Shown here: positions 1-64,000 of the stretch, piece after piece
Position numbering within the stretch: position 1 is the stretch's first letter
How the letters are laid out: every line of letters starts with the position of its first letter
IMG/VR virus record: IMGVR_UViG_3300045988_047070
Direction: 5' to 3' (one strand)
From: a virus
DNA length: 64,000 bases
The notes under the pieces: generated by a model
The model's database searches: none
What the model saw: the letters and a program-made list of their open reading frames with translations, nothing else
What the model was told of the DNA's origin: nothing
Program-made: the position numbers and the translations under genes

Positions 1-19
1 AATAGCCAACCTTTGTGTT

Positions 20-583
20 TTAGATTTCATTTTCTTTTTCCTCAGTAGGAGGATCGATATTGTTTTCTTCCGGACGAACAGTAGAAATATTTTGTAAAAG
101 TTGTTTAAGCTCTTTCACTTCAGCTCTCAATTCATCAAGTTCTTTGAAATCTTTTGTCACATTGGTTGTTATGTCCGAATTTACATTAAGTATTTTTAAG
201 ATGTCTTCACATCTCCTCATCTCTTCATCAATCTTACTTAGGCTCTCTTTCTTGACTCTGCAATCTTCTAGAGACTGTCTAACCATGTTAACAATTTGTG
301 ATTTTTCTGTGGCTATAGTAAGACCAATGCTTGAATCGGTCATCATTGTTTTATCTTCAGATACTGACAGTTTTCTTTGTTCACCATCACACGAAATCAC
401 TAAATCCACGAGCTTACGCCTGTTTTGCATAGGCATCGGAAATTGTGTCGGTGGCACTGGTTCGTCATAGGGTTTTGATACACTGACTACCGTTCCTAAA
501 CTGTACATTGTGCTTTTTTTAAAAGTACCTGTTATCTCGAGTACGTGTATTCTTGTACCCGACGTTAACTGAGAGAATGTCAT
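20..583 (-). CDS. hypothetical protein
   Basis: 187-aa ORF, co-directional with the minus-strand block. The C-terminal half is charged and heptad-like. No motif recognised. Confidence 0.5.
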   Translation of the reverse strand: MTFSQLTSGTRIHVLEITGTFKKSTMYSLGTVVSVSKPYDEPVPPTQFPMPMQNRRKLVDLVISCDGEQRKLSVSEDKTMMTDSSIGLTIATEKSQIVNMVRQSLEDCRVKKESLSKIDEEMRRCEDILKILNVNSDITTNVTKDFKELDELRAEVKELKQLLQNISTVRPEENNIDPPTEEKENEI

Positions 584-646
584 ATCTTTATAAATTTAAA
601 GAATATGGGCAACTCTCATAGCTGCCCATATATCTTGATTAATATA

Positions 647-1054
647 TTAAGCAGCTGGTGTAGGAGCAGCAGGAGTATAACTCATTAACTGTATTACATT
701 GTCACATTTGTTAAAATATGCAATGTATCTGTTCCCAGCACTAACTTGTGAACCAGTAATTGGTGCACTTGAAGCATTTACTAAAGGTATATTGTGAGTA
801 TTAGAAGCAGTACTTACAGAACCAGAAACTGAAATAAATACAGGTAAACTAGCTCCTGATGCTTCTGCCGTGTGGCGTACCTCCAAAACAATTACACCTT
901 CTTTAGGTAATCTACACCATACTTTAGGACAGATACCTAATACTACATTTTCAGTGGACTCACCTATTGCTATAGTTTTTACTTTAGGTATTACTAGATC
1001 TAAAATATTTACGGTGTTGTTTCTACCAAATGGATTAAATACGAAAGGATACAT
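647..1054 (-). CDS. hypothetical protein (135 aa)
   Basis: ORF track gives 647-1081. I prefer the ATG at 1054 because AGGAGG (reverse complement of 1060-1065) sits 5 nt upstream and it avoids overlap with the upstream gene. Confidence 0.5.
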   Translation of the reverse strand: MYPFVFNPFGRNNTVNILDLVIPKVKTIAIGESTENVVLGICPKVWCRLPKEGVIVLEVRHTAEASGASLPVFISVSGSVSTASNTHNIPLVNASSAPITGSQVSAGNRYIAYFNKCDNVIQLMSYTPAAPTPAA

Positions 1055-1071
1055 AATTGCCTCCTTTCTTA

Positions 1072-2010
1072 TTAAGCGCAACAGCTATCGCCGTATCCGT
1101 AAGGATAACCGTAACCGTATCCATTTAACCCACCATTACATCCATAAGGATTACATGTTAAGTAAGCAGGAACCGGACAAGGTCTAATTTGACTAACGAT
1201 ATTAGAAGTCTGTTGTTGTAGCAATGCAGAAGATTGCAATGCGTTCTTCTCGTCACGTAACGTGTCGATCTTATTCTGCATTTCTCTCATCTCTAATTGA
1301 CAGAACTTGTCATTGATTATCTGAGTCTGAGCATCTATCTTAGCACCAAGAATGTTAAATCTTGTAGCGTTTTCACTAGACAAAGTATTGAATCCTGAAG
1401 TGATAGCATTCTGCAAAGTATTAGTTTGCTGACAGATAGACAATCTGTTATCAGCATTCATCTGAGTTAAGTTCAAATTAACTGCATCGATTGAACGCTG
1501 AGTTGTGCAGCAGCAGTCGCTAATAGCTTTGATAACGTTACAATCACCAGCATTTACTGCATTAATCACTCTTTCTGCAGAGAAGCCTACTTCACCACCA
1601 ACTTTACCAATTGCATTCTGGATAGAACACAAAGCGTTGTCAATTGACTTAACATCGCAGTTCAAGTTAGTAGACAATGTATTGATTGCATCTTTGTTAC
1701 CATTGATAGCTTGCATCAATAGATCTGTGTTGTTATTCTGGTTACCCATAGCGGCTAATCTTGCAAAATCAGAGTTTGTTTCTGCTTGGTTTCCACGACC
1801 AAAGCCGTTTCCACCCCATCCGCCCCACATCCAGAAGAGCACGATGATGAAGATCCACCACCAACTACCGTTACCGCCAAAGCCACCATTATTCATCATA
1901 GCCATTAAAGCAGCAGGGTCAAAACCTTTATTAGCATTCTGCATTAACGCAGCGATACCAGCATCAATACCACCACGGTCTTGTACAATAATTCTTTCGT
2001 TTTCTAACAT
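1072..2010 (-). CDS. Gly/Trp/Cys-rich membrane protein, function unknown
   Basis: 312-aa ORF. It has one very hydrophobic W-rich segment (SWWWIFIIVLFWMWGGWGG) flanked by GGFGGNG/GNGFGRGN. It also has an N/Q-rich coiled-coil-like middle with many Cys and the tail GLNGYGYGYPYGYGDSCCA. Confidence 0.6.
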   Translation of the reverse strand: MLENERIIVQDRGGIDAGIAALMQNANKGFDPAALMAMMNNGGFGGNGSWWWIFIIVLFWMWGGWGGNGFGRGNQAETNSDFARLAAMGNQNNNTDLLMQAINGNKDAINTLSTNLNCDVKSIDNALCSIQNAIGKVGGEVGFSAERVINAVNAGDCNVIKAISDCCCTTQRSIDAVNLNLTQMNADNRLSICQQTNTLQNAITSGFNTLSSENATRFNILGAKIDAQTQIINDKFCQLEMREMQNKIDTLRDEKNALQSSALLQQQTSNIVSQIRPCPVPAYLTCNPYGCNGGLNGYGYGYPYGYGDSCCA

Positions 2011-2053
2011 AACTTTAATTTTATTTTAATTGATTTAAATTTACTTTTGATAA

Positions 2054-2824
2054 TTAGAAATATCTAACAGATGTGTTACGAGTTTCTCTTGTACTACGCA
2101 AGCCACGATCACGCATTTCTCTTTCACGTTCCATACGTTCACGATCATCTTCTCTGTAACGTTTGCTATCACGATCTAATTCTTCTCTATCATATCTAGA
2201 GTAAGGATATTGATAGCTTCTAGCCTCATAGTCATACCCTTTTTCTCTGCCCATACGATGTTCATACTCTGGACTGTAATAACTATTACGATTACCGTGC
2301 ATACGTTCATATGCTTTATAATCGTTTTCATCATCGTCACACATTAGATAAACATAATAGTGCCACATCTTACCTTCGTCAATGTCTTTGTCACATAGCC
2401 AAGCTTTTGCCAATTCTGCGAAGTGTTTGGTATTTGCGCTGCCAGTCATAGCAACGACTGCTTTGTAATAATCTGAATAGATCATATTCATGGCAACATA
2501 CCAATCCCATTTGTTATGTTTTTCAGATTTTAAATTTATGCCCATTTGATTGGCAACGGACGTTGTCTCTTCAACCGTCCAATGAGGACCTTTTGTACCA
2601 TCCTCATTCTCCATACCCTCTACAGCGTAGCGAGCATGTTCCTCATCAAAGTGAGGGCCATTAATAGCTTCATACATATTTGCAGCCAATTCTGACTTTA
2701 AAATAGTGAAACCTTTCTCCAATAAGCTACCCTCATGCTTCTCTAAAGCAGTAGATAATTTATCTATAGCCTCTGATGGAGATTGATGGCGTTTGATTTG
2801 TTCTAATATTTTGTTCAAATGCAT
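2054..2824 (-). CDS. hypothetical protein with R/E/D/Y low-complexity C-terminal tail
   Basis: 256-aa ORF. Globular N-terminal about 170 aa, then RYREDDRERMEREREMRDRG-type repeats. No lysin motif recognised. Confidence 0.55.
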   Translation of the reverse strand: MHLNKILEQIKRHQSPSEAIDKLSTALEKHEGSLLEKGFTILKSELAANMYEAINGPHFDEEHARYAVEGMENEDGTKGPHWTVEETTSVANQMGINLKSEKHNKWDWYVAMNMIYSDYYKAVVAMTGSANTKHFAELAKAWLCDKDIDEGKMWHYYVYLMCDDDENDYKAYERMHGNRNSYYSPEYEHRMGREKGYDYEARSYQYPYSRYDREELDRDSKRYREDDRERMEREREMRDRGLRSTRETRNTSVRYF

Positions 2825-2871
2825 AGTTTCAATTTATTTATTGATTAATACTAAATTGAAATATTTTGCAA

Positions 2872-3474
2872 TTATTTTGATATTTTGATAACCCTTGTAT
2901 CTGTTACTTGTATTAAAGGGTTTGAATTAACTATTTGATAATGAGGAATTATATCCTTCTTAAAATTTAAAGTAAATAAGCGTCTAAAGAAACCTTTTTT
3001 ACGCCATATTTTCTCTTCATATATAAATAGATCTTGACGATTCTTTATATCCAGCACATGTGTGATCATGCTGTCTATTCTTTCTATTTTGATAGTTGTC
3101 AATTGATTTGGCTTTAACTCTACTGTAAAATTCCTATCTACTGGAATCTCTTGAGTTATTGTATCCGAAATAATAGTTTCTACTGATGCGACTTCCTTTA
3201 ATTTCTTATCTTTTATTTTAAGTTCTTTAGATTGTTTTCTTAGTTCTTGTACTAAACTATCTTCAGAATGCTTGAAGTCATCTACAGTTAATTGTAATAC
3301 TTTGTTTTGTTTCTCCATTCCTGAGAGAGCACTCTCATAGTAATGTAAATTCACAGAAGCTCTAGCTAACGCATTATCTAGATTATCTACTTTCTTATTT
3401 AATCTGTAATTATCAAAACCTAAAACTGCTATCAATAGTACAGCACCTAATTTTATGTAATGTATAAAATTCAC
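2872..3474 (-). CDS. N-terminally membrane-anchored coiled-coil protein (spanin-like or lysis accessory candidate)
   Basis: 200-aa ORF. TM helix LGAVLLIAVLGF near the N-terminus, then a long heptad-rich region. Its start shares nt 3474 with the holin-like gene's stop codon (1-nt overlap). Confidence 0.4.
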   Translation of the reverse strand: MNFIHYIKLGAVLLIAVLGFDNYRLNKKVDNLDNALARASVNLHYYESALSGMEKQNKVLQLTVDDFKHSEDSLVQELRKQSKELKIKDKKLKEVASVETIISDTITQEIPVDRNFTVELKPNQLTTIKIERIDSMITHVLDIKNRQDLFIYEEKIWRKKGFFRRLFTLNFKKDIIPHYQIVNSNPLIQVTDTRVIKISK

Positions 3475-3968
3475 TATTTAATCTTTTTAACCAATTTTCT
3501 TATCTTAGGTAAATCTTCTCTATCTATAGTAATATCAAGATACTTTTCACCTTTTTTACGTATGAACTTATTTAGAAGTTTCCAAGGTCCATCTGGATAT
3601 AATGTAGCTAAGTTTTCTATAACAGACCATAGTTCTACTCCAGCAATAAGTCCTGCAAAGAATTCTACTAAGTGAGCATCTATAGATACTAGTATATTAG
3701 CATCTATTTGATTTGCAAACCATATAATAGCACCACACCAACCAAATTTGCGTAGGGTTTTCCATAGTCTTCTTGATTCAAACTTCTTTTGATTTTTAAA
3801 CGCTATCTTACCACCTAAATACGCATCTACTAATATTATTAATAATAAGATAAATAGAACTGTCCATAAGGGTGTAAAACTACCTGCCACCCAACTAAAT
3901 GCTCCTGTTAATAAGCAAGAGATAAATTTGGCTGGACCATCATTAAATAGTTCTTTAAAGTAGTTCAT
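3474..3968 (-). CDS. holin, Phage_holin_4_1 (TcdE/UtxA-like) family
   Basis: Multi-TM protein with LIILVDAYLGGKIAFKNQKKFESRRLWKTLRKFG and the VELWSVIENL signature, resembling the D..(T/L)G...A.K...S...RK / E..SI(L)(E/K)N pattern of this family. I chose the start at the internal ATG 3968 (MNYFKEL); the ORF track extends to 4058. Confidence 0.6.
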   Translation of the reverse strand: MNYFKELFNDGPAKFISCLLTGAFSWVAGSFTPLWTVLFILLLIILVDAYLGGKIAFKNQKKFESRRLWKTLRKFGWCGAIIWFANQIDANILVSIDAHLVEFFAGLIAGVELWSVIENLATLYPDGPWKLLNKFIRKKGEKYLDITIDREDLPKIRKLVKKIK

Positions 3969-4155
3969 ACTAGATACTCCTTGGGACAATAAAAAATAGT
4001 GATGAATTTTATTTAACATAATAAATTGATATGAAAGGAAAACAAAAACGCTAACCAAATTTTACTTCAGTTAGCGTTTGGTATTTTTTGATATGAGAAT
4101 TGATGCTATAACGTCTTTAGTCATCAAAAGTTCTTCTATATAAATTGACACTATC

Positions 4156-4542
4156 CTAAGTAATAGCGGTTATTTGTCCACTATTTAATTCATCTTGCAT
4201 TTGTTCATAAGCAACAAAATCTGAATCTACTTGCTCTTTTAATTGCTTTCTCTTTTGTAGGAAATCTTTATATATGTCTATATAACTTTCATCTAATATC
4301 CCCAATAAGGCAGCATTGTAGTCATTCAATTTCTTTGCTTCAACATCTGTACCCCATAGTTCATTAATACATGTCTCTAATATCTTATTAGCAGTTAATG
4401 TAGGCCATACAATCACTTCATAATAAGAATAACCAATATATTCATCTCTTTGTTCCGTTTGTATATCCCATCTATATAAATAGTAACCATTACTATCTCT
4501 TTCTATTGTACTGGGTATTTTATCACTATATGTTCTATTCAT
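4156..4542 (-). CDS. small fibre-associated protein (putative fibre chaperone/assembly), paralog of 7294-7644
   Basis: 128 aa, directly downstream of the fibre gene 4544-7291. Shares D.IP..IE...RWDI...GY.YYE...EA..N with ORF 7294-7644. Confidence 0.5.
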   Translation of the reverse strand: MNRTYSDKIPSTIERDSNGYYLYRWDIQTEQRDEYIGYSYYEVIVWPTLTANKILETCINELWGTDVEAKKLNDYNAALLGILDESYIDIYKDFLQKRKQLKEQVDSDFVAYEQMQDELNSGQITAIT

Positions 4543-4543
4543 A

Positions 4544-7291
4544 TTATTCTGTAGTTGTAGTTATTTCAGTTGATTTATATTTTGGGAAAAAGCAAAGGCG
4601 AGACCCGATGTTATTAGCCACACCAGACGAATTAGTTGTTCCCACGTCAGTCAAGCCTGCATTCAGCCCATCGTCCGAGCGACCACCAATCACCACAAGT
4701 TGCATACGATTAACTGATACGTTGGTGTAGTAGTTGTCACACCAGTAGGTAGAGGTGCTACCTCCGACTTCCGTGGCTATTATATCACCATCTTCTCCAA
4801 GCAACATCTTCTTGACGTGCCCATTTATACGACAGACATTGCCCTTCTTGTCATAACCAGTGTAAGAGGTATCGCTGAAGTTAGATGGATCGTTGGTAGT
4901 CCATAATATGGACAATCCGTCATCGCCCGTGGTGACCTGTATATTAGCCCCGTCAGTGTGTTTCCATATATGACCAAATGGATTCTCTATACCACGATAC
5001 CTGTTAGTCATCAACGTAGCATGAGTACCGTCTGAAGAGTTCTTCACTACATATGCCTTTTCTCCCGATCCGTTCCCTAACTCATTGGTATATCCACATG
5101 GGATAAGGGGGTTATTATTATTGAAATTAGTCCAATCTGTCATTTGCGTTGGTCCCAGACCTAGGCCACCTTGGGAGAAACCGTTAGCGTCCTTTTGAGC
5201 ATTAAACGATTTTTGACTATTTAATGTAGCATATTCTACTGCAAATAGCCAGAATATAGTCTTGTGTGCTCCATATGTATACATTTCCCAACCACTACCA
5301 CGTTTTCTTGCAGCTTGGCGGAATTGGTCTCGGGTAAGGTTGGTAACAGGGCATCCTAGCAAGGAACGGTAGGTATCATCCCATTCAGCGGTGTTGTCAC
5401 CACCTCTAAAATTAATTGAATTAGGATCACTTAATTTACTAGCTCCAGCCGCCGAACATAATAAATTATCGGTTCTATACATTCTGGCTTCATATGTTGA
5501 GATATAGAACTTATCTACATGTTTATACCCAGGTAATGGAATTTCGGACAACATCATCCTAAATTTAGTGCCATTAAAATACAATTTATACCAATGTTCA
5601 GGTATCTCTGTCATAACAGCATAATCCAAATAGCTTCCACCCCATGAAAGCTCATTATCCAAATATTCTTTAACTCCACCATCTCTATCCAACAAACACC
5701 TTCTCATCTTACTCTGGATAGGTAGCTCTCTATGCAATTGAATATTACCTACTCTAACCCCATCAGGACTAGATGATGCAGTATCCCACTCAACACCATA
5801 CGCATATCTTTCTTCTAGATCTGGTATATCTTCCCAAGCTGGAGACCATTCAGTAGAAATATCACCATATTCAAGTTTAATCTTATGGATGGTGGAAATT
5901 GATGTGCCAGTTTTAGGAGAACTAAATACAACCATATGTGTATTATCAGCTACTGCATCTCCGATATTAGTAATCCATTTAAAAGTCTTACTGGCCTTCC
6001 CATTTACAAAGTCAGTCTTACTGAACTGAGCCATAGAACCTACTGCACCAGTAGAGTTATATATAGTGAACATTTCCTTATCATCACCCAACTCTCCAAA
6101 AATAGTCAATGTTACTTGTGTTCCTTTAGATATCTGTTCAGTTAGCCAGTAATTAGCCATCTCATACTCGGCATTACTCACTTTCTTCCCCGATCCCAAT
6201 AACAGGTTTCTGCCATATACTGGAAGCTTACGATACTTGCCGTCATCCATTAAAGCTTTTGATCCGTCACCTGTAGTATGTATTACTACTTCCTTAACAT
6301 TAGGATCAGTAGAATTATCTGTAACACTTGCCTGTATAGAAATTCCATCAGTTACCGGAATTAAATAATCATTATTGACCTGAGTTTCCACATCTAAATT
6401 CTGACGTATCCACATTTGTATAGAACAATGATTAACCCCCATAGTTTGTTGCGCATAAAACCAAAAAGAATTATCACCATTGGTGTTATATCCGCCAAAA
6501 AGACTTGATATATACGCAGGATTATCTCTAATTGGGAGTGTATTAACAAAACCGTTTGGAAGCTTCTCTAGTAATGTATTATAGTCTTCTTGAGATATAG
6601 ATGGAGTATCGCCGTTTGCCACTTTCATGAAGATGTCAAATACCGTATAATCCGCTAAATCAGCTTTAGTAGCTAATTGATCATCTACATATTTTTTGTT
6701 AACATCTACGGTAGGTATGGTGGGTCTATTAGTAAGATCGTTGTAACTACCAGATGTAGCTACAGTAGATAATGTAGGTTTATTCAATATCAATGCATCT
6801 CCTTCTGTAGCATTCCAATCAGCATTAACATTTACTTCGGCACCAGCAGCAATGCCATTCAACTTTGTCTTATCTGAAGGTAACATCAAACCAGCTAAAG
6901 CTGTAGTAGATGCAGGAAGATTCAATTCTATATTTTCTACTACATTGGTTACTAAGTTCCTTTTATCCAGAGTAATAGAGATACCTGTTGCTGTAATATT
7001 CTTAGCAGCAGCTTCAATTACTTCATTGATGTTTGTAACTTTAGTTTTATCTGCAGTAACATAGTCATTAGTACTTAAGCTCTTACCTTCTACTTTATCA
7101 ACTTTAGTATCAATAGCATTATATACCTCAGTAAAGTCAACTTCTGGTATATTTACTACAGACCATACACCATTTTGTCTAGCATACTGTGAACCATCTT
7201 TAGGTGCTTCTTCTACTAGTTCCCGACCATGATCACTACTTAAGTATGGTATTTTAACCCATTCCCCATTATATTTTACTTTAATTACCAT
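4544..7291 (-). CDS. tail fibre / receptor-binding protein 3 with non-diversified lectin-like C-terminal domain
   Basis: 915 aa. The N-terminus has fibre motifs (AGLMLPSDKTKLNGI, GSYNDLTNRP). The C-terminal about 190 aa aligns with the DGR-targeted domain of fibre 2: GGSTSTYWCDNYY...IGSRLCF versus GGSETTYYSDYSW...LGARLAF. Confidence 0.7.
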   Translation of the reverse strand: MVIKVKYNGEWVKIPYLSSDHGRELVEEAPKDGSQYARQNGVWSVVNIPEVDFTEVYNAIDTKVDKVEGKSLSTNDYVTADKTKVTNINEVIEAAAKNITATGISITLDKRNLVTNVVENIELNLPASTTALAGLMLPSDKTKLNGIAAGAEVNVNADWNATEGDALILNKPTLSTVATSGSYNDLTNRPTIPTVDVNKKYVDDQLATKADLADYTVFDIFMKVANGDTPSISQEDYNTLLEKLPNGFVNTLPIRDNPAYISSLFGGYNTNGDNSFWFYAQQTMGVNHCSIQMWIRQNLDVETQVNNDYLIPVTDGISIQASVTDNSTDPNVKEVVIHTTGDGSKALMDDGKYRKLPVYGRNLLLGSGKKVSNAEYEMANYWLTEQISKGTQVTLTIFGELGDDKEMFTIYNSTGAVGSMAQFSKTDFVNGKASKTFKWITNIGDAVADNTHMVVFSSPKTGTSISTIHKIKLEYGDISTEWSPAWEDIPDLEERYAYGVEWDTASSSPDGVRVGNIQLHRELPIQSKMRRCLLDRDGGVKEYLDNELSWGGSYLDYAVMTEIPEHWYKLYFNGTKFRMMLSEIPLPGYKHVDKFYISTYEARMYRTDNLLCSAAGASKLSDPNSINFRGGDNTAEWDDTYRSLLGCPVTNLTRDQFRQAARKRGSGWEMYTYGAHKTIFWLFAVEYATLNSQKSFNAQKDANGFSQGGLGLGPTQMTDWTNFNNNNPLIPCGYTNELGNGSGEKAYVVKNSSDGTHATLMTNRYRGIENPFGHIWKHTDGANIQVTTGDDGLSILWTTNDPSNFSDTSYTGYDKKGNVCRINGHVKKMLLGEDGDIIATEVGGSTSTYWCDNYYTNVSVNRMQLVVIGGRSDDGLNAGLTDVGTTNSSGVANNIGSRLCFFPKYKSTEITTTTE

Positions 7292-7293
7292 AA

Positions 7294-7644
7294 TTAAATA
7301 TTAAATATTTGTTTGCCAATTGTTTTAGCTTCTGTTCTAAGTGTTTGAAAAGATTGCCATTCATCATATCTGGTAATAGGTTGACTGCCACTAAGCAATT
7401 GTTCAACCATATTAGATTTTAATGCTGCTTCCTCATCTGCACTATATCTAGTTCTGATAACCTTACTTACGAAAGAATCATAAGTTGGTTCTTCATTGAA
7501 TTTTAATTCATAATAAGCATAACCATGTATATCTTCAGAATTAACTTCTTCAATATCCCATCTAACTGCCCATTCATTCATTCCTAGGTATTCTATTACT
7601 TTAGGTATATTATCACCCTGTACTTTCTTTAATTCCATCATCAC
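7294..7644 (-). CDS. small fibre-associated protein, paralog of 4156-4542
   Basis: 116 aa. EWAVRWDIEEVNSEDIHGYAYYEL matches YYLYRWDIQTEQRDEYIGYSYYEV in the paralog. Overlaps the RT 3' end by 32 nt. Confidence 0.55.
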   Translation of the reverse strand: MMMELKKVQGDNIPKVIEYLGMNEWAVRWDIEEVNSEDIHGYAYYELKFNEEPTYDSFVSKVIRTRYSADEEAALKSNMVEQLLSGSQPITRYDEWQSFQTLRTEAKTIGKQIFNI

Positions 7645-8653
7645 TTAATAATTTTTGTCTATAATCTTTAAAATTATAAGATCTCGTAAAGCGATACCAT
7701 AAATTATGACAGTTTCCATATTTACACCATCCCCAATAAGCTGCTAGTGATGCTAGCCTCTTATTCTTACTTTTATAACTTAATTTATGAATAAACTTCT
7801 TTTTGATATCTTTCCTGAGTAAAGTATGATCATGGCAAAATACATAACCAATAAAATCTATACCTCTTGCTTCTACAGGAAATATCTGCCAATTACGTTT
7901 TATTTTTAATTTCAAGTTATCAGCTAGATATTTTTCAATCTCTTGTAAGCAATATCTTAAGTAATCTTTATCTGGGTGTAATATAACAATATCATCACAA
8001 TACCTGTAATAATATTTTATTTTTAATACTTGTTTAATCCACCTATCGAACCAAGTCAAATTCAAATTTGCTGCAAATTGAGATATGTAATTTCCAATCG
8101 GTAAACCTTTTGGTGTAGAATAAACTACATGATGTAATAATCTTAATAGTTTCTTGTCCTTAAATATCTTTTCAAATTGTGAGTATAACACATCTTGATC
8201 TATAGAAGGAAAGAACTTTTTAATATCTAATTTTAAACAATATTTTGTGCCTTCTTTATCAGCTTTTAAATCTCTTTTCAATCTCTTTACTCCATAATGA
8301 ATACCTCTTCCTTTTAAACAGTTGAAGGTATCTGCAGTAAATCTATTAACAAGGTAAGGTTCTATAACATTCATTATAGCATGATGGACTATTCTGTCTG
8401 GATAATACGGTAGCCTGTATATTTCTCTTTCTTTGTTACCACGATCGGCGATGATTGTATATACGCAGTATTCCGAAGTACGATAAGTATCTTCTATTAA
8501 TGCCTTTTGTAACCGGACCAGATTTTCATATGGGTTCCTGTCAAATTTCTTAACGCCGTATCTTTTAGTTTTACCTAGCCTAGCTTTCTTTTCAGCCCGG
8601 ACCAGATTTTCATATGATATTATCCTGTTAAATAAATTGCCTATTCTTTTCAT
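7613..8653 (-). CDS. DGR-type reverse transcriptase
   Basis: 346 aa. RT motifs include LPIGNYISQFAANLNL (the DGR hallmark IGxxxSQ) and YCDDIVIL (YxDD). It lies 143 nt downstream of a TR that matches a VR with adenine-only mismatches. Confidence 0.9.
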   Translation of the reverse strand: MKRIGNLFNRIISYENLVRAEKKARLGKTKRYGVKKFDRNPYENLVRLQKALIEDTYRTSEYCVYTIIADRGNKEREIYRLPYYPDRIVHHAIMNVIEPYLVNRFTADTFNCLKGRGIHYGVKRLKRDLKADKEGTKYCLKLDIKKFFPSIDQDVLYSQFEKIFKDKKLLRLLHHVVYSTPKGLPIGNYISQFAANLNLTWFDRWIKQVLKIKYYYRYCDDIVILHPDKDYLRYCLQEIEKYLADNLKLKIKRNWQIFPVEARGIDFIGYVFCHDHTLLRKDIKKKFIHKLSYKSKNKRLASLAAYWGWCKYGNCHNLWYRFTRSYNFKDYRQKLLSDDGIKESTG

Positions 8654-8796
8654 AAGCTATTTTGGTGGTAAGACCCGTTCGCCCAATACTACTAGGGTCT
8701 CTTCAAAGCACCTGTTATCTTTTACCTAGAGGTAAGGCTGATCTAAGTTCAACAAACATTTTTGTAATTATCTGAAAGTATCTGTTAGTTCCAAAA

Positions 8797-8896
8797 TTTC
8801 ACTGATATTCGTCTATGAATTCGAGGATGCATTATTAGCATTAGCTATGAAGACTCTGCATTGAGAACCATTATCTGAATTACCTGACTGTTTTTT
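8797..8896 (-). repeat. DGR template repeat (TR)
   Basis: 100 bp aligning without gaps to 9068-9167 (offset 271), with 68 identities. All 32 differences are at + strand T, which is A on the coding minus strand. In the VR frame it reads KKQSGNSDNGSQCRVFIANANNASSNS*, Asn-codon rich with a stop, so it is non-coding. Confidence 0.9.
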
Positions 8897-9002
8897 CAAG
8901 TATGAAATAATGTGACAGCAGTCTTACTATAAAGTCATCTCATAGTAATTCTTTTAGATCCCGCCCTTGTTATTAATATTTAATTATCTATATTACTCAG
9001 GA

Positions 9003-12000
9003 CTATGCCTGCATTTTCTTAAATGTATCTGAATCAACTACAACGATCTTACCGTAAAAGGCTAATCTTGCACCGAGACTCGGCCAAGAAAGCGAGGAAG
9101 CATGAGCAGCACGAGCCACGAAGACCCCGCACAGAGAACCATTAGCCGAAAGACCCGACCGTAGAAAGATTCTATTTCCTGTTGGATTAAACCAACTATA
9201 GTCGGAATAGTAAGTGGTTTCAGATCCACCATGTGCTGTAGGAACTACATCACCATATTTGCCTTGAGCTATGGCTTTAGTCCATCCATTATATGCAGCA
9301 GTTGCAGCTGGATTAGGTTCATATCCTACAACTCTGATATTAGTAGCACCAGCAGCTTCTAGTTCTGCTACATCCTTATCTGGGAATGAACCTCCGTCAT
9401 ATACAACGTATTTACCTTTTAAAATGTTTATTCCTTGTACAAACTCCCACTTACTGTAATAGCAGTCTTCAAGTCCTAAGAAGTTAGTTGAGTAATATCC
9501 TGTATCTTCTACAACTGCAGCTTTACCGTCTTTATTACCAAGAGTTATTGTCCCACCAGTCTTACCGTAGTCATATCTCTTAGTACCTCCTGAACAAGGA
9601 ATAGCACTATTACTTGTACTAATGTTAGTAGTCTTATAGTAAGCACAAAACATTCTTGCTATAGTAGCATGAGATCTATAATCACCAATACCCCATAAAG
9701 ATCCATGTGTTTTAGCTGCTGTAACAAACTCAGCCATTGTTTTTGAAGCTGCACTTGTCTGTGAAGCTGTACTTATCAACATACCTTCTATGTTTATCGA
9801 TCCTTCAAATGAAGCTAATAACATTTCAGGTTCTTCAATGTAATTACTATCTATTTGCTGTTCAGATATATAGGTTCTCCAAATGCCAGGGCTTCTCTCT
9901 ATAGTTTTGTGATAGTATTTTGGAAAATAAACCATTCTATTTTGATGGTTGTTCATAATTGTAATGTTTGTACTATCTGGCCATTTAGAACTATCCTCTT
10001 CATTACAATAACTAATTAATGCAGCATCATCACCACTAGGCATAGCAATACATCTCTTGAACTTACTTCTTAATGATTCAATTACATTTCTATTACCACC
10101 TGTTGCACATGTTGTGGATGAATTGTTTTCATCATTTTCATACCAGTATGCTAGAGTATCTTCTAGATTAGAAGTATCTACTAATGTTTTATAATACCAG
10201 GTTCCATTATAAGAACCGAATAATATGGAGCTTTTATTAATTAAATTTACTTGACCTGAACAATATTTTGGTAATCCTGTTGTGTTATCTTTTCCATCAT
10301 TAGCATAAAGATTCAAAACACACCACCCCGAGACAGCAGGAGTAATCTCTCCTTGTAGCAATACATGGGAAGTTTCATCCGTATAATTGTTTATTGCCCA
10401 TTTACATAATGCAATCAAAAAATCCTCTGTCGGATAGCCAACTGTCTCATAATCTGATCTTAATAAACCCTGACTTATTAAATCAGTTATTTTTGGAAAA
10501 TTAATATATAATGCAAGATTACCATTTTTATATCCAGCATGATAACCATCTAGCAAATCAGCATCTAGTCCACTACCTGCACCATCATTACCAGCATGCC
10601 ATACTTTACTACCATTTACAGTTAAATTCTTTGCTTTTACTTCAAGTGCATTTAAATTAGTGGTATTCATACCACTTATTGTCATATTATGGGTGTCTGC
10701 ACCTGAAACACCATACTGTAACCATAACCCACTGGTAGGACTGTCAACGATTCTCCATGCTGTATTTTTATTTGAACTTGATCCCCATATAAAAGTTGAA
10801 TCTTCTGTAGAACCAGTTGTAGAGTTTAATTTTATATTATATTTATTGCCAGATACATGTAAATTAGCATCCGGAGCAGTTGTACCTATACCAACTTTAC
10901 CATCAGATGTTATCCTCATTCTTTCAGTATGAGAAGTAGCAGTTCTAAATAAAATTATGTTTCCGTCTAAACACGAGAAGTAGCCATTAGAGCAAGCACC
11001 AAAACCCAGATAGAAGATATTTTGATCACTTATTGACAGTGTACTAAGATCTTTCCCATTAGTATCTTTTATATATAAAGATCTATTATTGTTCATGTAA
11101 ACATTATCCACGTCACTTATATTACCTCTAACGTTTGCACTACCATCAAATGCTTGTCCCCATATAGTTCTAGCAGTAGCTAACTTAGTAGCAGTTGCAA
11201 TATTATCAGAAGCAGTTAATGCAGCATCAAGTTTAGTCTTATCAGCAGCAGACATTACACCAGCTTTACTAGTAGTAGCTTTATCAATAGTTATTGCACT
11301 ACTATCTGCTGTACCTGTTGTAGGATCTTTCTTTTCCAGAGTAATAGCAACAGCATTAGCATCAGCAGTAGCACCTGTAGCATTAGACACATAACTACCT
11401 AAGTTAGTTACTTTCTTTTTGTCTTCAGCTGTATAGTCTTTAGTAGATAAACCTTTACCTGCTTCCTTCTTTACAAATAACTCATCGGCTTGTGCTTGAC
11501 TATAACCATCAAATGTAAAGTCATAATTCTCACTAGGATCTAACCACATGATCTCTTCCTCAGTAGGTTCAGTATCTGAGATCTTAATATCCTCTGGTAT
11601 AGTTACATTCTTATCTACAGCGTTCAAAAGTACCCTTTTGGTAATGGTTTCAATCTTATTGACTTGTGCACCTGCTTCAATACCTTGTAACTTTGCAAAG
11701 TCTTCTTTAGACATCAAACCATTAGCAGTTAGTGATGCTAATTCAGCAGTACCTCCTAATGCATCCCAACCTTCACTTGTCCATGCATAGTTAGTATCAT
11801 TTTTACGAACATTCCATACATCACCAATAATATTACCTTCAGTAGGTAAATCTTCAATCGTATCTACAGATCCTTTGAAAATATATACAGAAGTAAATTT
11901 ACTGTCTACTTGGGATTTGTTATAGTAATTGTTAGCAAGGTCATCTGCTACTACCTTTATGTTAGCATCAGTTTGATCCTTAGTATAGTACCTAGTATCA

Positions 12001-13922
12001 TGAGTATGAGTAGTTACTTCACCTATTAATACAGCTTCAATGGCTGCTTTACTAAGTTCAGCATCTTTACCGGGTTCTCCTTGAGGTCCTTGGAATCTAC
12101 CCATGTTAACCCATTCTGTACCATTCCAGAAGTATAAGTCTGTACCAACAATATAAGAATCACTAAGTTGTGGATCTACTATAGTATCTAAATCTTCTGG
12201 ACTATCAAGACTACCTTTTAAGATAATACCTGAGGATGGCCAACCTGTGTTTACATATACATCATTAACTTCATCCCAAAGATACCAATAACCATCATCT
12301 CCTACTTTGGGAGGATTGTCTGCATATTCTTTAGCTCTATTTGCTTGAGTATTAGCATTATTAGCAGCAGTAGTTGCATTTGTAGTAGCCTGTTGTGCAG
12401 CTGTTTTAGCCTCATTTACGGCAGTTATAGCATCAGCTGTATTCTTTTCCCTTGCAGCCTCTTGAGTCTCTCTAATCTCCTCATTTGCCTGTCTAGTGGC
12501 TTCATTTGACACTCTTTCCTGTTCTGCTGTATCACGAGCTGTTTCAGCTGCTATTCTAGCATCTTCGTTATCTACACGTTTAGTTTCAGCTGCAACTCTT
12601 CCCTCTTCAGAACTGATTCTCTTTGTTTCTTCCTCAATTCTTTTCTGTTCGTTTGTATTGCGTTCAACTTCAGCAGATGCTCTTAATGTTTCTGCACTAG
12701 CTCTAGAACTTTCAGCAGATATACGATTAGCTTCATTAGTTTTACGAATATCCTCTTCAGACTTTCTAGAGTTCTCTGCAGCAATACGCTCATTCTCAGC
12801 AGTTACCCTTTTAGACTCTTCTGCTTTTCTACTGTCTTCATTGGAGATACGTGTATTTTCATTGCTTACTCTGGTATTCTCAGCGTTAACCCTACCTTGT
12901 TCTGCAGTAACACGTAATGCTTCTGCTTCCTTAACAGCTTGTTCAGTAGCTTCTACTTGAGCTTTAGCATCTAAGGCTTCTGCTGCTGCATCTAATGCAG
13001 GTTGTTTTAATGATTGAACCCATTCTGCTTCAGTACCTACAAAACCATGTTGTACTGCAACTTCATATGCTGACCAACCTTGAATACCTTGCATACCAGA
13101 TAAGTCAACAATAAACTTCCAACCATTCTGAGTCTTTAAGTAAACTTTAGCGTCATCAGGATCTTCTACATTATTAGTATTAATAAGTACATACTCACCT
13201 AACTTTACATCAGCAGTACCCCAATCAGCTTCCATTGCTTCTATTGAAGGATATTCCTTCTTATAAGTGAAAGCATCACCAATAGCAGCTATGCCGGTAT
13301 TAACATATTGTTTAGTTTCATAGTTATAGATCCACCAATCATTATCTACGATCTTTGGTGGATTACTAGCAATCTCTTCAGCTTTATCAGTAGCAGCTAT
13401 TGCATCATCAACTATACCTTCAATTTCTTCTACAGCTTGGTTAGCTTTATCTGCAGCTTCATTTGCTTTATTAGCTGCATCTAGTGCAGCAATAGCTGCA
13501 TCTTCAGATGCTTTGCTTAAACTATCAATCCAATCTTGTTCACTACCTTCGAAACCTAATTTAACTGCAATATCATAAGCACTAAGACCACGAGCTTCTA
13601 TACCTGTATCTACATATACTTTGTTGATAGGATCATAAGTAAACCAATGATCATTCTCTCCTATATATGGAGCCTCTGCAGTAGCTTTTACTCCAGTATC
13701 TCTATTGTCTACCCACCAGTTGCCATTAGAACCAATAAATGGTGGTACATAGTCATCTTTACTTACATCAAAGAGTACAACCCATTTTTCTATATCACGA
13801 TTGTAAACTTTAATTATTCTACCTTTTGAATCTGCTCCCAAGTCAACCCAGTACCCAACCTGATCTGGATTGGGTACGGTTATACTTGCAAACCATTCAT
13901 AATATACATTATTCTTAATCAT
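9003..13922 (-). CDS. tail fibre / receptor-binding protein 2, DGR target
   Basis: 1639 aa. Repeated fibre motifs are present (GLSAYDIAVKLGFEGSEQDWIDSL, GWSAYEVAVQHGFVGTEAEWVQSL, DWWIYNYETKQYVNTGI). It also has 22 RxxxExx heptads, a short collagen-like GPQGEPGKD and a VR 61 nt before the stop. Confidence 0.85.
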   Translation of the reverse strand: MIKNNVYYEWFASITVPNPDQVGYWVDLGADSKGRIIKVYNRDIEKWVVLFDVSKDDYVPPFIGSNGNWWVDNRDTGVKATAEAPYIGENDHWFTYDPINKVYVDTGIEARGLSAYDIAVKLGFEGSEQDWIDSLSKASEDAAIAALDAANKANEAADKANQAVEEIEGIVDDAIAATDKAEEIASNPPKIVDNDWWIYNYETKQYVNTGIAAIGDAFTYKKEYPSIEAMEADWGTADVKLGEYVLINTNNVEDPDDAKVYLKTQNGWKFIVDLSGMQGIQGWSAYEVAVQHGFVGTEAEWVQSLKQPALDAAAEALDAKAQVEATEQAVKEAEALRVTAEQGRVNAENTRVSNENTRISNEDSRKAEESKRVTAENERIAAENSRKSEEDIRKTNEANRISAESSRASAETLRASAEVERNTNEQKRIEEETKRISSEEGRVAAETKRVDNEDARIAAETARDTAEQERVSNEATRQANEEIRETQEAAREKNTADAITAVNEAKTAAQQATTNATTAANNANTQANRAKEYADNPPKVGDDGYWYLWDEVNDVYVNTGWPSSGIILKGSLDSPEDLDTIVDPQLSDSYIVGTDLYFWNGTEWVNMGRFQGPQGEPGKDAELSKAAIEAVLIGEVTTHTHDTRYYTKDQTDANIKVVADDLANNYYNKSQVDSKFTSVYIFKGSVDTIEDLPTEGNIIGDVWNVRKNDTNYAWTSEGWDALGGTAELASLTANGLMSKEDFAKLQGIEAGAQVNKIETITKRVLLNAVDKNVTIPEDIKISDTEPTEEEIMWLDPSENYDFTFDGYSQAQADELFVKKEAGKGLSTKDYTAEDKKKVTNLGSYVSNATGATADANAVAITLEKKDPTTGTADSSAITIDKATTSKAGVMSAADKTKLDAALTASDNIATATKLATARTIWGQAFDGSANVRGNISDVDNVYMNNNRSLYIKDTNGKDLSTLSISDQNIFYLGFGACSNGYFSCLDGNIILFRTATSHTERMRITSDGKVGIGTTAPDANLHVSGNKYNIKLNSTTGSTEDSTFIWGSSSNKNTAWRIVDSPTSGLWLQYGVSGADTHNMTISGMNTTNLNALEVKAKNLTVNGSKVWHAGNDGAGSGLDADLLDGYHAGYKNGNLALYINFPKITDLISQGLLRSDYETVGYPTEDFLIALCKWAINNYTDETSHVLLQGEITPAVSGWCVLNLYANDGKDNTTGLPKYCSGQVNLINKSSILFGSYNGTWYYKTLVDTSNLEDTLAYWYENDENNSSTTCATGGNRNVIESLRSKFKRCIAMPSGDDAALISYCNEEDSSKWPDSTNITIMNNHQNRMVYFPKYYHKTIERSPGIWRTYISEQQIDSNYIEEPEMLLASFEGSINIEGMLISTASQTSAASKTMAEFVTAAKTHGSLWGIGDYRSHATIARMFCAYYKTTNISTSNSAIPCSGGTKRYDYGKTGGTITLGNKDGKAAVVEDTGYYSTNFLGLEDCYYSKWEFVQGINILKGKYVVYDGGSFPDKDVAELEAAGATNIRVVGYEPNPAATAAYNGWTKAIAQGKYGDVVPTAHGGSETTYYSDYSWFNPTGNRIFLRSGLSANGSLCGVFVARAAHASSLSWPSLGARLAFYGKIVVVDSDTFKKMQA
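9068..9167 (-). repeat. DGR variable repeat (VR)
   Basis: Cognate of the TR. Encodes FLRSGLSANGSLCGVFVARAAHASSLSWPSLGAR within the C-terminal domain. Confidence 0.9.
12453..12914 (-). repeat. 21-nt periodic coding repeat (22 heptads RxxxExx)
   Basis: Residues R337 to R491 place Arg at every 7th position (RVNAENT RVSNENT RISNEDS RKAEESK ...). The periodicity creates the antisense shadow ORF 12496-12960. Confidence 0.85.
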
Positions 13923-13923
13923 A

Positions 13924-14319
13924 TTATAATGAGTATGGATTATCTTGTTTTATTTTTTCTACTGCTTCTCTCCATTCTTGATATGCTGCTGCAGCTTTCT
14001 CTTCCTCTCCAAATTCTCTATATTTTACATAAGCCATATACAGTCTATCTGTACTAGTATTATATAAATTCTCTCTATGCTTTCTTATTTCCTCATTGAC
14101 CACAGCTGTATCTTTAGGAATCATATAGAAAGCGTTATATAAATCTAGATTAGGATTTGCTAAATTAAATTCTATTTGTTCACTAGATGGATGCATGTAA
14201 CCTCCTTGAAGTAATCCTTCGTAAGAGTCTACAAACTCACTTTCTTTTAATCCTTTATACCAATCCTCTGGGGCTTCTATCATTCCACTTGAACAAAGTA
14301 AATATATTTTTTCTTCCAT
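13924..14319 (-). CDS. small fibre-associated protein
   Basis: 131 aa, 1-nt intergenic gaps on both sides (no overlap). Occupies the same position after fibre 1 as the small ORFs after fibres 2 and 3. Only weak similarity to them. Confidence 0.5.
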   Translation of the reverse strand: MEEKIYLLCSSGMIEAPEDWYKGLKESEFVDSYEGLLQGGYMHPSSEQIEFNLANPNLDLYNAFYMIPKDTAVVNEEIRKHRENLYNTSTDRLYMAYVKYREFGEEEKAAAAYQEWREAVEKIKQDNPYSL

Positions 14320-14320
14320 A

Positions 14321-17300
14321 TTATTGAGCGTAACCTAAAATTACTAAATCAATTGCATCATCCTTATCACCAACATCATGTCTATTGTTATCTGTGTCCA
14401 CACAAATTATTTTAAATGAACTGGAAGATGTGGAAGTTACTCCAATAGTTCCTCTAAATCCAGCACTATCTGAATAAGGAGAACTAGTTCGTGCTTGTCC
14501 TTGCCACAATACTACATAATTTGTATGACCGATGTTGTGATACACTATATATTCTCCAGTTCCACTTCTATTTATAGAGCTAATTTGACATCCTCCTTGG
14601 GAATAGATTGTTCCTCTTAATCCACTACCGTAATGGCAGATAGTTTTAACACCTGGAATATTCCATCCACTTAATGAACCTACTGATACGTTTCCTGTAA
14701 AAGTAGCAGTAGATGCAGAAATACTCCCTGCTATCGTTGCACTATTTGCAACAAGTCTACCATCTTGATATACTCTAAAAGGAGCCCAGAATCTATTTCC
14801 TTGTGCTGTACCATCATCAAATGGTTTACCTGCCCAAAATCTAACTTGATCAGATCCCGTACCAGTTCCAGTAATACCAGCATTTGCAGTTACTGTACCA
14901 TCTCCTACTGTTAACGTACCACCACCATATATCTTTAATGCTGCTTTATTACTAGGTGTTCCATCTTTTACGGCATCATTACCAAATGACATAATTGGCC
15001 AACCTTTAGTTATGTCAGATTCGTATCTACCGTCTAAGAAAAATCTACCACTACTAGCTGCAATACAATTGTTATAAAAGTCCATACCTGCGATAGTAGC
15101 TTTTTCCGCAAACAATAGCCCAGTAGCTATAGATTCAAAAGATGCTCCAAATGAAGACCAATATGATGTGTTACTTCCTGGGGTTACATTCTTAAAAGAT
15201 GATAAACCTCTTCTTCCATTAGCAACCATATAATAGATGCTACCATATTTAACGACATCTCTTACATCAGGGTTAACTGTCCATGCATAATACTTACTAG
15301 AACTGTATTCTCCACGATAACTTAAAGATGGACCATTCCATCCATCTGAACCAGGTGCTCCAGTATTTCCTTTATCCCCTTTATCTCCTTTATCACCCTT
15401 TTCACCATCTTTACCAGAATGTGGTAATGGATCAGTCCAGTATCCACCTATACTTTCATCATAAGCCATTTTTCCAGCATTTGGATCATAATTACCTGAA
15501 CTAATCCAAGTAGTTTGAGATGAACTGTATTTTGGATCTGGATACCATATATATCCTCCAGAAGTTGCACCACCAGAAGAGGGTCTATATGTAAATGTAG
15601 GTCTACTAGGTTTATTACTAGCACTCGAAGTATTACAGAATATTTGTATAGGACTATTGCCTACATCACCATTTACTCCTGCTTTAGATTTAGTGACAAC
15701 AAAATCAACACTATCTACTACCTTATTACTACTTGCTGGTGATATAAAATCTATCCTCCACATGGCAGAATCAGAAGTCAATGATGTACACTTTATTGTT
15801 TGTGTACTTTGGGTATAAGTTACACTACCAGTACCAGTTTGTAAAGAAGTAGTAAGTTTAAAATCAGTAATATCTTGAGAACCATACTTCAATCTAGCTG
15901 TGGTAGTAGCAGTAGAATAATCTGTTACTACTCCACCTGAATCTGCTGGTACACCAGTATTTTCATTTGTAAGGATACCTCTATATACATTTTCACCATC
16001 ACGAACATTATTAATAGTCATGAAATCTGAAAATTCTGCTCCTGCTCCTGATACCACACATTTAAAACTAATTTCATCTTTTTTTGTACTAGTGAAATAG
16101 ATACCATTGTAACTAACTACTAATGTACTATTTGTTTCATTAGCTAACAATTGCCAATCATATGTACCAGCTATCGCCCAATACCATTTATAAGATGGAT
16201 TAATTATATTAAATGAATCTGCAGTAAGAGTGATTGTGGTGTTTTCTGGAACAGTTTTACCTGTTTTATAGTGGAAGAATTGTTCTCCAGACATATATAC
16301 ATATGCTGCATCTTCTCCATTAAAACCATTTTCACCATTAGCTACTTTATTAACGTACCATGTCTTAACTATAGATACTCCATCTTCTAATGTTACATTT
16401 AAATCTATACTAGCCTGTTTCTGACTTATTGAAGTAAGGGTTACTTTAGAACCAGTTATACTTACAGTAGCTCCACCAGAAGTAGTAGAATATGTTATAC
16501 TTTTAATAGCAATTGGATTAATACCATGATACGCGTAAACATCTGTAGTAATAGTAGACAAATCTACTAATGGTGTAACTCCATCTGCATCGAATGGTAC
16601 TGCAACCGTACCATTGCTTAAGTCAATATAATATGCATCGAGACCTTCTGCACCATTTGATAATTTAGCTAATTGGGTATCATCATAGTAAGTAGTACCA
16701 TCAGAATTTGTAACAGTACAACGAATGCTTAATGTACGGGAATCTGCCGGCATTGCTGTATATGGAAAGTCTATAGAACTTTGTGCAGACAATTTGGTTC
16801 CTTCTGCATTAAGCATCTTCCATTCGTATGTAGGATTTTCCATCCCATATACATTTGCAGTTAAATGAATAGTTCTTGGAGTAGGAGTTCCTGAGAAATC
16901 GGGAGTATCAAATAAAAATAACCGATCGCCTACAATTTCTACCCATTTAGCTTTATCGTCTCCTGACTTACCATCTTCACCTTTTGAAACTTGCTTTTGC
17001 CATTGATCATCATTCTCATTTGGTTCATCTTTAGTACCATTAGGGTCCATACAGATCCATAAACTACCTTTGTGACTTACTTGGTCATAATAATAGTAAG
17101 TGTTGCCAGAAACCCAAATACCTCTGTATACAGGTACTCTAACGATTCCTGTGTCAGAAGTTTGATAAATTGTACCTACAAATTTGGTTTGATCACCACC
17201 AATTACAACTCTTTCTCTTACCACACCATCCTCATCAGCTAGAGAAAAAGTATCAATATTCTTATAGTAAGAGATTCTAGGAGCATTATCACCTTTAGCA

Positions 17301-18583
17301 CTAATAAAAATTGCATTGCGTCTCTCATCCATTTGTAAATTGTAGTCTGGATCAGATTCGTACATATGACCTAATTGTAATATTTCATCATCTGCTTCTG
17401 GCTTACCACTATCTGGCTCGCATACGTCTTTAGACAACGTGATATAATTACTACCAGTAGCATTTACTTTACGCCAATATCTCTTAACATTTTTACCATC
17501 AAATTTTTGGCATATCGCTAAGTCATTAACTATAAATTGATTATACTTAGTACCTTCTTGATCATCAAAGTAGCATTTATAAGAATCCGCTAATTCTTCT
17601 ACTTCGATACATTTCATATCTGCTACAGTAACTAGAATATCACCACCTACAGCTTTAATCTCATTTACTGTAAGTTCATTTATTGTCATATTACCTCTAA
17701 CAAACAGATTGTCTAATTCCATATTCCATTTGGAACCTAATGGATATAAACTAGCTCCAACACCATCCCAACCAGAACGAAATGTGTTTCCTGCTTGTAA
17801 ACCTTGTAACATTGTTATTCTACCATCCGCAGTATCTCCATGCTTATTTAAATAATCTTCTGCAGTCTTTAAAGAAGTATATAAGAAGTTATCTGCTGGA
17901 GGAGTACTTTCTCCATACTTGATTACAGGTAAAGAACCAGAACTGCTAGCTACTGCTTCTACTTGATTTTCAAGTTTAGACAATGCTTGATTTAATGTAT
18001 CAGATGTAGCCAACGGAGATGCATCATTTGCTTTATAATAACCAGATAAAGGAAATATTGTAGCAGTACTTTGGGTGTGATAGCCTGGAGTAGAACCACT
18101 ACCTCCACCATTTGCAATAAGTTCAGATAATGCTGTAATAGTATTCTCAGCTACTGTGAGTCTATTGAGAGCATCCTGTAATTGTTGTAATGTAGATCTA
18201 TTATCAATATCATCTATCCACTCTTGCATAGTACCACCAATCTCTGACATATCGGTGTCATGCTTAGTATCTAAAGTAATGATCTTATTATTCAATACAT
18301 CATAGTAACTAGTAATAGCACTATTAAGATTAGTAGTTACACTAGTATCTCCTTCTACTATCTTATTACTAAGATCTTTATAATTATCATTTACTTTAGT
18401 ATCTAGTATCTCAACATCTTCTTCTACAGCATCTACTCTCTCATTAGTAGCAAATGTACCTGATAGTGATGTAGTAAAACTTCCACTAGTAATATTTTTA
18501 TTACTACCATCTTGTACAAGGGTAATGAGGTCTTGCTCTTGCAGCTTAGTTGTTAGTTCAAATTGTGATATCTTTTTATTCAT
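14321..18583 (-). CDS. tail fibre/spike protein 1 with Ig-like repeats and collagen-like tract
   Basis: 1420 aa. Internally duplicated segments (TIHLTANVYGMENPTYEWK / TITLTADSFNIINPSYKWY) look like Ig-like domains. There is a G-X-Y run GKDGEKGDKGDKGDKGNTGAPGSDG at about nt 15350-15425. Confidence 0.75.
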   Translation of the reverse strand: MNKKISQFELTTKLQEQDLITLVQDGSNKNITSGSFTTSLSGTFATNERVDAVEEDVEILDTKVNDNYKDLSNKIVEGDTSVTTNLNSAITSYYDVLNNKIITLDTKHDTDMSEIGGTMQEWIDDIDNRSTLQQLQDALNRLTVAENTITALSELIANGGGSGSTPGYHTQSTATIFPLSGYYKANDASPLATSDTLNQALSKLENQVEAVASSSGSLPVIKYGESTPPADNFLYTSLKTAEDYLNKHGDTADGRITMLQGLQAGNTFRSGWDGVGASLYPLGSKWNMELDNLFVRGNMTINELTVNEIKAVGGDILVTVADMKCIEVEELADSYKCYFDDQEGTKYNQFIVNDLAICQKFDGKNVKRYWRKVNATGSNYITLSKDVCEPDSGKPEADDEILQLGHMYESDPDYNLQMDERRNAIFISAKGDNAPRISYYKNIDTFSLADEDGVVRERVVIGGDQTKFVGTIYQTSDTGIVRVPVYRGIWVSGNTYYYYDQVSHKGSLWICMDPNGTKDEPNENDDQWQKQVSKGEDGKSGDDKAKWVEIVGDRLFLFDTPDFSGTPTPRTIHLTANVYGMENPTYEWKMLNAEGTKLSAQSSIDFPYTAMPADSRTLSIRCTVTNSDGTTYYDDTQLAKLSNGAEGLDAYYIDLSNGTVAVPFDADGVTPLVDLSTITTDVYAYHGINPIAIKSITYSTTSGGATVSITGSKVTLTSISQKQASIDLNVTLEDGVSIVKTWYVNKVANGENGFNGEDAAYVYMSGEQFFHYKTGKTVPENTTITLTADSFNIINPSYKWYWAIAGTYDWQLLANETNSTLVVSYNGIYFTSTKKDEISFKCVVSGAGAEFSDFMTINNVRDGENVYRGILTNENTGVPADSGGVVTDYSTATTTARLKYGSQDITDFKLTTSLQTGTGSVTYTQSTQTIKCTSLTSDSAMWRIDFISPASSNKVVDSVDFVVTKSKAGVNGDVGNSPIQIFCNTSSASNKPSRPTFTYRPSSGGATSGGYIWYPDPKYSSSQTTWISSGNYDPNAGKMAYDESIGGYWTDPLPHSGKDGEKGDKGDKGDKGNTGAPGSDGWNGPSLSYRGEYSSSKYYAWTVNPDVRDVVKYGSIYYMVANGRRGLSSFKNVTPGSNTSYWSSFGASFESIATGLLFAEKATIAGMDFYNNCIAASSGRFFLDGRYESDITKGWPIMSFGNDAVKDGTPSNKAALKIYGGGTLTVGDGTVTANAGITGTGTGSDQVRFWAGKPFDDGTAQGNRFWAPFRVYQDGRLVANSATIAGSISASTATFTGNVSVGSLSGWNIPGVKTICHYGSGLRGTIYSQGGCQISSINRSGTGEYIVYHNIGHTNYVVLWQGQARTSSPYSDSAGFRGTIGVTSTSSSSFKIICVDTDNNRHDVGDKDDAIDLVILGYAQ

Positions 18584-18584
18584 A

Positions 18585-18890
18585 TTACTCTTGGATTATA
18601 TGTTCTTCAATTTCTGTAAGAATACAATTATTATCAATGTCTTGTATTTCATAGAAATTTATTTGTTTTTTTAAACAGTTAATGTACCCACCAATCTTAA
18701 TCAAATCTTCCTGAGTAAAAGGAAAATCTGGATCATTTTTCTTTAAGTCAGACTCAAGTTGATTATATATAGTTTCTAAATGAGGAATAAGTACTATATT
18801 AGTAACAGATGTATTATCAATATCAACATTCATTTTGGTAGAATCATTAATCTGTTTACCTACCTTATTTACATATTGTGCATGATCCAT
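18585..18890 (-). CDS. hypothetical protein
   Basis: 101-aa ORF, 1-nt gap to the downstream fibre 1 gene. Confidence 0.5.
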   Translation of the reverse strand: MDHAQYVNKVGKQINDSTKMNVDIDNTSVTNIVLIPHLETIYNQLESDLKKNDPDFPFTQEDLIKIGGYINCLKKQINFYEIQDIDNNCILTEIEEHIIQE

Positions 18891-19131
18891 TACTACAGTT
18901 TTTACAAGTATTACAATTTATTGTACAATTACAGGTTCTCATACCAAGTAGGTTTAACATTTCTTTATAATACATATCAGCATCTTCTGTCAGACCTAAC
19001 TTTGTGGCATTGTCATATAATTCCTTCTTAAATAAGAACATCATAATACGCTCTTTCATTTTATTATCAAGGCAATTATGACAATATCTGGTAAGTAATT
19101 TTACTTCCGCTAAATATAATGATTCTTCCAT
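18865..19131 (-). CDS. hypothetical Cys-rich small protein
   Basis: 88 aa with CHNC...CNCTINCNTCKNCSNGSCTICK. First gene after a terminator. Confidence 0.5.
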   Translation of the reverse strand: MEESLYLAEVKLLTRYCHNCLDNKMKERIMMFLFKKELYDNATKLGLTEDADMYYKEMLNLLGMRTCNCTINCNTCKNCSNGSCTICK

Positions 19132-19140
19132 ATTTTTTTT

Positions 19141-19180
19141 AAAATAAAAAAGGGAGCATGGGGGAATACCCCAAGCCCCC
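19141..19180 (-). terminator. intrinsic terminator after 19204-20181
   Basis: GC-rich composite hairpin (GGGAGCATGGGGG AATA CCCCAAGCCCCC on the + strand). It is followed on the minus strand by TTTTTTATTTT. Confidence 0.7.
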
Positions 19181-19203
19181 TTGTGAGTTAATAAGTTTAA
19201 AAG

Positions 19204-20181
19204 TTAGGCTTTAGCAACAAATGCTTTTAATGCTGTTTCAAAAGCAGAACCAGAAATTTCATCTTTATTAACATAAATCTCTGCAGATAGCGGAGTAGTT
19301 TTGATGTACTGATTATCATTGCTCAAATACAAGTTATCCCACTCTAAAGTAAGAGTATCGTATTCTGCACTCAAATCTGATCTGAATTCAGGAGCAATAT
19401 ACGGATAAATAGCATTAGCACGGTACTGAATACCTTCGTAACCAAGATTCCAATTCTCACGGTCTCTTACAATATAAGCATTACCACGACCCGGAGTACC
19501 CTGAGTCTTAGCAATCGTCAAATTAGAAATAGGATACATTACATTGCTTAACAAACCAGAAGGGATTGTCTTCCACATGAAAACATCCATAGATACTTGG
19601 CAATAACCAGCATCTAAAGTAATTCCCTGATTGTACGGAATTTCCTTTGCAGTCAATGTTAATACTGCAGCAGCACTAGTAGCTACTACTCTAGCTTGTT
19701 TATGATTGTTGATCTTATTCTTGAAAGAAGTGATCAAATCTGTTGCATTGGTAGTTTTAGCAATTACCTCATAGGTATGAGTAAACTGACCCGGAGCTTC
19801 GTGAATGTCATTGTAAACAATGCGCAATACATAACGATGTCCTACTTCAGGAGTAACATCAGTTGCAGTAATTACTACTTTATCTTCAGCTTTATCAACA
19901 AACTTAGTGAATACCATAGACGGCTTAGAACCTTTCTGAATCGGCATACTATAGTTAATAACCGATTTTGTAGATTTTGTACCCTCTTGATCGTATACAT
20001 CTTCTTTACCAACACAAACACCAATGTAAAGTGCAGTGGCAGCTTCTGCCTCAGTTGCAGATTTAACAATTACTTTGTTCTCATTGAACAAAGCGATATC
20101 ACCATCAACCAAAGCATCCACAGTAGTGTAAGAAGCCGGAGCTGTCTTAGCGATAAGTACTTTATTTACTTTTTGTAACAT
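19204..20181 (-). CDS. abundant virion structural protein candidate (role unassigned)
   Basis: 325 aa, located between connector-like genes and the fibres, with a long 5' leader and its own strong terminator. No tape-measure gene follows. Confidence 0.45.
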   Translation of the reverse strand: MLQKVNKVLIAKTAPASYTTVDALVDGDIALFNENKVIVKSATEAEAATALYIGVCVGKEDVYDQEGTKSTKSVINYSMPIQKGSKPSMVFTKFVDKAEDKVVITATDVTPEVGHRYVLRIVYNDIHEAPGQFTHTYEVIAKTTNATDLITSFKNKINNHKQARVVATSAAAVLTLTAKEIPYNQGITLDAGYCQVSMDVFMWKTIPSGLLSNVMYPISNLTIAKTQGTPGRGNAYIVRDRENWNLGYEGIQYRANAIYPYIAPEFRSDLSAEYDTLTLEWDNLYLSNDNQYIKTTPLSAEIYVNKDEISGSAFETALKAFVAKA

Positions 20182-20282
20182 TTTATTTAATTTTTAATAG
20201 TTAAACATTGAGCTCAGTTTAACTTATTTTAGTTCTTCTACTTTGCTTTCGCATTTCCTCGTTAAACTAAACTTTTCGTATA

Positions 20283-20984
20283 TTACTTCATACTATTTAC
20301 TTCGTTAATATACGATTGATATCTAGGATTAGCCTCATTCTCCAAATACAACTCAACCGCTAACTTTACTATCTCATCATGAGTTGATGCTGGCATATCC
20401 TTATACTCCTCAAACGGAGCATCAGTGAGGCCAATCTTATTGGGCATTCTCAAGTAAGTGAGAATATAATTTCTTATATGGTAATTACCATCTGTATACA
20501 AATGAATAGTATTACCTTCATATAGTCTTAATGGTCTAGCGGATCTACCATGTAATCTATATTCTGACAAGGTATTTTGTCTTTGCCTATCGATATTTTC
20601 TACAGTAGCCTCTAGCACATCTGTATTTTTAGTTCTTGGTTGACCACTTGGTCCTACAGGCCAACAATGATCATAACTAAATATCACAGCTGTTTCACCT
20701 AAAGTAGTCATATAATCTTCTGGTAGAGTAACTGTATACTCTTCTGGATAGGTTGTAAACTGATAAGACTTTCTTGTAACCAAACTACGAAGATCATCAA
20801 TTCTCTTTTGATCCTGTTCAAAACCAGTTTGCTTAAAATTAATACCAGAGTATCTGGTTTTAATAAATTTAATTAAACCAGCCGTTAACCAATATTCAAT
20901 ATCTGAAGTAGTAGGTTTCGTTAGATTACTATCTAACTGAGCTATTTCTAATTCAAATGCTTCTTGTAAGTCAATGTACCTCAT
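20283..20984 (-). CDS. head-tail connector-like protein, tandem paralog 3
   Basis: 233 aa. Shares N-terminal (EAFELEI...IEYWL) and C-terminal (HDEIVKLAVELYLENE) blocks with the two upstream ORFs. Confidence 0.45.
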   Translation of the reverse strand: MRYIDLQEAFELEIAQLDSNLTKPTTSDIEYWLTAGLIKFIKTRYSGINFKQTGFEQDQKRIDDLRSLVTRKSYQFTTYPEEYTVTLPEDYMTTLGETAVIFSYDHCWPVGPSGQPRTKNTDVLEATVENIDRQRQNTLSEYRLHGRSARPLRLYEGNTIHLYTDGNYHIRNYILTYLRMPNKIGLTDAPFEEYKDMPASTHDEIVKLAVELYLENEANPRYQSYINEVNSMK

Positions 20985-21682
20985 TATTGTTGATTATTTG
21001 GTTGTTTTACTTGTAATCTATATTTACCTTCAGTAATAAACATATTAACTGCTAAATCTACAATTTCACTATGAATTGATTCTGGTAGTTCACATTTACT
21101 AGCTCCATCAGTAGTATTGAATCTTAATGGTTTTCTATAATAAGTCAATGTAACATTACCTAATGTAGTATATGCATCTACTGCTACTTCTATATAGTTA
21201 TATTTAGTAGTAGGATCTGATACTAATGCAACAGCAGGCTGCCTAATAATAGGAGTATTGTATGCTGTTTTAATAAACTTACCAAGATCTCTATACTTAA
21301 CCAGTTGATTATCTACTCTAACAAAATCTTTATATTGTTTATAAGTACCCTTTACCTTACTAAAGGAATGTACATATAAGAAATATTCTTCAGTAGATAC
21401 ATATGGTAATCTGTATCTTGTAAAACCATTAAGAGTAGTACCTGTTGCAGTTAACTCTTTTTCTACTAATAAACTTTTAATAGAGTCTGTATTTCTAGTA
21501 TGTATGTTAGTTTCAGTTTCCATTTGGTCATCACCAACATAATTCATCATTACATACCTATCTTGAGCTTCATTTAGTATTGAAAATATAAGATCAGAGT
21601 TAGGTTTCTCATCTACAATAAGATCTGGGCTAATAAGTTGAATCCGTCTCTCGAATTCCATTTGCATTTCCTTACTACTCAT
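20984..21682 (-). CDS. head-tail connector-like protein, tandem paralog 2
   Basis: 232 aa. The C-terminal block IHSEIVDLAVNMFITEG matches the neighbouring paralogs. Its stop codon and the downstream gene's start share nt 20984. Confidence 0.45.
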   Translation of the reverse strand: MSSKEMQMEFERRIQLISPDLIVDEKPNSDLIFSILNEAQDRYVMMNYVGDDQMETETNIHTRNTDSIKSLLVEKELTATGTTLNGFTRYRLPYVSTEEYFLYVHSFSKVKGTYKQYKDFVRVDNQLVKYRDLGKFIKTAYNTPIIRQPAVALVSDPTTKYNYIEVAVDAYTTLGNVTLTYYRKPLRFNTTDGASKCELPESIHSEIVDLAVNMFITEGKYRLQVKQPNNQQ

Positions 21683-21683
21683 A

Positions 21684-22394
21684 TTACTCTGATAATTGTG
21701 CTACGTACTGTGGATGTGTTTGAGTTCTTGGAGATTCAATATTCTCAATTGCCATGTCAGCAGCTAATTTAACTACTTCATATTGCATATACTCTGGAAT
21801 TTCATCTAGAGTAGACGTAATATCTTGATTATTAATCTTTCTTGGATATGCTAGATAAGTAATATCTATAGTGTAGGGACCTACCATGAGATCCCTATCT
21901 ATAAATATTATTAACTTATTATCCTCTAGTATTGCTACAGGTTCTTCAATCCAAGGTTTATTATTATGAGTTTCTAAGAATCTAGTAGCTTGTTCGTGAC
22001 TAATAAGTTTTACTGTAGCTATCTTATTACTACCAAAATGTAAAATTCCTTCTAAGAAGTACATACGCTTATCTTGAGTATCATCACCATAAGTAATACT
22101 AGATTTGAAATTATTCATAGTGAGTCTATTACTTATAGGTTCACTTAGTAAAGACAACCCTTTATCAGTTTTTACTAAACCTTCTAAGTCTGCTACTCTT
22201 TTTACATTACCTTCAAATGGTATTCTAAGAGTATTATTACCAGTAGCTTTAGTAGCTATCTTACTTAGATATGCTGTATATAACCAATAATCAATTTCCT
22301 CAGGTAAGAAAGATGGACAGCCAGATATACCAATATTAACGGCATTTTTATCTGCTTCAATCTTAAATGCTATATGTGCTTCTAATACTGTCAT
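21684..22394 (-). CDS. head-tail connector-like protein, tandem paralog 1
   Basis: 236 aa. Contains EAHIAFKIE...IDYWLY and MQYEVVKLAADMAIENIE blocks. Confidence 0.45.
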   Translation of the reverse strand: MTVLEAHIAFKIEADKNAVNIGISGCPSFLPEEIDYWLYTAYLSKIATKATGNNTLRIPFEGNVKRVADLEGLVKTDKGLSLLSEPISNRLTMNNFKSSITYGDDTQDKRMYFLEGILHFGSNKIATVKLISHEQATRFLETHNNKPWIEEPVAILEDNKLIIFIDRDLMVGPYTIDITYLAYPRKINNQDITSTLDEIPEYMQYEVVKLAADMAIENIESPRTQTHPQYVAQLSE

Positions 22395-22395
22395 A

Positions 22396-23148
22396 TTACT
22401 TAGATTCTATTTCTTGCATGATCGCTAGCCTTATATCTTGATTCTTTTTATCATCAAGCATCAGTACAGCTTCATCCATACTCCGACCGATTACATCAGT
22501 ACCATAGTAATACATATTCTTATTCTTACGAATAATATTTTTACTAATAGCTGCTTCGATCAAGTATTGAGTTTCTTTATTCTTATTATTTACCCACAAC
22601 AACAGATATCTTTGTGGATCATTTTCAATAAGTTCGTTCAGCTTACTTTCAACTAACTCGTTACTAATTGAATCTGACTTAATACCATAAAGTCTAAGAC
22701 ACTTACGCATCTCTTCAAGAGACATCTTAGTAAATGCTGAATAAGCCTCACGTTTAACTTTAAATTTCTTATTATTCTCTTCTGCTTCTGCTTGAGAATT
22801 ACTTAACAAGTAGTCAGTACTTGGTGTAATATTACTAGTACCAAATGCTACTCTTTTATGATTTTTTAAGAATAAGTACTTTAATTCATCCTCTGGTTTT
22901 TCAGTATGTATATATAAATCCTTGTTACCTAACTTAATTGAATAAGTAGCCCAGAATGAACTATATGGTGCTAAATGACCTTCTGGATAACCAATAGCTT
23001 TTTCAAGTCTACGAGCATCTTCCTCTGTTAAACCAGTATATCTGTTTCCTGATCTAGTCCAATACGGACCAATATAATCACCACAATTTTTAAACTTTGA
23101 AATACCAACCCAAGGGTTAGTTCTAATAAATCTTAACGTTGCTTCCAT
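22396..23148 (-). CDS. hypothetical protein (head module)
   Basis: 250-aa ORF, first gene after the capsid terminator. Confidence 0.5.
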   Translation of the reverse strand: MEATLRFIRTNPWVGISKFKNCGDYIGPYWTRSGNRYTGLTEEDARRLEKAIGYPEGHLAPYSSFWATYSIKLGNKDLYIHTEKPEDELKYLFLKNHKRVAFGTSNITPSTDYLLSNSQAEAEENNKKFKVKREAYSAFTKMSLEEMRKCLRLYGIKSDSISNELVESKLNELIENDPQRYLLLWVNNKNKETQYLIEAAISKNIIRKNKNMYYYGTDVIGRSMDEAVLMLDDKKNQDIRLAIMQEIESK

Positions 23149-23183
23149 ATATTCTTAATTAAATATAGATTTTAAACCTGTTA

Positions 23184-23216
23184 ATAAAAAAATATAGGGG
23201 CTATTACGCCCCTATA
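23184..23216 (-). terminator. intrinsic terminator after capsid gene
   Basis: 9-bp stem TATAGGGGC/GCCCCTATA (23193-23216), followed on the minus strand by a T-run (A-run 23184-23192 on the + strand). Confidence 0.75.
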
Positions 23217-23259
23217 AGTTATATTGTATAATATTGGCGTACTTGTTTAAATACGTGGA

Positions 23260-24744
23260 TTAACCCTCAGCGTCCATGATCAACTCACCACAGCCACGCG
23301 GATCTCTCAACATGATACCCATCTCACCTAAGAAGTGAACAGAGTAACCGTCCTTTGCATTAGAACGCAAAGTGTTGATAGATTTAGCAGGACCAGCAGG
23401 AGAAATAGAACCACCAGTATACCACTGCATAAATTCACGACCCTTACGTACTACCTTAACAATGTTTGCTTCGCCATCTCTACGACTTACATCCAAGAAT
23501 GTAAAACGATAAGACTCAAGCGGCTTACCAGAAAGTGGGTGTAACAAACGATTAAATGTAGTGTTGTCATACAACGGGAAGTGTTTTAATGTCAACTCAA
23601 TACCATTAGTCATCTTGTATGTTACAAACTGACCACCTAAAGTTAACTCTTGACCGCTACCACTGATAAACTTAGTATCAATTACATTCATCGTAGCAGC
23701 TTTTTGCTTCAATACACGGTCAAACTCACGAATACCCATTTCACCAGTTAAGGCTACGAACTTACGCTCATTAGTACCAAGAATATTGTAAGACAGATCA
23801 AACAAGAAGTCCTCAAGCAACTCTGCTGTCAACTCAGTGTAATAACGTCTATTAGACGGTGCAATCTGCTCAAGCAAACCAGCTGGCAAGTAAACCGGAC
23901 GACCATTAGTACCTTTCAAAGAGAAAGTACCATCAGCGTTACGATTTGACTTAGAGTAAACCATCATCATCTCACAACGTTTTCTCCATTCACGCATTGC
24001 CACCCATTCTTGATAGTCAGACCACAAATAAGATTTCTTACCTGTTTTAGGATCCTTTAATGCAATCCACAATACAGTTGCATAAGCTGTACCTGTAATA
24101 TCATAACTCAAACGAGTTGTGAATAAGTAGTTACGCATCTTAAATTGAGTATTGTAGTTCAGGATATCTGCCTCTTCACTGTACTCCTCGTAAGCAGAAC
24201 CAAGACGTGACATTTCACGACCAGCTAACAAATACTTACCCGGAACGTATGAACTAGACTGACCATCAGCGATGAACATAGTATAGCACCACAAGTTACC
24301 GTCCTGTACAGGAGCACCTTGAATACGTAATTGATATTCTTTGTCATCAAGTACTACAATAGCACCCGGACCAAACCATTTATCTTCTACCCATACTTGG
24401 ATAGGTGTGTTGCCAATACCAGCCATGATTGTGTCAGCATTAGCAGCAGTAATTTCAGTACCCTGCCATTTTGCAGAGCGAATTGTTACAGCTCTATCGG
24501 TATCAATTTCAACATACCATTCATATGTACTTTGATCAATAGTCATTACGTTACCAAGACCACCTGTGATAGCATCAATGGAAGTACCATAAGCACCGTC
24601 TTTTGCGGCAAATACGTAAGAAACAATACGTTCTACTTCATACGGTCTTGACAACATTGCTTCTGAAATCTTATTCTCGTCAATAAGATCTGAAAACCAT
24701 CTACTTTTACCGATCTGTAAATTATTCAGAATTCCGTTATCCAT
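23260..24744 (-). CDS. major capsid protein candidate
   Basis: 494 aa. Sits immediately after an acidic scaffold-like gene and downstream of the portal, and is followed by a strong terminator. The call rests on position and size, with no motif proof. Confidence 0.6.
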   Translation of the reverse strand: MDNGILNNLQIGKSRWFSDLIDENKISEAMLSRPYEVERIVSYVFAAKDGAYGTSIDAITGGLGNVMTIDQSTYEWYVEIDTDRAVTIRSAKWQGTEITAANADTIMAGIGNTPIQVWVEDKWFGPGAIVVLDDKEYQLRIQGAPVQDGNLWCYTMFIADGQSSSYVPGKYLLAGREMSRLGSAYEEYSEEADILNYNTQFKMRNYLFTTRLSYDITGTAYATVLWIALKDPKTGKKSYLWSDYQEWVAMREWRKRCEMMMVYSKSNRNADGTFSLKGTNGRPVYLPAGLLEQIAPSNRRYYTELTAELLEDFLFDLSYNILGTNERKFVALTGEMGIREFDRVLKQKAATMNVIDTKFISGSGQELTLGGQFVTYKMTNGIELTLKHFPLYDNTTFNRLLHPLSGKPLESYRFTFLDVSRRDGEANIVKVVRKGREFMQWYTGGSISPAGPAKSINTLRSNAKDGYSVHFLGEMGIMLRDPRGCGELIMDAEG

Positions 24745-24761
24745 AAATTAATTTATAATCT

Positions 24762-25964
24762 TTAATTATTGTTTAAACTTCGTGCTGCGATACTCCATAT
24801 AGAGTTTGATGAACTAGTGTGAATTCTTTTAGTGCCTTTCGTAGCACCTGTTGTCTTTAAACTTTGTTTCAAGGTCTTTATAGCAGAGCTAGTTCCAATT
24901 TTTTTTGCAGTATCTAGCAAAGTGTCTCCCTTCATAGTAAAATAGGCAGACTCAATTAAATTTTTTACACTCTTAGAATAGTCTTTCTGATATTGAGTAA
25001 GACCATCTGAGTCCGCTTTAAAGATATAATTCAATAAAGCTTTTTTATCCTTTTCAGGAATAGCGATACCTCTGATATCTTTCAGCGATTTAATGTTGGT
25101 GACAACGTCATCGACAAATTTTTGTTGGCGCTCGATTCTTGCCTCATTTTGCTTTTCCTGATCAATCAATAGCTGTTCCTTCTTCTTTTCGGTAATCTCC
25201 TTCATTAGTTCAAGAGCTTCCTCTGCTTCATCTTCTAGAATACCAGCATCTTCATACTTCTCTAGTTTACTCTGGATTCTCTTCTCACTAAACCCTTTTT
25301 CTAATAATAATTCACGAATGATTTGCTTTTGATTACTCTCGATCGAAGTGTCAAAGTTATCAAAATCAATAGCAGTACTAACTTGAAAATAATCTTCTAG
25401 TTTACCACCATTACGAACGAATTCATCAATCTTAGCAACCTCTTCACTTGAATACTCTGGAGTTGAATTTTCTTCAATCAAATCCTTGAAGTATTCACAT
25501 AATTCCTCTACTGTTTTAGGTTTCTGTGATTCTTCATCTTCTTCAAAGTCTAACCCTAATTCCTCAGTAATAGCATCAAAAAAAGCACTAACTTGAATAC
25601 CTTCATTATCTAACTCCTCTTCTTCAGTAGATGTTTCTTCAACGGTTTCTACTTCCTTAGTTTGTTTAGATTTCTTTTTAGGTTCTTCAACTTCTACTTC
25701 CTCTTCCTCTATTTCTGTTTCCTCTTCAGTTTCTTCAGTCTCTTCAACCTCAGTATCTTTTTCTTCTTTAGAAGTATCTACTCCAAACACTTCTTTTACT
25801 GAAGGACCTCTGTTAGTTCTTTGTAAACGTTTGATTTCATCATCAGATATATCATCATTACCTGTACTAAACGTACCTGTTACTAGAGGATTGTTTAATG
25901 TTTCAGATGACAATGCATCTGCTACTGCTTCCCAACCTAATAGTGTATTACTATTGTTATCCAT
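24762..25964 (-). CDS. acidic scaffold-like / head assembly protein
   Basis: 400 aa with a long E/T-rich acidic tract (EETEETEEETEIEEEEVEVEE) and helical charged segments. Directly upstream of the capsid candidate. Confidence 0.45.
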   Translation of the reverse strand: MDNNSNTLLGWEAVADALSSETLNNPLVTGTFSTGNDDISDDEIKRLQRTNRGPSVKEVFGVDTSKEEKDTEVEETEETEEETEIEEEEVEVEEPKKKSKQTKEVETVEETSTEEEELDNEGIQVSAFFDAITEELGLDFEEDEESQKPKTVEELCEYFKDLIEENSTPEYSSEEVAKIDEFVRNGGKLEDYFQVSTAIDFDNFDTSIESNQKQIIRELLLEKGFSEKRIQSKLEKYEDAGILEDEAEEALELMKEITEKKKEQLLIDQEKQNEARIERQQKFVDDVVTNIKSLKDIRGIAIPEKDKKALLNYIFKADSDGLTQYQKDYSKSVKNLIESAYFTMKGDTLLDTAKKIGTSSAIKTLKQSLKTTGATKGTKRIHTSSSNSIWSIAARSLNNN

Positions 25965-25985
25965 AATTATATTTAATTAGATTTA

Positions 25986-26213
25986 TTAATGTTTCCATTT
26001 AGCGGCGTTCCTAGCAAAGTTAGCTTTTTTCTTCATAGCTGGACTTGCTTTACTACCTTTCTTTAATACTTTATTTGCATATTCTTGTACACCCATACCA
26101 GCTTTCTTAGCTGCAGCTTTAAATGTACCTCTCTTGCTTTTCTTGATATGTATTCCACCATTCTTATAACTTGGTACAGGATATAGTGGGTATACTCCTT
26201 CTAACTCTTTCAT
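25986..26213 (-). CDS. small basic protein
   Basis: 75 aa, K-rich, ending NFARNAAKWKH. Confidence 0.5.
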   Translation of the reverse strand: MKELEGVYPLYPVPSYKNGGIHIKKSKRGTFKAAAKKAGMGVQEYANKVLKKGSKASPAMKKKANFARNAAKWKH

Positions 26214-26218
26214 ATTGA

Positions 26219-27517
26219 TTATTTGTTTTCTTGTTCTTCTCCAAAGAACATAGGTAATCCTAATGGAACTGCCAATTCGATTGGAGTAAGATTATTCATT
26301 CTATTTATAAAACCTTGCTTATCTGGTCTAATATCATATAGAGTTCGTAATACTGGGTTGACCCTATTTGCATATTTACTACGATAAGATAAATACTCCT
26401 CGATCTTATCCTGAGTAATAGGATCTGTCCAGTTGTTAATAAGACCTTCTTTTTGCATACCCCTTTTAAGCTGAATCATGTGGGCTTTATTTTCACTAGG
26501 TGTAGTTAAGTATCTATACGTGTTATGGTTAACATCCATCAAACTCTGTCTTATTTCATTATAACTCATTATGTTGTCTCTATCTAGTAGATACTCCATA
26601 TAGTTATTCGTAGCATCTGCATGATGTACTCTATTAACTAAAGCATCTGCTAAGTGACTGATTTCATGATTTGCTGTCCCTTCCAGATAATAATCTGGAT
26701 TAAGACTAATTGTCATATCTTCTATAGTAGGCTGATCTACTTTACCGGTAGTTCTACCATATATAGGATTCCCAGCACTATCATACATTTGTTGATGCTT
26801 AACGTACTTACCTCTATTAGCCATATCCTGAAAAGCAATGGCAGATGCAGCTTTCTTATAATTTGTACCATAAGCTTTATCAACCTTTTCAAGAGTTTCT
26901 ACACTACCATCAGTAGGCGTAAATAAATCATTAGTAATCTTACTAAGTTCCTTATCATACTCCTGCATGTTATTATATTTTCTCTTTACTTCGGCAAACT
27001 CTTGGTCATAATCAGCTTCAGTTTTAACCTTTTTACCCTTCTTCTTTTTAGTGATTGTAGGAGTAAAAGGCTCGGCATAGGATTCTGCAGTATATGCGTC
27101 TGTTCCTTCAATTGCTCTTCCTACTTTCTTTTTTACTTTCTTTATAGTTTTACCAACTCCCCAAGGTATTAGATTTAATGCAGCATCAATGGCAGCTCCA
27201 GCATAATCTCCTTTGCCTAAGTCTTCAATGAAGTTAACTGCATCTTTAATATAACCAGCTGGAGTAATATAAGCTTCTGGTTGAACTGCATTAACTGCAC
27301 CTGATATTTTCCTTTGTCTTTCAAAGTATTCAGGAGTACCAGTTCTATATTCAGGTGGTAGATCTGCTTTATTTATAGTCTTACCTTTACCGTCTTCATA
27401 TGTAGGAATAGAATCAAATTGCTCTTTAATATCAAAATATGTAGCATCAGGGTTATTCACCCTGACACTATCATATATCTGTTTTCTCTCTTTAAGAGAT
27501 AGATCTTTCCATTTCAT
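26219..27517 (-). CDS. protein with HExxH metallopeptidase-like motif
   Basis: 432 aa containing GTANHEISHLADA. Located in the head module between the portal and the scaffold-like gene. Confidence 0.4.
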   Translation of the reverse strand: MKWKDLSLKERKQIYDSVRVNNPDATYFDIKEQFDSIPTYEDGKGKTINKADLPPEYRTGTPEYFERQRKISGAVNAVQPEAYITPAGYIKDAVNFIEDLGKGDYAGAAIDAALNLIPWGVGKTIKKVKKKVGRAIEGTDAYTAESYAEPFTPTITKKKKGKKVKTEADYDQEFAEVKRKYNNMQEYDKELSKITNDLFTPTDGSVETLEKVDKAYGTNYKKAASAIAFQDMANRGKYVKHQQMYDSAGNPIYGRTTGKVDQPTIEDMTISLNPDYYLEGTANHEISHLADALVNRVHHADATNNYMEYLLDRDNIMSYNEIRQSLMDVNHNTYRYLTTPSENKAHMIQLKRGMQKEGLINNWTDPITQDKIEEYLSYRSKYANRVNPVLRTLYDIRPDKQGFINRMNNLTPIELAVPLGLPMFFGEEQENK

Positions 27518-27603
27518 ACTAGTAATATTTACTTACCTGTCTTACCTGGTTTACCTTTTCCGCCCTTTTTAGAGCCACCTTTACAAGCCATAATTATTAT
27601 CTC

Positions 27604-28179
27604 CTATTTTTTAGTTTCTATATATTTCCATCTAAATCCTTTATAAGTTTTTCTACCTGCTTGACACTTACAAACCCTACTAATATATACAGTAGTAGAA
27701 GCCTTAAAATGTTTTGCTGCCTCTGACAGACTATCCCAAATTTTTATCAGATTCCAATTTTTATCAAATTGACCGACCTTTTTACCATTTGCTATTCTGA
27801 GTCTATTATTCCTAGTACCATAATTAGCATTGTATTTAGCAGTACACCATTCTAGATTTGTAACCACATTATTTTTTGGATTTTCATCTATATGATTAAC
27901 TTGCGGTAAATCATGTGGATTTGGGATAAAAGCATTAGCTACAAGTCTATGTACTTTGTACGGCTGTGTTTTCTTATTTATTGTAATATGTACAATTTCG
28001 TATCCGTCCACACCAACGTATTTAGTTACAAGTCTTTCTTTGTAAAAGATAGTAGATGGTTCTTTTCTATTTTTAGTTGGACCAATAGTAGTGTAATGTT
28101 CATTTCGTTTAACATTTCCTAAATTACTGACTGCATATTTATTATCAGTAAATTCAATATCTTTCCAAATTTCATTCAT
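27604..28179 (-). CDS. HNH homing endonuclease (NUMOD4 + HNH_3 type)
   Basis: 191 aa. Has N-terminal WKDI...YAVSNLGNVK and VHRLVANAFIPNP...VNHIDENPKNNVVTNLEW. Free-standing between the portal and head genes. Confidence 0.8.
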   Translation of the reverse strand: MNEIWKDIEFTDNKYAVSNLGNVKRNEHYTTIGPTKNRKEPSTIFYKERLVTKYVGVDGYEIVHITINKKTQPYKVHRLVANAFIPNPHDLPQVNHIDENPKNNVVTNLEWCTAKYNANYGTRNNRLRIANGKKVGQFDKNWNLIKIWDSLSEAAKHFKASTTVYISRVCKCQAGRKTYKGFRWKYIETKK

Positions 28180-28181
28180 AT

Positions 28182-30758
28182 CTATTTCTTTTTGGATCTA
28201 GCTGCTTCAGCATTTGTTTTGTTCTTAAGTGCTGTTTTAGCTTTAAGTTTTTCTCTTTCTAAAGCGGCTTTGTCTTTCTGATACTGTAATTTTTTTGCTT
28301 CTTCTAGTTTTTTCTTCTCCAAAGCAATTTTTTCTCTTTCAATTAGATTACGTAACTTTTCTGCTTGTTTTTGAGCTTCAATTTTTCTATTCTCTATCTC
28401 TTTTTTGTTTTCTTCTGCCCTAGCCTTATTAGCTAAGTCTAATTGTTTTGCTGTTGCGTCTGAAATTATTTTTTGTTGTTGTAAAGCATTTTGTGCAATT
28501 TCCTGTACATCAGGTATACCATTCATATCTTGATCCATATTTTCAGATCCTCTATATGCATTCAATTGAGCTACAGTAATCTTAGTAGCATTATCTTGAT
28601 CAATTTTATATTTTTCAAGATCAAGTTCAGCTTCTTTAAGCATAAGCTCTTGTTCTTTAACTTGATTCTGCATCTGTATTAATTGCTGTTGCTGTTCAGC
28701 TTCTTGCTGTTGCATTGCTTGCTGTTGTGATAATCTTTGTTGTTCAAGTTCTTGTAGTTTACTCTTGATTAATGATAGATTATCCATAGTATACATTTCG
28801 GCAGCATCTACTAAACTGGCACCATTCTGCATAGCAGGTTGAATTAATGCTCTAAGTTGTTCAATAGCCTGTACTTCTTTAGTACTATCAGTTACAAAGA
28901 TGTCGAAATCTTCATAAGGGAAATTATCAGCTAATGTTATGAATGCTCTAGTAGTATCATCAAATATGTAATTTAAATACTGTTTATCACTATCTTTCCA
29001 TGCAGCTTTAGCAGTATTTAATAACATAAGCAATGCTTGTCTTTTCACCTGATTATGCATCCAGAATAATGGTTCTGTAATATGAGCAGATTGAATAACT
29101 GAACGTTCTACATTACCTACCAATTCAGTACTAGATATTGCCCCTTGTCTTTGTGGTGTTACTCCAGATAACTCTGAAGCCATTGATTCAATCTTATCTA
29201 GTAATTGAATATATTGAGCAATAACATTACCCATAGTAAGATCCCAAGTGGTAAATCCATTAAAATTAGATGGTCTACCTCCTTCCCTGCCTGGAATATC
29301 CCATCCTTCATCATATGGGTTAATGAATGCTACTCCTAGTGCACTTAAATAATGCATCCATTTAGCAGTATCAATACCTAAACCTTTTGGTATCTGTGTA
29401 ACATCCATTACAGGAACTTTACCTTTATCCCTAGCCATTGCTAATTCCATTCTATAGAATGTCGTAATGTACAAATACTGTAGAGGCTTCATAATACTAA
29501 CTAAAGACTTAGGAGCACTATTAGTATTACTATAGACAATTCCTGTATATGGCAGTCGCTGAGAATTAAGATTTTTACTTGTAATGTATTGGTATTCAAT
29601 AGGTTGAATTCCAAAGTAAAGATCATCAGCATTATATCCTTCCCATACTTCAATGATCCAATCCCATTCAACATTGACTTCATTACCAGTAGTCTTGTAA
29701 TACTCATCTACTACAAACTCTTCCTCTTCTCCAGTTTCAGGGTTAACTATAGTAACAAAACCAATCTTTTTAAAAGATTTCCAACATACATGATATACTA
29801 CTACATCCTCTGCATCTCCATAAGGATTATGATCAGGATACTTACTGTAGATTTTCGTATCAATATGATTCCAATCATCTACCATGTTCTTATCACCTAA
29901 CCAATTCTTAGCTCCTTTACCATATTGACCAAATTTCTCTAGTAGTTGGTTAAGCTGTTTTTCATCAAGTTTATCATAAAACTCATCATATACCTGAGTA
30001 TATGGCATAAGCATTTTATAACAACACATTGAAGCTTCATGAATAAACTCAATTCCTTCAGCATCATCAAACCAAAAGTTCTTTGGATTAACTCTATTCA
30101 AACAAGGCTCCCCATTCCTGATGCCTACATATATTACTTCTTCACCAGCAATTAAACCGTCTTTCCAAGTTTTTACAAACTCGTGATCAATATTTAAAGA
30201 GTGTTTTAAATAGTTTAGGGTATGATAAGCAGTAACTTCTGCTACATCTTTATAATCCTTAGTAAGGTATTCCTGTATTTGCTCTGGGGTTTGTATTTCA
30301 CCAGAAGATAATGCTTCCTCATACCTAGCCTGTTCTTCAGGACCCATTTTAGCCATAATAGATGCTTGAACATAGTCAAGTAACATTTGTTTAGCTTTTT
30401 CCTGCATCTCACCTGCAGCTGCATCACTAGTCCTACATACCTTGAAATTAAATGGTCTTTTAGTTTCTTCACCAATTAATAAATCAATTTTAGGTCTAAT
30501 AATGTTATAGTCCTGAGCTACTGCTGGAAAACCATCATCTTGATTAAAAGGATTTGTAACATATTTTAAATCCTTCTCACTGTATACACTATTATATAAA
30601 TCATAGTATGTTTGCATCTCTTCATCAGTAGGTATTGAACTACCATTACTTAATTGAGATTGCCCTATGATATAGTCTACACATGTTTTTTTCCATTCTT
30701 CACTCTTTTGGCTAAAAGGTATTTTTTGTATAGGAAAGCTATTTACTGTGCGTTCCAT
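28182..30758 (-). CDS. portal protein candidate
   Basis: 858 aa, immediately downstream of the large terminase. Has a long K/E/Q-rich coiled-coil C-terminus. The call rests on position and size. Confidence 0.6.
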   Translation of the reverse strand: MERTVNSFPIQKIPFSQKSEEWKKTCVDYIIGQSQLSNGSSIPTDEEMQTYYDLYNSVYSEKDLKYVTNPFNQDDGFPAVAQDYNIIRPKIDLLIGEETKRPFNFKVCRTSDAAAGEMQEKAKQMLLDYVQASIMAKMGPEEQARYEEALSSGEIQTPEQIQEYLTKDYKDVAEVTAYHTLNYLKHSLNIDHEFVKTWKDGLIAGEEVIYVGIRNGEPCLNRVNPKNFWFDDAEGIEFIHEASMCCYKMLMPYTQVYDEFYDKLDEKQLNQLLEKFGQYGKGAKNWLGDKNMVDDWNHIDTKIYSKYPDHNPYGDAEDVVVYHVCWKSFKKIGFVTIVNPETGEEEEFVVDEYYKTTGNEVNVEWDWIIEVWEGYNADDLYFGIQPIEYQYITSKNLNSQRLPYTGIVYSNTNSAPKSLVSIMKPLQYLYITTFYRMELAMARDKGKVPVMDVTQIPKGLGIDTAKWMHYLSALGVAFINPYDEGWDIPGREGGRPSNFNGFTTWDLTMGNVIAQYIQLLDKIESMASELSGVTPQRQGAISSTELVGNVERSVIQSAHITEPLFWMHNQVKRQALLMLLNTAKAAWKDSDKQYLNYIFDDTTRAFITLADNFPYEDFDIFVTDSTKEVQAIEQLRALIQPAMQNGASLVDAAEMYTMDNLSLIKSKLQELEQQRLSQQQAMQQQEAEQQQQLIQMQNQVKEQELMLKEAELDLEKYKIDQDNATKITVAQLNAYRGSENMDQDMNGIPDVQEIAQNALQQQKIISDATAKQLDLANKARAEENKKEIENRKIEAQKQAEKLRNLIEREKIALEKKKLEEAKKLQYQKDKAALEREKLKAKTALKNKTNAEAARSKKK

Positions 30759-30761
30759 ATT

Positions 30762-32840
30762 TTAAAATGAAAATGTTAATATATTTGAATCAAATAATTT
30801 ATTTGTAGAATCAGAAGTATCCTGTTCAAACCATTTATCTGTAAATATTGGTGTATCAAACAATCTTTGCTTCTTCTCTATCTCTTGTTTTTGTTTTACT
30901 TGAGCTGTATATAATTGTTCCCTATATATCATTACTTGCATTAATGCCATTACACGGTCAAAATTACCCTTATCGTTGTATTGTATCAATTCCTCAAGTA
31001 ATGGTTCTGATAATATAGACTCAAGTCTCATATGACCAGATTCTACTTCTTCCTCTAGCCATTCTTTAATTTTACCTTCTCCCCAAAGTTTAATTTCCTT
31101 GTTCATATGACAGCCTTTCCTTCTGTTTACTTTGGAGTCTCTTACAATGTCTTTAATAATATCTGGTTGATCTGCTAATAAGTAGTCACAATGTTTATTG
31201 TTAAAATAAACAAATAAACCTGTATTTTGATTTTCACACATTAATCTTGCATTATAGTACACTAATAGTTTTCTTACATTTTCATAAAACTCTTCTGATG
31301 TTTTTGGTCTACCAGTATATTCAGCAACTATGATATCACTGTATGATTCAAAATTCTGTATACGTTTGTATATGAATACTGATCCTAGTGAGTTAGTGCC
31401 AGATTGATCGTGGTCATAAGGGTCACAACCTGCTATGTATAAACCTATAGGTGTTTCAGGACACGGGTGCTCCCATATTACTATAGATCCTTCAGGATTT
31501 GCTTCTTTTGGTAATGGAAATTGTGTAATATCACCTGTCTTTTTAATACTCCATTTTACAGTTCCACCATCCCAAGTAAGATCACCTATTTGTTTATGAT
31601 TTTGTAATTTCTTATTAGTTCTAATACGAGCTAATTGTTTTTGTAATTCCCTTTTAGGGAATATATTACCTGTTAACTCTGTAAATGCTTCTGCAGGAGT
31701 TTCAGCATGCTCAGCTACATATCTATCGATAGCTTGCATTGTTTTTGCATTCTTAAGCTCTTGCTCTCGTAATGATAATATGTATTTCCTTGATGCTTCA
31801 TGATTAGTATTACCATCATTATCCATGAACATACGATTTCCATTTTCATCTCTTGAATCTAGATTAGTATGTTGTGGAATAAAGAACCCACAGTATTTTC
31901 CACCAACTGCACAATCATCCCATATATTAGGGAAACCTAAGCAGTTATAAGATTCAGGATCATAAAAAGCTTCACGTAATGGAGCTACTGCATCACCTTG
32001 ATCACCACCAGTACCAAACATGATCATAAGTCCAAATGCTACACCATCGTGTTCTACTGATGGTCTTGCAATCTGCCATGCAGCTTTTAGTTCAGCAAAC
32101 GTACCTGCCTCTTCCCAAAGTATAAGTACACCTCTTTTACCACGTACTGCATCAGGATTATCTTTTAATGATACACCAATGATTTCAGATTTATAACCTG
32201 CTTCAGTTTTATTACCATAATCATCAGTAACCCACATAGATGCTCTACGTCTCATAGATGTATTTACTGCTTGACGCTTTTTACCCCATGCAGTATATTC
32301 ATCAATAAAATCCATATAATCCCAAGCCTTGGTAAGGATCCCATCGTCTGTAAGATATTGTTTATTTGATGCATATACATATGATTTTGATTCTGGTATA
32401 AGGAAGAAATTACGACAAAGCATAGCACCACCTTTATATGAATAACCCTTACGTCTAGCTTTTGCTACACATAAGTGTTTACCTTGTTCTTGTGCTTCCT
32501 CTATTGCTTGAAAGTAATAGTAATCATAATCATAGAAATCTGGGAATGTACGTTCACTAACAGATTTCCATTCTTTTAAACCAGTTTTCCTATTAGTTAC
32601 CTCCCTATATACTTGTCTTACTATAGGACAATAATTTAAATAAAAATAATGGTAGCCTGTGATAAAGTCACCATCTTCTGCAGTATAACCATATATACAT
32701 TTTTCTACTTCTTGATCCCAAAAGCTATAGTATTCAGTTGTGCCTTTAGGGTAAGCACAATAAGAGCCAGTACTGATAAAGTTTAATGCAGGCTGACGAA
32801 ATTTATCAGAGTTTTTGATCTTCTTATTAAAATCTATCAT
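30762..32840 (-). CDS. terL: terminase large subunit
   Basis: 692 aa. Has a Walker-A-like KARRKGYSYKGG, a Walker-B-like GVLILWEEAG and a C-terminal nuclease-like IAGCDPYDHD. Adjacent to the portal candidate. Confidence 0.8.
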   Translation of the reverse strand: MIDFNKKIKNSDKFRQPALNFISTGSYCAYPKGTTEYYSFWDQEVEKCIYGYTAEDGDFITGYHYFYLNYCPIVRQVYREVTNRKTGLKEWKSVSERTFPDFYDYDYYYFQAIEEAQEQGKHLCVAKARRKGYSYKGGAMLCRNFFLIPESKSYVYASNKQYLTDDGILTKAWDYMDFIDEYTAWGKKRQAVNTSMRRRASMWVTDDYGNKTEAGYKSEIIGVSLKDNPDAVRGKRGVLILWEEAGTFAELKAAWQIARPSVEHDGVAFGLMIMFGTGGDQGDAVAPLREAFYDPESYNCLGFPNIWDDCAVGGKYCGFFIPQHTNLDSRDENGNRMFMDNDGNTNHEASRKYILSLREQELKNAKTMQAIDRYVAEHAETPAEAFTELTGNIFPKRELQKQLARIRTNKKLQNHKQIGDLTWDGGTVKWSIKKTGDITQFPLPKEANPEGSIVIWEHPCPETPIGLYIAGCDPYDHDQSGTNSLGSVFIYKRIQNFESYSDIIVAEYTGRPKTSEEFYENVRKLLVYYNARLMCENQNTGLFVYFNNKHCDYLLADQPDIIKDIVRDSKVNRRKGCHMNKEIKLWGEGKIKEWLEEEVESGHMRLESILSEPLLEELIQYNDKGNFDRVMALMQVMIYREQLYTAQVKQKQEIEKKQRLFDTPIFTDKWFEQDTSDSTNKLFDSNILTFSF

Positions 32841-32940
32841 ACTTTAGGATTTTATATAATAATACCCCACACCTTTTGAGTATGGGGTAATTTTTAATTA
32901 TTGCTATTTTTGATTCTCTTATTGAAATCAATCATAATTG

Positions 32941-33201
32941 TTATCGATTAAACCACTGTTTGATCTTTAAACCTAGTCTCTTATACCAAGGTGCTTTAGT
33001 TGGTTTAAGATCCATAGATTTTGAATAAGCTTCTTTCTTTTCTCTATATGCAATTTCTTCAGCCAATTCGATTTCTTTTCTATCCTCATTCTCATGAGCT
33101 GGGCCAAAATCAATAATCAAATCGAACGGTTTCTCTTCAACTTTAACTAGTTTAGCCTTACTTGTTTTCTTTGTGCTAGTAGTTTTCTTTTCCTTAGTCA
33201 T
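32941..33201 (-). CDS. hypothetical small basic protein
   Basis: 86-aa ORF. A hairpin (32864-32889) lies between it and terL. Confidence 0.45.
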   Translation of the reverse strand: MTKEKKTTSTKKTSKAKLVKVEEKPFDLIIDFGPAHENEDRKEIELAEEIAYREKKEAYSKSMDLKPTKAPWYKRLGLKIKQWFNR

Positions 33202-33265
33202 AGTTCTTAATTTTTAACACTGCCTGTAACGGCAGCTAGTTTTATTTTGTTTCAAATTGTATTAC

Positions 33266-33811
33266 TTATCGTACAGCTTGTCTATTTGATAGCTCATATG
33301 GATTAACTTCTACTCCACCTCTAACTCTACTACTTGCCATCTCTTCAGATCTCACAGCAGTTTCTAATGCATCAAGAGATTTAATAGTGTTACCGAGTTT
33401 TTCCATACCTGCTAATATTAATTGGACTTTCTTATCATCTAATTCATCTTGTAAAGATTCTGCATAATATCTAGATACACTATCTAACTTAAGTCTTGCA
33501 TTCTTAAGTAGTCCTAATATTAGGGTTTCATTAAAGTTAATATATGCTTGTTCTGCTTCTAATACCTCTACTGGTAACTTATAATTAGCATCTCCAAATA
33601 GTTCTTTCCTGAGTCTAGGTCCTATCTCTTCAGGACTCATACTTTGGACATATGGACTATCGTATTTGTTCTTGAGTACGATATAACTTATTTGTTTAGT
33701 GGCTATTTCTTTATCTGCTTTATCAGCATCCCATAACTTTTTAAAGCATGGGATACCTAAAGCATCATTGTGAATAATTACTTTACCACCAAGTATGTCG
33801 AATAGTTTCAT
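33266..33811 (-). CDS. hypothetical protein (possible small terminase by position only)
   Basis: 181-aa helical ORF upstream of terL. Confidence 0.3.
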   Translation of the reverse strand: MKLFDILGGKVIIHNDALGIPCFKKLWDADKADKEIATKQISYIVLKNKYDSPYVQSMSPEEIGPRLRKELFGDANYKLPVEVLEAEQAYINFNETLILGLLKNARLKLDSVSRYYAESLQDELDDKKVQLILAGMEKLGNTIKSLDALETAVRSEEMASSRVRGGVEVNPYELSNRQAVR

Positions 33812-33820
33812 CAGTATTAA

Positions 33821-34156
33821 TTAACAATCGCTAGGAGCACATGCTTCACAACATTCATTATGTCTATTTTTCTCGTATTCGAGATTTCGCTTAAAGTTGT
33901 TATATAATTCTTCACTCTTTATAATAGCAATATCTCTATCATCATCACTTCTATTATAAGAAGCATACAGAACAAGAACAACATCCCCAGTTTTTACCTC
34001 ATACTCCTTACCGTTAAATTTAAGGATACCGTCTTCTTCAATTACCCAAGCCCAGTCGATGTTCAAATAATGATTACGAATAGAACTAACACTATTAAGA
34101 TCATTGTCTTTTACTACTAAAAGAGAGCTGTTACCAGCATAAATATATGTATTCAT
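33821..34156 (-). CDS. hypothetical protein
   Basis: 111-aa ORF ending CCEACAPSDC. Confidence 0.5.
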   Translation of the reverse strand: MNTYIYAGNSSLLVVKDNDLNSVSSIRNHYLNIDWAWVIEEDGILKFNGKEYEVKTGDVVLVLYASYNRSDDDRDIAIIKSEELYNNFKRNLEYEKNRHNECCEACAPSDC

Positions 34157-34157
34157 A

Positions 34158-34370
34158 TTAATCTAAATTTATTTTAATGTATCTATTTTTGTAATGTCTA
34201 TTCAATGCATCTACTGCTTCTTGTTGAGTATAAAATGCATTAACATACTCTGGGTTTTTACTGTACTGATTGATTATCTCCTTCAGTTGTTCCGCTTTCT
34301 CGTCCCTGTTCTGCATTCTCATTTTCTTCTTTTTTATCAGTTGAACCAAATCCACCACCACGATCTTCAC
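34158..34370 (-). CDS. hypothetical small protein (start uncertain)
   Basis: ORF overlaps the dUTPase 3' end. The internal ATG at 34322 (MRMQNRDE) looks more plausible as the start. Confidence 0.3.
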   Translation of the reverse strand: MKIVVVDLVQLIKKKKMRMQNRDEKAEQLKEIINQYSKNPEYVNAFYTQQEAVDALNRHYKNRYIKINLD

Positions 34371-34764
34371 CTGCTAATTCCTCTACAATTATCGGCTCCA
34401 TCTTCGGATAAGGCATTACTACTAACTGAGCAATCTTTTCACCAGGCTGATAAATTGTAGGAAGAGCATCTGTAGTAATCTTAAACTTGAGAAGAATCTC
34501 ACCTTTATAATCACAATCTATAACAGCTACAGCATTACACATTGACATAGACTTCTGAGAAACTGATGATCTCATAAAGATTAAACCAACATGACCTTCA
34601 GGAATCTCTACGGATAAACCTGTATGATATACTAATACTAACTTACCACTCTTATCAAATTCCTGAGTAAAGGAGATTGCTGTTAAGTCTAAACCAGCAT
34701 CGTTAGGGTTAGCATAACTAGGTAATACTGCGTCTTCTTGTAATTTCTTAAATTTTAATTCCAT
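34258..34764 (-). CDS. dut: dUTP diphosphatase
   Basis: All five dUTPase motifs are present: NDAGLDL, MRSS, AVIDCDYKGEI, GEKIAQLVV and DRGGGFGST. Confidence 0.9.
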   Translation of the reverse strand: MELKFKKLQEDAVLPSYANPNDAGLDLTAISFTQEFDKSGKLVLVYHTGLSVEIPEGHVGLIFMRSSVSQKSMSMCNAVAVIDCDYKGEILLKFKITTDALPTIYQPGEKIAQLVVMPYPKMEPIIVEELAGEDRGGGFGSTDKKEENENAEQGRESGTTEGDNQSVQ

Positions 34765-34765
34765 A

Positions 34766-34957
34766 TTATTTTCTTACTATATTGTGTCCTAATATTATTT
34801 CTGTTGCTTGTGCTGCTAAATTTGCAGCGTAATCTTCAAGGAATTGACTACGATTCGTGTCCTGTAGTATCTGTCTCAGATACAGCAGTATCACTTGTTG
34901 ATTCAGTAGTATCTTGTCTAGTTTTTCTTCCATGCTTTGCATAGTATAATAATGCAA
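34766..34957 (-). CDS. hypothetical small protein (uncertain)
   Basis: 63-aa ORF overlapping the 3' tail of 34848-35240 by 110 nt. Confidence 0.3.
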   Translation of the reverse strand: MHYYTMQSMEEKLDKILLNQQVILLYLRQILQDTNRSQFLEDYAANLAAQATEIILGHNIVRK

Positions 34958-35240
34958 TACTATTCCATGCTACTGCTGCTTCATGCCTTACTTTAGTTTC
35001 TGGATCAAATTCTTCATAAGTAGAAGCGTATAAGTGTCTTAATAATGCACCTTTATATCTTTCATAACCATTCTCTAGATTCTGCCAATTATTGTCACCA
35101 TACTTCTTAGCACCTTCTGTATATACTCTTGCAATGTCCTCAAGACAATCTAACGGTATTAATTCCCATCTAGTCTTATCGTCTAGTTTATCATTCTTCA
35201 TACCCGTCTGGTCTTGGCATTTCTTCGATTCGTATTGCAT
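34848..35240 (-). CDS. DUF5664-like (dATP/dGTP diphosphohydrolase N-terminal domain-like) protein
   Basis: RWELIPLDCLEDIARVYTEGAKKYGDNNWQN...YKGALLRHLYA...HEAAVAWNSIALLYY matches my memory of this phage family pattern. Confidence 0.5.
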   Translation of the reverse strand: MQYESKKCQDQTGMKNDKLDDKTRWELIPLDCLEDIARVYTEGAKKYGDNNWQNLENGYERYKGALLRHLYASTYEEFDPETKVRHEAAVAWNSIALLYYAKHGRKTRQDTTESTSDTAVSETDTTGHES

Positions 35241-35577
35241 CTATTTCAGTTTTATTTTCAATTATTGCTTTAACAATTCTATGGTAACCATCACATATTC
35301 TACCTAAATGATCGATTAGTATCGGATGATTTAAATCTGTATCTTGAATCCTTTTACTATGCCAAATTATGTCATCTAAGGTATTTATTTCCCAAGGTAA
35401 ATGCTCTAGATTTACTCCTGCTAACGGTAATTTGAATACAGGATAGTTCTTCTCTTTTACCCAAGAGACTAGATTTGAAGCTGCCCATATCTTCCCATCT
35501 GCTGTGTATCTATTCTCTGCTAAACCTTGTTTAGGATATGTCACTATTGGATTTTTTGGTTCTTTCTTTGCAAACAT
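35191..35577 (-). CDS. ParB/sulfiredoxin-like nuclease-domain protein
   Basis: 128 aa with PILIDHLGRICDGYHRIVKAI (DGxHR core). Confidence 0.5.
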   Translation of the reverse strand: MFAKKEPKNPIVTYPKQGLAENRYTADGKIWAASNLVSWVKEKNYPVFKLPLAGVNLEHLPWEINTLDDIIWHSKRIQDTDLNHPILIDHLGRICDGYHRIVKAIIENKTEIDAIRIEEMPRPDGYEE

Positions 35578-35761
35578 ATTTCTTTTTTAATTTAATCTTA
35601 AACAAATAACTAAACATAATTGGCTTAATATCTTTCTCATCTGAAATTGTATTTTGAGCAAATTTGAAAGGATGATTACAAATCACTTCTACTACTTGAT
35701 ACGGTATATTATATTTATGTGATAACTCTGTATAGATACTTGTTTTATTTTGCTGGACCAT
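35531..35761 (-). CDS. hypothetical protein
   Basis: 76-aa ORF in the co-directional array. Confidence 0.4.
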   Translation of the reverse strand: MVQQNKTSIYTELSHKYNIPYQVVEVICNHPFKFAQNTISDEKDIKPIMFSYLFKIKLKKKYVCKERTKKSNSDIS

Positions 35762-36152
35762 AAGTTACTTTATAGTACTTATTATTAATTATATTATCCA
35801 GAGTAATAGAAGACATATCGAATGTCTCGGGTCTAACGCTATTAACTATAATACATATCTTATCTAATTCTGATGTTACATTGTCAGATGAGGTATAAAA
35901 TATAGAATTTAAAAAAGCTGTTTCAACTTTAGAGTATTGTTTTCTAGGTTCTAATATTACTACTTCTTCTTCTGATTCCTTACTAAAAGGTTCTCCACTA
36001 ATACCATATAAAATAGTCTGTGTATCACGAATTAAGATTCCATTATTATATGGTAAATTCTTACCAATAAGTTTATACCACCATCTTTTTAATTTACCAT
36101 AACTCTTCCATAGCATTATGGAACCAGGTTTAATTACTAATTGTCTCATCAT
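35745..36152 (-). CDS. hypothetical protein
   Basis: 135-aa ORF. Confidence 0.5.
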   Translation of the reverse strand: MMRQLVIKPGSIMLWKSYGKLKRWWYKLIGKNLPYNNGILIRDTQTILYGISGEPFSKESEEEVVILEPRKQYSKVETAFLNSIFYTSSDNVTSELDKICIIVNSVRPETFDMSSITLDNIINNKYYKVTYGPAK

Positions 36153-36513
36153 TTATCCTAATTATAATTGTTACTTGAACTCTGTCTCCAATGATCTCTG
36201 GTATTAGAGCTTTATTGACACTTAATTCATCTTCGGCTGGACCTGCTACTAGAATACCTTTTTGTTTAAAGGACTTGATATATCTACTTAAATTATCCTT
36301 AGTAATACCTAAGGTATTTATGATATGTTTCCTATTAGCTCTATTGGCTATATTCTTATTCTCATTTGGTTGTTTATTATAGTTAAGATCAAGTCTAATG
36401 AACTCTGCCATTAGTTCTAGTTCTCTGTCCGTAAGCCGAAGAATGCCATTAAGTGAAATTAGAAACTCTGTAACAAGATCATTTTTGTTTACAGATTTTA
36501 CTAATTTATTCAT
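36130..36513 (-). CDS. putative HTH DNA-binding protein
   Basis: 127 aa. IINTLGITKDNLSRYIKSFKQKGIL looks like a helix-turn-helix or winged-helix segment. Confidence 0.4.
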   Translation of the reverse strand: MNKLVKSVNKNDLVTEFLISLNGILRLTDRELELMAEFIRLDLNYNKQPNENKNIANRANRKHIINTLGITKDNLSRYIKSFKQKGILVAGPAEDELSVNKALIPEIIGDRVQVTIIIRINDETISN

Positions 36514-36958
36514 TTGTCTTATCTACATCTAAGATTTGTTTAACCGCCTTAATGAACTTCAGTAAGTTATAGTTTACTGTTTCAGATTCAACTTTTACAC
36601 AAGGTTGAATTTTACCATTTTTATAATCTTCATTAACCTTCTGAATATTGTCTTGATACTTCTTAGTACAATCATCTAAGAAAGCTTCAAGTGCAATCAA
36701 TTTTAATTCTGCATTAGACGGGATATACTCTTCATCTGTATTAGTTTCATCTTCAATTTCTTCACCCCATTCTTTTAGGTTACCACCATTAAGAAGTTCT
36801 AATACATAATTTGCAGTAATCATCATGTAACGTGAGTTAGTGTACTTATCATTACTATTTGTACTCTCCATTACATACTCGATACCATCTTCTGTTTTAA
36901 AGATATCATCTCTCTTTGCACAACCAAAAGGCTTAACTACTTTATATTCTGTTCTCAT
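36506..36958 (-). CDS. hypothetical protein
   Basis: 150-aa ORF. Confidence 0.5.
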   Translation of the reverse strand: MRTEYKVVKPFGCAKRDDIFKTEDGIEYVMESTNSNDKYTNSRYMMITANYVLELLNGGNLKEWGEEIEDETNTDEEYIPSNAELKLIALEAFLDDCTKKYQDNIQKVNEDYKNGKIQPCVKVESETVNYNLLKFIKAVKQILDVDKTNE

Positions 36959-36966
36959 ATTCCTTA

Positions 36967-37317
36967 TTATTTTTTAATAATTACTAGTGCTAATTTAATC
37001 CATTTGTTTATGTCAAATTCTGGATCTGACTCTTGCACTACTCTGTCTCCAATTGCATATTGCTTAGGTTGGGTTACTAAACCCATAAAATTCATAGCTT
37101 CATTCTGTGTAAGAACTACCTCGGTAGCTCCTTCTTTTGAAGGACTGTTAAGATCCTCTGGAACGAATACTTTAACAGTACCATCTTGTTGAAATTGAAT
37201 AAACTCTGAATATTTACCTAAAAGATTATTTATCATTTGTTGAATCATGACTATATAACGAACCTTATTTAATTTTGTTGTATATTTTATGCAATAAAAA
37301 AGCCTATAGTTAATCAC
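36967..37317 (-). CDS. hypothetical protein (start uncertain)
   Basis: 116-aa ORF. The internal ATG at 37248 is an alternative start. Confidence 0.45.
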   Translation of the reverse strand: MINYRLFYCIKYTTKLNKVRYIVMIQQMINNLLGKYSEFIQFQQDGTVKVFVPEDLNSPSKEGATEVVLTQNEAMNFMGLVTQPKQYAIGDRVVQESDPEFDINKWIKLALVIIKK

Positions 37318-37350
37318 TATAGGCTTATATTAAAAATCCAACTAAATCTA

Positions 37351-37767
37351 CTAAGCATTGCTTTTCTTAATAAAAGCTACTACATTGTATGGATTCACTA
37401 ATTGGCTATCTTTAAACAAGTCAAAATAAGCAGCTGCTTTAGCAGGGAAAGCTATGGTATCACCTACTTCTGGATGATTATTTTTGTCTTGCCATTCATA
37501 ACCTGAAGGAATTGCTAGAACAATGCCTTTTCTAAATGTTGTTGGTACTTTCTTTACTTCAGTTTTAGTGTCATATTTATCAACACCATCTTTGTCTTTC
37601 TTACCTGTCGCAACAGGTTCAGTAATCTCTTTTTCTACGTATTCAACTGGTAACGGTTTGATCAGAATATCCCGAGTAAACTCGAACTTTAACGCTTTCT
37701 GAATATCATCGATGATCATCTTCTCATCTACTTGTACCGAACTATCATTATTTGTATTCTCTGCCAT
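37351..37767 (-). CDS. hypothetical protein, weakly GroES/co-chaperonin-like
   Basis: 138 aa. ILIKPLPVE...(long loop)...RKGIVLAIP...VGDTIAFP resembles the GroES/gp31 layout. The resemblance is weak. Confidence 0.3.
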   Translation of the reverse strand: MAENTNNDSSVQVDEKMIIDDIQKALKFEFTRDILIKPLPVEYVEKEITEPVATGKKDKDGVDKYDTKTEVKKVPTTFRKGIVLAIPSGYEWQDKNNHPEVGDTIAFPAKAAAYFDLFKDSQLVNPYNVVAFIKKSNA

Positions 37768-37817
37768 AAACTTAAATTTTTCTACTATAACGTTTATTAG
37801 TATTAAATGTTCTATTT

Positions 37818-38051
37818 TTATTTCCTTTCATGAAAAATAACGCCGCCTGTGCAGCATACTTTCTTTGCTATGGATGGACAAATTTCCATGTTATAGAAAC
37901 AGCAGCCATCACACCATCCCTGAGGCTGCTTTTCCATGTTATAAACTTTGCCATCAACTCTAATATACCCTTCTTCTAGGGCTTTATAAGCTTCTGGTTC
38001 TCCCATATTATTTGTAATAATATTTGTTATGTTCTTCAGCCTTTTGTTCAA
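37818..38051 (-). CDS. hypothetical Cys-rich small protein
   Basis: 77 aa with WCDGCCFYNMEICPSIAKKVCCTGG. Confidence 0.45.
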   Translation of the reverse strand: MNKRLKNITNIITNNMGEPEAYKALEEGYIRVDGKVYNMEKQPQGWCDGCCFYNMEICPSIAKKVCCTGGVIFHERK

Positions 38052-38220
38052 CAGTACGCTCCATGATTATTTCTTTAATCCAAATTAAAGCAGCCTCAAA
38101 TCCTGCTTTAAATGCCGATTCTTTTAACCCTTCCATCTCTTCGCACCATTGTTCAAATGCTTCACAAGATTCTTTGTCTTGATACCTTTCAATCTCGTCA
38201 ATTAAATATTGTCTAAACAT
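38008..38220 (-). CDS. hypothetical protein
   Basis: 70-aa ORF. Confidence 0.45.
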   Translation of the reverse strand: MFRQYLIDEIERYQDKESCEAFEQWCEEMEGLKESAFKAGFEAALIWIKEIIMERTVEQKAEEHNKYYYK

Positions 38221-38454
38221 ATTTGATCCCTTTCTTTTGATTAATAATTATACTGATCGTCGTCATCAGTAGGATCTAATGCATCTTCGAATTCATTAAA
38301 AAAGTAAAAGTCATCATCCATAATACTATTATTATGTATTTATATTTTATATCCAGAGTAGGAGTATATATTTTTATTATACTACTATATACTAACCTAC
38401 AAGTATGTGTAGTAACGTTACAGTATTCATTTTTGTTCTATTGTTTACTCTAGA

Positions 38455-38628
38455 TTAATGATTTTTCTTAGGTCTTAATAGATGATTTTTATTAAAAACA
38501 CATGGTAAATAACAGTGTTTACAGCCATTATCTTCTACAGTTCTATCACATTCCCTAGCCTTCTGCTTAGAGAAAAACCACCTAACAACCCATACTGGTA
38601 GCTTATAAAGATCAAAATTTTTTAACAT
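38455..38628 (-). CDS. hypothetical small protein (57 aa, below ORF-track cutoff)
   Basis: My own translation gives MLKNFDLYKLPVWVVRWFFSKQKARECDRTVEDNGCKHCYLPCVFNKNHLLRPKKNH. It fills an otherwise empty gap in the array. Confidence 0.3.
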   Translation of the reverse strand: MLKNFDLYKLPVWVVRWFFSKQKARECDRTVEDNGCKHCYLPCVFNKNHLLRPKKNH

Positions 38629-38650
38629 TATTTATGATTATTTAACATAT

Positions 38651-38842
38651 CTACGAGAGTTTCGTAGACAATTCATTAACTTGTTGCCTTAATTCATTTA
38701 CAAATTTAGCAGCTCCTTTAGGTCCTGTATACCCTAAATCTGGTATTTTATACATATGATCTCCAATACTATGTATACCATACACATTATTATCTTTACT
38801 TAAGATAGTTTCTACCTCTTTAACTGTTAATTCTTTTAACAT
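38651..38842 (-). CDS. hypothetical protein
   Basis: 63-aa ORF. Confidence 0.45.
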   Translation of the reverse strand: MLKELTVKEVETILSKDNNVYGIHSIGDHMYKIPDLGYTGPKGAAKFVNELRQQVNELSTKLS

Positions 38843-38855
38843 AATTTAACTATTT

Positions 38856-39125
38856 TTAACTTATCTTATAACCCAAAAGTGTTAATAATTCATAAAATTT
38901 GTTAATATCCCTGAAGTAAAGTGAATATGAAATCATCATATGAGCCATACCTTCCTCCATAGGATTCATTAATCTCAGATCTGATACTTTCAAAGCTTTA
39001 GTACCATCAGCACAATCCCATTCACTTACTCTAGCTCTTAATAGCTCAAAATCACTAAACTCGTAGTAAAGCTGGTTGTCTCTGATTTCAAACCCTTTAT
39101 CTTTTAATTCTTGTTCAAATATCAT
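38856..39125 (-). CDS. hypothetical protein, first gene of minus-strand block
   Basis: 89-aa ORF adjacent to the divergent control region. Confidence 0.5.
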   Translation of the reverse strand: MIFEQELKDKGFEIRDNQLYYEFSDFELLRARVSEWDCADGTKALKVSDLRLMNPMEEGMAHMMISYSLYFRDINKFYELLTLLGYKIS

Positions 39126-39426
39126 AATATTAAGTTTTTAATGATAACGTATATAAGGGGGTATTGTTATAAAAATTTTATAAAATAAAAAATTAGGGGA
39201 TATAATTGTGAATGTAGAGAGTAGTATATATATTGTATTATATAGATTTGAGTGTAGAAACTAGTATATACAAACACCCCTCCCCCATCATGCATCAAGG
39301 AAACACCCCCGGTACTTATGCATCAAATCAATTTATCTATCAGCTGATTGTGATTAATCAAGCAGTTACAACGGAAGGCGGTTGTAATGTAGAACTACTG
39401 CTGAGGGGCAGACAGCCGAGACGACT
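39126..39426. promoter_or_regulatory. divergent intergenic control region
   Basis: 301 nt between oppositely oriented gene blocks. It contains a 19-nt direct repeat TGTAGA(G/A)A(G/C)TAGTATATA at 39213 and 39253, with starts 40 nt apart, and ATGCATCAA boxes at 39290 and 39318. Confidence 0.6.
39318..39353 (+). promoter_or_regulatory. conserved about 36-nt promoter-like element, copy 1
   Basis: ATGCATCAAATCAATTTATCTATCAGCTGATTGTGA aligns with the copies at 39873 and 40760. It lies 74 nt upstream of the ATG at 39427. Confidence 0.5.
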
Positions 39427-39834
39427 ATGAAGTGTGCAATCATGAGTCTAGAAGCTAAGCAAGCAGAGAACGGTAATTGGTACGTGAACATCCTAGCACA
39501 GCCGGAAGGTGATCCGTTTGCTGAGGAGTTGAAGTATCGTATGTGGTGTAGCGAAACACTAGCTAACAAGCTAGCTGCCAACGCACCTGAGACTATCGAA
39601 CTCCAGAAGGTACGTGTAGAGGTTACTCCGTACCAGAAGGTATCTGAGGACGGTTCAATCTCAGAGAACGTATTCACCAGTCTGTCTGTTGTATGCAGGC
39701 AGTTCAAGGGAGAGTACGTGGATGAGCCACAAGCGATGGCAGACAAGCTACGCAGGAATCTGCTGCGTGATGGGCTTATCGTAGAGGTAGACGTAGACCC
39801 GTACGAGGGAGCTACAGGTGATCTACCAAACTAA
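39427..39834 (+). CDS. hypothetical protein, GC-rich paralog of 41005-41622
   Basis: 135 aa. The N-terminal about 70 aa aligns with the 41005 ORF (MKC.I...EA..GN.Y..L...P..D...Y.M....A..L.A..P..I.LQ..R). Local GC is about 50% (30/60 in 39481-39540). Confidence 0.65.
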   Translation: MKCAIMSLEAKQAENGNWYVNILAQPEGDPFAEELKYRMWCSETLANKLAANAPETIELQKVRVEVTPYQKVSEDGSISENVFTSLSVVCRQFKGEYVDEPQAMADKLRRNLLRDGLIVEVDVDPYEGATGDLPN

Positions 39835-39836
39835 AG

Positions 39837-39865
39837 GGGAAGAGCTTCGGCTCTTTCCTTTTTAA
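39837..39865 (+). terminator. intrinsic terminator
   Basis: GGGAAGAGC TTCG GCTCTTTCC stem with a UUCG loop, then TTTTT. Confidence 0.8.
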
Positions 39866-39872
39866 TCCAATC

Positions 39873-39908
39873 ATGCACCAAGTTTATTTCCCTCTTAGTC
39901 GATTGTGA
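39873..39908 (+). promoter_or_regulatory. conserved promoter-like element, copy 2
   Basis: ATGCACCAAGTTTATTTCCCTCTTAGTCGATTGTGA, 8 nt after the terminator. It is followed by about 630 nt without an ORF. Confidence 0.5.
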
Positions 39909-40541
39909 AGGTATATTGTATTTATATTTTCATACTTATGTTTAACCCAATAGTTGTAGGCGTATATACTTTAAACCTTCAACATTATGGTAACTAGAAC
40001 ATATTCCGTTGCCGGGGTAAGACTCCTCGTAAGCCAGCGGTTGTGGAGTGCTACGGCCACGTAATCAACAGGGCAAAACCAGGCTCATTTGAGCATTAAT
40101 CTAAAAAACTCAATAACTTTCCAAGACATTGAGGACACCAGTTTCTTACAAATAGGTTTAGGACTATCCTTGTAAATACTTAGCTACTACAACATTGATT
40201 TCTAGAATCATAACGCCAGAGTAGAGAACCCCTATTTGTAAGTTTTAGGTGTAAAATGCATATTATCTATTTTAACAAAAGAAGCCATAGCTTACTATAG
40301 ATAATGTTGTCAGTGCAACACTCTATAGCGGAAAAGTATATTAAACATATATGCTATGCCACGCTTCGGTACTTTGTTATGTTGGTTCAGCAATGTAACA
40401 TCACTGAAAGTTACTGTTGTGTGTAATATTAACGGGAGCCAACCCAACCATGTAGTGATACTGTATCAAAGAACTGAAAAAATACAGGAAGGCTATCACT
40501 ACATGGTCTAATTTGATTATTAATCAATAAAATTATATATT

Positions 40542-40733
40542 ATGATAGCAGTAGTAAAGTGCTATAAGCACAACATAAAACCATTAGTAGTAGAGGTATT
40601 TGAAGGTCATGATGAACAAACACAGAAGGATGCTAAAGAGTTAGCAGCTATCCTAAGTAGGAAGAATAAATGTGAGTATAAAGTACTCATTGATCTTTCT
40701 TGTGTTGCTGTTATACACGATTCAAAGGAGTAG
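40542..40733 (+). CDS. hypothetical protein
   Basis: 63-aa ORF. Its stop is embedded in the terminator palindrome. Confidence 0.5.
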   Translation: MIAVVKCYKHNIKPLVVEVFEGHDEQTQKDAKELAAILSRKNKCEYKVLIDLSCVAVIHDSKE

Positions 40734-40750
40734 GCTATAGCCTATTTTCC
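40731..40750 (+). terminator. intrinsic terminator
   Basis: Perfect palindrome TAGGCTATAGCCTA followed by TTTTCC. Confidence 0.6.
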
Positions 40751-40759
40751 TTTCTTACA

Positions 40760-40796
40760 ATGCACCAAGTCAAATTTCCCTTCTAGCATATTGTGA
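40760..40796 (+). promoter_or_regulatory. conserved promoter-like element, copy 3
   Basis: ATGCACCAAGTCAAATTTCCCTTCTAGCATATTGTGA, 10 nt after the terminator. A TAAGTTTG (TAnnTTTG-like) box lies at 40851-40858. Confidence 0.5.
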
Positions 40797-41004
40797 GGAG
40801 TATAGGATACTGCTGTGATTTATGTGTATGTAATTGATAAGAGAGTATTTGTAAGTTTGAGAATAGTTTACTCTTTTTTCAGTCTGCCCTTTAATCACAT
40901 TGCTTATAGCTGCCTTTACGCATACATATAATATATAGCGTATCCTACTCTTTGCATAAACAATCAAACAATTAAATAATCAAACAATTAAGGAGGACAA
41001 ACAA

Positions 41005-41622
41005 ATGAAATGTATTATTATTGGACACGAATTCGCAGAGGCAAACACAGGTAACTTGTATTGTAAACTAGAAGTAAGACCTGCAAATGATGAGTGGGCT
41101 GCATCTTTCAACTATGTAATGTTTATTACAGAGGCAATGAAAGAAGCCTTAGAAGCTAGATTTCCTAAAGAAATATATCTGCAAGAAATACGTATGCAAA
41201 CACCTGAGCCATTTAACAGAGTATGGGCTACAGATGGTAACAATCACATGCAAGGTGAAATAGTCTGCAACGCTAAAGGCGATCCTATCGTATTTAATGA
41301 CATCAAAGTCGTAATACGTACATTACCTGATGGCACACCTGCTAGAGGTGAAGATGCTGAGAAGCTACTAGAATCTAGCTGGCGTAGAGGTATTGAAAAT
41401 GGTACTATCTTACCAATTGGTGAAGGTACAGATGTACCAGATAACAATATTGGACAAACTGTAGGAGGAGCAGATGCATTTGCGGGAGCACAATCAGCTG
41501 GAGATCCAGAGAGTCTAGAGACATCTCAACCAGATCCACTACCTACAGGTAACGTTGTAGTGCCGGGTAACCGACCACAACGACCACAGCAACAAGCTGG
41601 AATCAGAGTACCTAGAGTATAA
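41005..41622 (+). CDS. hypothetical protein, paralog of 39427-39834 with Pro/Gln-rich tail
   Basis: 205 aa. AAGGAGG lies 8 nt upstream of the ATG. There is a tandem ATCAAACAATTAA repeat in the leader (40961, 40977). Confidence 0.65.
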   Translation: MKCIIIGHEFAEANTGNLYCKLEVRPANDEWAASFNYVMFITEAMKEALEARFPKEIYLQEIRMQTPEPFNRVWATDGNNHMQGEIVCNAKGDPIVFNDIKVVIRTLPDGTPARGEDAEKLLESSWRRGIENGTILPIGEGTDVPDNNIGQTVGGADAFAGAQSAGDPESLETSQPDPLPTGNVVVPGNRPQRPQQQAGIRVPRV

Positions 41623-41656
41623 CAGGGATTTGCCGGGTAACCGGCAGACCTGTTTT
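41622..41656 (+). terminator. intrinsic terminator
   Basis: ACAGG..GCCGG GTAA CCGGC..CCTGT followed by TTTT. Confidence 0.7.
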
Positions 41657-41728
41657 AACAAAAACTCCCGAACATCTGCATATGATGTTTTGGGTTAATT
41701 AACATTATTAACTTTTAAAAACATTCAT

Positions 41729-41902
41729 CATGGAAGGAAAAGATGAAAACAAGCCAAAGATTGTGTATTTTATTCTAGCTGTGTTTATTCATGCTAATGT
41801 GTTTCTACCATTCCTATCTGAAAAGACAGGAGTGCATGGAGCGTTCATATTGTGTGATATAATACTTGCTATTATAGTATATAATCTAATGGCTCGGAAT
41901 TA
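41729..41902 (+). CDS. small two-TM membrane protein (57 aa, below ORF-track cutoff)
   Basis: My own translation gives MEGKDENKPKIVYFILAVFIHANVFLPFLSEKTGVHGAFILCDIILAIIVYNLMARN. It is preceded by the duplicated leader element and followed by a terminator. Confidence 0.45.
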
Positions 41903-41910
41903 GGGAGTTA

Positions 41911-41936
41911 GGGGTGGGTGAAAACTCACCCCTTTT
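41911..41936 (+). terminator. intrinsic terminator
   Basis: GGGGTG ... CACCCC stem followed by TTTT. Confidence 0.6.
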
Positions 41937-41961
41937 ATATTATCAAACAAAAATCAATACA

Positions 41962-42411
41962 ATGAAGATTCTATTTAACTTTAAAAAATCTAGTTGTAAA
42001 CTTAACTGGATAGGAATATTGAAAGTAGTTTTTGGGTTCAACTTAAAGAAAGCTAAAGCTATTGTGGACTATGGAAGTTATACATATATTGTAAATGACT
42101 TAAAGAACCCTATAGATATGCAACAGTACTTTATTGATCTTCTTATTAGGATAAATTCTGCATGTATATCCAGTCTAGACGCAGATCAAAGAAAGGATGA
42201 ACTTAAGAAGGTAATATCCCTTCCTATATATGACGAAGATGTATCTAGCACTACTCCGGCAGTACAAACAATAAATGTACAAGATTTGGATATTGTAAAG
42301 GTGGGCTCAGTATATATCCTTACTCAGGAAAGATATGAGAAGCTTTTAAAAGCTGAACAAACATTGTCAAAGATAGAAACAGTACTTTACAAATGGAAGA
42401 ACAATGAATAA
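41962..42411 (+). CDS. hypothetical protein
   Basis: The ORF track starts at the GTG 41914, inside the terminator. I prefer the ATG at 41962 (MKILFNFKK). Confidence 0.5.
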   Translation: MKILFNFKKSSCKLNWIGILKVVFGFNLKKAKAIVDYGSYTYIVNDLKNPIDMQQYFIDLLIRINSACISSLDADQRKDELKKVISLPIYDEDVSSTTPAVQTINVQDLDIVKVGSVYILTQERYEKLLKAEQTLSKIETVLYKWKNNE

Positions 42412-42616
42412 AAGAAGACAATATCACAAATCAAATTGTGATTCTATAGTTAGAGCAACCGTAACAGATGCACTAGGACGTAAAGTTATCCTAGTTGGAA
42501 AGCACGCTTTCGAATGGTCTATTATACTTGAAAAAGAAGGAAGATTAGTAATAACTACTTTTCCTAATAGAGAACAAGCAGTAGATACATTTAACAAAAA
42601 GTACAGGAATAAATGA
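42404..42616 (+). CDS. hypothetical protein
   Basis: 70-aa ORF with an 8-nt overlap with the upstream gene. Confidence 0.5.
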   Translation: MNKRRQYHKSNCDSIVRATVTDALGRKVILVGKHAFEWSIILEKEGRLVITTFPNREQAVDTFNKKYRNK

Positions 42617-42766
42617 TATGTGTACGTATCCAGTGTATGAAGTGATACACAACTTTCTTATCTAATTTAATATTCTTTTGGCATAATTTCCTCAGCTAAT
42701 TATTGCGAGTAAAAGTAATTAGTTCGCTACTATCTCATACTAATAGTGAGGGAAAGTATGTGGTAA

Positions 42767-42845
42767 TTCTGTGTAGTTTAAGTGTCTAACACATGGTAGA
42801 ATCCCCTGCTAAGGGCGAATGCAGGTTCGAATCCTGCCACAGAAA
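42767..42845 (+). ncRNA. tRNA-like element T1 (anticodon not assignable)
   Basis: 7/7-bp acceptor TTCTGTG/CACAGAA and a canonical T arm GCAGG TTCGAAT CCTGC. The best anticodon-arm fold has a mismatch, and its loop TAGAATC lacks U33/R37. Confidence 0.45.
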
Positions 42846-43126
42846 CATTAAAAATTCATTGATGGTTTTATAGAGAGTTTAAGATTCTCCATTTTAATTT
42901 AACACAGCTACTATATACCTATTGTGAAATACGTATATAGTTTCCCTAGAGTAAAAGCAACCTCATCGTAGCTAACAACAATACTTCATGCGCGTTTGGT
43001 TAATATACAAAGTTAGCGGGTTCTAGGGTCTAGTAGGTTTAAATTGTCAGACTGAACGAATGTCATGACTACCGAAGCTAATAGCTTTTAAAAACAGTAA
43101 ATATTAACAATAAAAATATCAAATTT

Positions 43127-43291
43127 ATGAAAAAAGAAATCAAAAAAGCACAAGAAGCAGTATGGTATAATACTGACTGCAAGTTATTAACTAAAGAAGA
43201 GTACGAAGAGCTATGCAGATACAAAGCGTTATACTTAGACTTAAAAGGTTCCTTAGAAGGAATCGTAAAAGATTTCAAGCAAAGCGCATAA
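43127..43291 (+). CDS. hypothetical small protein (54 aa, below ORF-track cutoff)
   Basis: My own translation gives MKKEIKKAQEAVWYNTDCKLLTKEEYEELCRYKALYLDLKGSLEGIVKDFKQSA. Confidence 0.35.
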   Translation: MKKEIKKAQEAVWYNTDCKLLTKEEYEELCRYKALYLDLKGSLEGIVKDFKQSA

Positions 43292-43524
43292 TACTTGAAC
43301 TTTTAGAAGGAATTGGTTGGGCTATATGGTTATTGATATTACTCATATTATCATGTGGGGATACATTAATCTATCTCTTATATTTAGCGATATCTGTACC
43401 AATATTCATTCAAAAAATAAAGTATGACTGTAGAAGCAATGATCGTAACTTGTGTAATAGTATGCATAATACTGTTACTACGGAAAAGGAGGAAAGAGAA
43501 GATAAGGGCACAGATACTAAATGA
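43213..43524 (+). CDS. possible membrane protein (uncertain)
   Basis: 103-aa ORF with a hydrophobic core. It overlaps both neighbouring candidates, and in T-rich DNA it could be spurious. Confidence 0.25.
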   Translation: MQIQSVILRLKRFLRRNRKRFQAKRIILELLEGIGWAIWLLILLILSCGDTLIYLLYLAISVPIFIQKIKYDCRSNDRNLCNSMHNTVTTEKEEREDKGTDTK

Positions 43525-43804
43525 TCTATACATTATTGATAGAGATTGTCGTATTATCAAAGGCAATATCATTAATAGTGATTTTATTGGTATTCTAACT
43601 AATCTAGCATTTTTAAGAGATTCACTAAAGAAGGAATCATTAAATGATGTGATACCTAAAAGTTTGTTAACGGATATACAAGTTCTATTAAATACGAACG
43701 AAGAGGAGATTAGTTTAGAAGATTTTAGGACAAATGTAGTCAGAATGATTAACGTTGTTCTAATAAGGTTACAAGGTATCTATAAACTTATAATCTACTC
43801 TTAA
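43424..43804 (+). CDS. hypothetical N-terminally anchored protein
   Basis: 126 aa. An N-terminal TM segment IVTCVIVCIILLL is followed by RKRRKEK. Confidence 0.5.
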   Translation: MTVEAMIVTCVIVCIILLLRKRRKEKIRAQILNDLYIIDRDCRIIKGNIINSDFIGILTNLAFLRDSLKKESLNDVIPKSLLTDIQVLLNTNEEEISLEDFRTNVVRMINVVLIRLQGIYKLIIYS

Positions 43805-43805
43805 T

Positions 43806-44195
43806 ATGGATAGAAGTCTTCCTCATTTCTTACAAAGAATCGGATACCATCCTTACGAAATAAGTCCAAAGGATAGGATGTTTTTTTCATTAAAAGATCC
43901 TGAATTTGTGTCAGCGTATGGACCAGTATTTGTCGAATGGTTCCCAAAGTATCTAGGACCATCTGTTCCTATATTAGAGGTTAACAGAAGTCGTAATATT
44001 ATATGGGGATTACACGAAGCGGATCACCATCCGTGCCTAATTTACCCTAGACCAAATATCTTGATAGAAGGTGTATCAGAAGAATACAAAATTACAAATA
44101 AATATTCTGATACAATGATGGATAGAATAACTGCAAAGTATTCTCCTGAAGAGATATTTAGAGCGATTAGGAGTAATTTAATACTAATACTATAA
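43806..44195 (+). CDS. hypothetical protein
   Basis: 129-aa ORF, 1-nt gap after the upstream gene. Confidence 0.55.
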   Translation: MDRSLPHFLQRIGYHPYEISPKDRMFFSLKDPEFVSAYGPVFVEWFPKYLGPSVPILEVNRSRNIIWGLHEADHHPCLIYPRPNILIEGVSEEYKITNKYSDTMMDRITAKYSPEEIFRAIRSNLILIL

Positions 44196-44420
44196 ATTTA
44201 AATCTGTTAAATTTATTTTATTCAGTAACAGTAAGAAAGTAGTTCAATTTCTATGGGTTACATAGAGAAAAGGTAGAATAGTTTACAACGAATGGTACAT
44301 ATTTTATTTAATAAGCTTGCCTATAAAATAATATGGAACTCTATTAGATAGGTCTTTTGATCTCTATCTAGGCAGCTCTTGAAACTTAAATAAAAAATGT
44401 AGAGTAGATGTAAAAAGATA

Positions 44421-44450
44421 TTAAGTTCGAATCTTAATCTTTCTTATTTT
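44421..44450 (+). terminator. weak T-loop-like hairpin plus T-run
   Basis: TTAAG TTCGAAT CTTAA followed by TCTTTCTTATTTTTT. No matching acceptor strand nearby. Confidence 0.3.
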
Positions 44451-44461
44451 TTAACTAAAAA
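44451..44461 (+). promoter_or_regulatory. TTAACTAAAAA leader motif
   Basis: Starts 21 nt before the ATG at 44472. Confidence 0.4.
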
Positions 44462-44471
44462 CAATATCACA

Positions 44472-44822
44472 ATGATTAGACTAATTATCAAAAAAGGTAA
44501 TGCATGGTTAAGTGTATTTACTTTAGCACAGATCTTTACAAAATATTTGAAACTAACTCGCTATGATGCTTTAAAGCTTGCATATGCGACACTACATCAG
44601 GATGTCGTTGTCCAGAGTAGTACAAATGCAGGTCTATATTATCTTCATGTAGATTTACATCGAAAGAAGTTTAATGCTGAAATCAATGACGTTCATGATT
44701 TAGCAGCACAATTAGACCTATTGAAATACGCTCCTTTTCAATGTGGAATGCATACAAGAGGAGGAAAAGTGTTATGGAAAAGTAACCCAAAAGATGACAT
44801 CTATAAGGAAATAAGAACATAG
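44472..44822 (+). CDS. hypothetical protein
   Basis: 116-aa ORF. Confidence 0.55.
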   Translation: MIRLIIKKGNAWLSVFTLAQIFTKYLKLTRYDALKLAYATLHQDVVVQSSTNAGLYYLHVDLHRKKFNAEINDVHDLAAQLDLLKYAPFQCGMHTRGGKVLWKSNPKDDIYKEIRT

Positions 44823-45083
44823 TTGAATGTGTACTTTTCAAAGAACAACTACCTAAATACCGCTGTGAAGCTCTATTTAGTAAAAGACCTATGAAAAGTG
44901 AGTTGTCAATCCAGCGTATACTAAGTAGTAGGTCTTTTTAAAAGACTATTCTTAATTATAAGTATATGGAAAACTACGGTTATTATTCTAAAGAAATTAA
45001 TGAAGACTGTTTTGTAGTATACTATTTTAGTAGACAAGCCAGATCTGTCATTTATCAAACAAGCTCTTTATTAGGAGCCTTGA

Positions 45084-45115
45084 GTTAACTAACATTATTA
45101 ACTTTTAAACATTCA
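45084..45115 (+). promoter_or_regulatory. duplicated leader element, copy 2
   Basis: Contains the exact 20-mer TAACATTATTAACTTTTAAA (45090-45109), also present at 41699-41718, then CATTCA. Confidence 0.5.
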
Positions 45116-45120
45116 ATCAA

Positions 45121-45621
45121 ATGAGTGAGAAAGGAGATGGCACCGTAGGTGGTGTCTGGAAGGGAGTAGTATTAGTGCTGCTCACAATTGTTACACTATT
45201 ACTTTTATGTATTGTGTATCAAGGGCTAAAAGGAGAGAATCCTCTTACGAAAGTAAAGGAATCTGTTGGTTTTAGCACTGAAACTGAGGTAGCAATACCT
45301 ACAGTTCAAGAGAGACTAAACGAGTTCAATGCTGAAGTAGAAGATACTAAGGCATATGATACTTATCTCTCATTGCCTGTAGTAATAGTAGAAGGAATCC
45401 TAAATAAATTAGGGCCTGATGCAGATTACAGAGCAATAGTTAACGAGTATTATACTAATAGATCCTATTGGATTAGTACTCAAGTGTCGAATCAAATTAA
45501 ACCTGTATTAACTGGTCCTGATGCAAAGAATGTTGAAAGGGTTGAGGTGAAAACAGTTTTAAAAGAAGAAACACCGCCAGGGAATGAAGTCTCTCTTACT
45601 CCAGCTGATTCTATAAAGTAG
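45121..45621 (+). CDS. N-terminally anchored membrane/secreted protein
   Basis: 166 aa with the TM segment VVLVLLTIVTLLLLCIVY. Confidence 0.55.
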   Translation: MSEKGDGTVGGVWKGVVLVLLTIVTLLLLCIVYQGLKGENPLTKVKESVGFSTETEVAIPTVQERLNEFNAEVEDTKAYDTYLSLPVVIVEGILNKLGPDADYRAIVNEYYTNRSYWISTQVSNQIKPVLTGPDAKNVERVEVKTVLKEETPPGNEVSLTPADSIK

Positions 45622-46053
45622 AATTCTTTTTGGTTCAGGAGTATACTTTTTATATGCATTGCCTGTGAAGGTAGTGCATATTTTTACTATTAGATCATCA
45701 GAAAATGACAAGCATGTGGGGCGTAAGTAGTATTTTTATGCAGGAGAAGAAGAATGGCAATTGTTCTAATTAGTACTGATAATTGCAAATACTATGATCG
45801 TGCGGACGTTAAAATCATGCCGTTAATAAGAATTGTACTGGCAATACAATTCTGCTACAACGTAAAATATGTTATATAGCCGATTATAAGAAGTTTTATG
45901 TAAGAGTTTTTTAATATTTATTTTGCAAGCATAAAACTTTACGATGACACTTGTTATTAGTTGCTCATAGTACAATATGAGTTGTTGTTAATCAACAATC
46001 GTTCAATCAAAACCCTCTCCGTAGTTGTACATACGGAGACGTCATCAAATTGT

Positions 46054-46064
46054 TTAACTAAAAA
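46054..46064 (+). promoter_or_regulatory. TTAACTAAAAA leader motif
   Basis: Starts 19 nt before the ATG at 46073. Confidence 0.4.
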
Positions 46065-46072
46065 TTATCAAA

Positions 46073-46501
46073 ATGAACAGTAAGATTAATGGAGTAGCAG
46101 TTGTAATATTGCCTCCAGGACTTTCTAAAGAGGAAGTTCAAGTGCTATTTTCTAGCATATTGAGTAAGTTAGAAACTATTAATCCTGAGTACAAACAAAA
46201 TGGAGGATTTCTAACTATCTTAGAGCCTAACGACCTGTTTAGAGTCGTAAATCCTGTTAATGCTGAAATAGCAACATTAGCAGACAATTTGGTAGTTGAA
46301 TTCGGTGAACCTACAGATCCTGTGCATTTTGCGACAAAGTTCGTATGTGCTTACTATGGTCCTAAAGACTTAGTAAACCATGACGTTGTTACAACAATTG
46401 CATCGATCAAAGAAGGTTCCCCAGAATGGGCTTACTTCGAAAGGAGAAAGCTAAAGTTCCTTATTTTTCAATGTCGCAACATTTTGCAGAATACTTTATG
46501 A
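46073..46501 (+). CDS. hypothetical protein
   Basis: 142-aa ORF. Confidence 0.55.
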   Translation: MNSKINGVAVVILPPGLSKEEVQVLFSSILSKLETINPEYKQNGGFLTILEPNDLFRVVNPVNAEIATLADNLVVEFGEPTDPVHFATKFVCAYYGPKDLVNHDVVTTIASIKEGSPEWAYFERRKLKFLIFQCRNILQNTL

Positions 46502-46620
46502 GCAAGACAAAGAAAGATTCTAAGGATTCAAAGGCTATGCGGAAATACACTCCGCATAAGCCTAAGATGACTCCTTATAAAAGAGAGTCTAAAGCACAGA
46601 GATTTCGCGAGGATAGCTAG
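46498..46620 (+). CDS. very basic 40-aa peptide
   Basis: ATGA start/stop coupling with the upstream ORF. Sequence MSKTKKDSKDSKAMRKYTPHKPKMTPYKRESKAQRFREDS. Confidence 0.35.
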   Translation: MSKTKKDSKDSKAMRKYTPHKPKMTPYKRESKAQRFREDS

Positions 46621-46876
46621 TTACCGCCAGTTACTAGTCCTCAAGTCTATAATTCTTAAATTGTTAAGATATGGTGGTCATTCCCCTAAAGCATGTTAAA
46701 CCTAACGCCCTAAGCCCATAAACGGTATGTGAAGATGCATACTACGGGATTGTGTACTTGTACAAATGATAATCTCACAGGAGGTTATTAATTATAAGAA
46801 GGAGAAGAGGTTCCCTCTGAATAAGAAATAGGAATAAGAGGGCATGCTTATTATTTGAAACTAACACAATTGGGAT

Positions 46877-47179
46877 ATGGAAAAAACAAAAGTAAAACAA
46901 GTAATTAGAGAGGCATTAGCTAGAGAACCAGCTATAGAATGGTATCTTAAAAGTAAGAAAATATACGGTCGCTATATATCTTTGCTAGCAGATGTTATAC
47001 TCACACATAAAAGAGTTTTAGTATGGAATGAAAGTATGTGTGAACGTACTATTAAGAATATAATAACAGGATCTAGTCCTTTATATATTCCAATGTCATT
47101 TCAATATAGGGAACGTATAAGAATTATCTCTAATCATGCATTGAATAGAGATACAATCCTAGAACTTTATCAAAATTAA
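46877..47179 (+). CDS. hypothetical protein
   Basis: 100-aa ORF. Confidence 0.5.
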   Translation: MEKTKVKQVIREALAREPAIEWYLKSKKIYGRYISLLADVILTHKRVLVWNESMCERTIKNIITGSSPLYIPMSFQYRERIRIISNHALNRDTILELYQN

Positions 47180-47212
47180 TTATTAATATCAAAAAAAAAA
47201 AAACAAAAGAAA

Positions 47213-47635
47213 ATGGAAACTAAAGACATTATCACAGAAATCACCGAAGGTAGAAAAGTAAGCGAAGACATTATCAAAGCTGCAAATGAGGACATCTTAA
47301 AAGGGCGAGAGGAGAATCTCAAACAAGAGATGATCAATACTCTACAGAATTCTGAGTACAAGATCGGTTACTCAAAATTGAGACTGAAAAGAGCTCGAGC
47401 ATTTGAAGAGATAGAGAAAGAACGTCTGACAAAAGTAGGCGAGAATATGAATCGTTTAAAAGCCGGTGGTATCACTCCAGAGGATTGGGAAAAAGAGGAT
47501 GAGAAGATTGAGAAAGAAGCATCTGATAAACTGCTTGAAAAGAAAGCAGAGTTCAGCGGCTACTTGAAGCAATTGAATCGTATCTATAACGATTGTAGCT
47601 GGAGTGTTTTGAGAGATAGCTTCGACCGCTATTAA
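47213..47635 (+). CDS. hypothetical coiled-coil protein
   Basis: 140 aa, K/E-rich. Preceded by a 13-A homopolymer (47191-47203). Confidence 0.55.
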   Translation: METKDIITEITEGRKVSEDIIKAANEDILKGREENLKQEMINTLQNSEYKIGYSKLRLKRARAFEEIEKERLTKVGENMNRLKAGGITPEDWEKEDEKIEKEASDKLLEKKAEFSGYLKQLNRIYNDCSWSVLRDSFDRY

Positions 47636-48219
47636 TCAGCAATTCCGCTCTGAAGAGCTATAAGCCGAAAAGAGTAGTGGGATATGAATATAGTAGTATT
47701 TCACAACGCAAGAGATATACTTGCATTGCTTAAGATCCTTTGAGACAAAAGCAGGAAGGCGAAATTAGCATCAAGACTAAAGAGTACGAGATCCATTGAG
47801 ACAGCTAGTCCTACGTACTCATATTCATTATTTTTCAGGTTTAATTAGTAGAGAGCTATAAGCCAATAATAGTTTAGTACAGTAGTAATGCCGATCATAT
47901 AAGTCTCATCGTAGCGTTGGAGTCCATTTCAGTATTAAATGATTTATTACTACTAAAGGAACCAAAAATTAGGGTGTAAGGAGAGAGATCTCCTTACATT
48001 CACTAAATATTCACGATATAAGAACTGTGTCGTGTCTTATTAGGTTTATTGGAAACTATTAGGACGAGGGTTCGATTAAGATGGTCGAGTTTAAATTGGG
48101 TGAATTCAGGGAACGCTAAACAAAAATGCTCAGAAATGACATTTTTGCATGCCAATCCTGAGCTAAGCATGTAGTACACTACATGAAAGTGCAGAGACTA
48201 CTGGAGAACTAAAGTGTTC

Positions 48220-48744
48220 TTAATTACCAGCTAGAGCGCCCAACCCTTCATTAGAAGGTGAAGAGATAGTCCAAGATTCACGAAACTTTTTAAGTTTCTC
48301 CTCAGAAATGAGGTTCCTATGAACCATTCTGTGGCAATTAGGACATAAAGTTATTAAGTTTGTAATTTCATTTTTACCACCGTTAGATACAGGTATAATA
48401 TGATGAACATCACAAGAAGCTTTATTCCAACCGCATATTGCACAAGGTTGTAATAATAGAAAATTGTAAAATGATCTAGTAATAGCATTATTAGATTTCA
48501 TTCTTTTACGATAATCTTTTAATTTACAAGCATTCGTACAATACTTTGCTTTGGAAGATTGCGCTTCAAATTCCTGTTCACATACAATACATTTACATTT
48601 GTATTTCTTTCTATGTAAATTTCTGTATTTAGCAGCACATGAAAGTGAACAAAATTTTGCATTTCCTCTGTTTACCTCTCGTAAATCAGCTTGGAATTCA
48701 TTATTACAACATAAACATTCTTTTTTCATACAACCATAACGCAT
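48220..48744 (-). CDS. HNH endonuclease with N-terminal Cys-rich zinc-finger-like repeats
   Basis: 174 aa with CAICGWNKASCDVHHIIPVSNGGKNEITNLITLCPNCHRMVH. It is the only minus-strand gene inside the plus-strand block. Confidence 0.8.
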   Translation of the reverse strand: MRYGCMKKECLCCNNEFQADLREVNRGNAKFCSLSCAAKYRNLHRKKYKCKCIVCEQEFEAQSSKAKYCTNACKLKDYRKRMKSNNAITRSFYNFLLLQPCAICGWNKASCDVHHIIPVSNGGKNEITNLITLCPNCHRMVHRNLISEEKLKKFRESWTISSPSNEGLGALAGN

Positions 48745-49017
48745 ATGGAGATAGAATGTTCTAATAACTTAAAAGAATCTGTCCCTCCAGCTCCACGCTC
48801 ATAAGAGCTACAAGGGCAAAACAAAACTAGGGTTTTTGATCGTGTTAACCGTGCGCCAAGTTTTTAAATTTTAGAACGGTTAAAAGGGGCTGCATGGTTT
48901 TGACTAGTAGTGAAAGGTAAAATAGGTTCATTGTGTGTTTAAATGGCAATAATTTTGTCACAGACTATACTCAACTAGCAGTTGCGTAAAGTCACGTGCT
49001 AACTACGAAAGTGAGGG

Positions 49018-49083
49018 ATATCTATAGTTTAACGGTAGAACACTGATTATTCAGTAGTGTAGGTTCGAATCCTACTAGATAAC
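49018..49083 (+). ncRNA. tRNA-like element T3 with 4-nt loop in place of the anticodon loop
   Basis: Acceptor ATATCTA/TAGATAA (6 bp plus A.A at 1-72). D arm GTTT AACGGTA GAAC and T arm GTAGG TTCGAAT CCTAC. The middle arm is ACTGA TTAT TCAGT, only 14 nt. Total length 66 nt. Confidence 0.45.
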
Positions 49084-49084
49084 A

Positions 49085-49095
49085 TAAACTAAAAA
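49085..49095 (+). promoter_or_regulatory. TAAACTAAAAA leader motif
   Basis: Starts 19 nt before the ATG at 49104. Confidence 0.35.
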
Positions 49096-49103
49096 CAGTA
49101 TGG

Positions 49104-49418
49104 ATGGCAAGAGTTAGTTTTTCAGGCTATGTAGCCTATGTTAGTGAGAATCTTCCTGAATCTTGGAAAAGAGTTGGGGAGAATCATGGAGTACTTAATC
49201 AGCTGATAAGTGCAGTTGCTAAGTATTGTTACGAACACCTTTTGACAGGTCGAGAGTTAGTTATGCATTTGAAAGAGAATACACTAATTGACGCTGCAGA
49301 CTTCGAAGAAGAGCCTCAAGGGATAGATTGGTGGGTAGATTTAAGTCTAGAAGCCAATATGCTAGAATCACATGGTTGTATTCCTACATTTGCAGAAGAT
49401 GATAAGAGTACCAAGTAA
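49104..49418 (+). CDS. hypothetical protein
   Basis: 104-aa ORF. Confidence 0.55.
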   Translation: MARVSFSGYVAYVSENLPESWKRVGENHGVLNQLISAVAKYCYEHLLTGRELVMHLKENTLIDAADFEEEPQGIDWWVDLSLEANMLESHGCIPTFAEDDKSTK

Positions 49419-49818
49419 AGTAAAGTATGATCTATTTAACGTATCTTCATTTACTCAGGAATTTATATGTGCCGGAGTAAGAGATAATGTTGTTGGAATG
49501 TATAACTTTCTCAAAGAGAAAGGAGTACAGGTAAAAGACAAACAAGCTGATGATCTTAGAATTAGCAGTAGAAAAAGTATTGTGTTACTTTGCACTAACT
49601 CTAACTCTAGTAACCCATTTGGAATAATCCAATTGAAGGACTGGGGTTGGTGGAACTTCTATCATAATAAGCATAATCGTAGTAGTAAACCATTGTACTA
49701 TACGTATAACTTACCATCACAATGGCATGAAATGCTTAGGGATGGCTGTATATGGAAGGAAATGGAAGTATTTGATAAACCAGAAACGTATGAGGGTAGG
49801 AAAACGTATTTATTTTGA
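49399..49818 (+). CDS. hypothetical protein
   Basis: ORF track gives 49372-49818. I prefer the ATG at 49399 (MIRVPSK). Confidence 0.5.
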   Translation: MIRVPSKVKYDLFNVSSFTQEFICAGVRDNVVGMYNFLKEKGVQVKDKQADDLRISSRKSIVLLCTNSNSSNPFGIIQLKDWGWWNFYHNKHNRSSKPLYYTYNLPSQWHEMLRDGCIWKEMEVFDKPETYEGRKTYLF

Positions 49819-49990
49819 AAGTCCCCAAGAGAGGAAAGAGTTCTTAGCATTGCTAAGAGATGCACAAGATGTTACAGAGATAGCAACAATCATTGCTAAA
49901 ACTTACAAAAAAGATCTAATAGAGGCAATGGATATTGCTCGAGTGTATAACGAATTTATTAGGAAGGAAAATGAAAACGTTGACAACTAG
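49790..49990 (+). CDS. hypothetical small protein
   Basis: ORF track gives 49727-49990. The internal ATG at 49790 minimises overlap. Confidence 0.4.
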   Translation: MRVGKRIYFESPQERKEFLALLRDAQDVTEIATIIAKTYKKDLIEAMDIARVYNEFIRKENENVDN

Positions 49991-50396
49991 TGGAACTTAT
50001 TTAGTAACAATCAGTGGACAAGAGTACATAGCAGTAGTAATAGGAAGCGCACCTATGCTACAGGTTGCAAGAGTGTTAAACTTAACAAAGTTCATTGATA
50101 CTGGAGAGTTAGAAATCAGTACAGAAGCAAGAACTGTATTAACTGAGAAACCGTGCGAATTTAACTTCAGACAGATCGACTTGAACATCATCAGTCCGAT
50201 GCAGGAAGTAGTACAGATACCGAAGTTACCCTACACACCTAAACAGTACAAAAAATGGTTATCATTATGTGGTGATTTAGATCGTGAAAAGTTACTTACA
50301 GATATCATGCTAACAAACCCTAGCATCAGTTACGGTGAAGCTCAAACAATCATTGATCAGTTATGGAGAGACAAAAGGAACATAGTCTCACAGTAA
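49971..50396 (+). CDS. hypothetical protein
   Basis: ORF track gives 49935-50396. The ATG at 49971 is preceded by AGGAAGGAAA. Confidence 0.5.
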   Translation: MKTLTTSGTYLVTISGQEYIAVVIGSAPMLQVARVLNLTKFIDTGELEISTEARTVLTEKPCEFNFRQIDLNIISPMQEVVQIPKLPYTPKQYKKWLSLCGDLDREKLLTDIMLTNPSISYGEAQTIIDQLWRDKRNIVSQ

Positions 50397-50839
50397 ATTA
50401 TACAGATCTGTGTGATTATCTAAACGACCGTCTAGTCTTACCCTATCTACCTAAAGTAGGAGAAGACTGGAATTTATTTGGTCCAGTCATATCACAGACA
50501 TATGGACCAGACGGAGTATTCCCTAAGCAATATAATGATAAAGAATTACTAAAATGGATACAACACAGAATCCAAGTAAGGACATTATTATTATTTGTAC
50601 AAAGGAAACTCTTTACACACCTTGCCATGTTACACAATACAAGGGCAACGGATGCAGTTCAGATGCGTATTTTCGTATCTATGCTGAACAAGTTAGGACT
50701 ACCTAGAATTTATGCTGATGAAATATTTGATAATGTACATCTGCAGTATGACATTAGGAAACCTGTTTTCGAAGATTATTATCTTATGAAAATATTAGGT
50801 TTACCTTTTTGTTTTGAATCTAGGCCTTGTCCTTTTTAA
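50363..50839 (+). CDS. hypothetical protein
   Basis: 158-aa ORF. Confidence 0.5.
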   Translation: MERQKEHSLTVNYTDLCDYLNDRLVLPYLPKVGEDWNLFGPVISQTYGPDGVFPKQYNDKELLKWIQHRIQVRTLLLFVQRKLFTHLAMLHNTRATDAVQMRIFVSMLNKLGLPRIYADEIFDNVHLQYDIRKPVFEDYYLMKILGLPFCFESRPCPF

Positions 50840-50840
50840 G

Positions 50841-50867
50841 GTGTTAGGGGTTCGACTCCCCTAACAT
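50841..50867 (+). other. T-arm-like minihelix hairpin
   Basis: 10-bp stem GTGTTAGGGG/CCCCTAACAT closed by the T-loop-like heptaloop TTCGACT. It starts 2 nt after the stop codon. There is no U-run and no cloverleaf. Confidence 0.5.
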
Positions 50868-50890
50868 TCACTAAACAAGTTAGTTTGATT

Positions 50891-51454
50891 ATGAAGAGAG
50901 AAGATGAAGACCTTCTTATTCAGCAAGCTAAGCTTGGTAAGCAAGATGCTTTTACAGAGCTTTATGATCGGCATCATAAGCTTATTCGATACATTATCTA
51001 TGATATTGTAAAGAATGAAGATGTAGCAGATGACTTATTATCTGTTACCTTCACAAAAGCATTTAGTAGATTAGAATCTTATGTAAACCCTATTTCATTT
51101 GAAATGTGGTTAAAAACTATAGCAATTAACACTGCAATAGATTATATAAGATCTTCTAAGAATGAGAAACAGAATCATTATATAGATTCTGAGGACAATT
51201 ACATTCAGTTAGATAGTAACGATCTCAGTCCTGAGGAAGTTATTATGAAACAGGAAACTGTTGAACAACTGAAAGTAGCTCTACATAAATTAAGATCTAA
51301 ATATCGTAACATATTAGAATTACGATATTTCAAAGGCTTAAGTTATGAAGAACTTGCAACTGAGCTTGGCGTGCCAATAGGAACTGTAAAAAGTGACTTA
51401 AACAAAGCTAAGAAGAGATTGCGAGAATTCTTTGACAACATTAACAATAACTAA
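50891..51454 (+). CDS. ECF-type (sigma-70 family group 4) RNA polymerase sigma factor
   Basis: Region 2-like segment FTELYDRHHKLIRYIIYDIV..DVADDLLSVTFTKAF. Region 4 HTH segment LRYFKGLSYEELATELGVPIGTVKSDLNKAKKRLREF. Confidence 0.8.
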   Translation: MKREDEDLLIQQAKLGKQDAFTELYDRHHKLIRYIIYDIVKNEDVADDLLSVTFTKAFSRLESYVNPISFEMWLKTIAINTAIDYIRSSKNEKQNHYIDSEDNYIQLDSNDLSPEEVIMKQETVEQLKVALHKLRSKYRNILELRYFKGLSYEELATELGVPIGTVKSDLNKAKKRLREFFDNINNN

Positions 51455-51470
51455 CAAATACTTACACATC

Positions 51471-51854
51471 ATGACAGAAGTTGCAATCATCGCAATTATA
51501 GTCATCTTAGCTGCAATCGTTATAGGGAAGGCCAACCATAGTAACGATTTAGTTTGGAGACTATTGTTCTGTTTTAGTGTTAGCGTATGTGTGTCTATAG
51601 GTTTCCTTTACATCTTTAGCAGCAAGCCAAAAGCAAAAGCAGCTAATGTTGAGGTAATTCGTAAGGCAGGAGATTCTACTGACGCCCATGTAGTATGCTT
51701 CAACCAGATAGCAATGGCTGAAGTTACCGAACAGGATATTACAGGTCAGGAGTCATTATTATCAGAATGCCTTACATGGGCACCAGTGATGAACGTGTTA
51801 CCATTGAATAGTTTAAACTATATAATGGAACACATTATCTTTGATGACTCATAG
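51471..51854 (+). CDS. two-TM membrane protein downstream of sigma factor
   Basis: The ATG at 51471 (MTEVAIIAIIVILAAIVIG) is preferred over the TTG at 51432. A second TM segment is LLFCFSVSVCVSIGFLYIF. No anti-sigma domain recognised. Confidence 0.5.
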   Translation: MTEVAIIAIIVILAAIVIGKANHSNDLVWRLLFCFSVSVCVSIGFLYIFSSKPKAKAANVEVIRKAGDSTDAHVVCFNQIAMAEVTEQDITGQESLLSECLTWAPVMNVLPLNSLNYIMEHIIFDDS

Positions 51855-51912
51855 ATAGCGATAACACTAACAAAAACAGACAAACGAGAGAATTAGGTAC
51901 GTTCGTACCAAG

Positions 51913-51951
51913 TAATTAACATTTAAACACAATCTTTAAAACATTATCAAA
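51913..51951 (+). promoter_or_regulatory. leader element related to 41693/45084 copies
   Basis: TAATTAACATTTAAACACAATCTTTAAAACATTATCAAA immediately before the ATG at 51952. Confidence 0.35.
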
Positions 51952-53418
51952 ATGGCAAAGAATAAAGCAAAGAAAGGAGCTACTGCTCCGAAAGTAGAGA
52001 CAAAGGCAGCTGAGGAAGTAAAAGTACAAGCTGCTGTAGAAACTAAAGTAGAGGATAAGGCACCGAAGAAGCCTGCACCTCAACCTGATGTACAGCCGAA
52101 AGCTGACACAAAGGAACAAAAGAAACCTGATCCGACACCTGCTGCTGCACCTGCAGAAGGAGCAACAGGCGATCAACCAGCTGTAGTTCAACCAGAAGAG
52201 GTTAATAACGCAGCTATGCCTACGCAAGCAGAGATGTCGGCCGAGGTATTCAAAAATGCAGAATTACAGTCTATTCTCGGTAGTATTTCTCTTACTCCGG
52301 AAAGTACTATGGACGCTAACCACATGGTGTTGTTAACTCACGTAGCTACTGAACGGTTCAAAGGGAAAGATCCGAAGAATCCTGTAGTAATAGCAGCTAA
52401 CGAGATGGTTGATGACCTTACTTGTTACTGTATTGCTGTAGCTGGTATTAACATGGCAATTAACGGCAAGAAACTAGGTATGTCCGTACCTGTTAACGCC
52501 TTAGGAGCTTATGTACGAGCTATGGGATACTTTGGCATTGCATTACCGGCAGAGAAGGCTGTTCCGGATCCTAACAAGCCTGATCAGCTCCTAATTCCGT
52601 TTGAAGGAGCATCTCCTGAGACTGTTGAGACAGTTAAAGAAGAGATCAAGATGCAAAGAGGCACTAAGCCTACCATGGATCCAGCTTTGTGGAAGAGCGA
52701 TGAGGACGCTAAGAAAGCGCTTCTCTATATCCTGAGTGACACATTGTCTAAGGATAATCGTTTCTTAGTATCTACCTCTAAGTTACGTATGTACAAGATG
52801 CTGTCTGCAGAGAACAAGGAAGAGAAGGCTATGTGGGAATCAGCATCCAATGCAACCATATTTGACAATCTTTTGTCAATTCTTGGTACAGCTAAGTCTA
52901 CGTTCTTGAATGCAATTGGAGGACAAATTTATTCGTCCGCCGCTACACAGAAGAATCCGATTAAGAGTCATTTAACTCTTAAGCGTAACTTCCCGCAGTT
53001 ATCTGACGAAGATGCAGCTGAGATCATTAAGATCATAGTAAAGCACAAAGCAGCACAGAATAATCCTAATGAGCCGCTAGAGAATAACATCGCTTGGAAC
53101 GGCTTGAAAGACGGTAAACGTGAAGACTGCTTACTGTATCCTACTAAGACAACGGATGTAGACAAGGAGATTATGGGACGTCTCCAGAATGTCTATGCAG
53201 AACGTTTAGGTAGTCCAGCAGAAGCTGGTTATAACCTCCGTGCCACTAACTTAATTGTTACTATCATGAACTTGTATAAGACTTCTGGACAAATTGCGCA
53301 ACTTGTCGAGCAGAATTATACGGCTGAGGTAAACAAGGCATTAGAGGCAACGTCTGGTAAAACTGCTCCGCAAGAGGAGAAAAAAGACGAGAAGGAGGCA
53401 GAGAAACCGAAAAAATAA
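51952..53418 (+). CDS. hypothetical protein with K/P/A/E-rich disordered N-terminus
   Basis: 488-aa ORF. The antisense ORF 51916-52227 is a shadow. Confidence 0.6.
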   Translation: MAKNKAKKGATAPKVETKAAEEVKVQAAVETKVEDKAPKKPAPQPDVQPKADTKEQKKPDPTPAAAPAEGATGDQPAVVQPEEVNNAAMPTQAEMSAEVFKNAELQSILGSISLTPESTMDANHMVLLTHVATERFKGKDPKNPVVIAANEMVDDLTCYCIAVAGINMAINGKKLGMSVPVNALGAYVRAMGYFGIALPAEKAVPDPNKPDQLLIPFEGASPETVETVKEEIKMQRGTKPTMDPALWKSDEDAKKALLYILSDTLSKDNRFLVSTSKLRMYKMLSAENKEEKAMWESASNATIFDNLLSILGTAKSTFLNAIGGQIYSSAATQKNPIKSHLTLKRNFPQLSDEDAAEIIKIIVKHKAAQNNPNEPLENNIAWNGLKDGKREDCLLYPTKTTDVDKEIMGRLQNVYAERLGSPAEAGYNLRATNLIVTIMNLYKTSGQIAQLVEQNYTAEVNKALEATSGKTAPQEEKKDEKEAEKPKK

Positions 53419-53424
53419 TCAATC

Positions 53425-53814
53425 ATGAATCGGTTAACTGATTTCCTTTGGTGTGCATTATTTTCGTTTATAGCGATTATAACTGTCATCAAATTGAGCC
53501 CAAATGAGGCTAAAGCAGAGCAAAAAATGCCCGAGCTTACAATTCCAAAATTCAATCCTGTAGGTCAGTTTGACCTACAGATTGATTTAAACAAGGGAAC
53601 CGCAAACGTCACAAGCAGTAACGGAATAGGTAAAGCCAACGTAACAGTAAATCATCCTACGGAGGTAATTGAGGTTCCAAGTAAACCAATTATTAAAAAG
53701 GAGGTAAAGTATGAAACAAAAACTGAATATTTGGAGAAAGTAGTACTATTTTCTTTACCAGTACCTACATTTCACGTACCAAGTGTTCAGATTCCTAAAA
53801 GCGTAGAGAGATGA
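53425..53814 (+). CDS. N-terminally anchored/secreted protein
   Basis: 129 aa with the signal/TM segment FLWCALFSFIAIITVI. Confidence 0.5.
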   Translation: MNRLTDFLWCALFSFIAIITVIKLSPNEAKAEQKMPELTIPKFNPVGQFDLQIDLNKGTANVTSSNGIGKANVTVNHPTEVIEVPSKPIIKKEVKYETKTEYLEKVVLFSLPVPTFHVPSVQIPKSVER

Positions 53815-53906
53815 AAGCAAAAAATAGTACATTGGATAAATTAGCATTTGTAGGCTTAATTATCTTCTTTATAATGTGTTTATTCTTTGCATGGTGTATA
53901 ACATAA
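53811..53906 (+). CDS. 31-aa single-TM peptide (below ORF-track cutoff)
   Basis: ATGA coupling to the upstream ORF. Sequence MKAKNSTLDKLAFVGLIIFFIMCLFFAWCIT. Confidence 0.3.
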   Translation: MKAKNSTLDKLAFVGLIIFFIMCLFFAWCIT

Positions 53907-56271
53907 CAGTTAAAGATAAAAGCTGTCGGGTCAAACGACTCCTTACCCGTGGTAAGATGAAGGAGAGTGGTATTGTAGCTGCACACTTAAAAAGCAATAA
54001 GGCAGCGTATGTTTTATTTCGATAAGTCTGATCAACTTATGATATTACGTAGACAAAGAATACAGGATGCCGTAGGGATAGTATATATTCTCCAATATAT
54101 ACATCGAGCCAAGAGCATGATAACCTATTATGAAGTTTATTCTTTTACTTCTGAAAAGTTAATAGGAAAATGGGTCAGTGTGCAAAGCCCATAAATCTTG
54201 AGAACCGGTTGGTGAAGATTAAAAGACACGATCTAGCGCAGCAGCGACGAAGACAAACATTGCAAGGGGTTACTACATAGTAAAGAGATCCTTAAGTAAG
54301 ATCAAATGAATCCCCTTAAGAATCCGTAGGCACTATCAAGTGCGGTTTCAAGTAAGGACGAAATGTAGTTTAAAGGCAAACAAGTTCCATCTGTTTGACC
54401 TAACTTTAATAGACCGAATAGCGTCCATGACGGGTCCAAACCGTCATTAAACAAATAGCTACCTTTAGTGTTCCACTCTACAGTTGTTACTATTTTTGTA
54501 GTATAGTAATAAGGATCTAGACAACATAACATTTGGCTTAGTTATGGATGAGTGTATGAAGAAAGGGTATTTAAAATCAAGAAACTGGTAGGATATACTA
54601 AAAGCTGAGTGGCTATGGCCCATATATAATAATAGAAGAGGTAACGGACTTCTATAATTACTTATGACAGGTTATCCGGAGCAGATGCCAAGTCTGTGCT
54701 TGCAAGAGCTTATAAAGATGTTCACTAGCGTAGAAAACTAGTTAAAATAGTCTTTATAAGGGGGTACTTCAGGTGCTGGGTATTAACTACGTAGGAGTGA
54801 TACTACGTCTTTTAAGATACGCTCTAAAGGATCAGGACAGGTACGATTTTAAATAAAACTGACCGAGTTTTATGTTCAATACTAAAATCAGTATAGAGTT
54901 ATGTCAGTATAAGTCATGGAAACGAACATACGCAGGAGAATAGTGGCGAAAAGACTACCTCAACCCCTAGAGACACCGTGGCGAAGTGTATAGGGTTCGT
55001 ATAAAAAGAGAAACTCACCGCTCTGGTAAACTAAAGGTGTGAGTAAGTTTAGTTTAAGCTTTCTTTAATAGATATAACGAAAGTAGGGCTTTTTATAGTC
55101 AAGGAGCTAAATTCAAGACTAATAAAATAGTGTAATAGTAAGGGAGTATTAATAGTGCGGCTTACAATATCCTTTTGTAAGTATAAATGAACCACTTATA
55201 GTATTTATTTACTCTGGGAAGGAATTCCTATCACTGGCTCGAGAGTTAACGAGACTCTTAAACAAAAGCGGAATTAACATGTCTAACTAACGTAGGTTCA
55301 ACAACCGAATAACAAATTTGTGGATGTCCTCGCTAGGGAAACTGAATGCGACCACAACTTGGCGAATGCGATTGCTTAGTAGTATCAGGGTATAATACGC
55401 AATATTATATGTTCGAGAGAAAGCGTCTCATTGAAGCTTGTAAATCTTTAAGAGTGAACGAAAGTGAACTATTACTTATAGACCTATTTATAAGCGAGAG
55501 TAAATGAGAAGAGGTGAAAGTCCTCGATCTTCATCCAAGTAAAATAAACAAAATCCTAGTCAAGGTTACGTTGGTAGCTCTGTACTTAGTAATAAGTATA
55601 TCTAGCGTAAGAGGTAGGCGTTAGTGAATAACTATATGAGACCTATAAGTTATTACAAATAACAAAGACAAAGATGGCAATTCCTTTGATCGCCTTGCAG
55701 TTTTAGCAACGTTCTGTAAAAACGACCGGACATAACTACTTGCCCGATAAGACAGTTTTAATCATTAGTAAAGTTTATATGAATCTAGATAGGTCAATCT
55801 ATACTAGTTCTATCCCTAGGATATAGTCTTGCTAACTTATTTACTTTACTATTTTTATCTGAGTAACCAGAAAAAACGTGTTGATTATTACGGATCTTCT
55901 GTAATAGAGATTACAGAATATAGTACAGCTTGGAATCAGAACCTAGAATACTCATCGATGAGTTTCATTAGCTCTGGTCACAATGCAGTATGCGGTTCCA
56001 AAGTAAGATATGACTTAGTAAACTTATAAACCTGTCTCGTTTATAAGGAGTATACCGCAATAGCGAATTATCAAGAACGGAATTATTTTGCTTATCATAT
56101 AAATTAAAGTAAAAACATATTTGCATCTTTCCTTGCATAACTTGAATGTTACACGACCGTGGTTTTTAACCTATCTGATATAAGATGATGATAAATCGTG
56201 ACGAAACGCATAGGGAAAGATGTGAGAAAATTTTCATTAATTATTAACTTATCAAAAGGAGGAATTTAAAA
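53907..56271. other. about 2.3-kb ORF-poor, GC-elevated, hairpin-rich region (candidate structured RNA locus)
   Basis: Only three short ORFs (61-76 aa) in six frames. Sampled GC is 30/60 (55321-55380) and 25/60 (54901-54960), against 19/60 in the polymerase gene. Perfect local stems lie at 54427-54447, 55027-55056 and 55897-55918. Confidence 0.5.

Positions 56272-64000: not shown

Follow-up and report, generated by a model that had tools for sequence, protein, structure and literature searches.

The window, by which we mean the whole stretch of 64,000 nucleotides analysed here, carries what we read, with a probability of about 0.92, as a minimal Avd-less DGR among the tail genes of a crAss-like phage of the Suoliviridae, made up of a target gene with its variable repeat (VR), a template repeat (TR), a structured RNA and a reverse transcriptase (RT). 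A DGR had been proposed at this place by an earlier sequence-only reading, and the adenine-only mismatches between the repeats, the RT motifs, the placement of TR and VR, the predicted fold of the target and the relatives all agree with that interpretation. The parts of the cassette are as follows.

7294..7644, minus strand: orf116, a small acidic ORF of 116 aa (pI 4.7) that overlaps the 3' end of the RT gene
7613..8653, minus strand: DGR reverse transcriptase, 346 aa, identified by RVT_1, phrog_1423 and bRT matches and by its motifs
8651..8748, minus strand: structured RNA in the interval from TR to RT, a relative of Rfam RT-17/RT-18, found with a custom CM
8797..8896, minus strand: non-coding TR; read in the frame of VR, it contains seven AAT codons and is interrupted by a TAG stop
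8897..9002, minus strand: highly conserved non-coding spacer from the target stop codon to TR
9003..13922, minus strand: target gene for a tail (fibre) protein of 1639 aa, identified by its ORF, PHROG matches and structural operon
9006..10055, minus strand: C-terminal 350 aa of the target, a predicted DGR-type C-type-lectin (FGE-like) fold that includes VR (AF2 and Foldseek)
9068..9167, minus strand: VR, target residues 1586-1619, with a hypervariable core at about 9077-9152

Repeats, reverse transcriptase and lectin-fold target

The computed ungapped alignment of TR and VR (offset 271, minus strand) gave 68 identities and 32 mismatches over 100 nt, exactly the gapless alignment, with mismatches solely at TR adenines, that had been drawn up by hand. 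TR contains 39 A, 27 T, 17 C and 17 G. All 32 mismatches fall at adenines (A>G 13, A>C 10, A>T 9), so that 32 of the 39 adenines differ, as had been counted before, and the alignment tool returned no mismatch at a C, G or T position (0/61); the sequence-only reading had named such mismatches as an outcome that would contradict its alignment. The same pair was recovered by an independent repeat search (family D1). No second VR for this TR was found in the 64-kb window, where the next-best site has 29/61 non-A mismatches. The GC content of VR is 57%, compared with 34% for TR and 34% for the whole window. VR translates as FLRSGLSANGSLCGVFVARAAHASSLSWPSLGAR, residues 1586-1619 of 1639, after which 20 residues follow, in agreement with the peptide and the 20 codons before the stop given earlier. 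Read in the VR frame, TR gives KKQSGNSDNGSQCRVFIANANNASSNS*TNISE; the in-frame TAG and its non-coding position bear out the suggestion that it serves only as a template. At the 5' edge, the first five mismatches face a run of six A (A6), with a G/C mismatch at the next base outward. At these five positions, here treated as invariant, the 48 related VRs read TTTCT or TTCCT, and all of them have C at position 98. The five edge mismatches and position 98 probably lie outside the copied tract, and the safe extent of the repeats is about 8800-8890 for TR and about 9071-9161 for VR.

The RT gene starts 143 nt downstream of TR and its ORF is intact. Both signatures used here to define the DGR clade, [LIV]GxxxSQ in motif 4 and YxDD, are present: IGNYISQF begins at residue 186 (GNYISQ 187-192) and YCDD is at 218, which places the two motifs that had been noticed from the sequence alone. 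The protein matches Pfam RVT_1 (1.7e-17) and phrog_1423 (5e-107), and its best solved homologue is the BPP-1 bRT (PDB 8ub7, E 6.5e-44), which covers residues 2-326.

The target gene shares a structural operon with the genes for TerL, portal and MCP, all three of which match PHROGs (crAss-type structural module). Its own PHROG matches are to tail and tail-fibre families, one of them phrog_5302 (residues 1298-1622). It is by these PHROG matches and this operon position that the label 'tail fibre' is supported; searches of the target against the PDB by sequence gave weak fibre-like matches only. As neither Pfam nor NCBIfam found a domain in the target, its fold was taken from structure prediction. 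For the last 350 aa, the best Foldseek match of the AF2 model (pLDDT 84.7, pTM 0.88) is TaqVP (5vf4, E 1.7e-9), a DGR variable protein, followed by FGE-type C-type-lectin folds (PvdO), Mtd (1yu0) and TvpA (2y3c). The model supports the placement of VR on a C-type-lectin fold at the target C-terminus, where a lectin-type tip had been expected, and TaqVP is the closest structure to it. A 915-aa gene also has a VR-like end, for which no cognate TR is present in the window.

The non-coding part of the cassette is strongly conserved, the stretch from VR to TR diverging by 0.68% among 42 relatives compared with 3-4.5% in flanking coding DNA. The predicted fold of the whole 363-nt non-coding region is no better than that of shuffles (z -0.93), and supported structure is confined to its 3' 98 nt. 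This window RNA scores 26.9 bits with RT-17 (gathering 40.4) and 29.0 bits with RT-18 (gathering 41.3), both below threshold. At the same place, 7/14 of the L048-L083 loci scanned pass the RT-17 gathering threshold (L061, L063, L067, L073, L074, L081 and L083). A custom CM finds the element in 67 loci, with 94.4% of cells able to pair and double-sided changes in 161 cells versus 44 in shuffles. This model and the covariation support homology of the window RNA to RT-17/RT-18-type elements, and by position the RNA at 8651-8748 is the equivalent of the BPP-1 'Sp'/RT-10 region.

Following the BPP-1 paradigm, TR and its downstream structured RNA would be transcribed, and the RT would bind this RNA and copy TR to cDNA, faithfully at C, G and U and unfaithfully at A. 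VR, at the 3' end of the gene for the 1639-aa tail fibre, would then be replaced by this cDNA. By this analogy we infer an RNA intermediate, a priming step and an integration step for the window as well. The outcome would be a change of some 12 residues in the face with which the lectin-fold tip binds its ligand, with up to ~1.6e11 variants, while the rest of the target and TR are kept constant. The likely benefit is quick retargeting of host-surface recognition: the cassette would hold a giant tail fibre hypervariable at the tip that binds the receptor, with consequences for host range and persistence and for the tracking of strains.

Variation among relatives

Across related loci, TR is nearly constant and VR is not. 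Of 51 loci, 33 have an identical TR and all others except L017 have at most two differences in it, and the 48 related VR copies comprise 47 unique sequences. Mean divergence from the window is 0.83% for TR and 16.9% for VR; the non-coding cassette diverges by 0.7-1.2% and the neighbouring coding DNA by 3-4.5%. Variation in the related VRs falls at TR-adenine positions 16-91, and non-A changes are sporadic singletons. The sequence-only reading had expected variation to be confined to the 39 A-templated positions; it does lie at adenines, but at only about 24-26 of the 39. One pair of contigs has 16 differences within VR, compared with two over the 2 kb that lie upstream. Several contigs end inside or beside VR, including the GenBank record cr50_1, which starts inside it, in line with within-sample heterogeneity. 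VR thus breaks assemblies, and in strain-level comparisons it should be masked or handled separately.

These observations bear on the possibility that the cassette is a fossil, that is, that it once diversified VR, no longer retrohomes and has left VR as a frozen allele. Decay does occur in the lineage, as TR is deleted in L016 and scrambled or mutagenised in L017, and a fossil would also fit with no Avd, IMH or hairpin having been recognised in the window. However, a constant TR beside a VR that differs in nearly every contig, even where the upstream flank is near-identical, counts against it. Moreover, the RT ORF is intact and keeps its catalytic motifs, the flanking genes are less conserved than TR and the non-coding cassette, and there are zero non-A mismatches, which a frozen VR/TR pair should gather. 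We therefore regard a fossil as improbable, and the relatives suggest that the DGR is currently active in the window genome.

An ordinary duplication whose two copies grew apart through drift or gene conversion, beside an RT of retron, group II intron or defence type, is effectively refuted: Pfam gives the RT only the generic RVT_1 and NCBIfam group II, retron and DRT models reach it below threshold, but every NCBIfam score is far under its cut-off (group II 102 vs 300 bits), the best solved homologue is a DGR RT over the full length, the chance of all 32 mismatches falling among 39 adenines in 100 positions is ~1e-19 (hypergeometric), and about 50 relatives show this directional pattern again.

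Adenines followed by guanine

Fourteen of the 32 mismatches are fixed or near-fixed in relatives. Five of them face the A run at the 5' edge, one is close to the 3' end and the other eight are in the context 5'-AG-3'. At these eight sites G is found in at least 90% of the 48 related VRs (100% at four), and seven of them lie between hypervariable sites, the eighth (position 94) being 3' of the last. The truly variable set is about 24 adenines in 12 codons, or roughly 1.6e11 possible proteins.

The same behaviour extends to other repeats. Over 338 cases from 132 distinct TR/VR pairs, an adenine in AG appears as G in VR in 93.5%, and in the independent TR2 family two CAG sites, one of them synonymous, are G in 49/49 and 48/49 VRs. 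In the window family, four of the eight AG sites are synonymous, and G was counted there in 182/192 instances versus 50/96 at synonymous non-AG sites (P = 4e-17). That AG becomes G also at synonymous sites suggests context-determined misincorporation, and protein-level selection as the sole cause was rejected because these sites, too, are fixed. Slippage, in the sense of re-use of the preceding template base, was likewise discarded, as it does not generalise to these TR/VR pairs: A before C becomes C in only 2%, and A before T shows no T excess. For the BPP-1 bRT, published work describes an influence of the base 3' of the adenine and proposes template slippage (AC contexts) (PMC12875486); a near-100% AG rule was not found in the literature examined.

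We lean, by a small margin of confidence, towards the view that in this RT lineage a TR adenine in 5'-AG-3', especially in CAG, is copied near-deterministically as G and not randomised. The enzyme would put dC opposite an A straight after a G is copied. If this is true, 'AG' in a TR amounts to a cryptic 'GG', AG sites are invariant, and estimates of diversity that count every adenine are inflated, here by ~400-fold. Should the regularity prove mechanistic, it would refine the reading of DGR templates, their theoretical diversity and the design of synthetic templates.

Accessory functions and known systems

Accessory proteins (Avd or HRDC) are common in DGRs, though not universal. About a quarter of DGRs have no accessory gene (PMC7290462). 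No Avd-type family match was found in orf116, orf128 or orf131 (for orf128, against PHROGs only), and orf116 has no match in Pfam, PHROG or NCBIfam. It is a paralogue (E 3e-7) of orf128 (4156-4542), which comes after a second lectin-tipped tail gene. Because it is acidic and related to orf128, we read orf116 as probably the partner ORF of the fibre gene and not a DGR accessory protein. Homology of orf128 to a 117-aa ORF between VR2 and TR2 in L176 was considered and rejected, the translations being dissimilar by eye. Neither a GC-rich IMH of BPP-1 type nor an inverted repeat or hairpin was found 3' of VR, where the DNA folds no better than shuffles (z -0.36), and TR/VR similarity stops about 9 nt past the last variable site. 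The cassette may possibly use a shorter or different IMH-type signal. The earlier description of the DGR as 'complete' thus stands for the minimal parts, target with VR, TR, RNA and RT, but does not extend to an Avd or a recognisable IMH or hairpin.

Few viruses of the human gut are as abundant as the crAss-like phages. By sequence comparison, the window is one of them, a member of the Suoliviridae (Boorivirinae) close to cr10_1 (NC_055875, Canhaevirus) and cr50_1 (NC_055868, Cohcovirus), with 88.9-94% nucleotide identity to them in this region. Both phages carry the same cassette, the TR region of cr10_1 being identical to that of the window at 369/371 positions. Where their VRs depart from that of the window, they do so at adenine positions, with 16 differences in cr10_1. 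In both records the RT gene is labelled 'Reverse transcriptase' and no TR, VR or DGR is annotated. As DGRs have already been reported in Suoliviridae (PMC11054128), and also in epsilon (PMC11054128) and zeta (PMC12386605) crAss-like phages, the window system is of a known type; the DGR itself holds nothing conceptually new, with the AG-to-GG regularity as a possible exception.

The crAssphage LMMB (Intestiviridae, genus I) has the order TG-VR-TR-RT without avd, as in the window (PMC7290462), and likewise a tail-fibre-type target, a C-terminal lectin-fold VR of ~34-35 codons and a position at the distal end of the structural module. It differs in family (the window being Suoliviridae/Boorivirinae) and in the length of its target (486 aa vs 1639 aa), and IMH and IMH* are annotated in LMMB (PMC7290462) whereas none was identified in the window. 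With BPP-1 (mtd-avd-TR-brt) the window shares full-length RT homology with GxxxSQ and YxDD, adenine-specific TR-to-VR differences, a CLec-fold receptor-binding tip and a structured RNA between TR and RT. Unlike BPP-1, it is an AT-rich phage of Bacteroidota-type gut hosts with no Avd and no GC-rich IMH or cruciform; its TR uses AAT in place of AAC codons, its RNA resembles Rfam RT-17/18 and not the RT-10 of BPP-1, and its target fold is nearer to TaqVP than to BPP-1 Mtd.

Further DGRs come from IMG/VR phages whose RTs are 51-56% identical to that of the window (L059-L083, to which this figure applies) and from a related set retrieved with the RT of L065 (L084-L163). Like the window, they have an RT of the same clade, the RNA element, the same class of VR and the AG-to-GG behaviour. 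In contrast to it, they often have two VRs per TR and shorter targets, and their TR/VR similarity continues for about 20 nt beyond the 3' end of the variable tract, in an IMH-like segment.

The DGR cassette, its target and its phage

On the minus strand, TR and VR form an ungapped alignment, offset by 271 nt, with 68 identities and 32 mismatches. The cassette and the genes beside it are:

4156-4542, minus strand: orf128, 128 aa
4544-7291, minus strand: 915-aa tail protein gene
7294-7644, minus strand: orf116, 116 aa, overlapping the RT end
7613-8653, minus strand: RT, 346 aa
8797-8896, minus strand: template repeat (TR)
9003-13922, minus strand: target, 1639-aa tail fibre protein gene
9068-9167, minus strand: variable repeat (VR), within the target gene

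Every one of the 32 mismatches coincides with an adenine in TR (13 A>G, 10 A>C and 9 A>T), and VR matches TR at all 61 non-A positions. A repeat finder recovered the same pair independently, and the probability that 32 mismatched positions would all hit the 39 TR adenines by chance is ∼1e-19. The hand alignment of the sequence-only reading, with mismatches at adenines only, was confirmed. No second site resembling TR was found elsewhere in the 64-kb window, the next-best having 29 non-A mismatches. GC content is 57% in VR versus 34% in both TR and the window. Translation confirmed the VR peptide as first read (residues 1586-1619 of 1639, followed by 20 residues) and a TR that is rich in Asn codons with one stop in the VR frame; the RT motifs were likewise where expected, IGNYISQF at RT residue 186 and YCDD at 218. 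Overall, the earlier description of a DGR was correct and apt.

Along its entire length, the RT is a homologue of the DGR RT of the Bordetella phage (8ub7, E 6.5e-44). Assignment to group II, retron or DRT types was rejected, as matches to those models lay far below their cut-offs. In the 5' region of the RT, a 29-nt direct repeat (8504-8532 and 8588-8616, 86% identical) encodes the peptide YENLVR twice at the N-terminus. A model of the last 350 residues of the target, built from a 45-sequence alignment (pLDDT 84.7, pTM 0.88), supported a C-type-lectin fold: its best structural match was TaqVP, a DGR variable protein (E 1.7e-9), with FGE-type lectin folds, Mtd and TvpA coming next.

The phage in the window is crAss-like and belongs to the Suoliviridae (Boorivirinae); the 7-kb region shares 88.9% identity with cr10_1 (NC_055875) and 94% with cr50_1 (NC_055868), whose GenBank records annotate the RT but not the DGR. 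The structural operon, which encodes TerL, portal, MCP and tail proteins, carries the cassette at its distal end. Both Suoliviridae (PMC11054128) and zeta crAss-like phages (PMC12386605) have been noted before to carry DGRs, and crAssphage LMMB has the same order of target-VR, TR and RT without avd (PMC7290462); the window DGR thus belongs to an already known kind of system. The window also holds one tRNA-like gene (59533-59600, plus strand; ARAGORN 'tRNA-???', anticodon tt) with an abnormal anticodon loop.

VR turnover among relatives

The RT has 574 relatives in IMG/VR. In the close set, 47 of 48 VR copies were unique, whereas TR was the same in 33 of 51 loci, differing at two positions at most in all others except L017.

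Mean divergence from the window
VR: 16.9%
VR-to-TR spacer: 0.68%
TR: 0.83%
TR-to-RT spacer: 1.2%
Neighbouring coding DNA: 3-4.5%

In one contig pair, 2 of 2,000 nt differed upstream of VR versus 16 of 100 within it, and VR distance was uncorrelated with flank distance. The start of NC_055868.1 (cr50_1, a GenBank 'complete genome') and contigs L027, L039, L047 and L056 end inside VR or a few bases away, so that the hypervariable VR appears to break assemblies. Together, the VR turnover, conserved TR and spacers, near-identical flanks with different VRs and contig ends at VR point to a DGR that has been active over the period in which strains diverge, from which we infer that it is probably active in the window's own genome too.

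The whole non-coding cassette (8654-9002) matches cr10_1 (L001, 5510-5880) at 369 of 371 positions, although identity across the surrounding 7 kb is only 88.9% and the two phages are assigned to different genera; the implication is that the cassette is under strong constraint or was recently exchanged. In L016 (IMGVR_UViG_3300045988_059899, ∼2858), a 135-nt deletion corresponding to window ∼8802-8936 removes TR exactly; as RT and VR are retained, this locus is presumably frozen. The TR copy of L017 (IMGVR_UViG_3300045988_037015, 2758-2857) carries 16 A-to-N changes at TR positions 21-69, including all AG-to-GG, between flanks that are canonical on both sides. Such a pattern would reflect partial conversion of this TR, by a VR or by mutagenised cDNA, or else a chimeric assembly.

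Adenines that vary and adenines followed by G

Fixed differences account for 14 of the 32 window mismatches, because VR positions 1-5 (the A-run edge; TTTCT or TTCCT) and 98 (always C) are constant across 48 VRs, and eight AG sites, TR adenines with G as 3' neighbour (positions 8, 12, 21, 40, 42, 51, 83 and 94), are G in 90-100% of them. Seven AG sites are interleaved with hypervariable sites, and the eighth, position 94, comes 3' of all of these. The diversified adenines number ∼24, in 12 codons (seven AAT plus GAT, CAA, ATA, ACG and ATC), allowing ∼1.6e11 proteins versus 6.6e13 were every adenine random.

Among the 30 interior adenines, the fixed sites are all seven AG sites there (P = 5e-7). 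Protein-level selection is ruled out as the cause at synonymous AG sites, since these too are G: the eight AG sites include four synonymous ones, where G filled 182 of 192 cells, versus 50 of 96 at the two synonymous non-AG sites (P = 4e-17). In a wider survey of more distant relatives (132 distinct TR/VR pairs, 93 distinct TRs), G replaced the adenine in 93.5% of 338 AG cases and in 96% of 313 CAG cases; AA, AT and AC contexts gave spread, broadly randomised spectra. In an independent TR2/VR2 family, all 49 unique VRs had G at the first CAG site and 48 of the 49 had it at the second, there by a synonymous GCA>GCG change. Across the window and loci L004-L163 and L175-L243, the regularity holds in three different TR families. 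Throughout these AG data, many sites occupy equivalent places in related, homologous lectin domains, and every sequence comes from a consensus assembly on which selection has already acted. As synonymous AG sites lie beyond protein-level selection, the simplest reading is a context-dependent misincorporation, in which dC would be placed opposite A just after G is copied. For BPP-1 bRT, 3'-neighbour dependence and a slippage model have been published (PMC12875486; bioRxiv 10.1101/2025.08.18.670894); a near-deterministic AG rule was found neither there nor in PMC5758913 or PMC11601372. Of the whole finding, only the AG regularity might be new.

The RNA element, putative partner ORFs and a second lectin-tipped tail gene

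Between TR and RT, Rfam RT-18 and RT-17 gave sub-threshold matches at 8650-8739, and relatives with 51-56% identical RTs exceeded the RT-17 gathering threshold at the equivalent position. A covariance model built from 18 spacers of such relatives detected the element in 67 loci, with 94.4% of cells pairing and 161 double-sided changes versus 44 in shuffles and ≤41 in slid controls. Weinberg et al. assigned RT-10 to the spacer between TR and RT of BPP-1, speculating that further RT motifs serve other DGRs (PMC5737381), an idea with which the window-type element is consistent.

We found neither Avd nor, 3' of VR, a GC-rich IMH or inverted repeat; TR/VR similarity ends ∼9 nt past the last variable site. 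orf116 is more likely a fibre-partner ORF than Avd, because it is acidic, has no family match and is a paralogue (28% identity, E 3e-7) of orf128, also acidic, each lying just downstream of one of two lectin-tipped tail genes. More likely, then, TR and RT were inserted between the fibre gene and orf116. The position of each small ORF next to a lectin-tipped tail gene suggests that orf116 and orf128 are fibre-specific partner or chaperone proteins.

The second lectin-tipped tail gene, downstream of RT, encodes the 915-aa tail protein. The C-terminal domain of this protein and the lectin domain of the target are homologues (25% identity, E 7e-12), and the VR-like end of the 915-aa protein (especially 4585-4701) reads ...ATCGGGTCTCGCCTTTGC. 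The window contains no cognate TR for this end, which does not vary among members of its own family (L164-L174). Other phages, cr50_1 among them, have a genuine VR at the orthologous stretch (49 unique of 54), with a TR 562 nt downstream in 32 loci.

Follow-up and report, generated by a model that had tools for sequence, protein, structure and literature searches.

The 2365-nt stretch at positions 53907–56271 (+ strand) of the analyzed window, a 64,000-nt piece of the genome of the crAss-like phage cr10_1 (Suoliviridae, human gut), probably encodes an uncatalogued, long, multi-domain non-coding RNA specific to the Suoliviridae. The first-pass annotation had proposed one or several large structured RNAs in this place, possibly of a new class, and the proposal is supported by family-wide synteny, purifying selection at the nucleotide level, and compensatory covariation. 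The element, called here the gap, is non-coding, conserved in position, homologous throughout the family, and under nucleotide-level purifying selection over its full length, and many of its helices are base-paired with compensatory changes. Searches of the literature on Crassvirales (Yutin 2021, a review, and a 2026 preprint on Segatella phages), on GOLLD and ROOL, and on the Hatchet and RAGATH RNAs turned up no description of it.

Limits, position, and conservation of the element

The gap lies between a cluster of genes with an ECF-sigma gene upstream and the replication genes downstream, the latter including an AAA+ ATPase and DNA polymerase. Immediately before it, and outside the RNA candidate, we found an unannotated micro-ORF on the + strand (53811–53906) for a hydrophobic peptide of 31 aa, MKAKNSTLDKLAFVGLIIFFIMCLFFAWCIT, whose ATG overlaps the TGA of the upstream gene (ATGA). 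Of the seven other Boorivirinae representatives, six have in this place a counterpart of 28–32 aa with the same hydrophobic pattern, although the DNA has diverged. Since the micro-ORF is conserved, the non-coding sequence starts at 53907, the true 5' limit, and the start coordinate of the first-pass annotation is correct. The 3' limit is set by the Shine-Dalgarno sequence AAAGGAGG and the ATG (56257–56274, + strand) of a 184-aa gene that is conserved family-wide. No recognizable conserved gene for an RNA-binding partner was found adjoining the gap.

A gap of 1.9–2.55 kb is present at one syntenic position in all five subfamilies of Suoliviridae, represented by human, macaque, lemur, and respiratory samples; about 120 metagenomic relatives have it too, as do 49 of 55 additional loci. 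The collection was scanned with a redesigned composite pattern, since an earlier one had overlooked many lineages. Across subfamilies, the gaps show homology and collinearity, with nhmmer matches on the + strand only (for the 5' domain, 1e-44 in cr115, 2e-21 in cr52, 1e-18 in cr6, and 4e-15 in cr4), and the order and spacing of the conserved blocks are kept in all five. Between clades, the flanking proteins share only about 30% identity, whereas blocks within the gap are near-invariant, few of which survive in a strict MAFFT alignment of 17 sequences. Within clades, the diversity of the gap is 0.013 and 0.017, as compared with 0.059 and 0.098 at the third codon positions of its neighbors; that is, the gap is 4.6–5.9 times less variable than these sites and approximately equal to codon positions 1 and 2. 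The outgroup comparison covered crAss001 only. A search for antisense targets of the invariant blocks within the window yielded none above shuffled sequences.

Coding potential

The absence of a credible ORF, claimed in the first-pass annotation, holds for the entire gap. The longest standard-code ORFs in 53907–56271 are of 49–76 aa, and TAA, TAG, and TGA, all of which had been noticed earlier, are abundant in the six frames, with 49–69 stops in each (53815–56271). Reassignment of TAG or TGA and intron-split genes are known in crAss-like phages (PMC7886860), and small ORFs are annotated in the gap of Dulem virus 42 and Bohxovirus, both of which speak for cryptic or decayed coding, be it a gene with an unusual code, extensive frameshifting, or numerous introns, or else pseudogene remnants. 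However, the stops are of all three kinds, and reassignment of TGA, TAG, or TAA extends the longest stop-free run to 102, 85, or 139 codons, respectively. Re-translation under codes 4, 15, and 25, which had been suggested as a check, opened only short ORFs, none conserved in position among 54 loci, and the flanking genes in the window follow the standard code without in-frame stops. Moreover, polymorphism in the gap has no 3-nt periodicity (diversity by phase of 0.009/0.015/0.014 and 0.019/0.017/0.014) and lies far under that of synonymous-type sites, whereas in real genes the diversity at position 3 exceeds that at positions 1–2 by 4–7-fold. Finally, the group I and group II intron models have no match in the gap, and decay would not preserve near-invariant blocks while the neighboring proteins drift to 30% identity. 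Coding of this kind is close to refuted already, and we assign it hardly any probability.

Composition, local hairpins, and folding energy

The gap had been described as GC-elevated, which is not the case: its GC content is 0.357, against 0.343 for the whole window and 0.422 and 0.357 for the flanking genes, and 60-nt windows with GC of at least 0.42 make up 10% of the gap versus 27% in the flanking genes. Its density of hairpins, on the contrary, was judged correctly. Counting perfect hairpins with stems of at least 7 bp and loops of 3–12 nt, we found 17 registers (about 10 distinct hairpins), compared with 2.5 ± 2.0 in 200 dinucleotide shuffles, none of which reached 17, and with seven and nine in equal-length flanks. 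The individual stems pointed out before are present at 54427–47, 55029–56, and 55897–918, and the CGAAAG boxes recur at 55078 and 55459. The direct repeats are also there, TAACTA(A)CGTAGG at 54784 and 55284 and GAATGCGA at 55344 and 55364, but two-copy matches of this sort are at chance level and form no repeat families.

Folding energy below that of shuffled sequences, a generic mark of non-coding RNA, is not seen across the gap, where 300-nt windows give z from −0.8 to +0.7 (mean −0.35); z values in the flanking coding sequence are often −2 to −7. Single-sequence folding with z near 0 is unusual for large ornate RNAs and argues against the reading as a large RNA. The proposed RNA does not resemble a compact fold sustained by its own energetics.

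Covarying helices

Helices of the gap are kept by compensatory changes across homologs. An unbiased helix scan detected 14 Watson-Crick helices in which two or more pairs covary, versus one in the parallel-orientation control; the excess is in covarying helices only, the total number of conserved helices being no greater than in the parallel-orientation null. Apart from the 5' core described below, compensatory changes are found in about 16 additional helices and in a central domain of nested structure.

The part best conserved across subfamilies is the 5' domain (53907–54700, + strand). The helix scan identified here covarying helices at 53927–31/53945–49, 54008–12/54047–51, 54067–70/54115–18, 54330–33/54340–43, and 54682–86/54692–96, and the helix P1 (54124–30/54160–66) covaries as well. 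RNAalifold predicts 40 pairs in this domain, 27 of them compensatory. By direct count, 93.5% of the cells are paired, against 33–52% in slid controls, a value that none of 500 shuffles reached, and 27 of 37 pairs have double-sided, that is, compensatory, changes.

Within this domain, the core motif (54163–54232, + strand) consists of an invariant GAGAACCGNNUGGNG loop with two bracketing helices. Covariation supports the P2 hairpin (54170–74/54188–92) and the bracket helix P3 (54195–99/54215–19), between whose strands the invariant loop GAGAACCGGTTGGTG (54200–54214) is located. Among 77 distinct sequences, 96% of the cells are paired versus 32–51% when slid, with 283 double-change cells versus 19–77. 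Over both alignments, 93–96% are paired versus 28–53% when slid, and none of 500 shuffles matches this, the shuffle counts not being probabilities because A7 is a model-fitted alignment of related sequences; an alignment without such fitting shows the pairing as well. The covariation score is 0.57–0.73, compared with at most 0.15 in the controls. The covariance model R1, of 74 positions, has the core as its sole match in the window (68.5 bits, E = 1e-18). When applied to 63 chance pattern matches in prokaryotic genomes, it rejected about 51, leaving nine clear and three marginal hits.

Downstream of the core, the hairpin at 54427–54447 (+ strand; helix 8) has a covarying stem and a fixed loop, GTCCAAA. 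Its stem is ATGACGG/CCGTCAT, GGTAGT/GCTACC, or GGGTGT/GCATCC among the relatives, with double-sided changes in four of five pairs and a closing pair that alternates between G-C and U-G. A further conserved block, GCTGAGTGGCTATGGCCCA (54604–54622, + strand), is collinear in Boorivirinae, Bearivirinae, and cr115.

The central and 3' conserved domain (55040–55610, + strand) has a nested, multi-branched consensus, for which RNAalifold on 13 Boorivirinae sequences yielded 73 pairs, 26 of them compensatory, with a consensus energy of −39.8 on the + strand; the reverse complement has −27.7, and shuffling of the columns leaves about −1.6. The helix scan agrees with this consensus, which includes helices at approximately 55104–09/55235–40, 55118–21/55128–31, 55215–20/55225–30, and 55318–23/55352–57, all on the + strand, and a long-range helix at 55358–62/55535–39 that encloses the CGCAA-loop hairpin (55391–97/55403–09) and the GGTGAAAGTCC hairpin (55513–23). 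The domain has nhmmer matches in cr60 and cr4, and a motif GGTGRAARTCC follows the 5' core at a distance of 1.0–1.35 kb in 38 loci. Across subfamilies, there was no support for a hairpin stem of this motif past 3 bp, and RNAalifold recovered only four pairs from the cross-subfamily MAFFT alignment of its region.

The 3' part (55611–56256, + strand) is divergent between clades, with little conservation over its 650 nt, and strongly constrained within them, its within-clade diversity of 0.004–0.014 per 200-nt bin being among the lowest in the gap. It contains local hairpins at 55858–61/55868–71, which covaries, at 55897–905/55910–18, and at approximately 56023–56045.

The supported helices span about 180 nt at most, and thus none of them ties the domains into one fold. 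This locality, together with the global folding z near 0, is what one would expect of a cluster of separate RNA elements, for example several small RNAs or, as part of a polycistronic mRNA, a structured 3' UTR, intergenic spacer, or 5' leader, with each element independently serving processing, stability, or translational control of the downstream gene. The two conserved cores are indeed separated by 1.0–1.35 kb of more variable sequence, in other clades the downstream ribosome-binding site is directly preceded by a separate conserved hairpin, and small RNAs of 100–200 nt are numerous in the intergenic regions upstream. However, independent elements do not readily explain why length (1.9–2.55 kb), block order, and spacing are retained across five subfamilies, nor why purifying selection is uniform along 2.4 kb, spacers included. 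In addition, the gap has internal promoter- and terminator-like signals no more often than by chance, and no match to a self-cleaving ribozyme model. We therefore regard such a cluster as rather unlikely, and one long multi-domain RNA as the better account of the data.

Functional strand and the possibility of a DNA element

The functional strand of this RNA would be the + strand, as suggested by consensus folding, by wobble counts, and by its co-orientation with the flanking genes. In each of the three alignments, the + strand has the better consensus energy, and G.U pairs outnumber A.C pairs by 21 to 12 and 12 to 3, although this preference is modest and G.U pairs are rare (about 2% of cells); a permissive version of the wobble test was swamped by noise, and it is the stricter versions that gave the modest + preference. 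Scans of the gap for sigma-70 promoters, intrinsic terminators, and the Bacteroidota −7 motif (TAnnTTTG) gave matches at or below chance, and thus the transcript ends could not be placed.

Helices that are almost purely Watson-Crick, an unremarkable folding energy, and a position at the edge of the replication module, with the AAA+ ATPase and DNA polymerase downstream, could also point to a cis-acting DNA element: an origin of replication, a site of packaging or partition, or a large regulatory region. Hairpins in such an element would form in single-stranded or supercoiled DNA, as in hairpin promoters and single-strand origins, and the blocks would be protein-binding sites. An origin had been suggested for this region, but the features of one are absent. 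Iterons and repeat families are missing from the gap, the density of DnaA-box-like sites is that expected by chance (2 versus 3.5; 39 versus 38), AT-rich 40-mers are fewer than elsewhere, and the minimum of the cumulative GC skew is outside the gap, at the divergent strand switch at 39123. The covarying helices, about 16 or more over 1.7 kb, are far more numerous than in any known origin or hairpin-promoter cluster, and GNRA-like and A-rich loops are conserved on one strand, the same that folds better. A DNA element is accordingly improbable in our opinion.

Comparison with known RNA families

Rfam 15 was searched over 53700–56400 both at gathering score and at E <= 10 with permissive filters. 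In the gap, there was no match at the former and only chance hits at the latter, among them RAGATH-27 on the − strand (22 bits versus a gathering score of 76), and the homologous gaps of nine further genomes of the family contained no hits. Therefore ROOL, GOLLD, HEARO, and raiA, which the first-pass annotation had considered with Rfam as the test, are not represented here even at E <= 10. Its mention of tRNA genes stands in part: tRNA-like matches do exist, but they are only loosely near, the closest being at 49018–49083 and 59533–59600.

GOLLD and ROOL, which frequently occur in phages and prophages, are large ornate RNAs with multistem junctions and pseudoknots. They form homo-oligomeric cages (PMC12286853). 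The gap resembles them in being large, conserved, non-coding, multi-domain, and phage-borne, with many covariation-supported helices, and in its wider surroundings, which include genes for tRNAs and other ncRNAs. It differs from both in lacking any sequence or structure match to their Rfam models, a thermodynamic folding excess, and supported long-range helices, in its confinement, as far as tested, to one syntenic slot of one phage family, and in its length, which is 3–4 times greater. ROOL averages 581 nt and, according to its authors, is exceeded only by rRNAs, GOLLD, and group II introns (PMC5737381).

A similar working model, in which the conserved unpaired nucleotides of a long RNA are protein-binding surfaces, applies to OLE. 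This bacterial RNA of about 600 nt is linked to genes for ole-associated proteins and is a ribonucleoprotein scaffold. The gap is not homologous to it, the OLE model of Rfam having no match there, and is in contrast not accompanied by a recognizable gene for an RNA-binding partner.

Upstream in these phages are Hatchet, RAGATH-7, RAGATH-9, and RAGATH-20 RNAs, a group I intron, and a permuted tmRNA. The RAGATH RNAs and Hatchet ribozymes, which share with the gap the genomes, the strand, and the direction of early-region transcription, indicate that these phages use many structured RNAs; however, they are 100–210 nt long, have strong Rfam matches, and are located 5–10 kb upstream.

Group I and II introns are common in crAss-like phages (PMC7886860) and, like the gap, are structured RNAs of hundreds of nucleotides to kilobases. 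The earlier suggestion of an intron was nevertheless discarded. The group I model RF00028 matches 48009–48292 and nothing in the gap, where no host gene is interrupted; for group II, there is no model match at E <= 10, no ORF longer than 76 aa, and no reverse transcriptase domain in the neighbors. Unlike introns with a homing endonuclease or reverse transcriptase ORF, the gap encodes neither. Since a stop codon closes the upstream gene, and a separate Shine-Dalgarno sequence and ATG open the downstream one, the flanks are separate genes, and the gap is not an intron. A likeness of GAAAGUCC and AGAACCGG to CR-I and CR-V of RNase P was also considered and dropped, because their order is reversed, P4-type complementarity is missing, and no RNase P model matches.

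Functional implications

The proposed RNA would be transcribed rightward, co-directionally with the early/middle operon that leads from the ECF-sigma gene into the replication genes, and would be a single molecule folded as a string of mostly local domains with short helices of 4–8 bp. The helices may serve to hold up invariant unpaired loops and junctions, such as GAGAACCGNNUGGNG, GUCCAAA, CGCAA, and UGAAAGU, and these exposed sequences would then be the working surfaces of a scaffold or decoy that binds proteins or RNAs of the phage or the host during infection. In T-box RNAs, UGGN pairs with the 3'-NCCA end of tRNA. An invariant ...UGGNG with a variable N recalls this element, and the phages also carry tRNAs and a tmRNA; we mention the resemblance as a low-confidence lead.

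A bolder proposal, which we put forward tentatively and with some doubt, is that the whole element of 1.9–2.5 kb is a single structured RNA with a biochemical role of its own throughout the Suoliviridae, a major family of human gut phages. If so, it would be 3–4 times as large as GOLLD and, rRNAs and introns aside, larger than any other structured RNA known from bacteria or their viruses. It might, for example, form the RNA core of a ribonucleoprotein with which the phage takes over transcription or translation in the host.

The data also have practical consequences. Screens based on GC content or folding energy can miss large functional RNAs. The model R1, with one copy per genome, is a compact and specific marker of the family. 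The fixed context between the ECF-sigma cluster and the replication genes makes the function experimentally approachable. Overall, a strongly conserved element accounts for about 2.3% of every genome in this family, yet in pipeline annotations its place is either empty or occupied by spurious small ORFs, and, if it is an RNA, it adds a much bigger member to the short list of GOLLD, ROOL, and OLE.

Limits and Coding Potential of the Gap

Over the stretch queried, the window is 99.4% identical to the uncultured human faecal phage cr10_1 (Crassvirales; Suoliviridae; Boorivirinae; Canhaevirus). Genes in the window run leftward to ~38 kb and rightward from ~39 kb, and the gap lies within the rightward block, bounded by the stop codon of a 129-aa gene at 53814 and by the SD and ATG (56272) of a 184-aa gene. 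The non-coding element occupies 53907-56271, exactly the interval delimited in the first-pass annotation; it begins at 53907 because 53811-53906, the first 96 nt past the upstream gene, is an unannotated + strand micro-ORF (hydrophobic, 31 aa, MKAKNSTLDKLAFVGLIIFFIMCLFFAWCIT), the ATG of which overlaps the upstream TGA. A counterpart of 28-32 aa with the same pattern is present in six of the seven other Boorivirinae representatives and was not found in the other Suoliviridae subfamilies. The micro-ORF probably specifies a small membrane peptide whose translation is coupled to that of the upstream gene. Within the 129-aa gene itself, a perfect 10-bp palindromic hairpin, CTGTAGGTCAGTTTGACCTACAG (53558-53580), was picked up on both strands by the terminator scan.

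The proposed lack of credible ORFs in 53907-56271 is confirmed: the longest between the flanking genes has 76 aa, and stop codons of all three kinds number 49-69 per frame in all six frames. Retranslation with TGA, TAG or TAA reassigned gave maxima of 102, 85 and 139 codons, respectively, but no conserved ORF, and among 54 related loci the reassigned-code ORFs show no positional conservation.

Synteny and Selection

An unannotated gap is found at the same slot in every Suoliviridae genome examined, preceded by genes for an ECF-type sigma factor, a small hypothetical protein, a ~480-aa protein and a ~130-aa protein, and followed by two hypothetical proteins, an AAA+ ATPase and then DNA polymerase. 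Its length is 2.46-2.51 kb in Boorivirinae cr10, cr50, cr1 and cr55 (2.26-2.55 kb in 54 Boorivirinae loci from IMG/VR), 2.08 kb in Bearivirinae cr6, 2.0-2.2 kb in Oafivirinae cr130, cr124 and Bohxovirus, 2.11-2.15 kb in Loutivirinae cr52, cr60 and cr4, 2.2 and 1.9 kb in Uncouvirinae cr115 and cr118, and 2.1 kb in the lemur virus Dulem 42. A Boorivirinae nucleotide profile matches the gaps of other subfamilies collinearly and on the + strand only (E-values 1e-44 for cr115, 2e-21 for cr52, 1e-18 for cr6, 4e-15 for cr4, and 1e-11 for cr60 with a second domain at 3.5e-11). Between clades the flanking proteins are only ~30% identical, while blocks within the gap are nearly invariant.

Public annotations place about 12 ORFs, 31-102 aa long and mixed in polarity, in the homologous gap of Dulem virus 42 (L175 10946-13061), and one 168-aa - strand ORF in that of Bohxovirus (L174 11345-11851); these are probably spurious. 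A hairpin, CGTAGGTGGAATCAACCACGGAATCA, is conserved directly 5' of the downstream gene's SD in the cr50, cr1, cr55 and cr6 lineages (L101 ~5850-5900; equivalents in L002, L003 and L004); the clade to which the window belongs lacks it. Control of translation is a possible role.

In two well-sampled clades, whole-gap nucleotide diversity is 0.013 and 0.017, against 0.059 and 0.098 at the third codon positions of adjacent genes (0.0145/0.0086 and 0.037/0.022 at codon positions 1 and 2), and gap diversity has no 3-nt periodicity. Purifying selection therefore acts on nucleotides over the full 2.4 kb, and does so even in the 3' part, where clades differ. Cryptic coding is in our estimate extremely improbable.

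Covariation in the 5' Domain

The best-conserved piece is the 5' core (54163-54232, + strand), consisting of hairpin P2 followed by helix P3, which brackets an invariant 15-nt loop, GAGAACCGNNUGGNG. Between lineages P3 is fully replaced: TCTT/AAGA, TCCAT/ATGGA, GTAAT/ATTAC, CTTGT/ACAAG and TGTAATAT/ATATTACA. Among 18 sequences from five subfamilies, 93.3% of core cells are paired, versus 28-53% when partners are slid. Among 77 distinct sequences the figures are 96% versus 32-51%, with 283 double-change cells versus 19-77 and four to six pair types at every variable pair; this larger alignment was fitted to R1, a 74-position covariance model of the core, and those of the 18-sequence core and the 5' domain were not. 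For the 5' domain, aligned with plain MAFFT across Boorivirinae and Bearivirinae, the RNAalifold consensus has 40 pairs, 27 of them compensatory; 93.5% of cells are paired versus 33-52% slid, double-sided changes affect 27 pairs versus 0-8, and none of 500 shuffles reached this covariation.

R1 matches the window once only (68.5 bits), recovers cr118 although the exact motif is absent there, and accepts ~110 of the 120 metagenome loci found by a composite pattern. Of the 55 loci in which both boundaries were available, 49 have the large ORF-free span together with the core. Pattern matches in prokaryotic genomes were clear by R1 (at least 39 bits) in 9 of 63 cases and marginal (21-28 bits) in three, most of the clear ones lying on contigs (80-101 kb) as long as a complete crAss-like genome binned into a MAG would be. 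Element-bearing contigs of 98.6-101.6 kb (L176, L232, L199, L208, L219, L231) occur in MAGs that carry such labels as Segatella copri, 'Bacilli' and Sphaerochaeta, and have the look of entire crAss-like phage genomes wrongly binned with bacteria.

crAss001, the Steigviridae exemplar, lacks both the core motif and any comparable gap, with 14 bits as its best R1 match versus at least 31 bits in all Suoliviridae. Its largest unannotated gap (~0.9 kb; L360 42966-43870, record 95965-96869) is unrelated to the Suoliviridae element and adjoins a TROVE-domain (Ro60-like) gene. Ro proteins bind Y RNAs, and by analogy this gap may encode a Y-RNA-like RNA.

Helices and Folding across the Element

When 17 aligned Boorivirinae sequences were scanned without bias, 14 Watson-Crick helices had two or more covarying pairs, at positions ranging from 53.9 to 55.9 kb, versus one in the parallel-orientation control; the total count of conserved helices was not above that control. 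The central domain (55040-55610, + strand) has a nested consensus of 73 pairs, 26 compensatory, in which the long-range helix 55358-62/55535-39 encloses three hairpins. A GGTGRAARTCC motif of this domain occurs 1.0-1.35 kb 3' of the core in 38 loci from several subfamilies.

The stems and short repeats noticed at first pass are all present, and the density of hairpins is upheld: perfect stems of 7 bp or more that close loops of 3-12 nt form 17 registers versus 2.5 +/- 2.0 in shuffles (7 and 9 in equal-length flanks). The direct repeats exist, but only as two-copy matches at chance level, and the supposed GC elevation disappears on measurement (gap 0.357, window 0.343, flanks 0.422 and 0.357). 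Dinucleotide shuffles reach an MFE as good as that of the gap (z -0.8 to +0.7); neighbouring coding sequence often reaches z -2 to -7. The + strand coding sequence of the rightward early block (50300-51900, ~41600, ~45200) folds far below dinucleotide-shuffle energy, with z = -7.1 at 50900-51199 inside the ECF-sigma gene (MFE -85 vs -55 kcal/mol) and z ~ -7 in windows at 41601 and 45201, the whole-window median being -1.15.

Strand and Level of Action

Consensus folding favours the + strand in all three alignments (-27.2 vs -19.4, -39.8 vs -27.7 and -6.3 vs -5.1), with column-shuffled controls near 0; pairing exceptions are G.U rather than A.C by 12 to 3 and 21 to 12; and the conserved GAAA-type and A-rich loops lie on the + strand, the coding strand of both neighbours. 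These sequence features favour an RNA on the + strand. An element acting as DNA is quite unlikely. The replication origin suggested earlier finds no backing: the gap has no iterons and lacks other origin features, DnaA-box-like sites are as dense as expected, AT-rich segments are scarcer than elsewhere, and the GC-skew minimum falls outside the gap, at the strand switch near 39.1 kb.

Since promoter- and terminator-like matches in the gap occur only at chance, the RNA may belong to a longer transcript. To the main rival reading, a cluster of independent RNA elements inside one polycistronic transcript, we give a minor share of the probability, and we rate both a DNA-level element and cryptic coding as less likely than it.

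Comparison with Known RNAs

The known families proposed at first (ROOL, GOLLD, introns, HEARO, raiA) were not recovered, no Rfam 15 family matching the gap in the window or in nine relatives. ROOL, GOLLD, OLE, HEARO and raiA identities were ruled out for want of such a match. An intron is ruled out too: the genes on either side are complete, and neither an intron model match nor an intron ORF is present. The element is alike in kind to the large ornate phage-associated RNAs but exceeds them 3-4-fold in length; the ROOL average is 581 nt, and according to its authors only rRNAs, GOLLD and group II introns are larger (PMC5737381). Unlike those RNAs, it keeps to one syntenic position within a single phage family, with neither a thermodynamic folding excess nor supported long-range pairs. 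No description of it was found in the searchable literature, including PMC7886860, a Crassvirales review and a 2026 preprint on a related genus; the delta group was defined, and other coding oddities recorded, in PMC7886860.

Regions upstream in the same loci, by contrast, have strong Rfam matches to Hatchet ribozymes, RAGATH-7, -9 and -20, a group I intron, permuted tmRNA and tRNAs. The early region of the window has, on the + strand, a Hatchet ribozyme (45694-45820, 102.7 bits), a RAGATH-9 RNA (46674-46852, 94.8 bits) and a group I intron (48009-48292, 65 bits); the same zone in relatives has Hatchet, sometimes in two or three copies, RAGATH-7, -9, -20 and group I intron. No link of Hatchet or RAGATH RNAs to crAss-like phages was found in the literature searched. 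Three + strand tRNA-like genes (42767-42845, 49018-49083 and 59533-59600; Rfam, 37-54 bits) may represent unusual tRNAs, tRNAs with introns or candidate suppressors; ARAGORN reported only 59533-59600, with an unassignable two-base 'anticodon' (tt). In many Suoliviridae a tmRNA, permuted in the Rfam matches, lies 1-4 kb upstream of the sigma gene (L102 3420-3688, L173 6639-6874, L174 6748-6937; annotated in L168, L169 and L171); neither Rfam nor ARAGORN found one in the window.

The proteins neighbouring the gap (ECF sigma factor, AAA+ ATPase, otherwise uncharacterised) give no clue to a partner. Overall, the finding is real and beyond chance, and the reading we favour, with some confidence, is a + strand non-coding RNA of a new kind, built of several domains and shared by the whole family, its invariant loops being presented by short covarying helices. 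Such an RNA would serve the Suoliviridae as a scaffold or decoy for binding, and not through a compact fold that stabilises itself.
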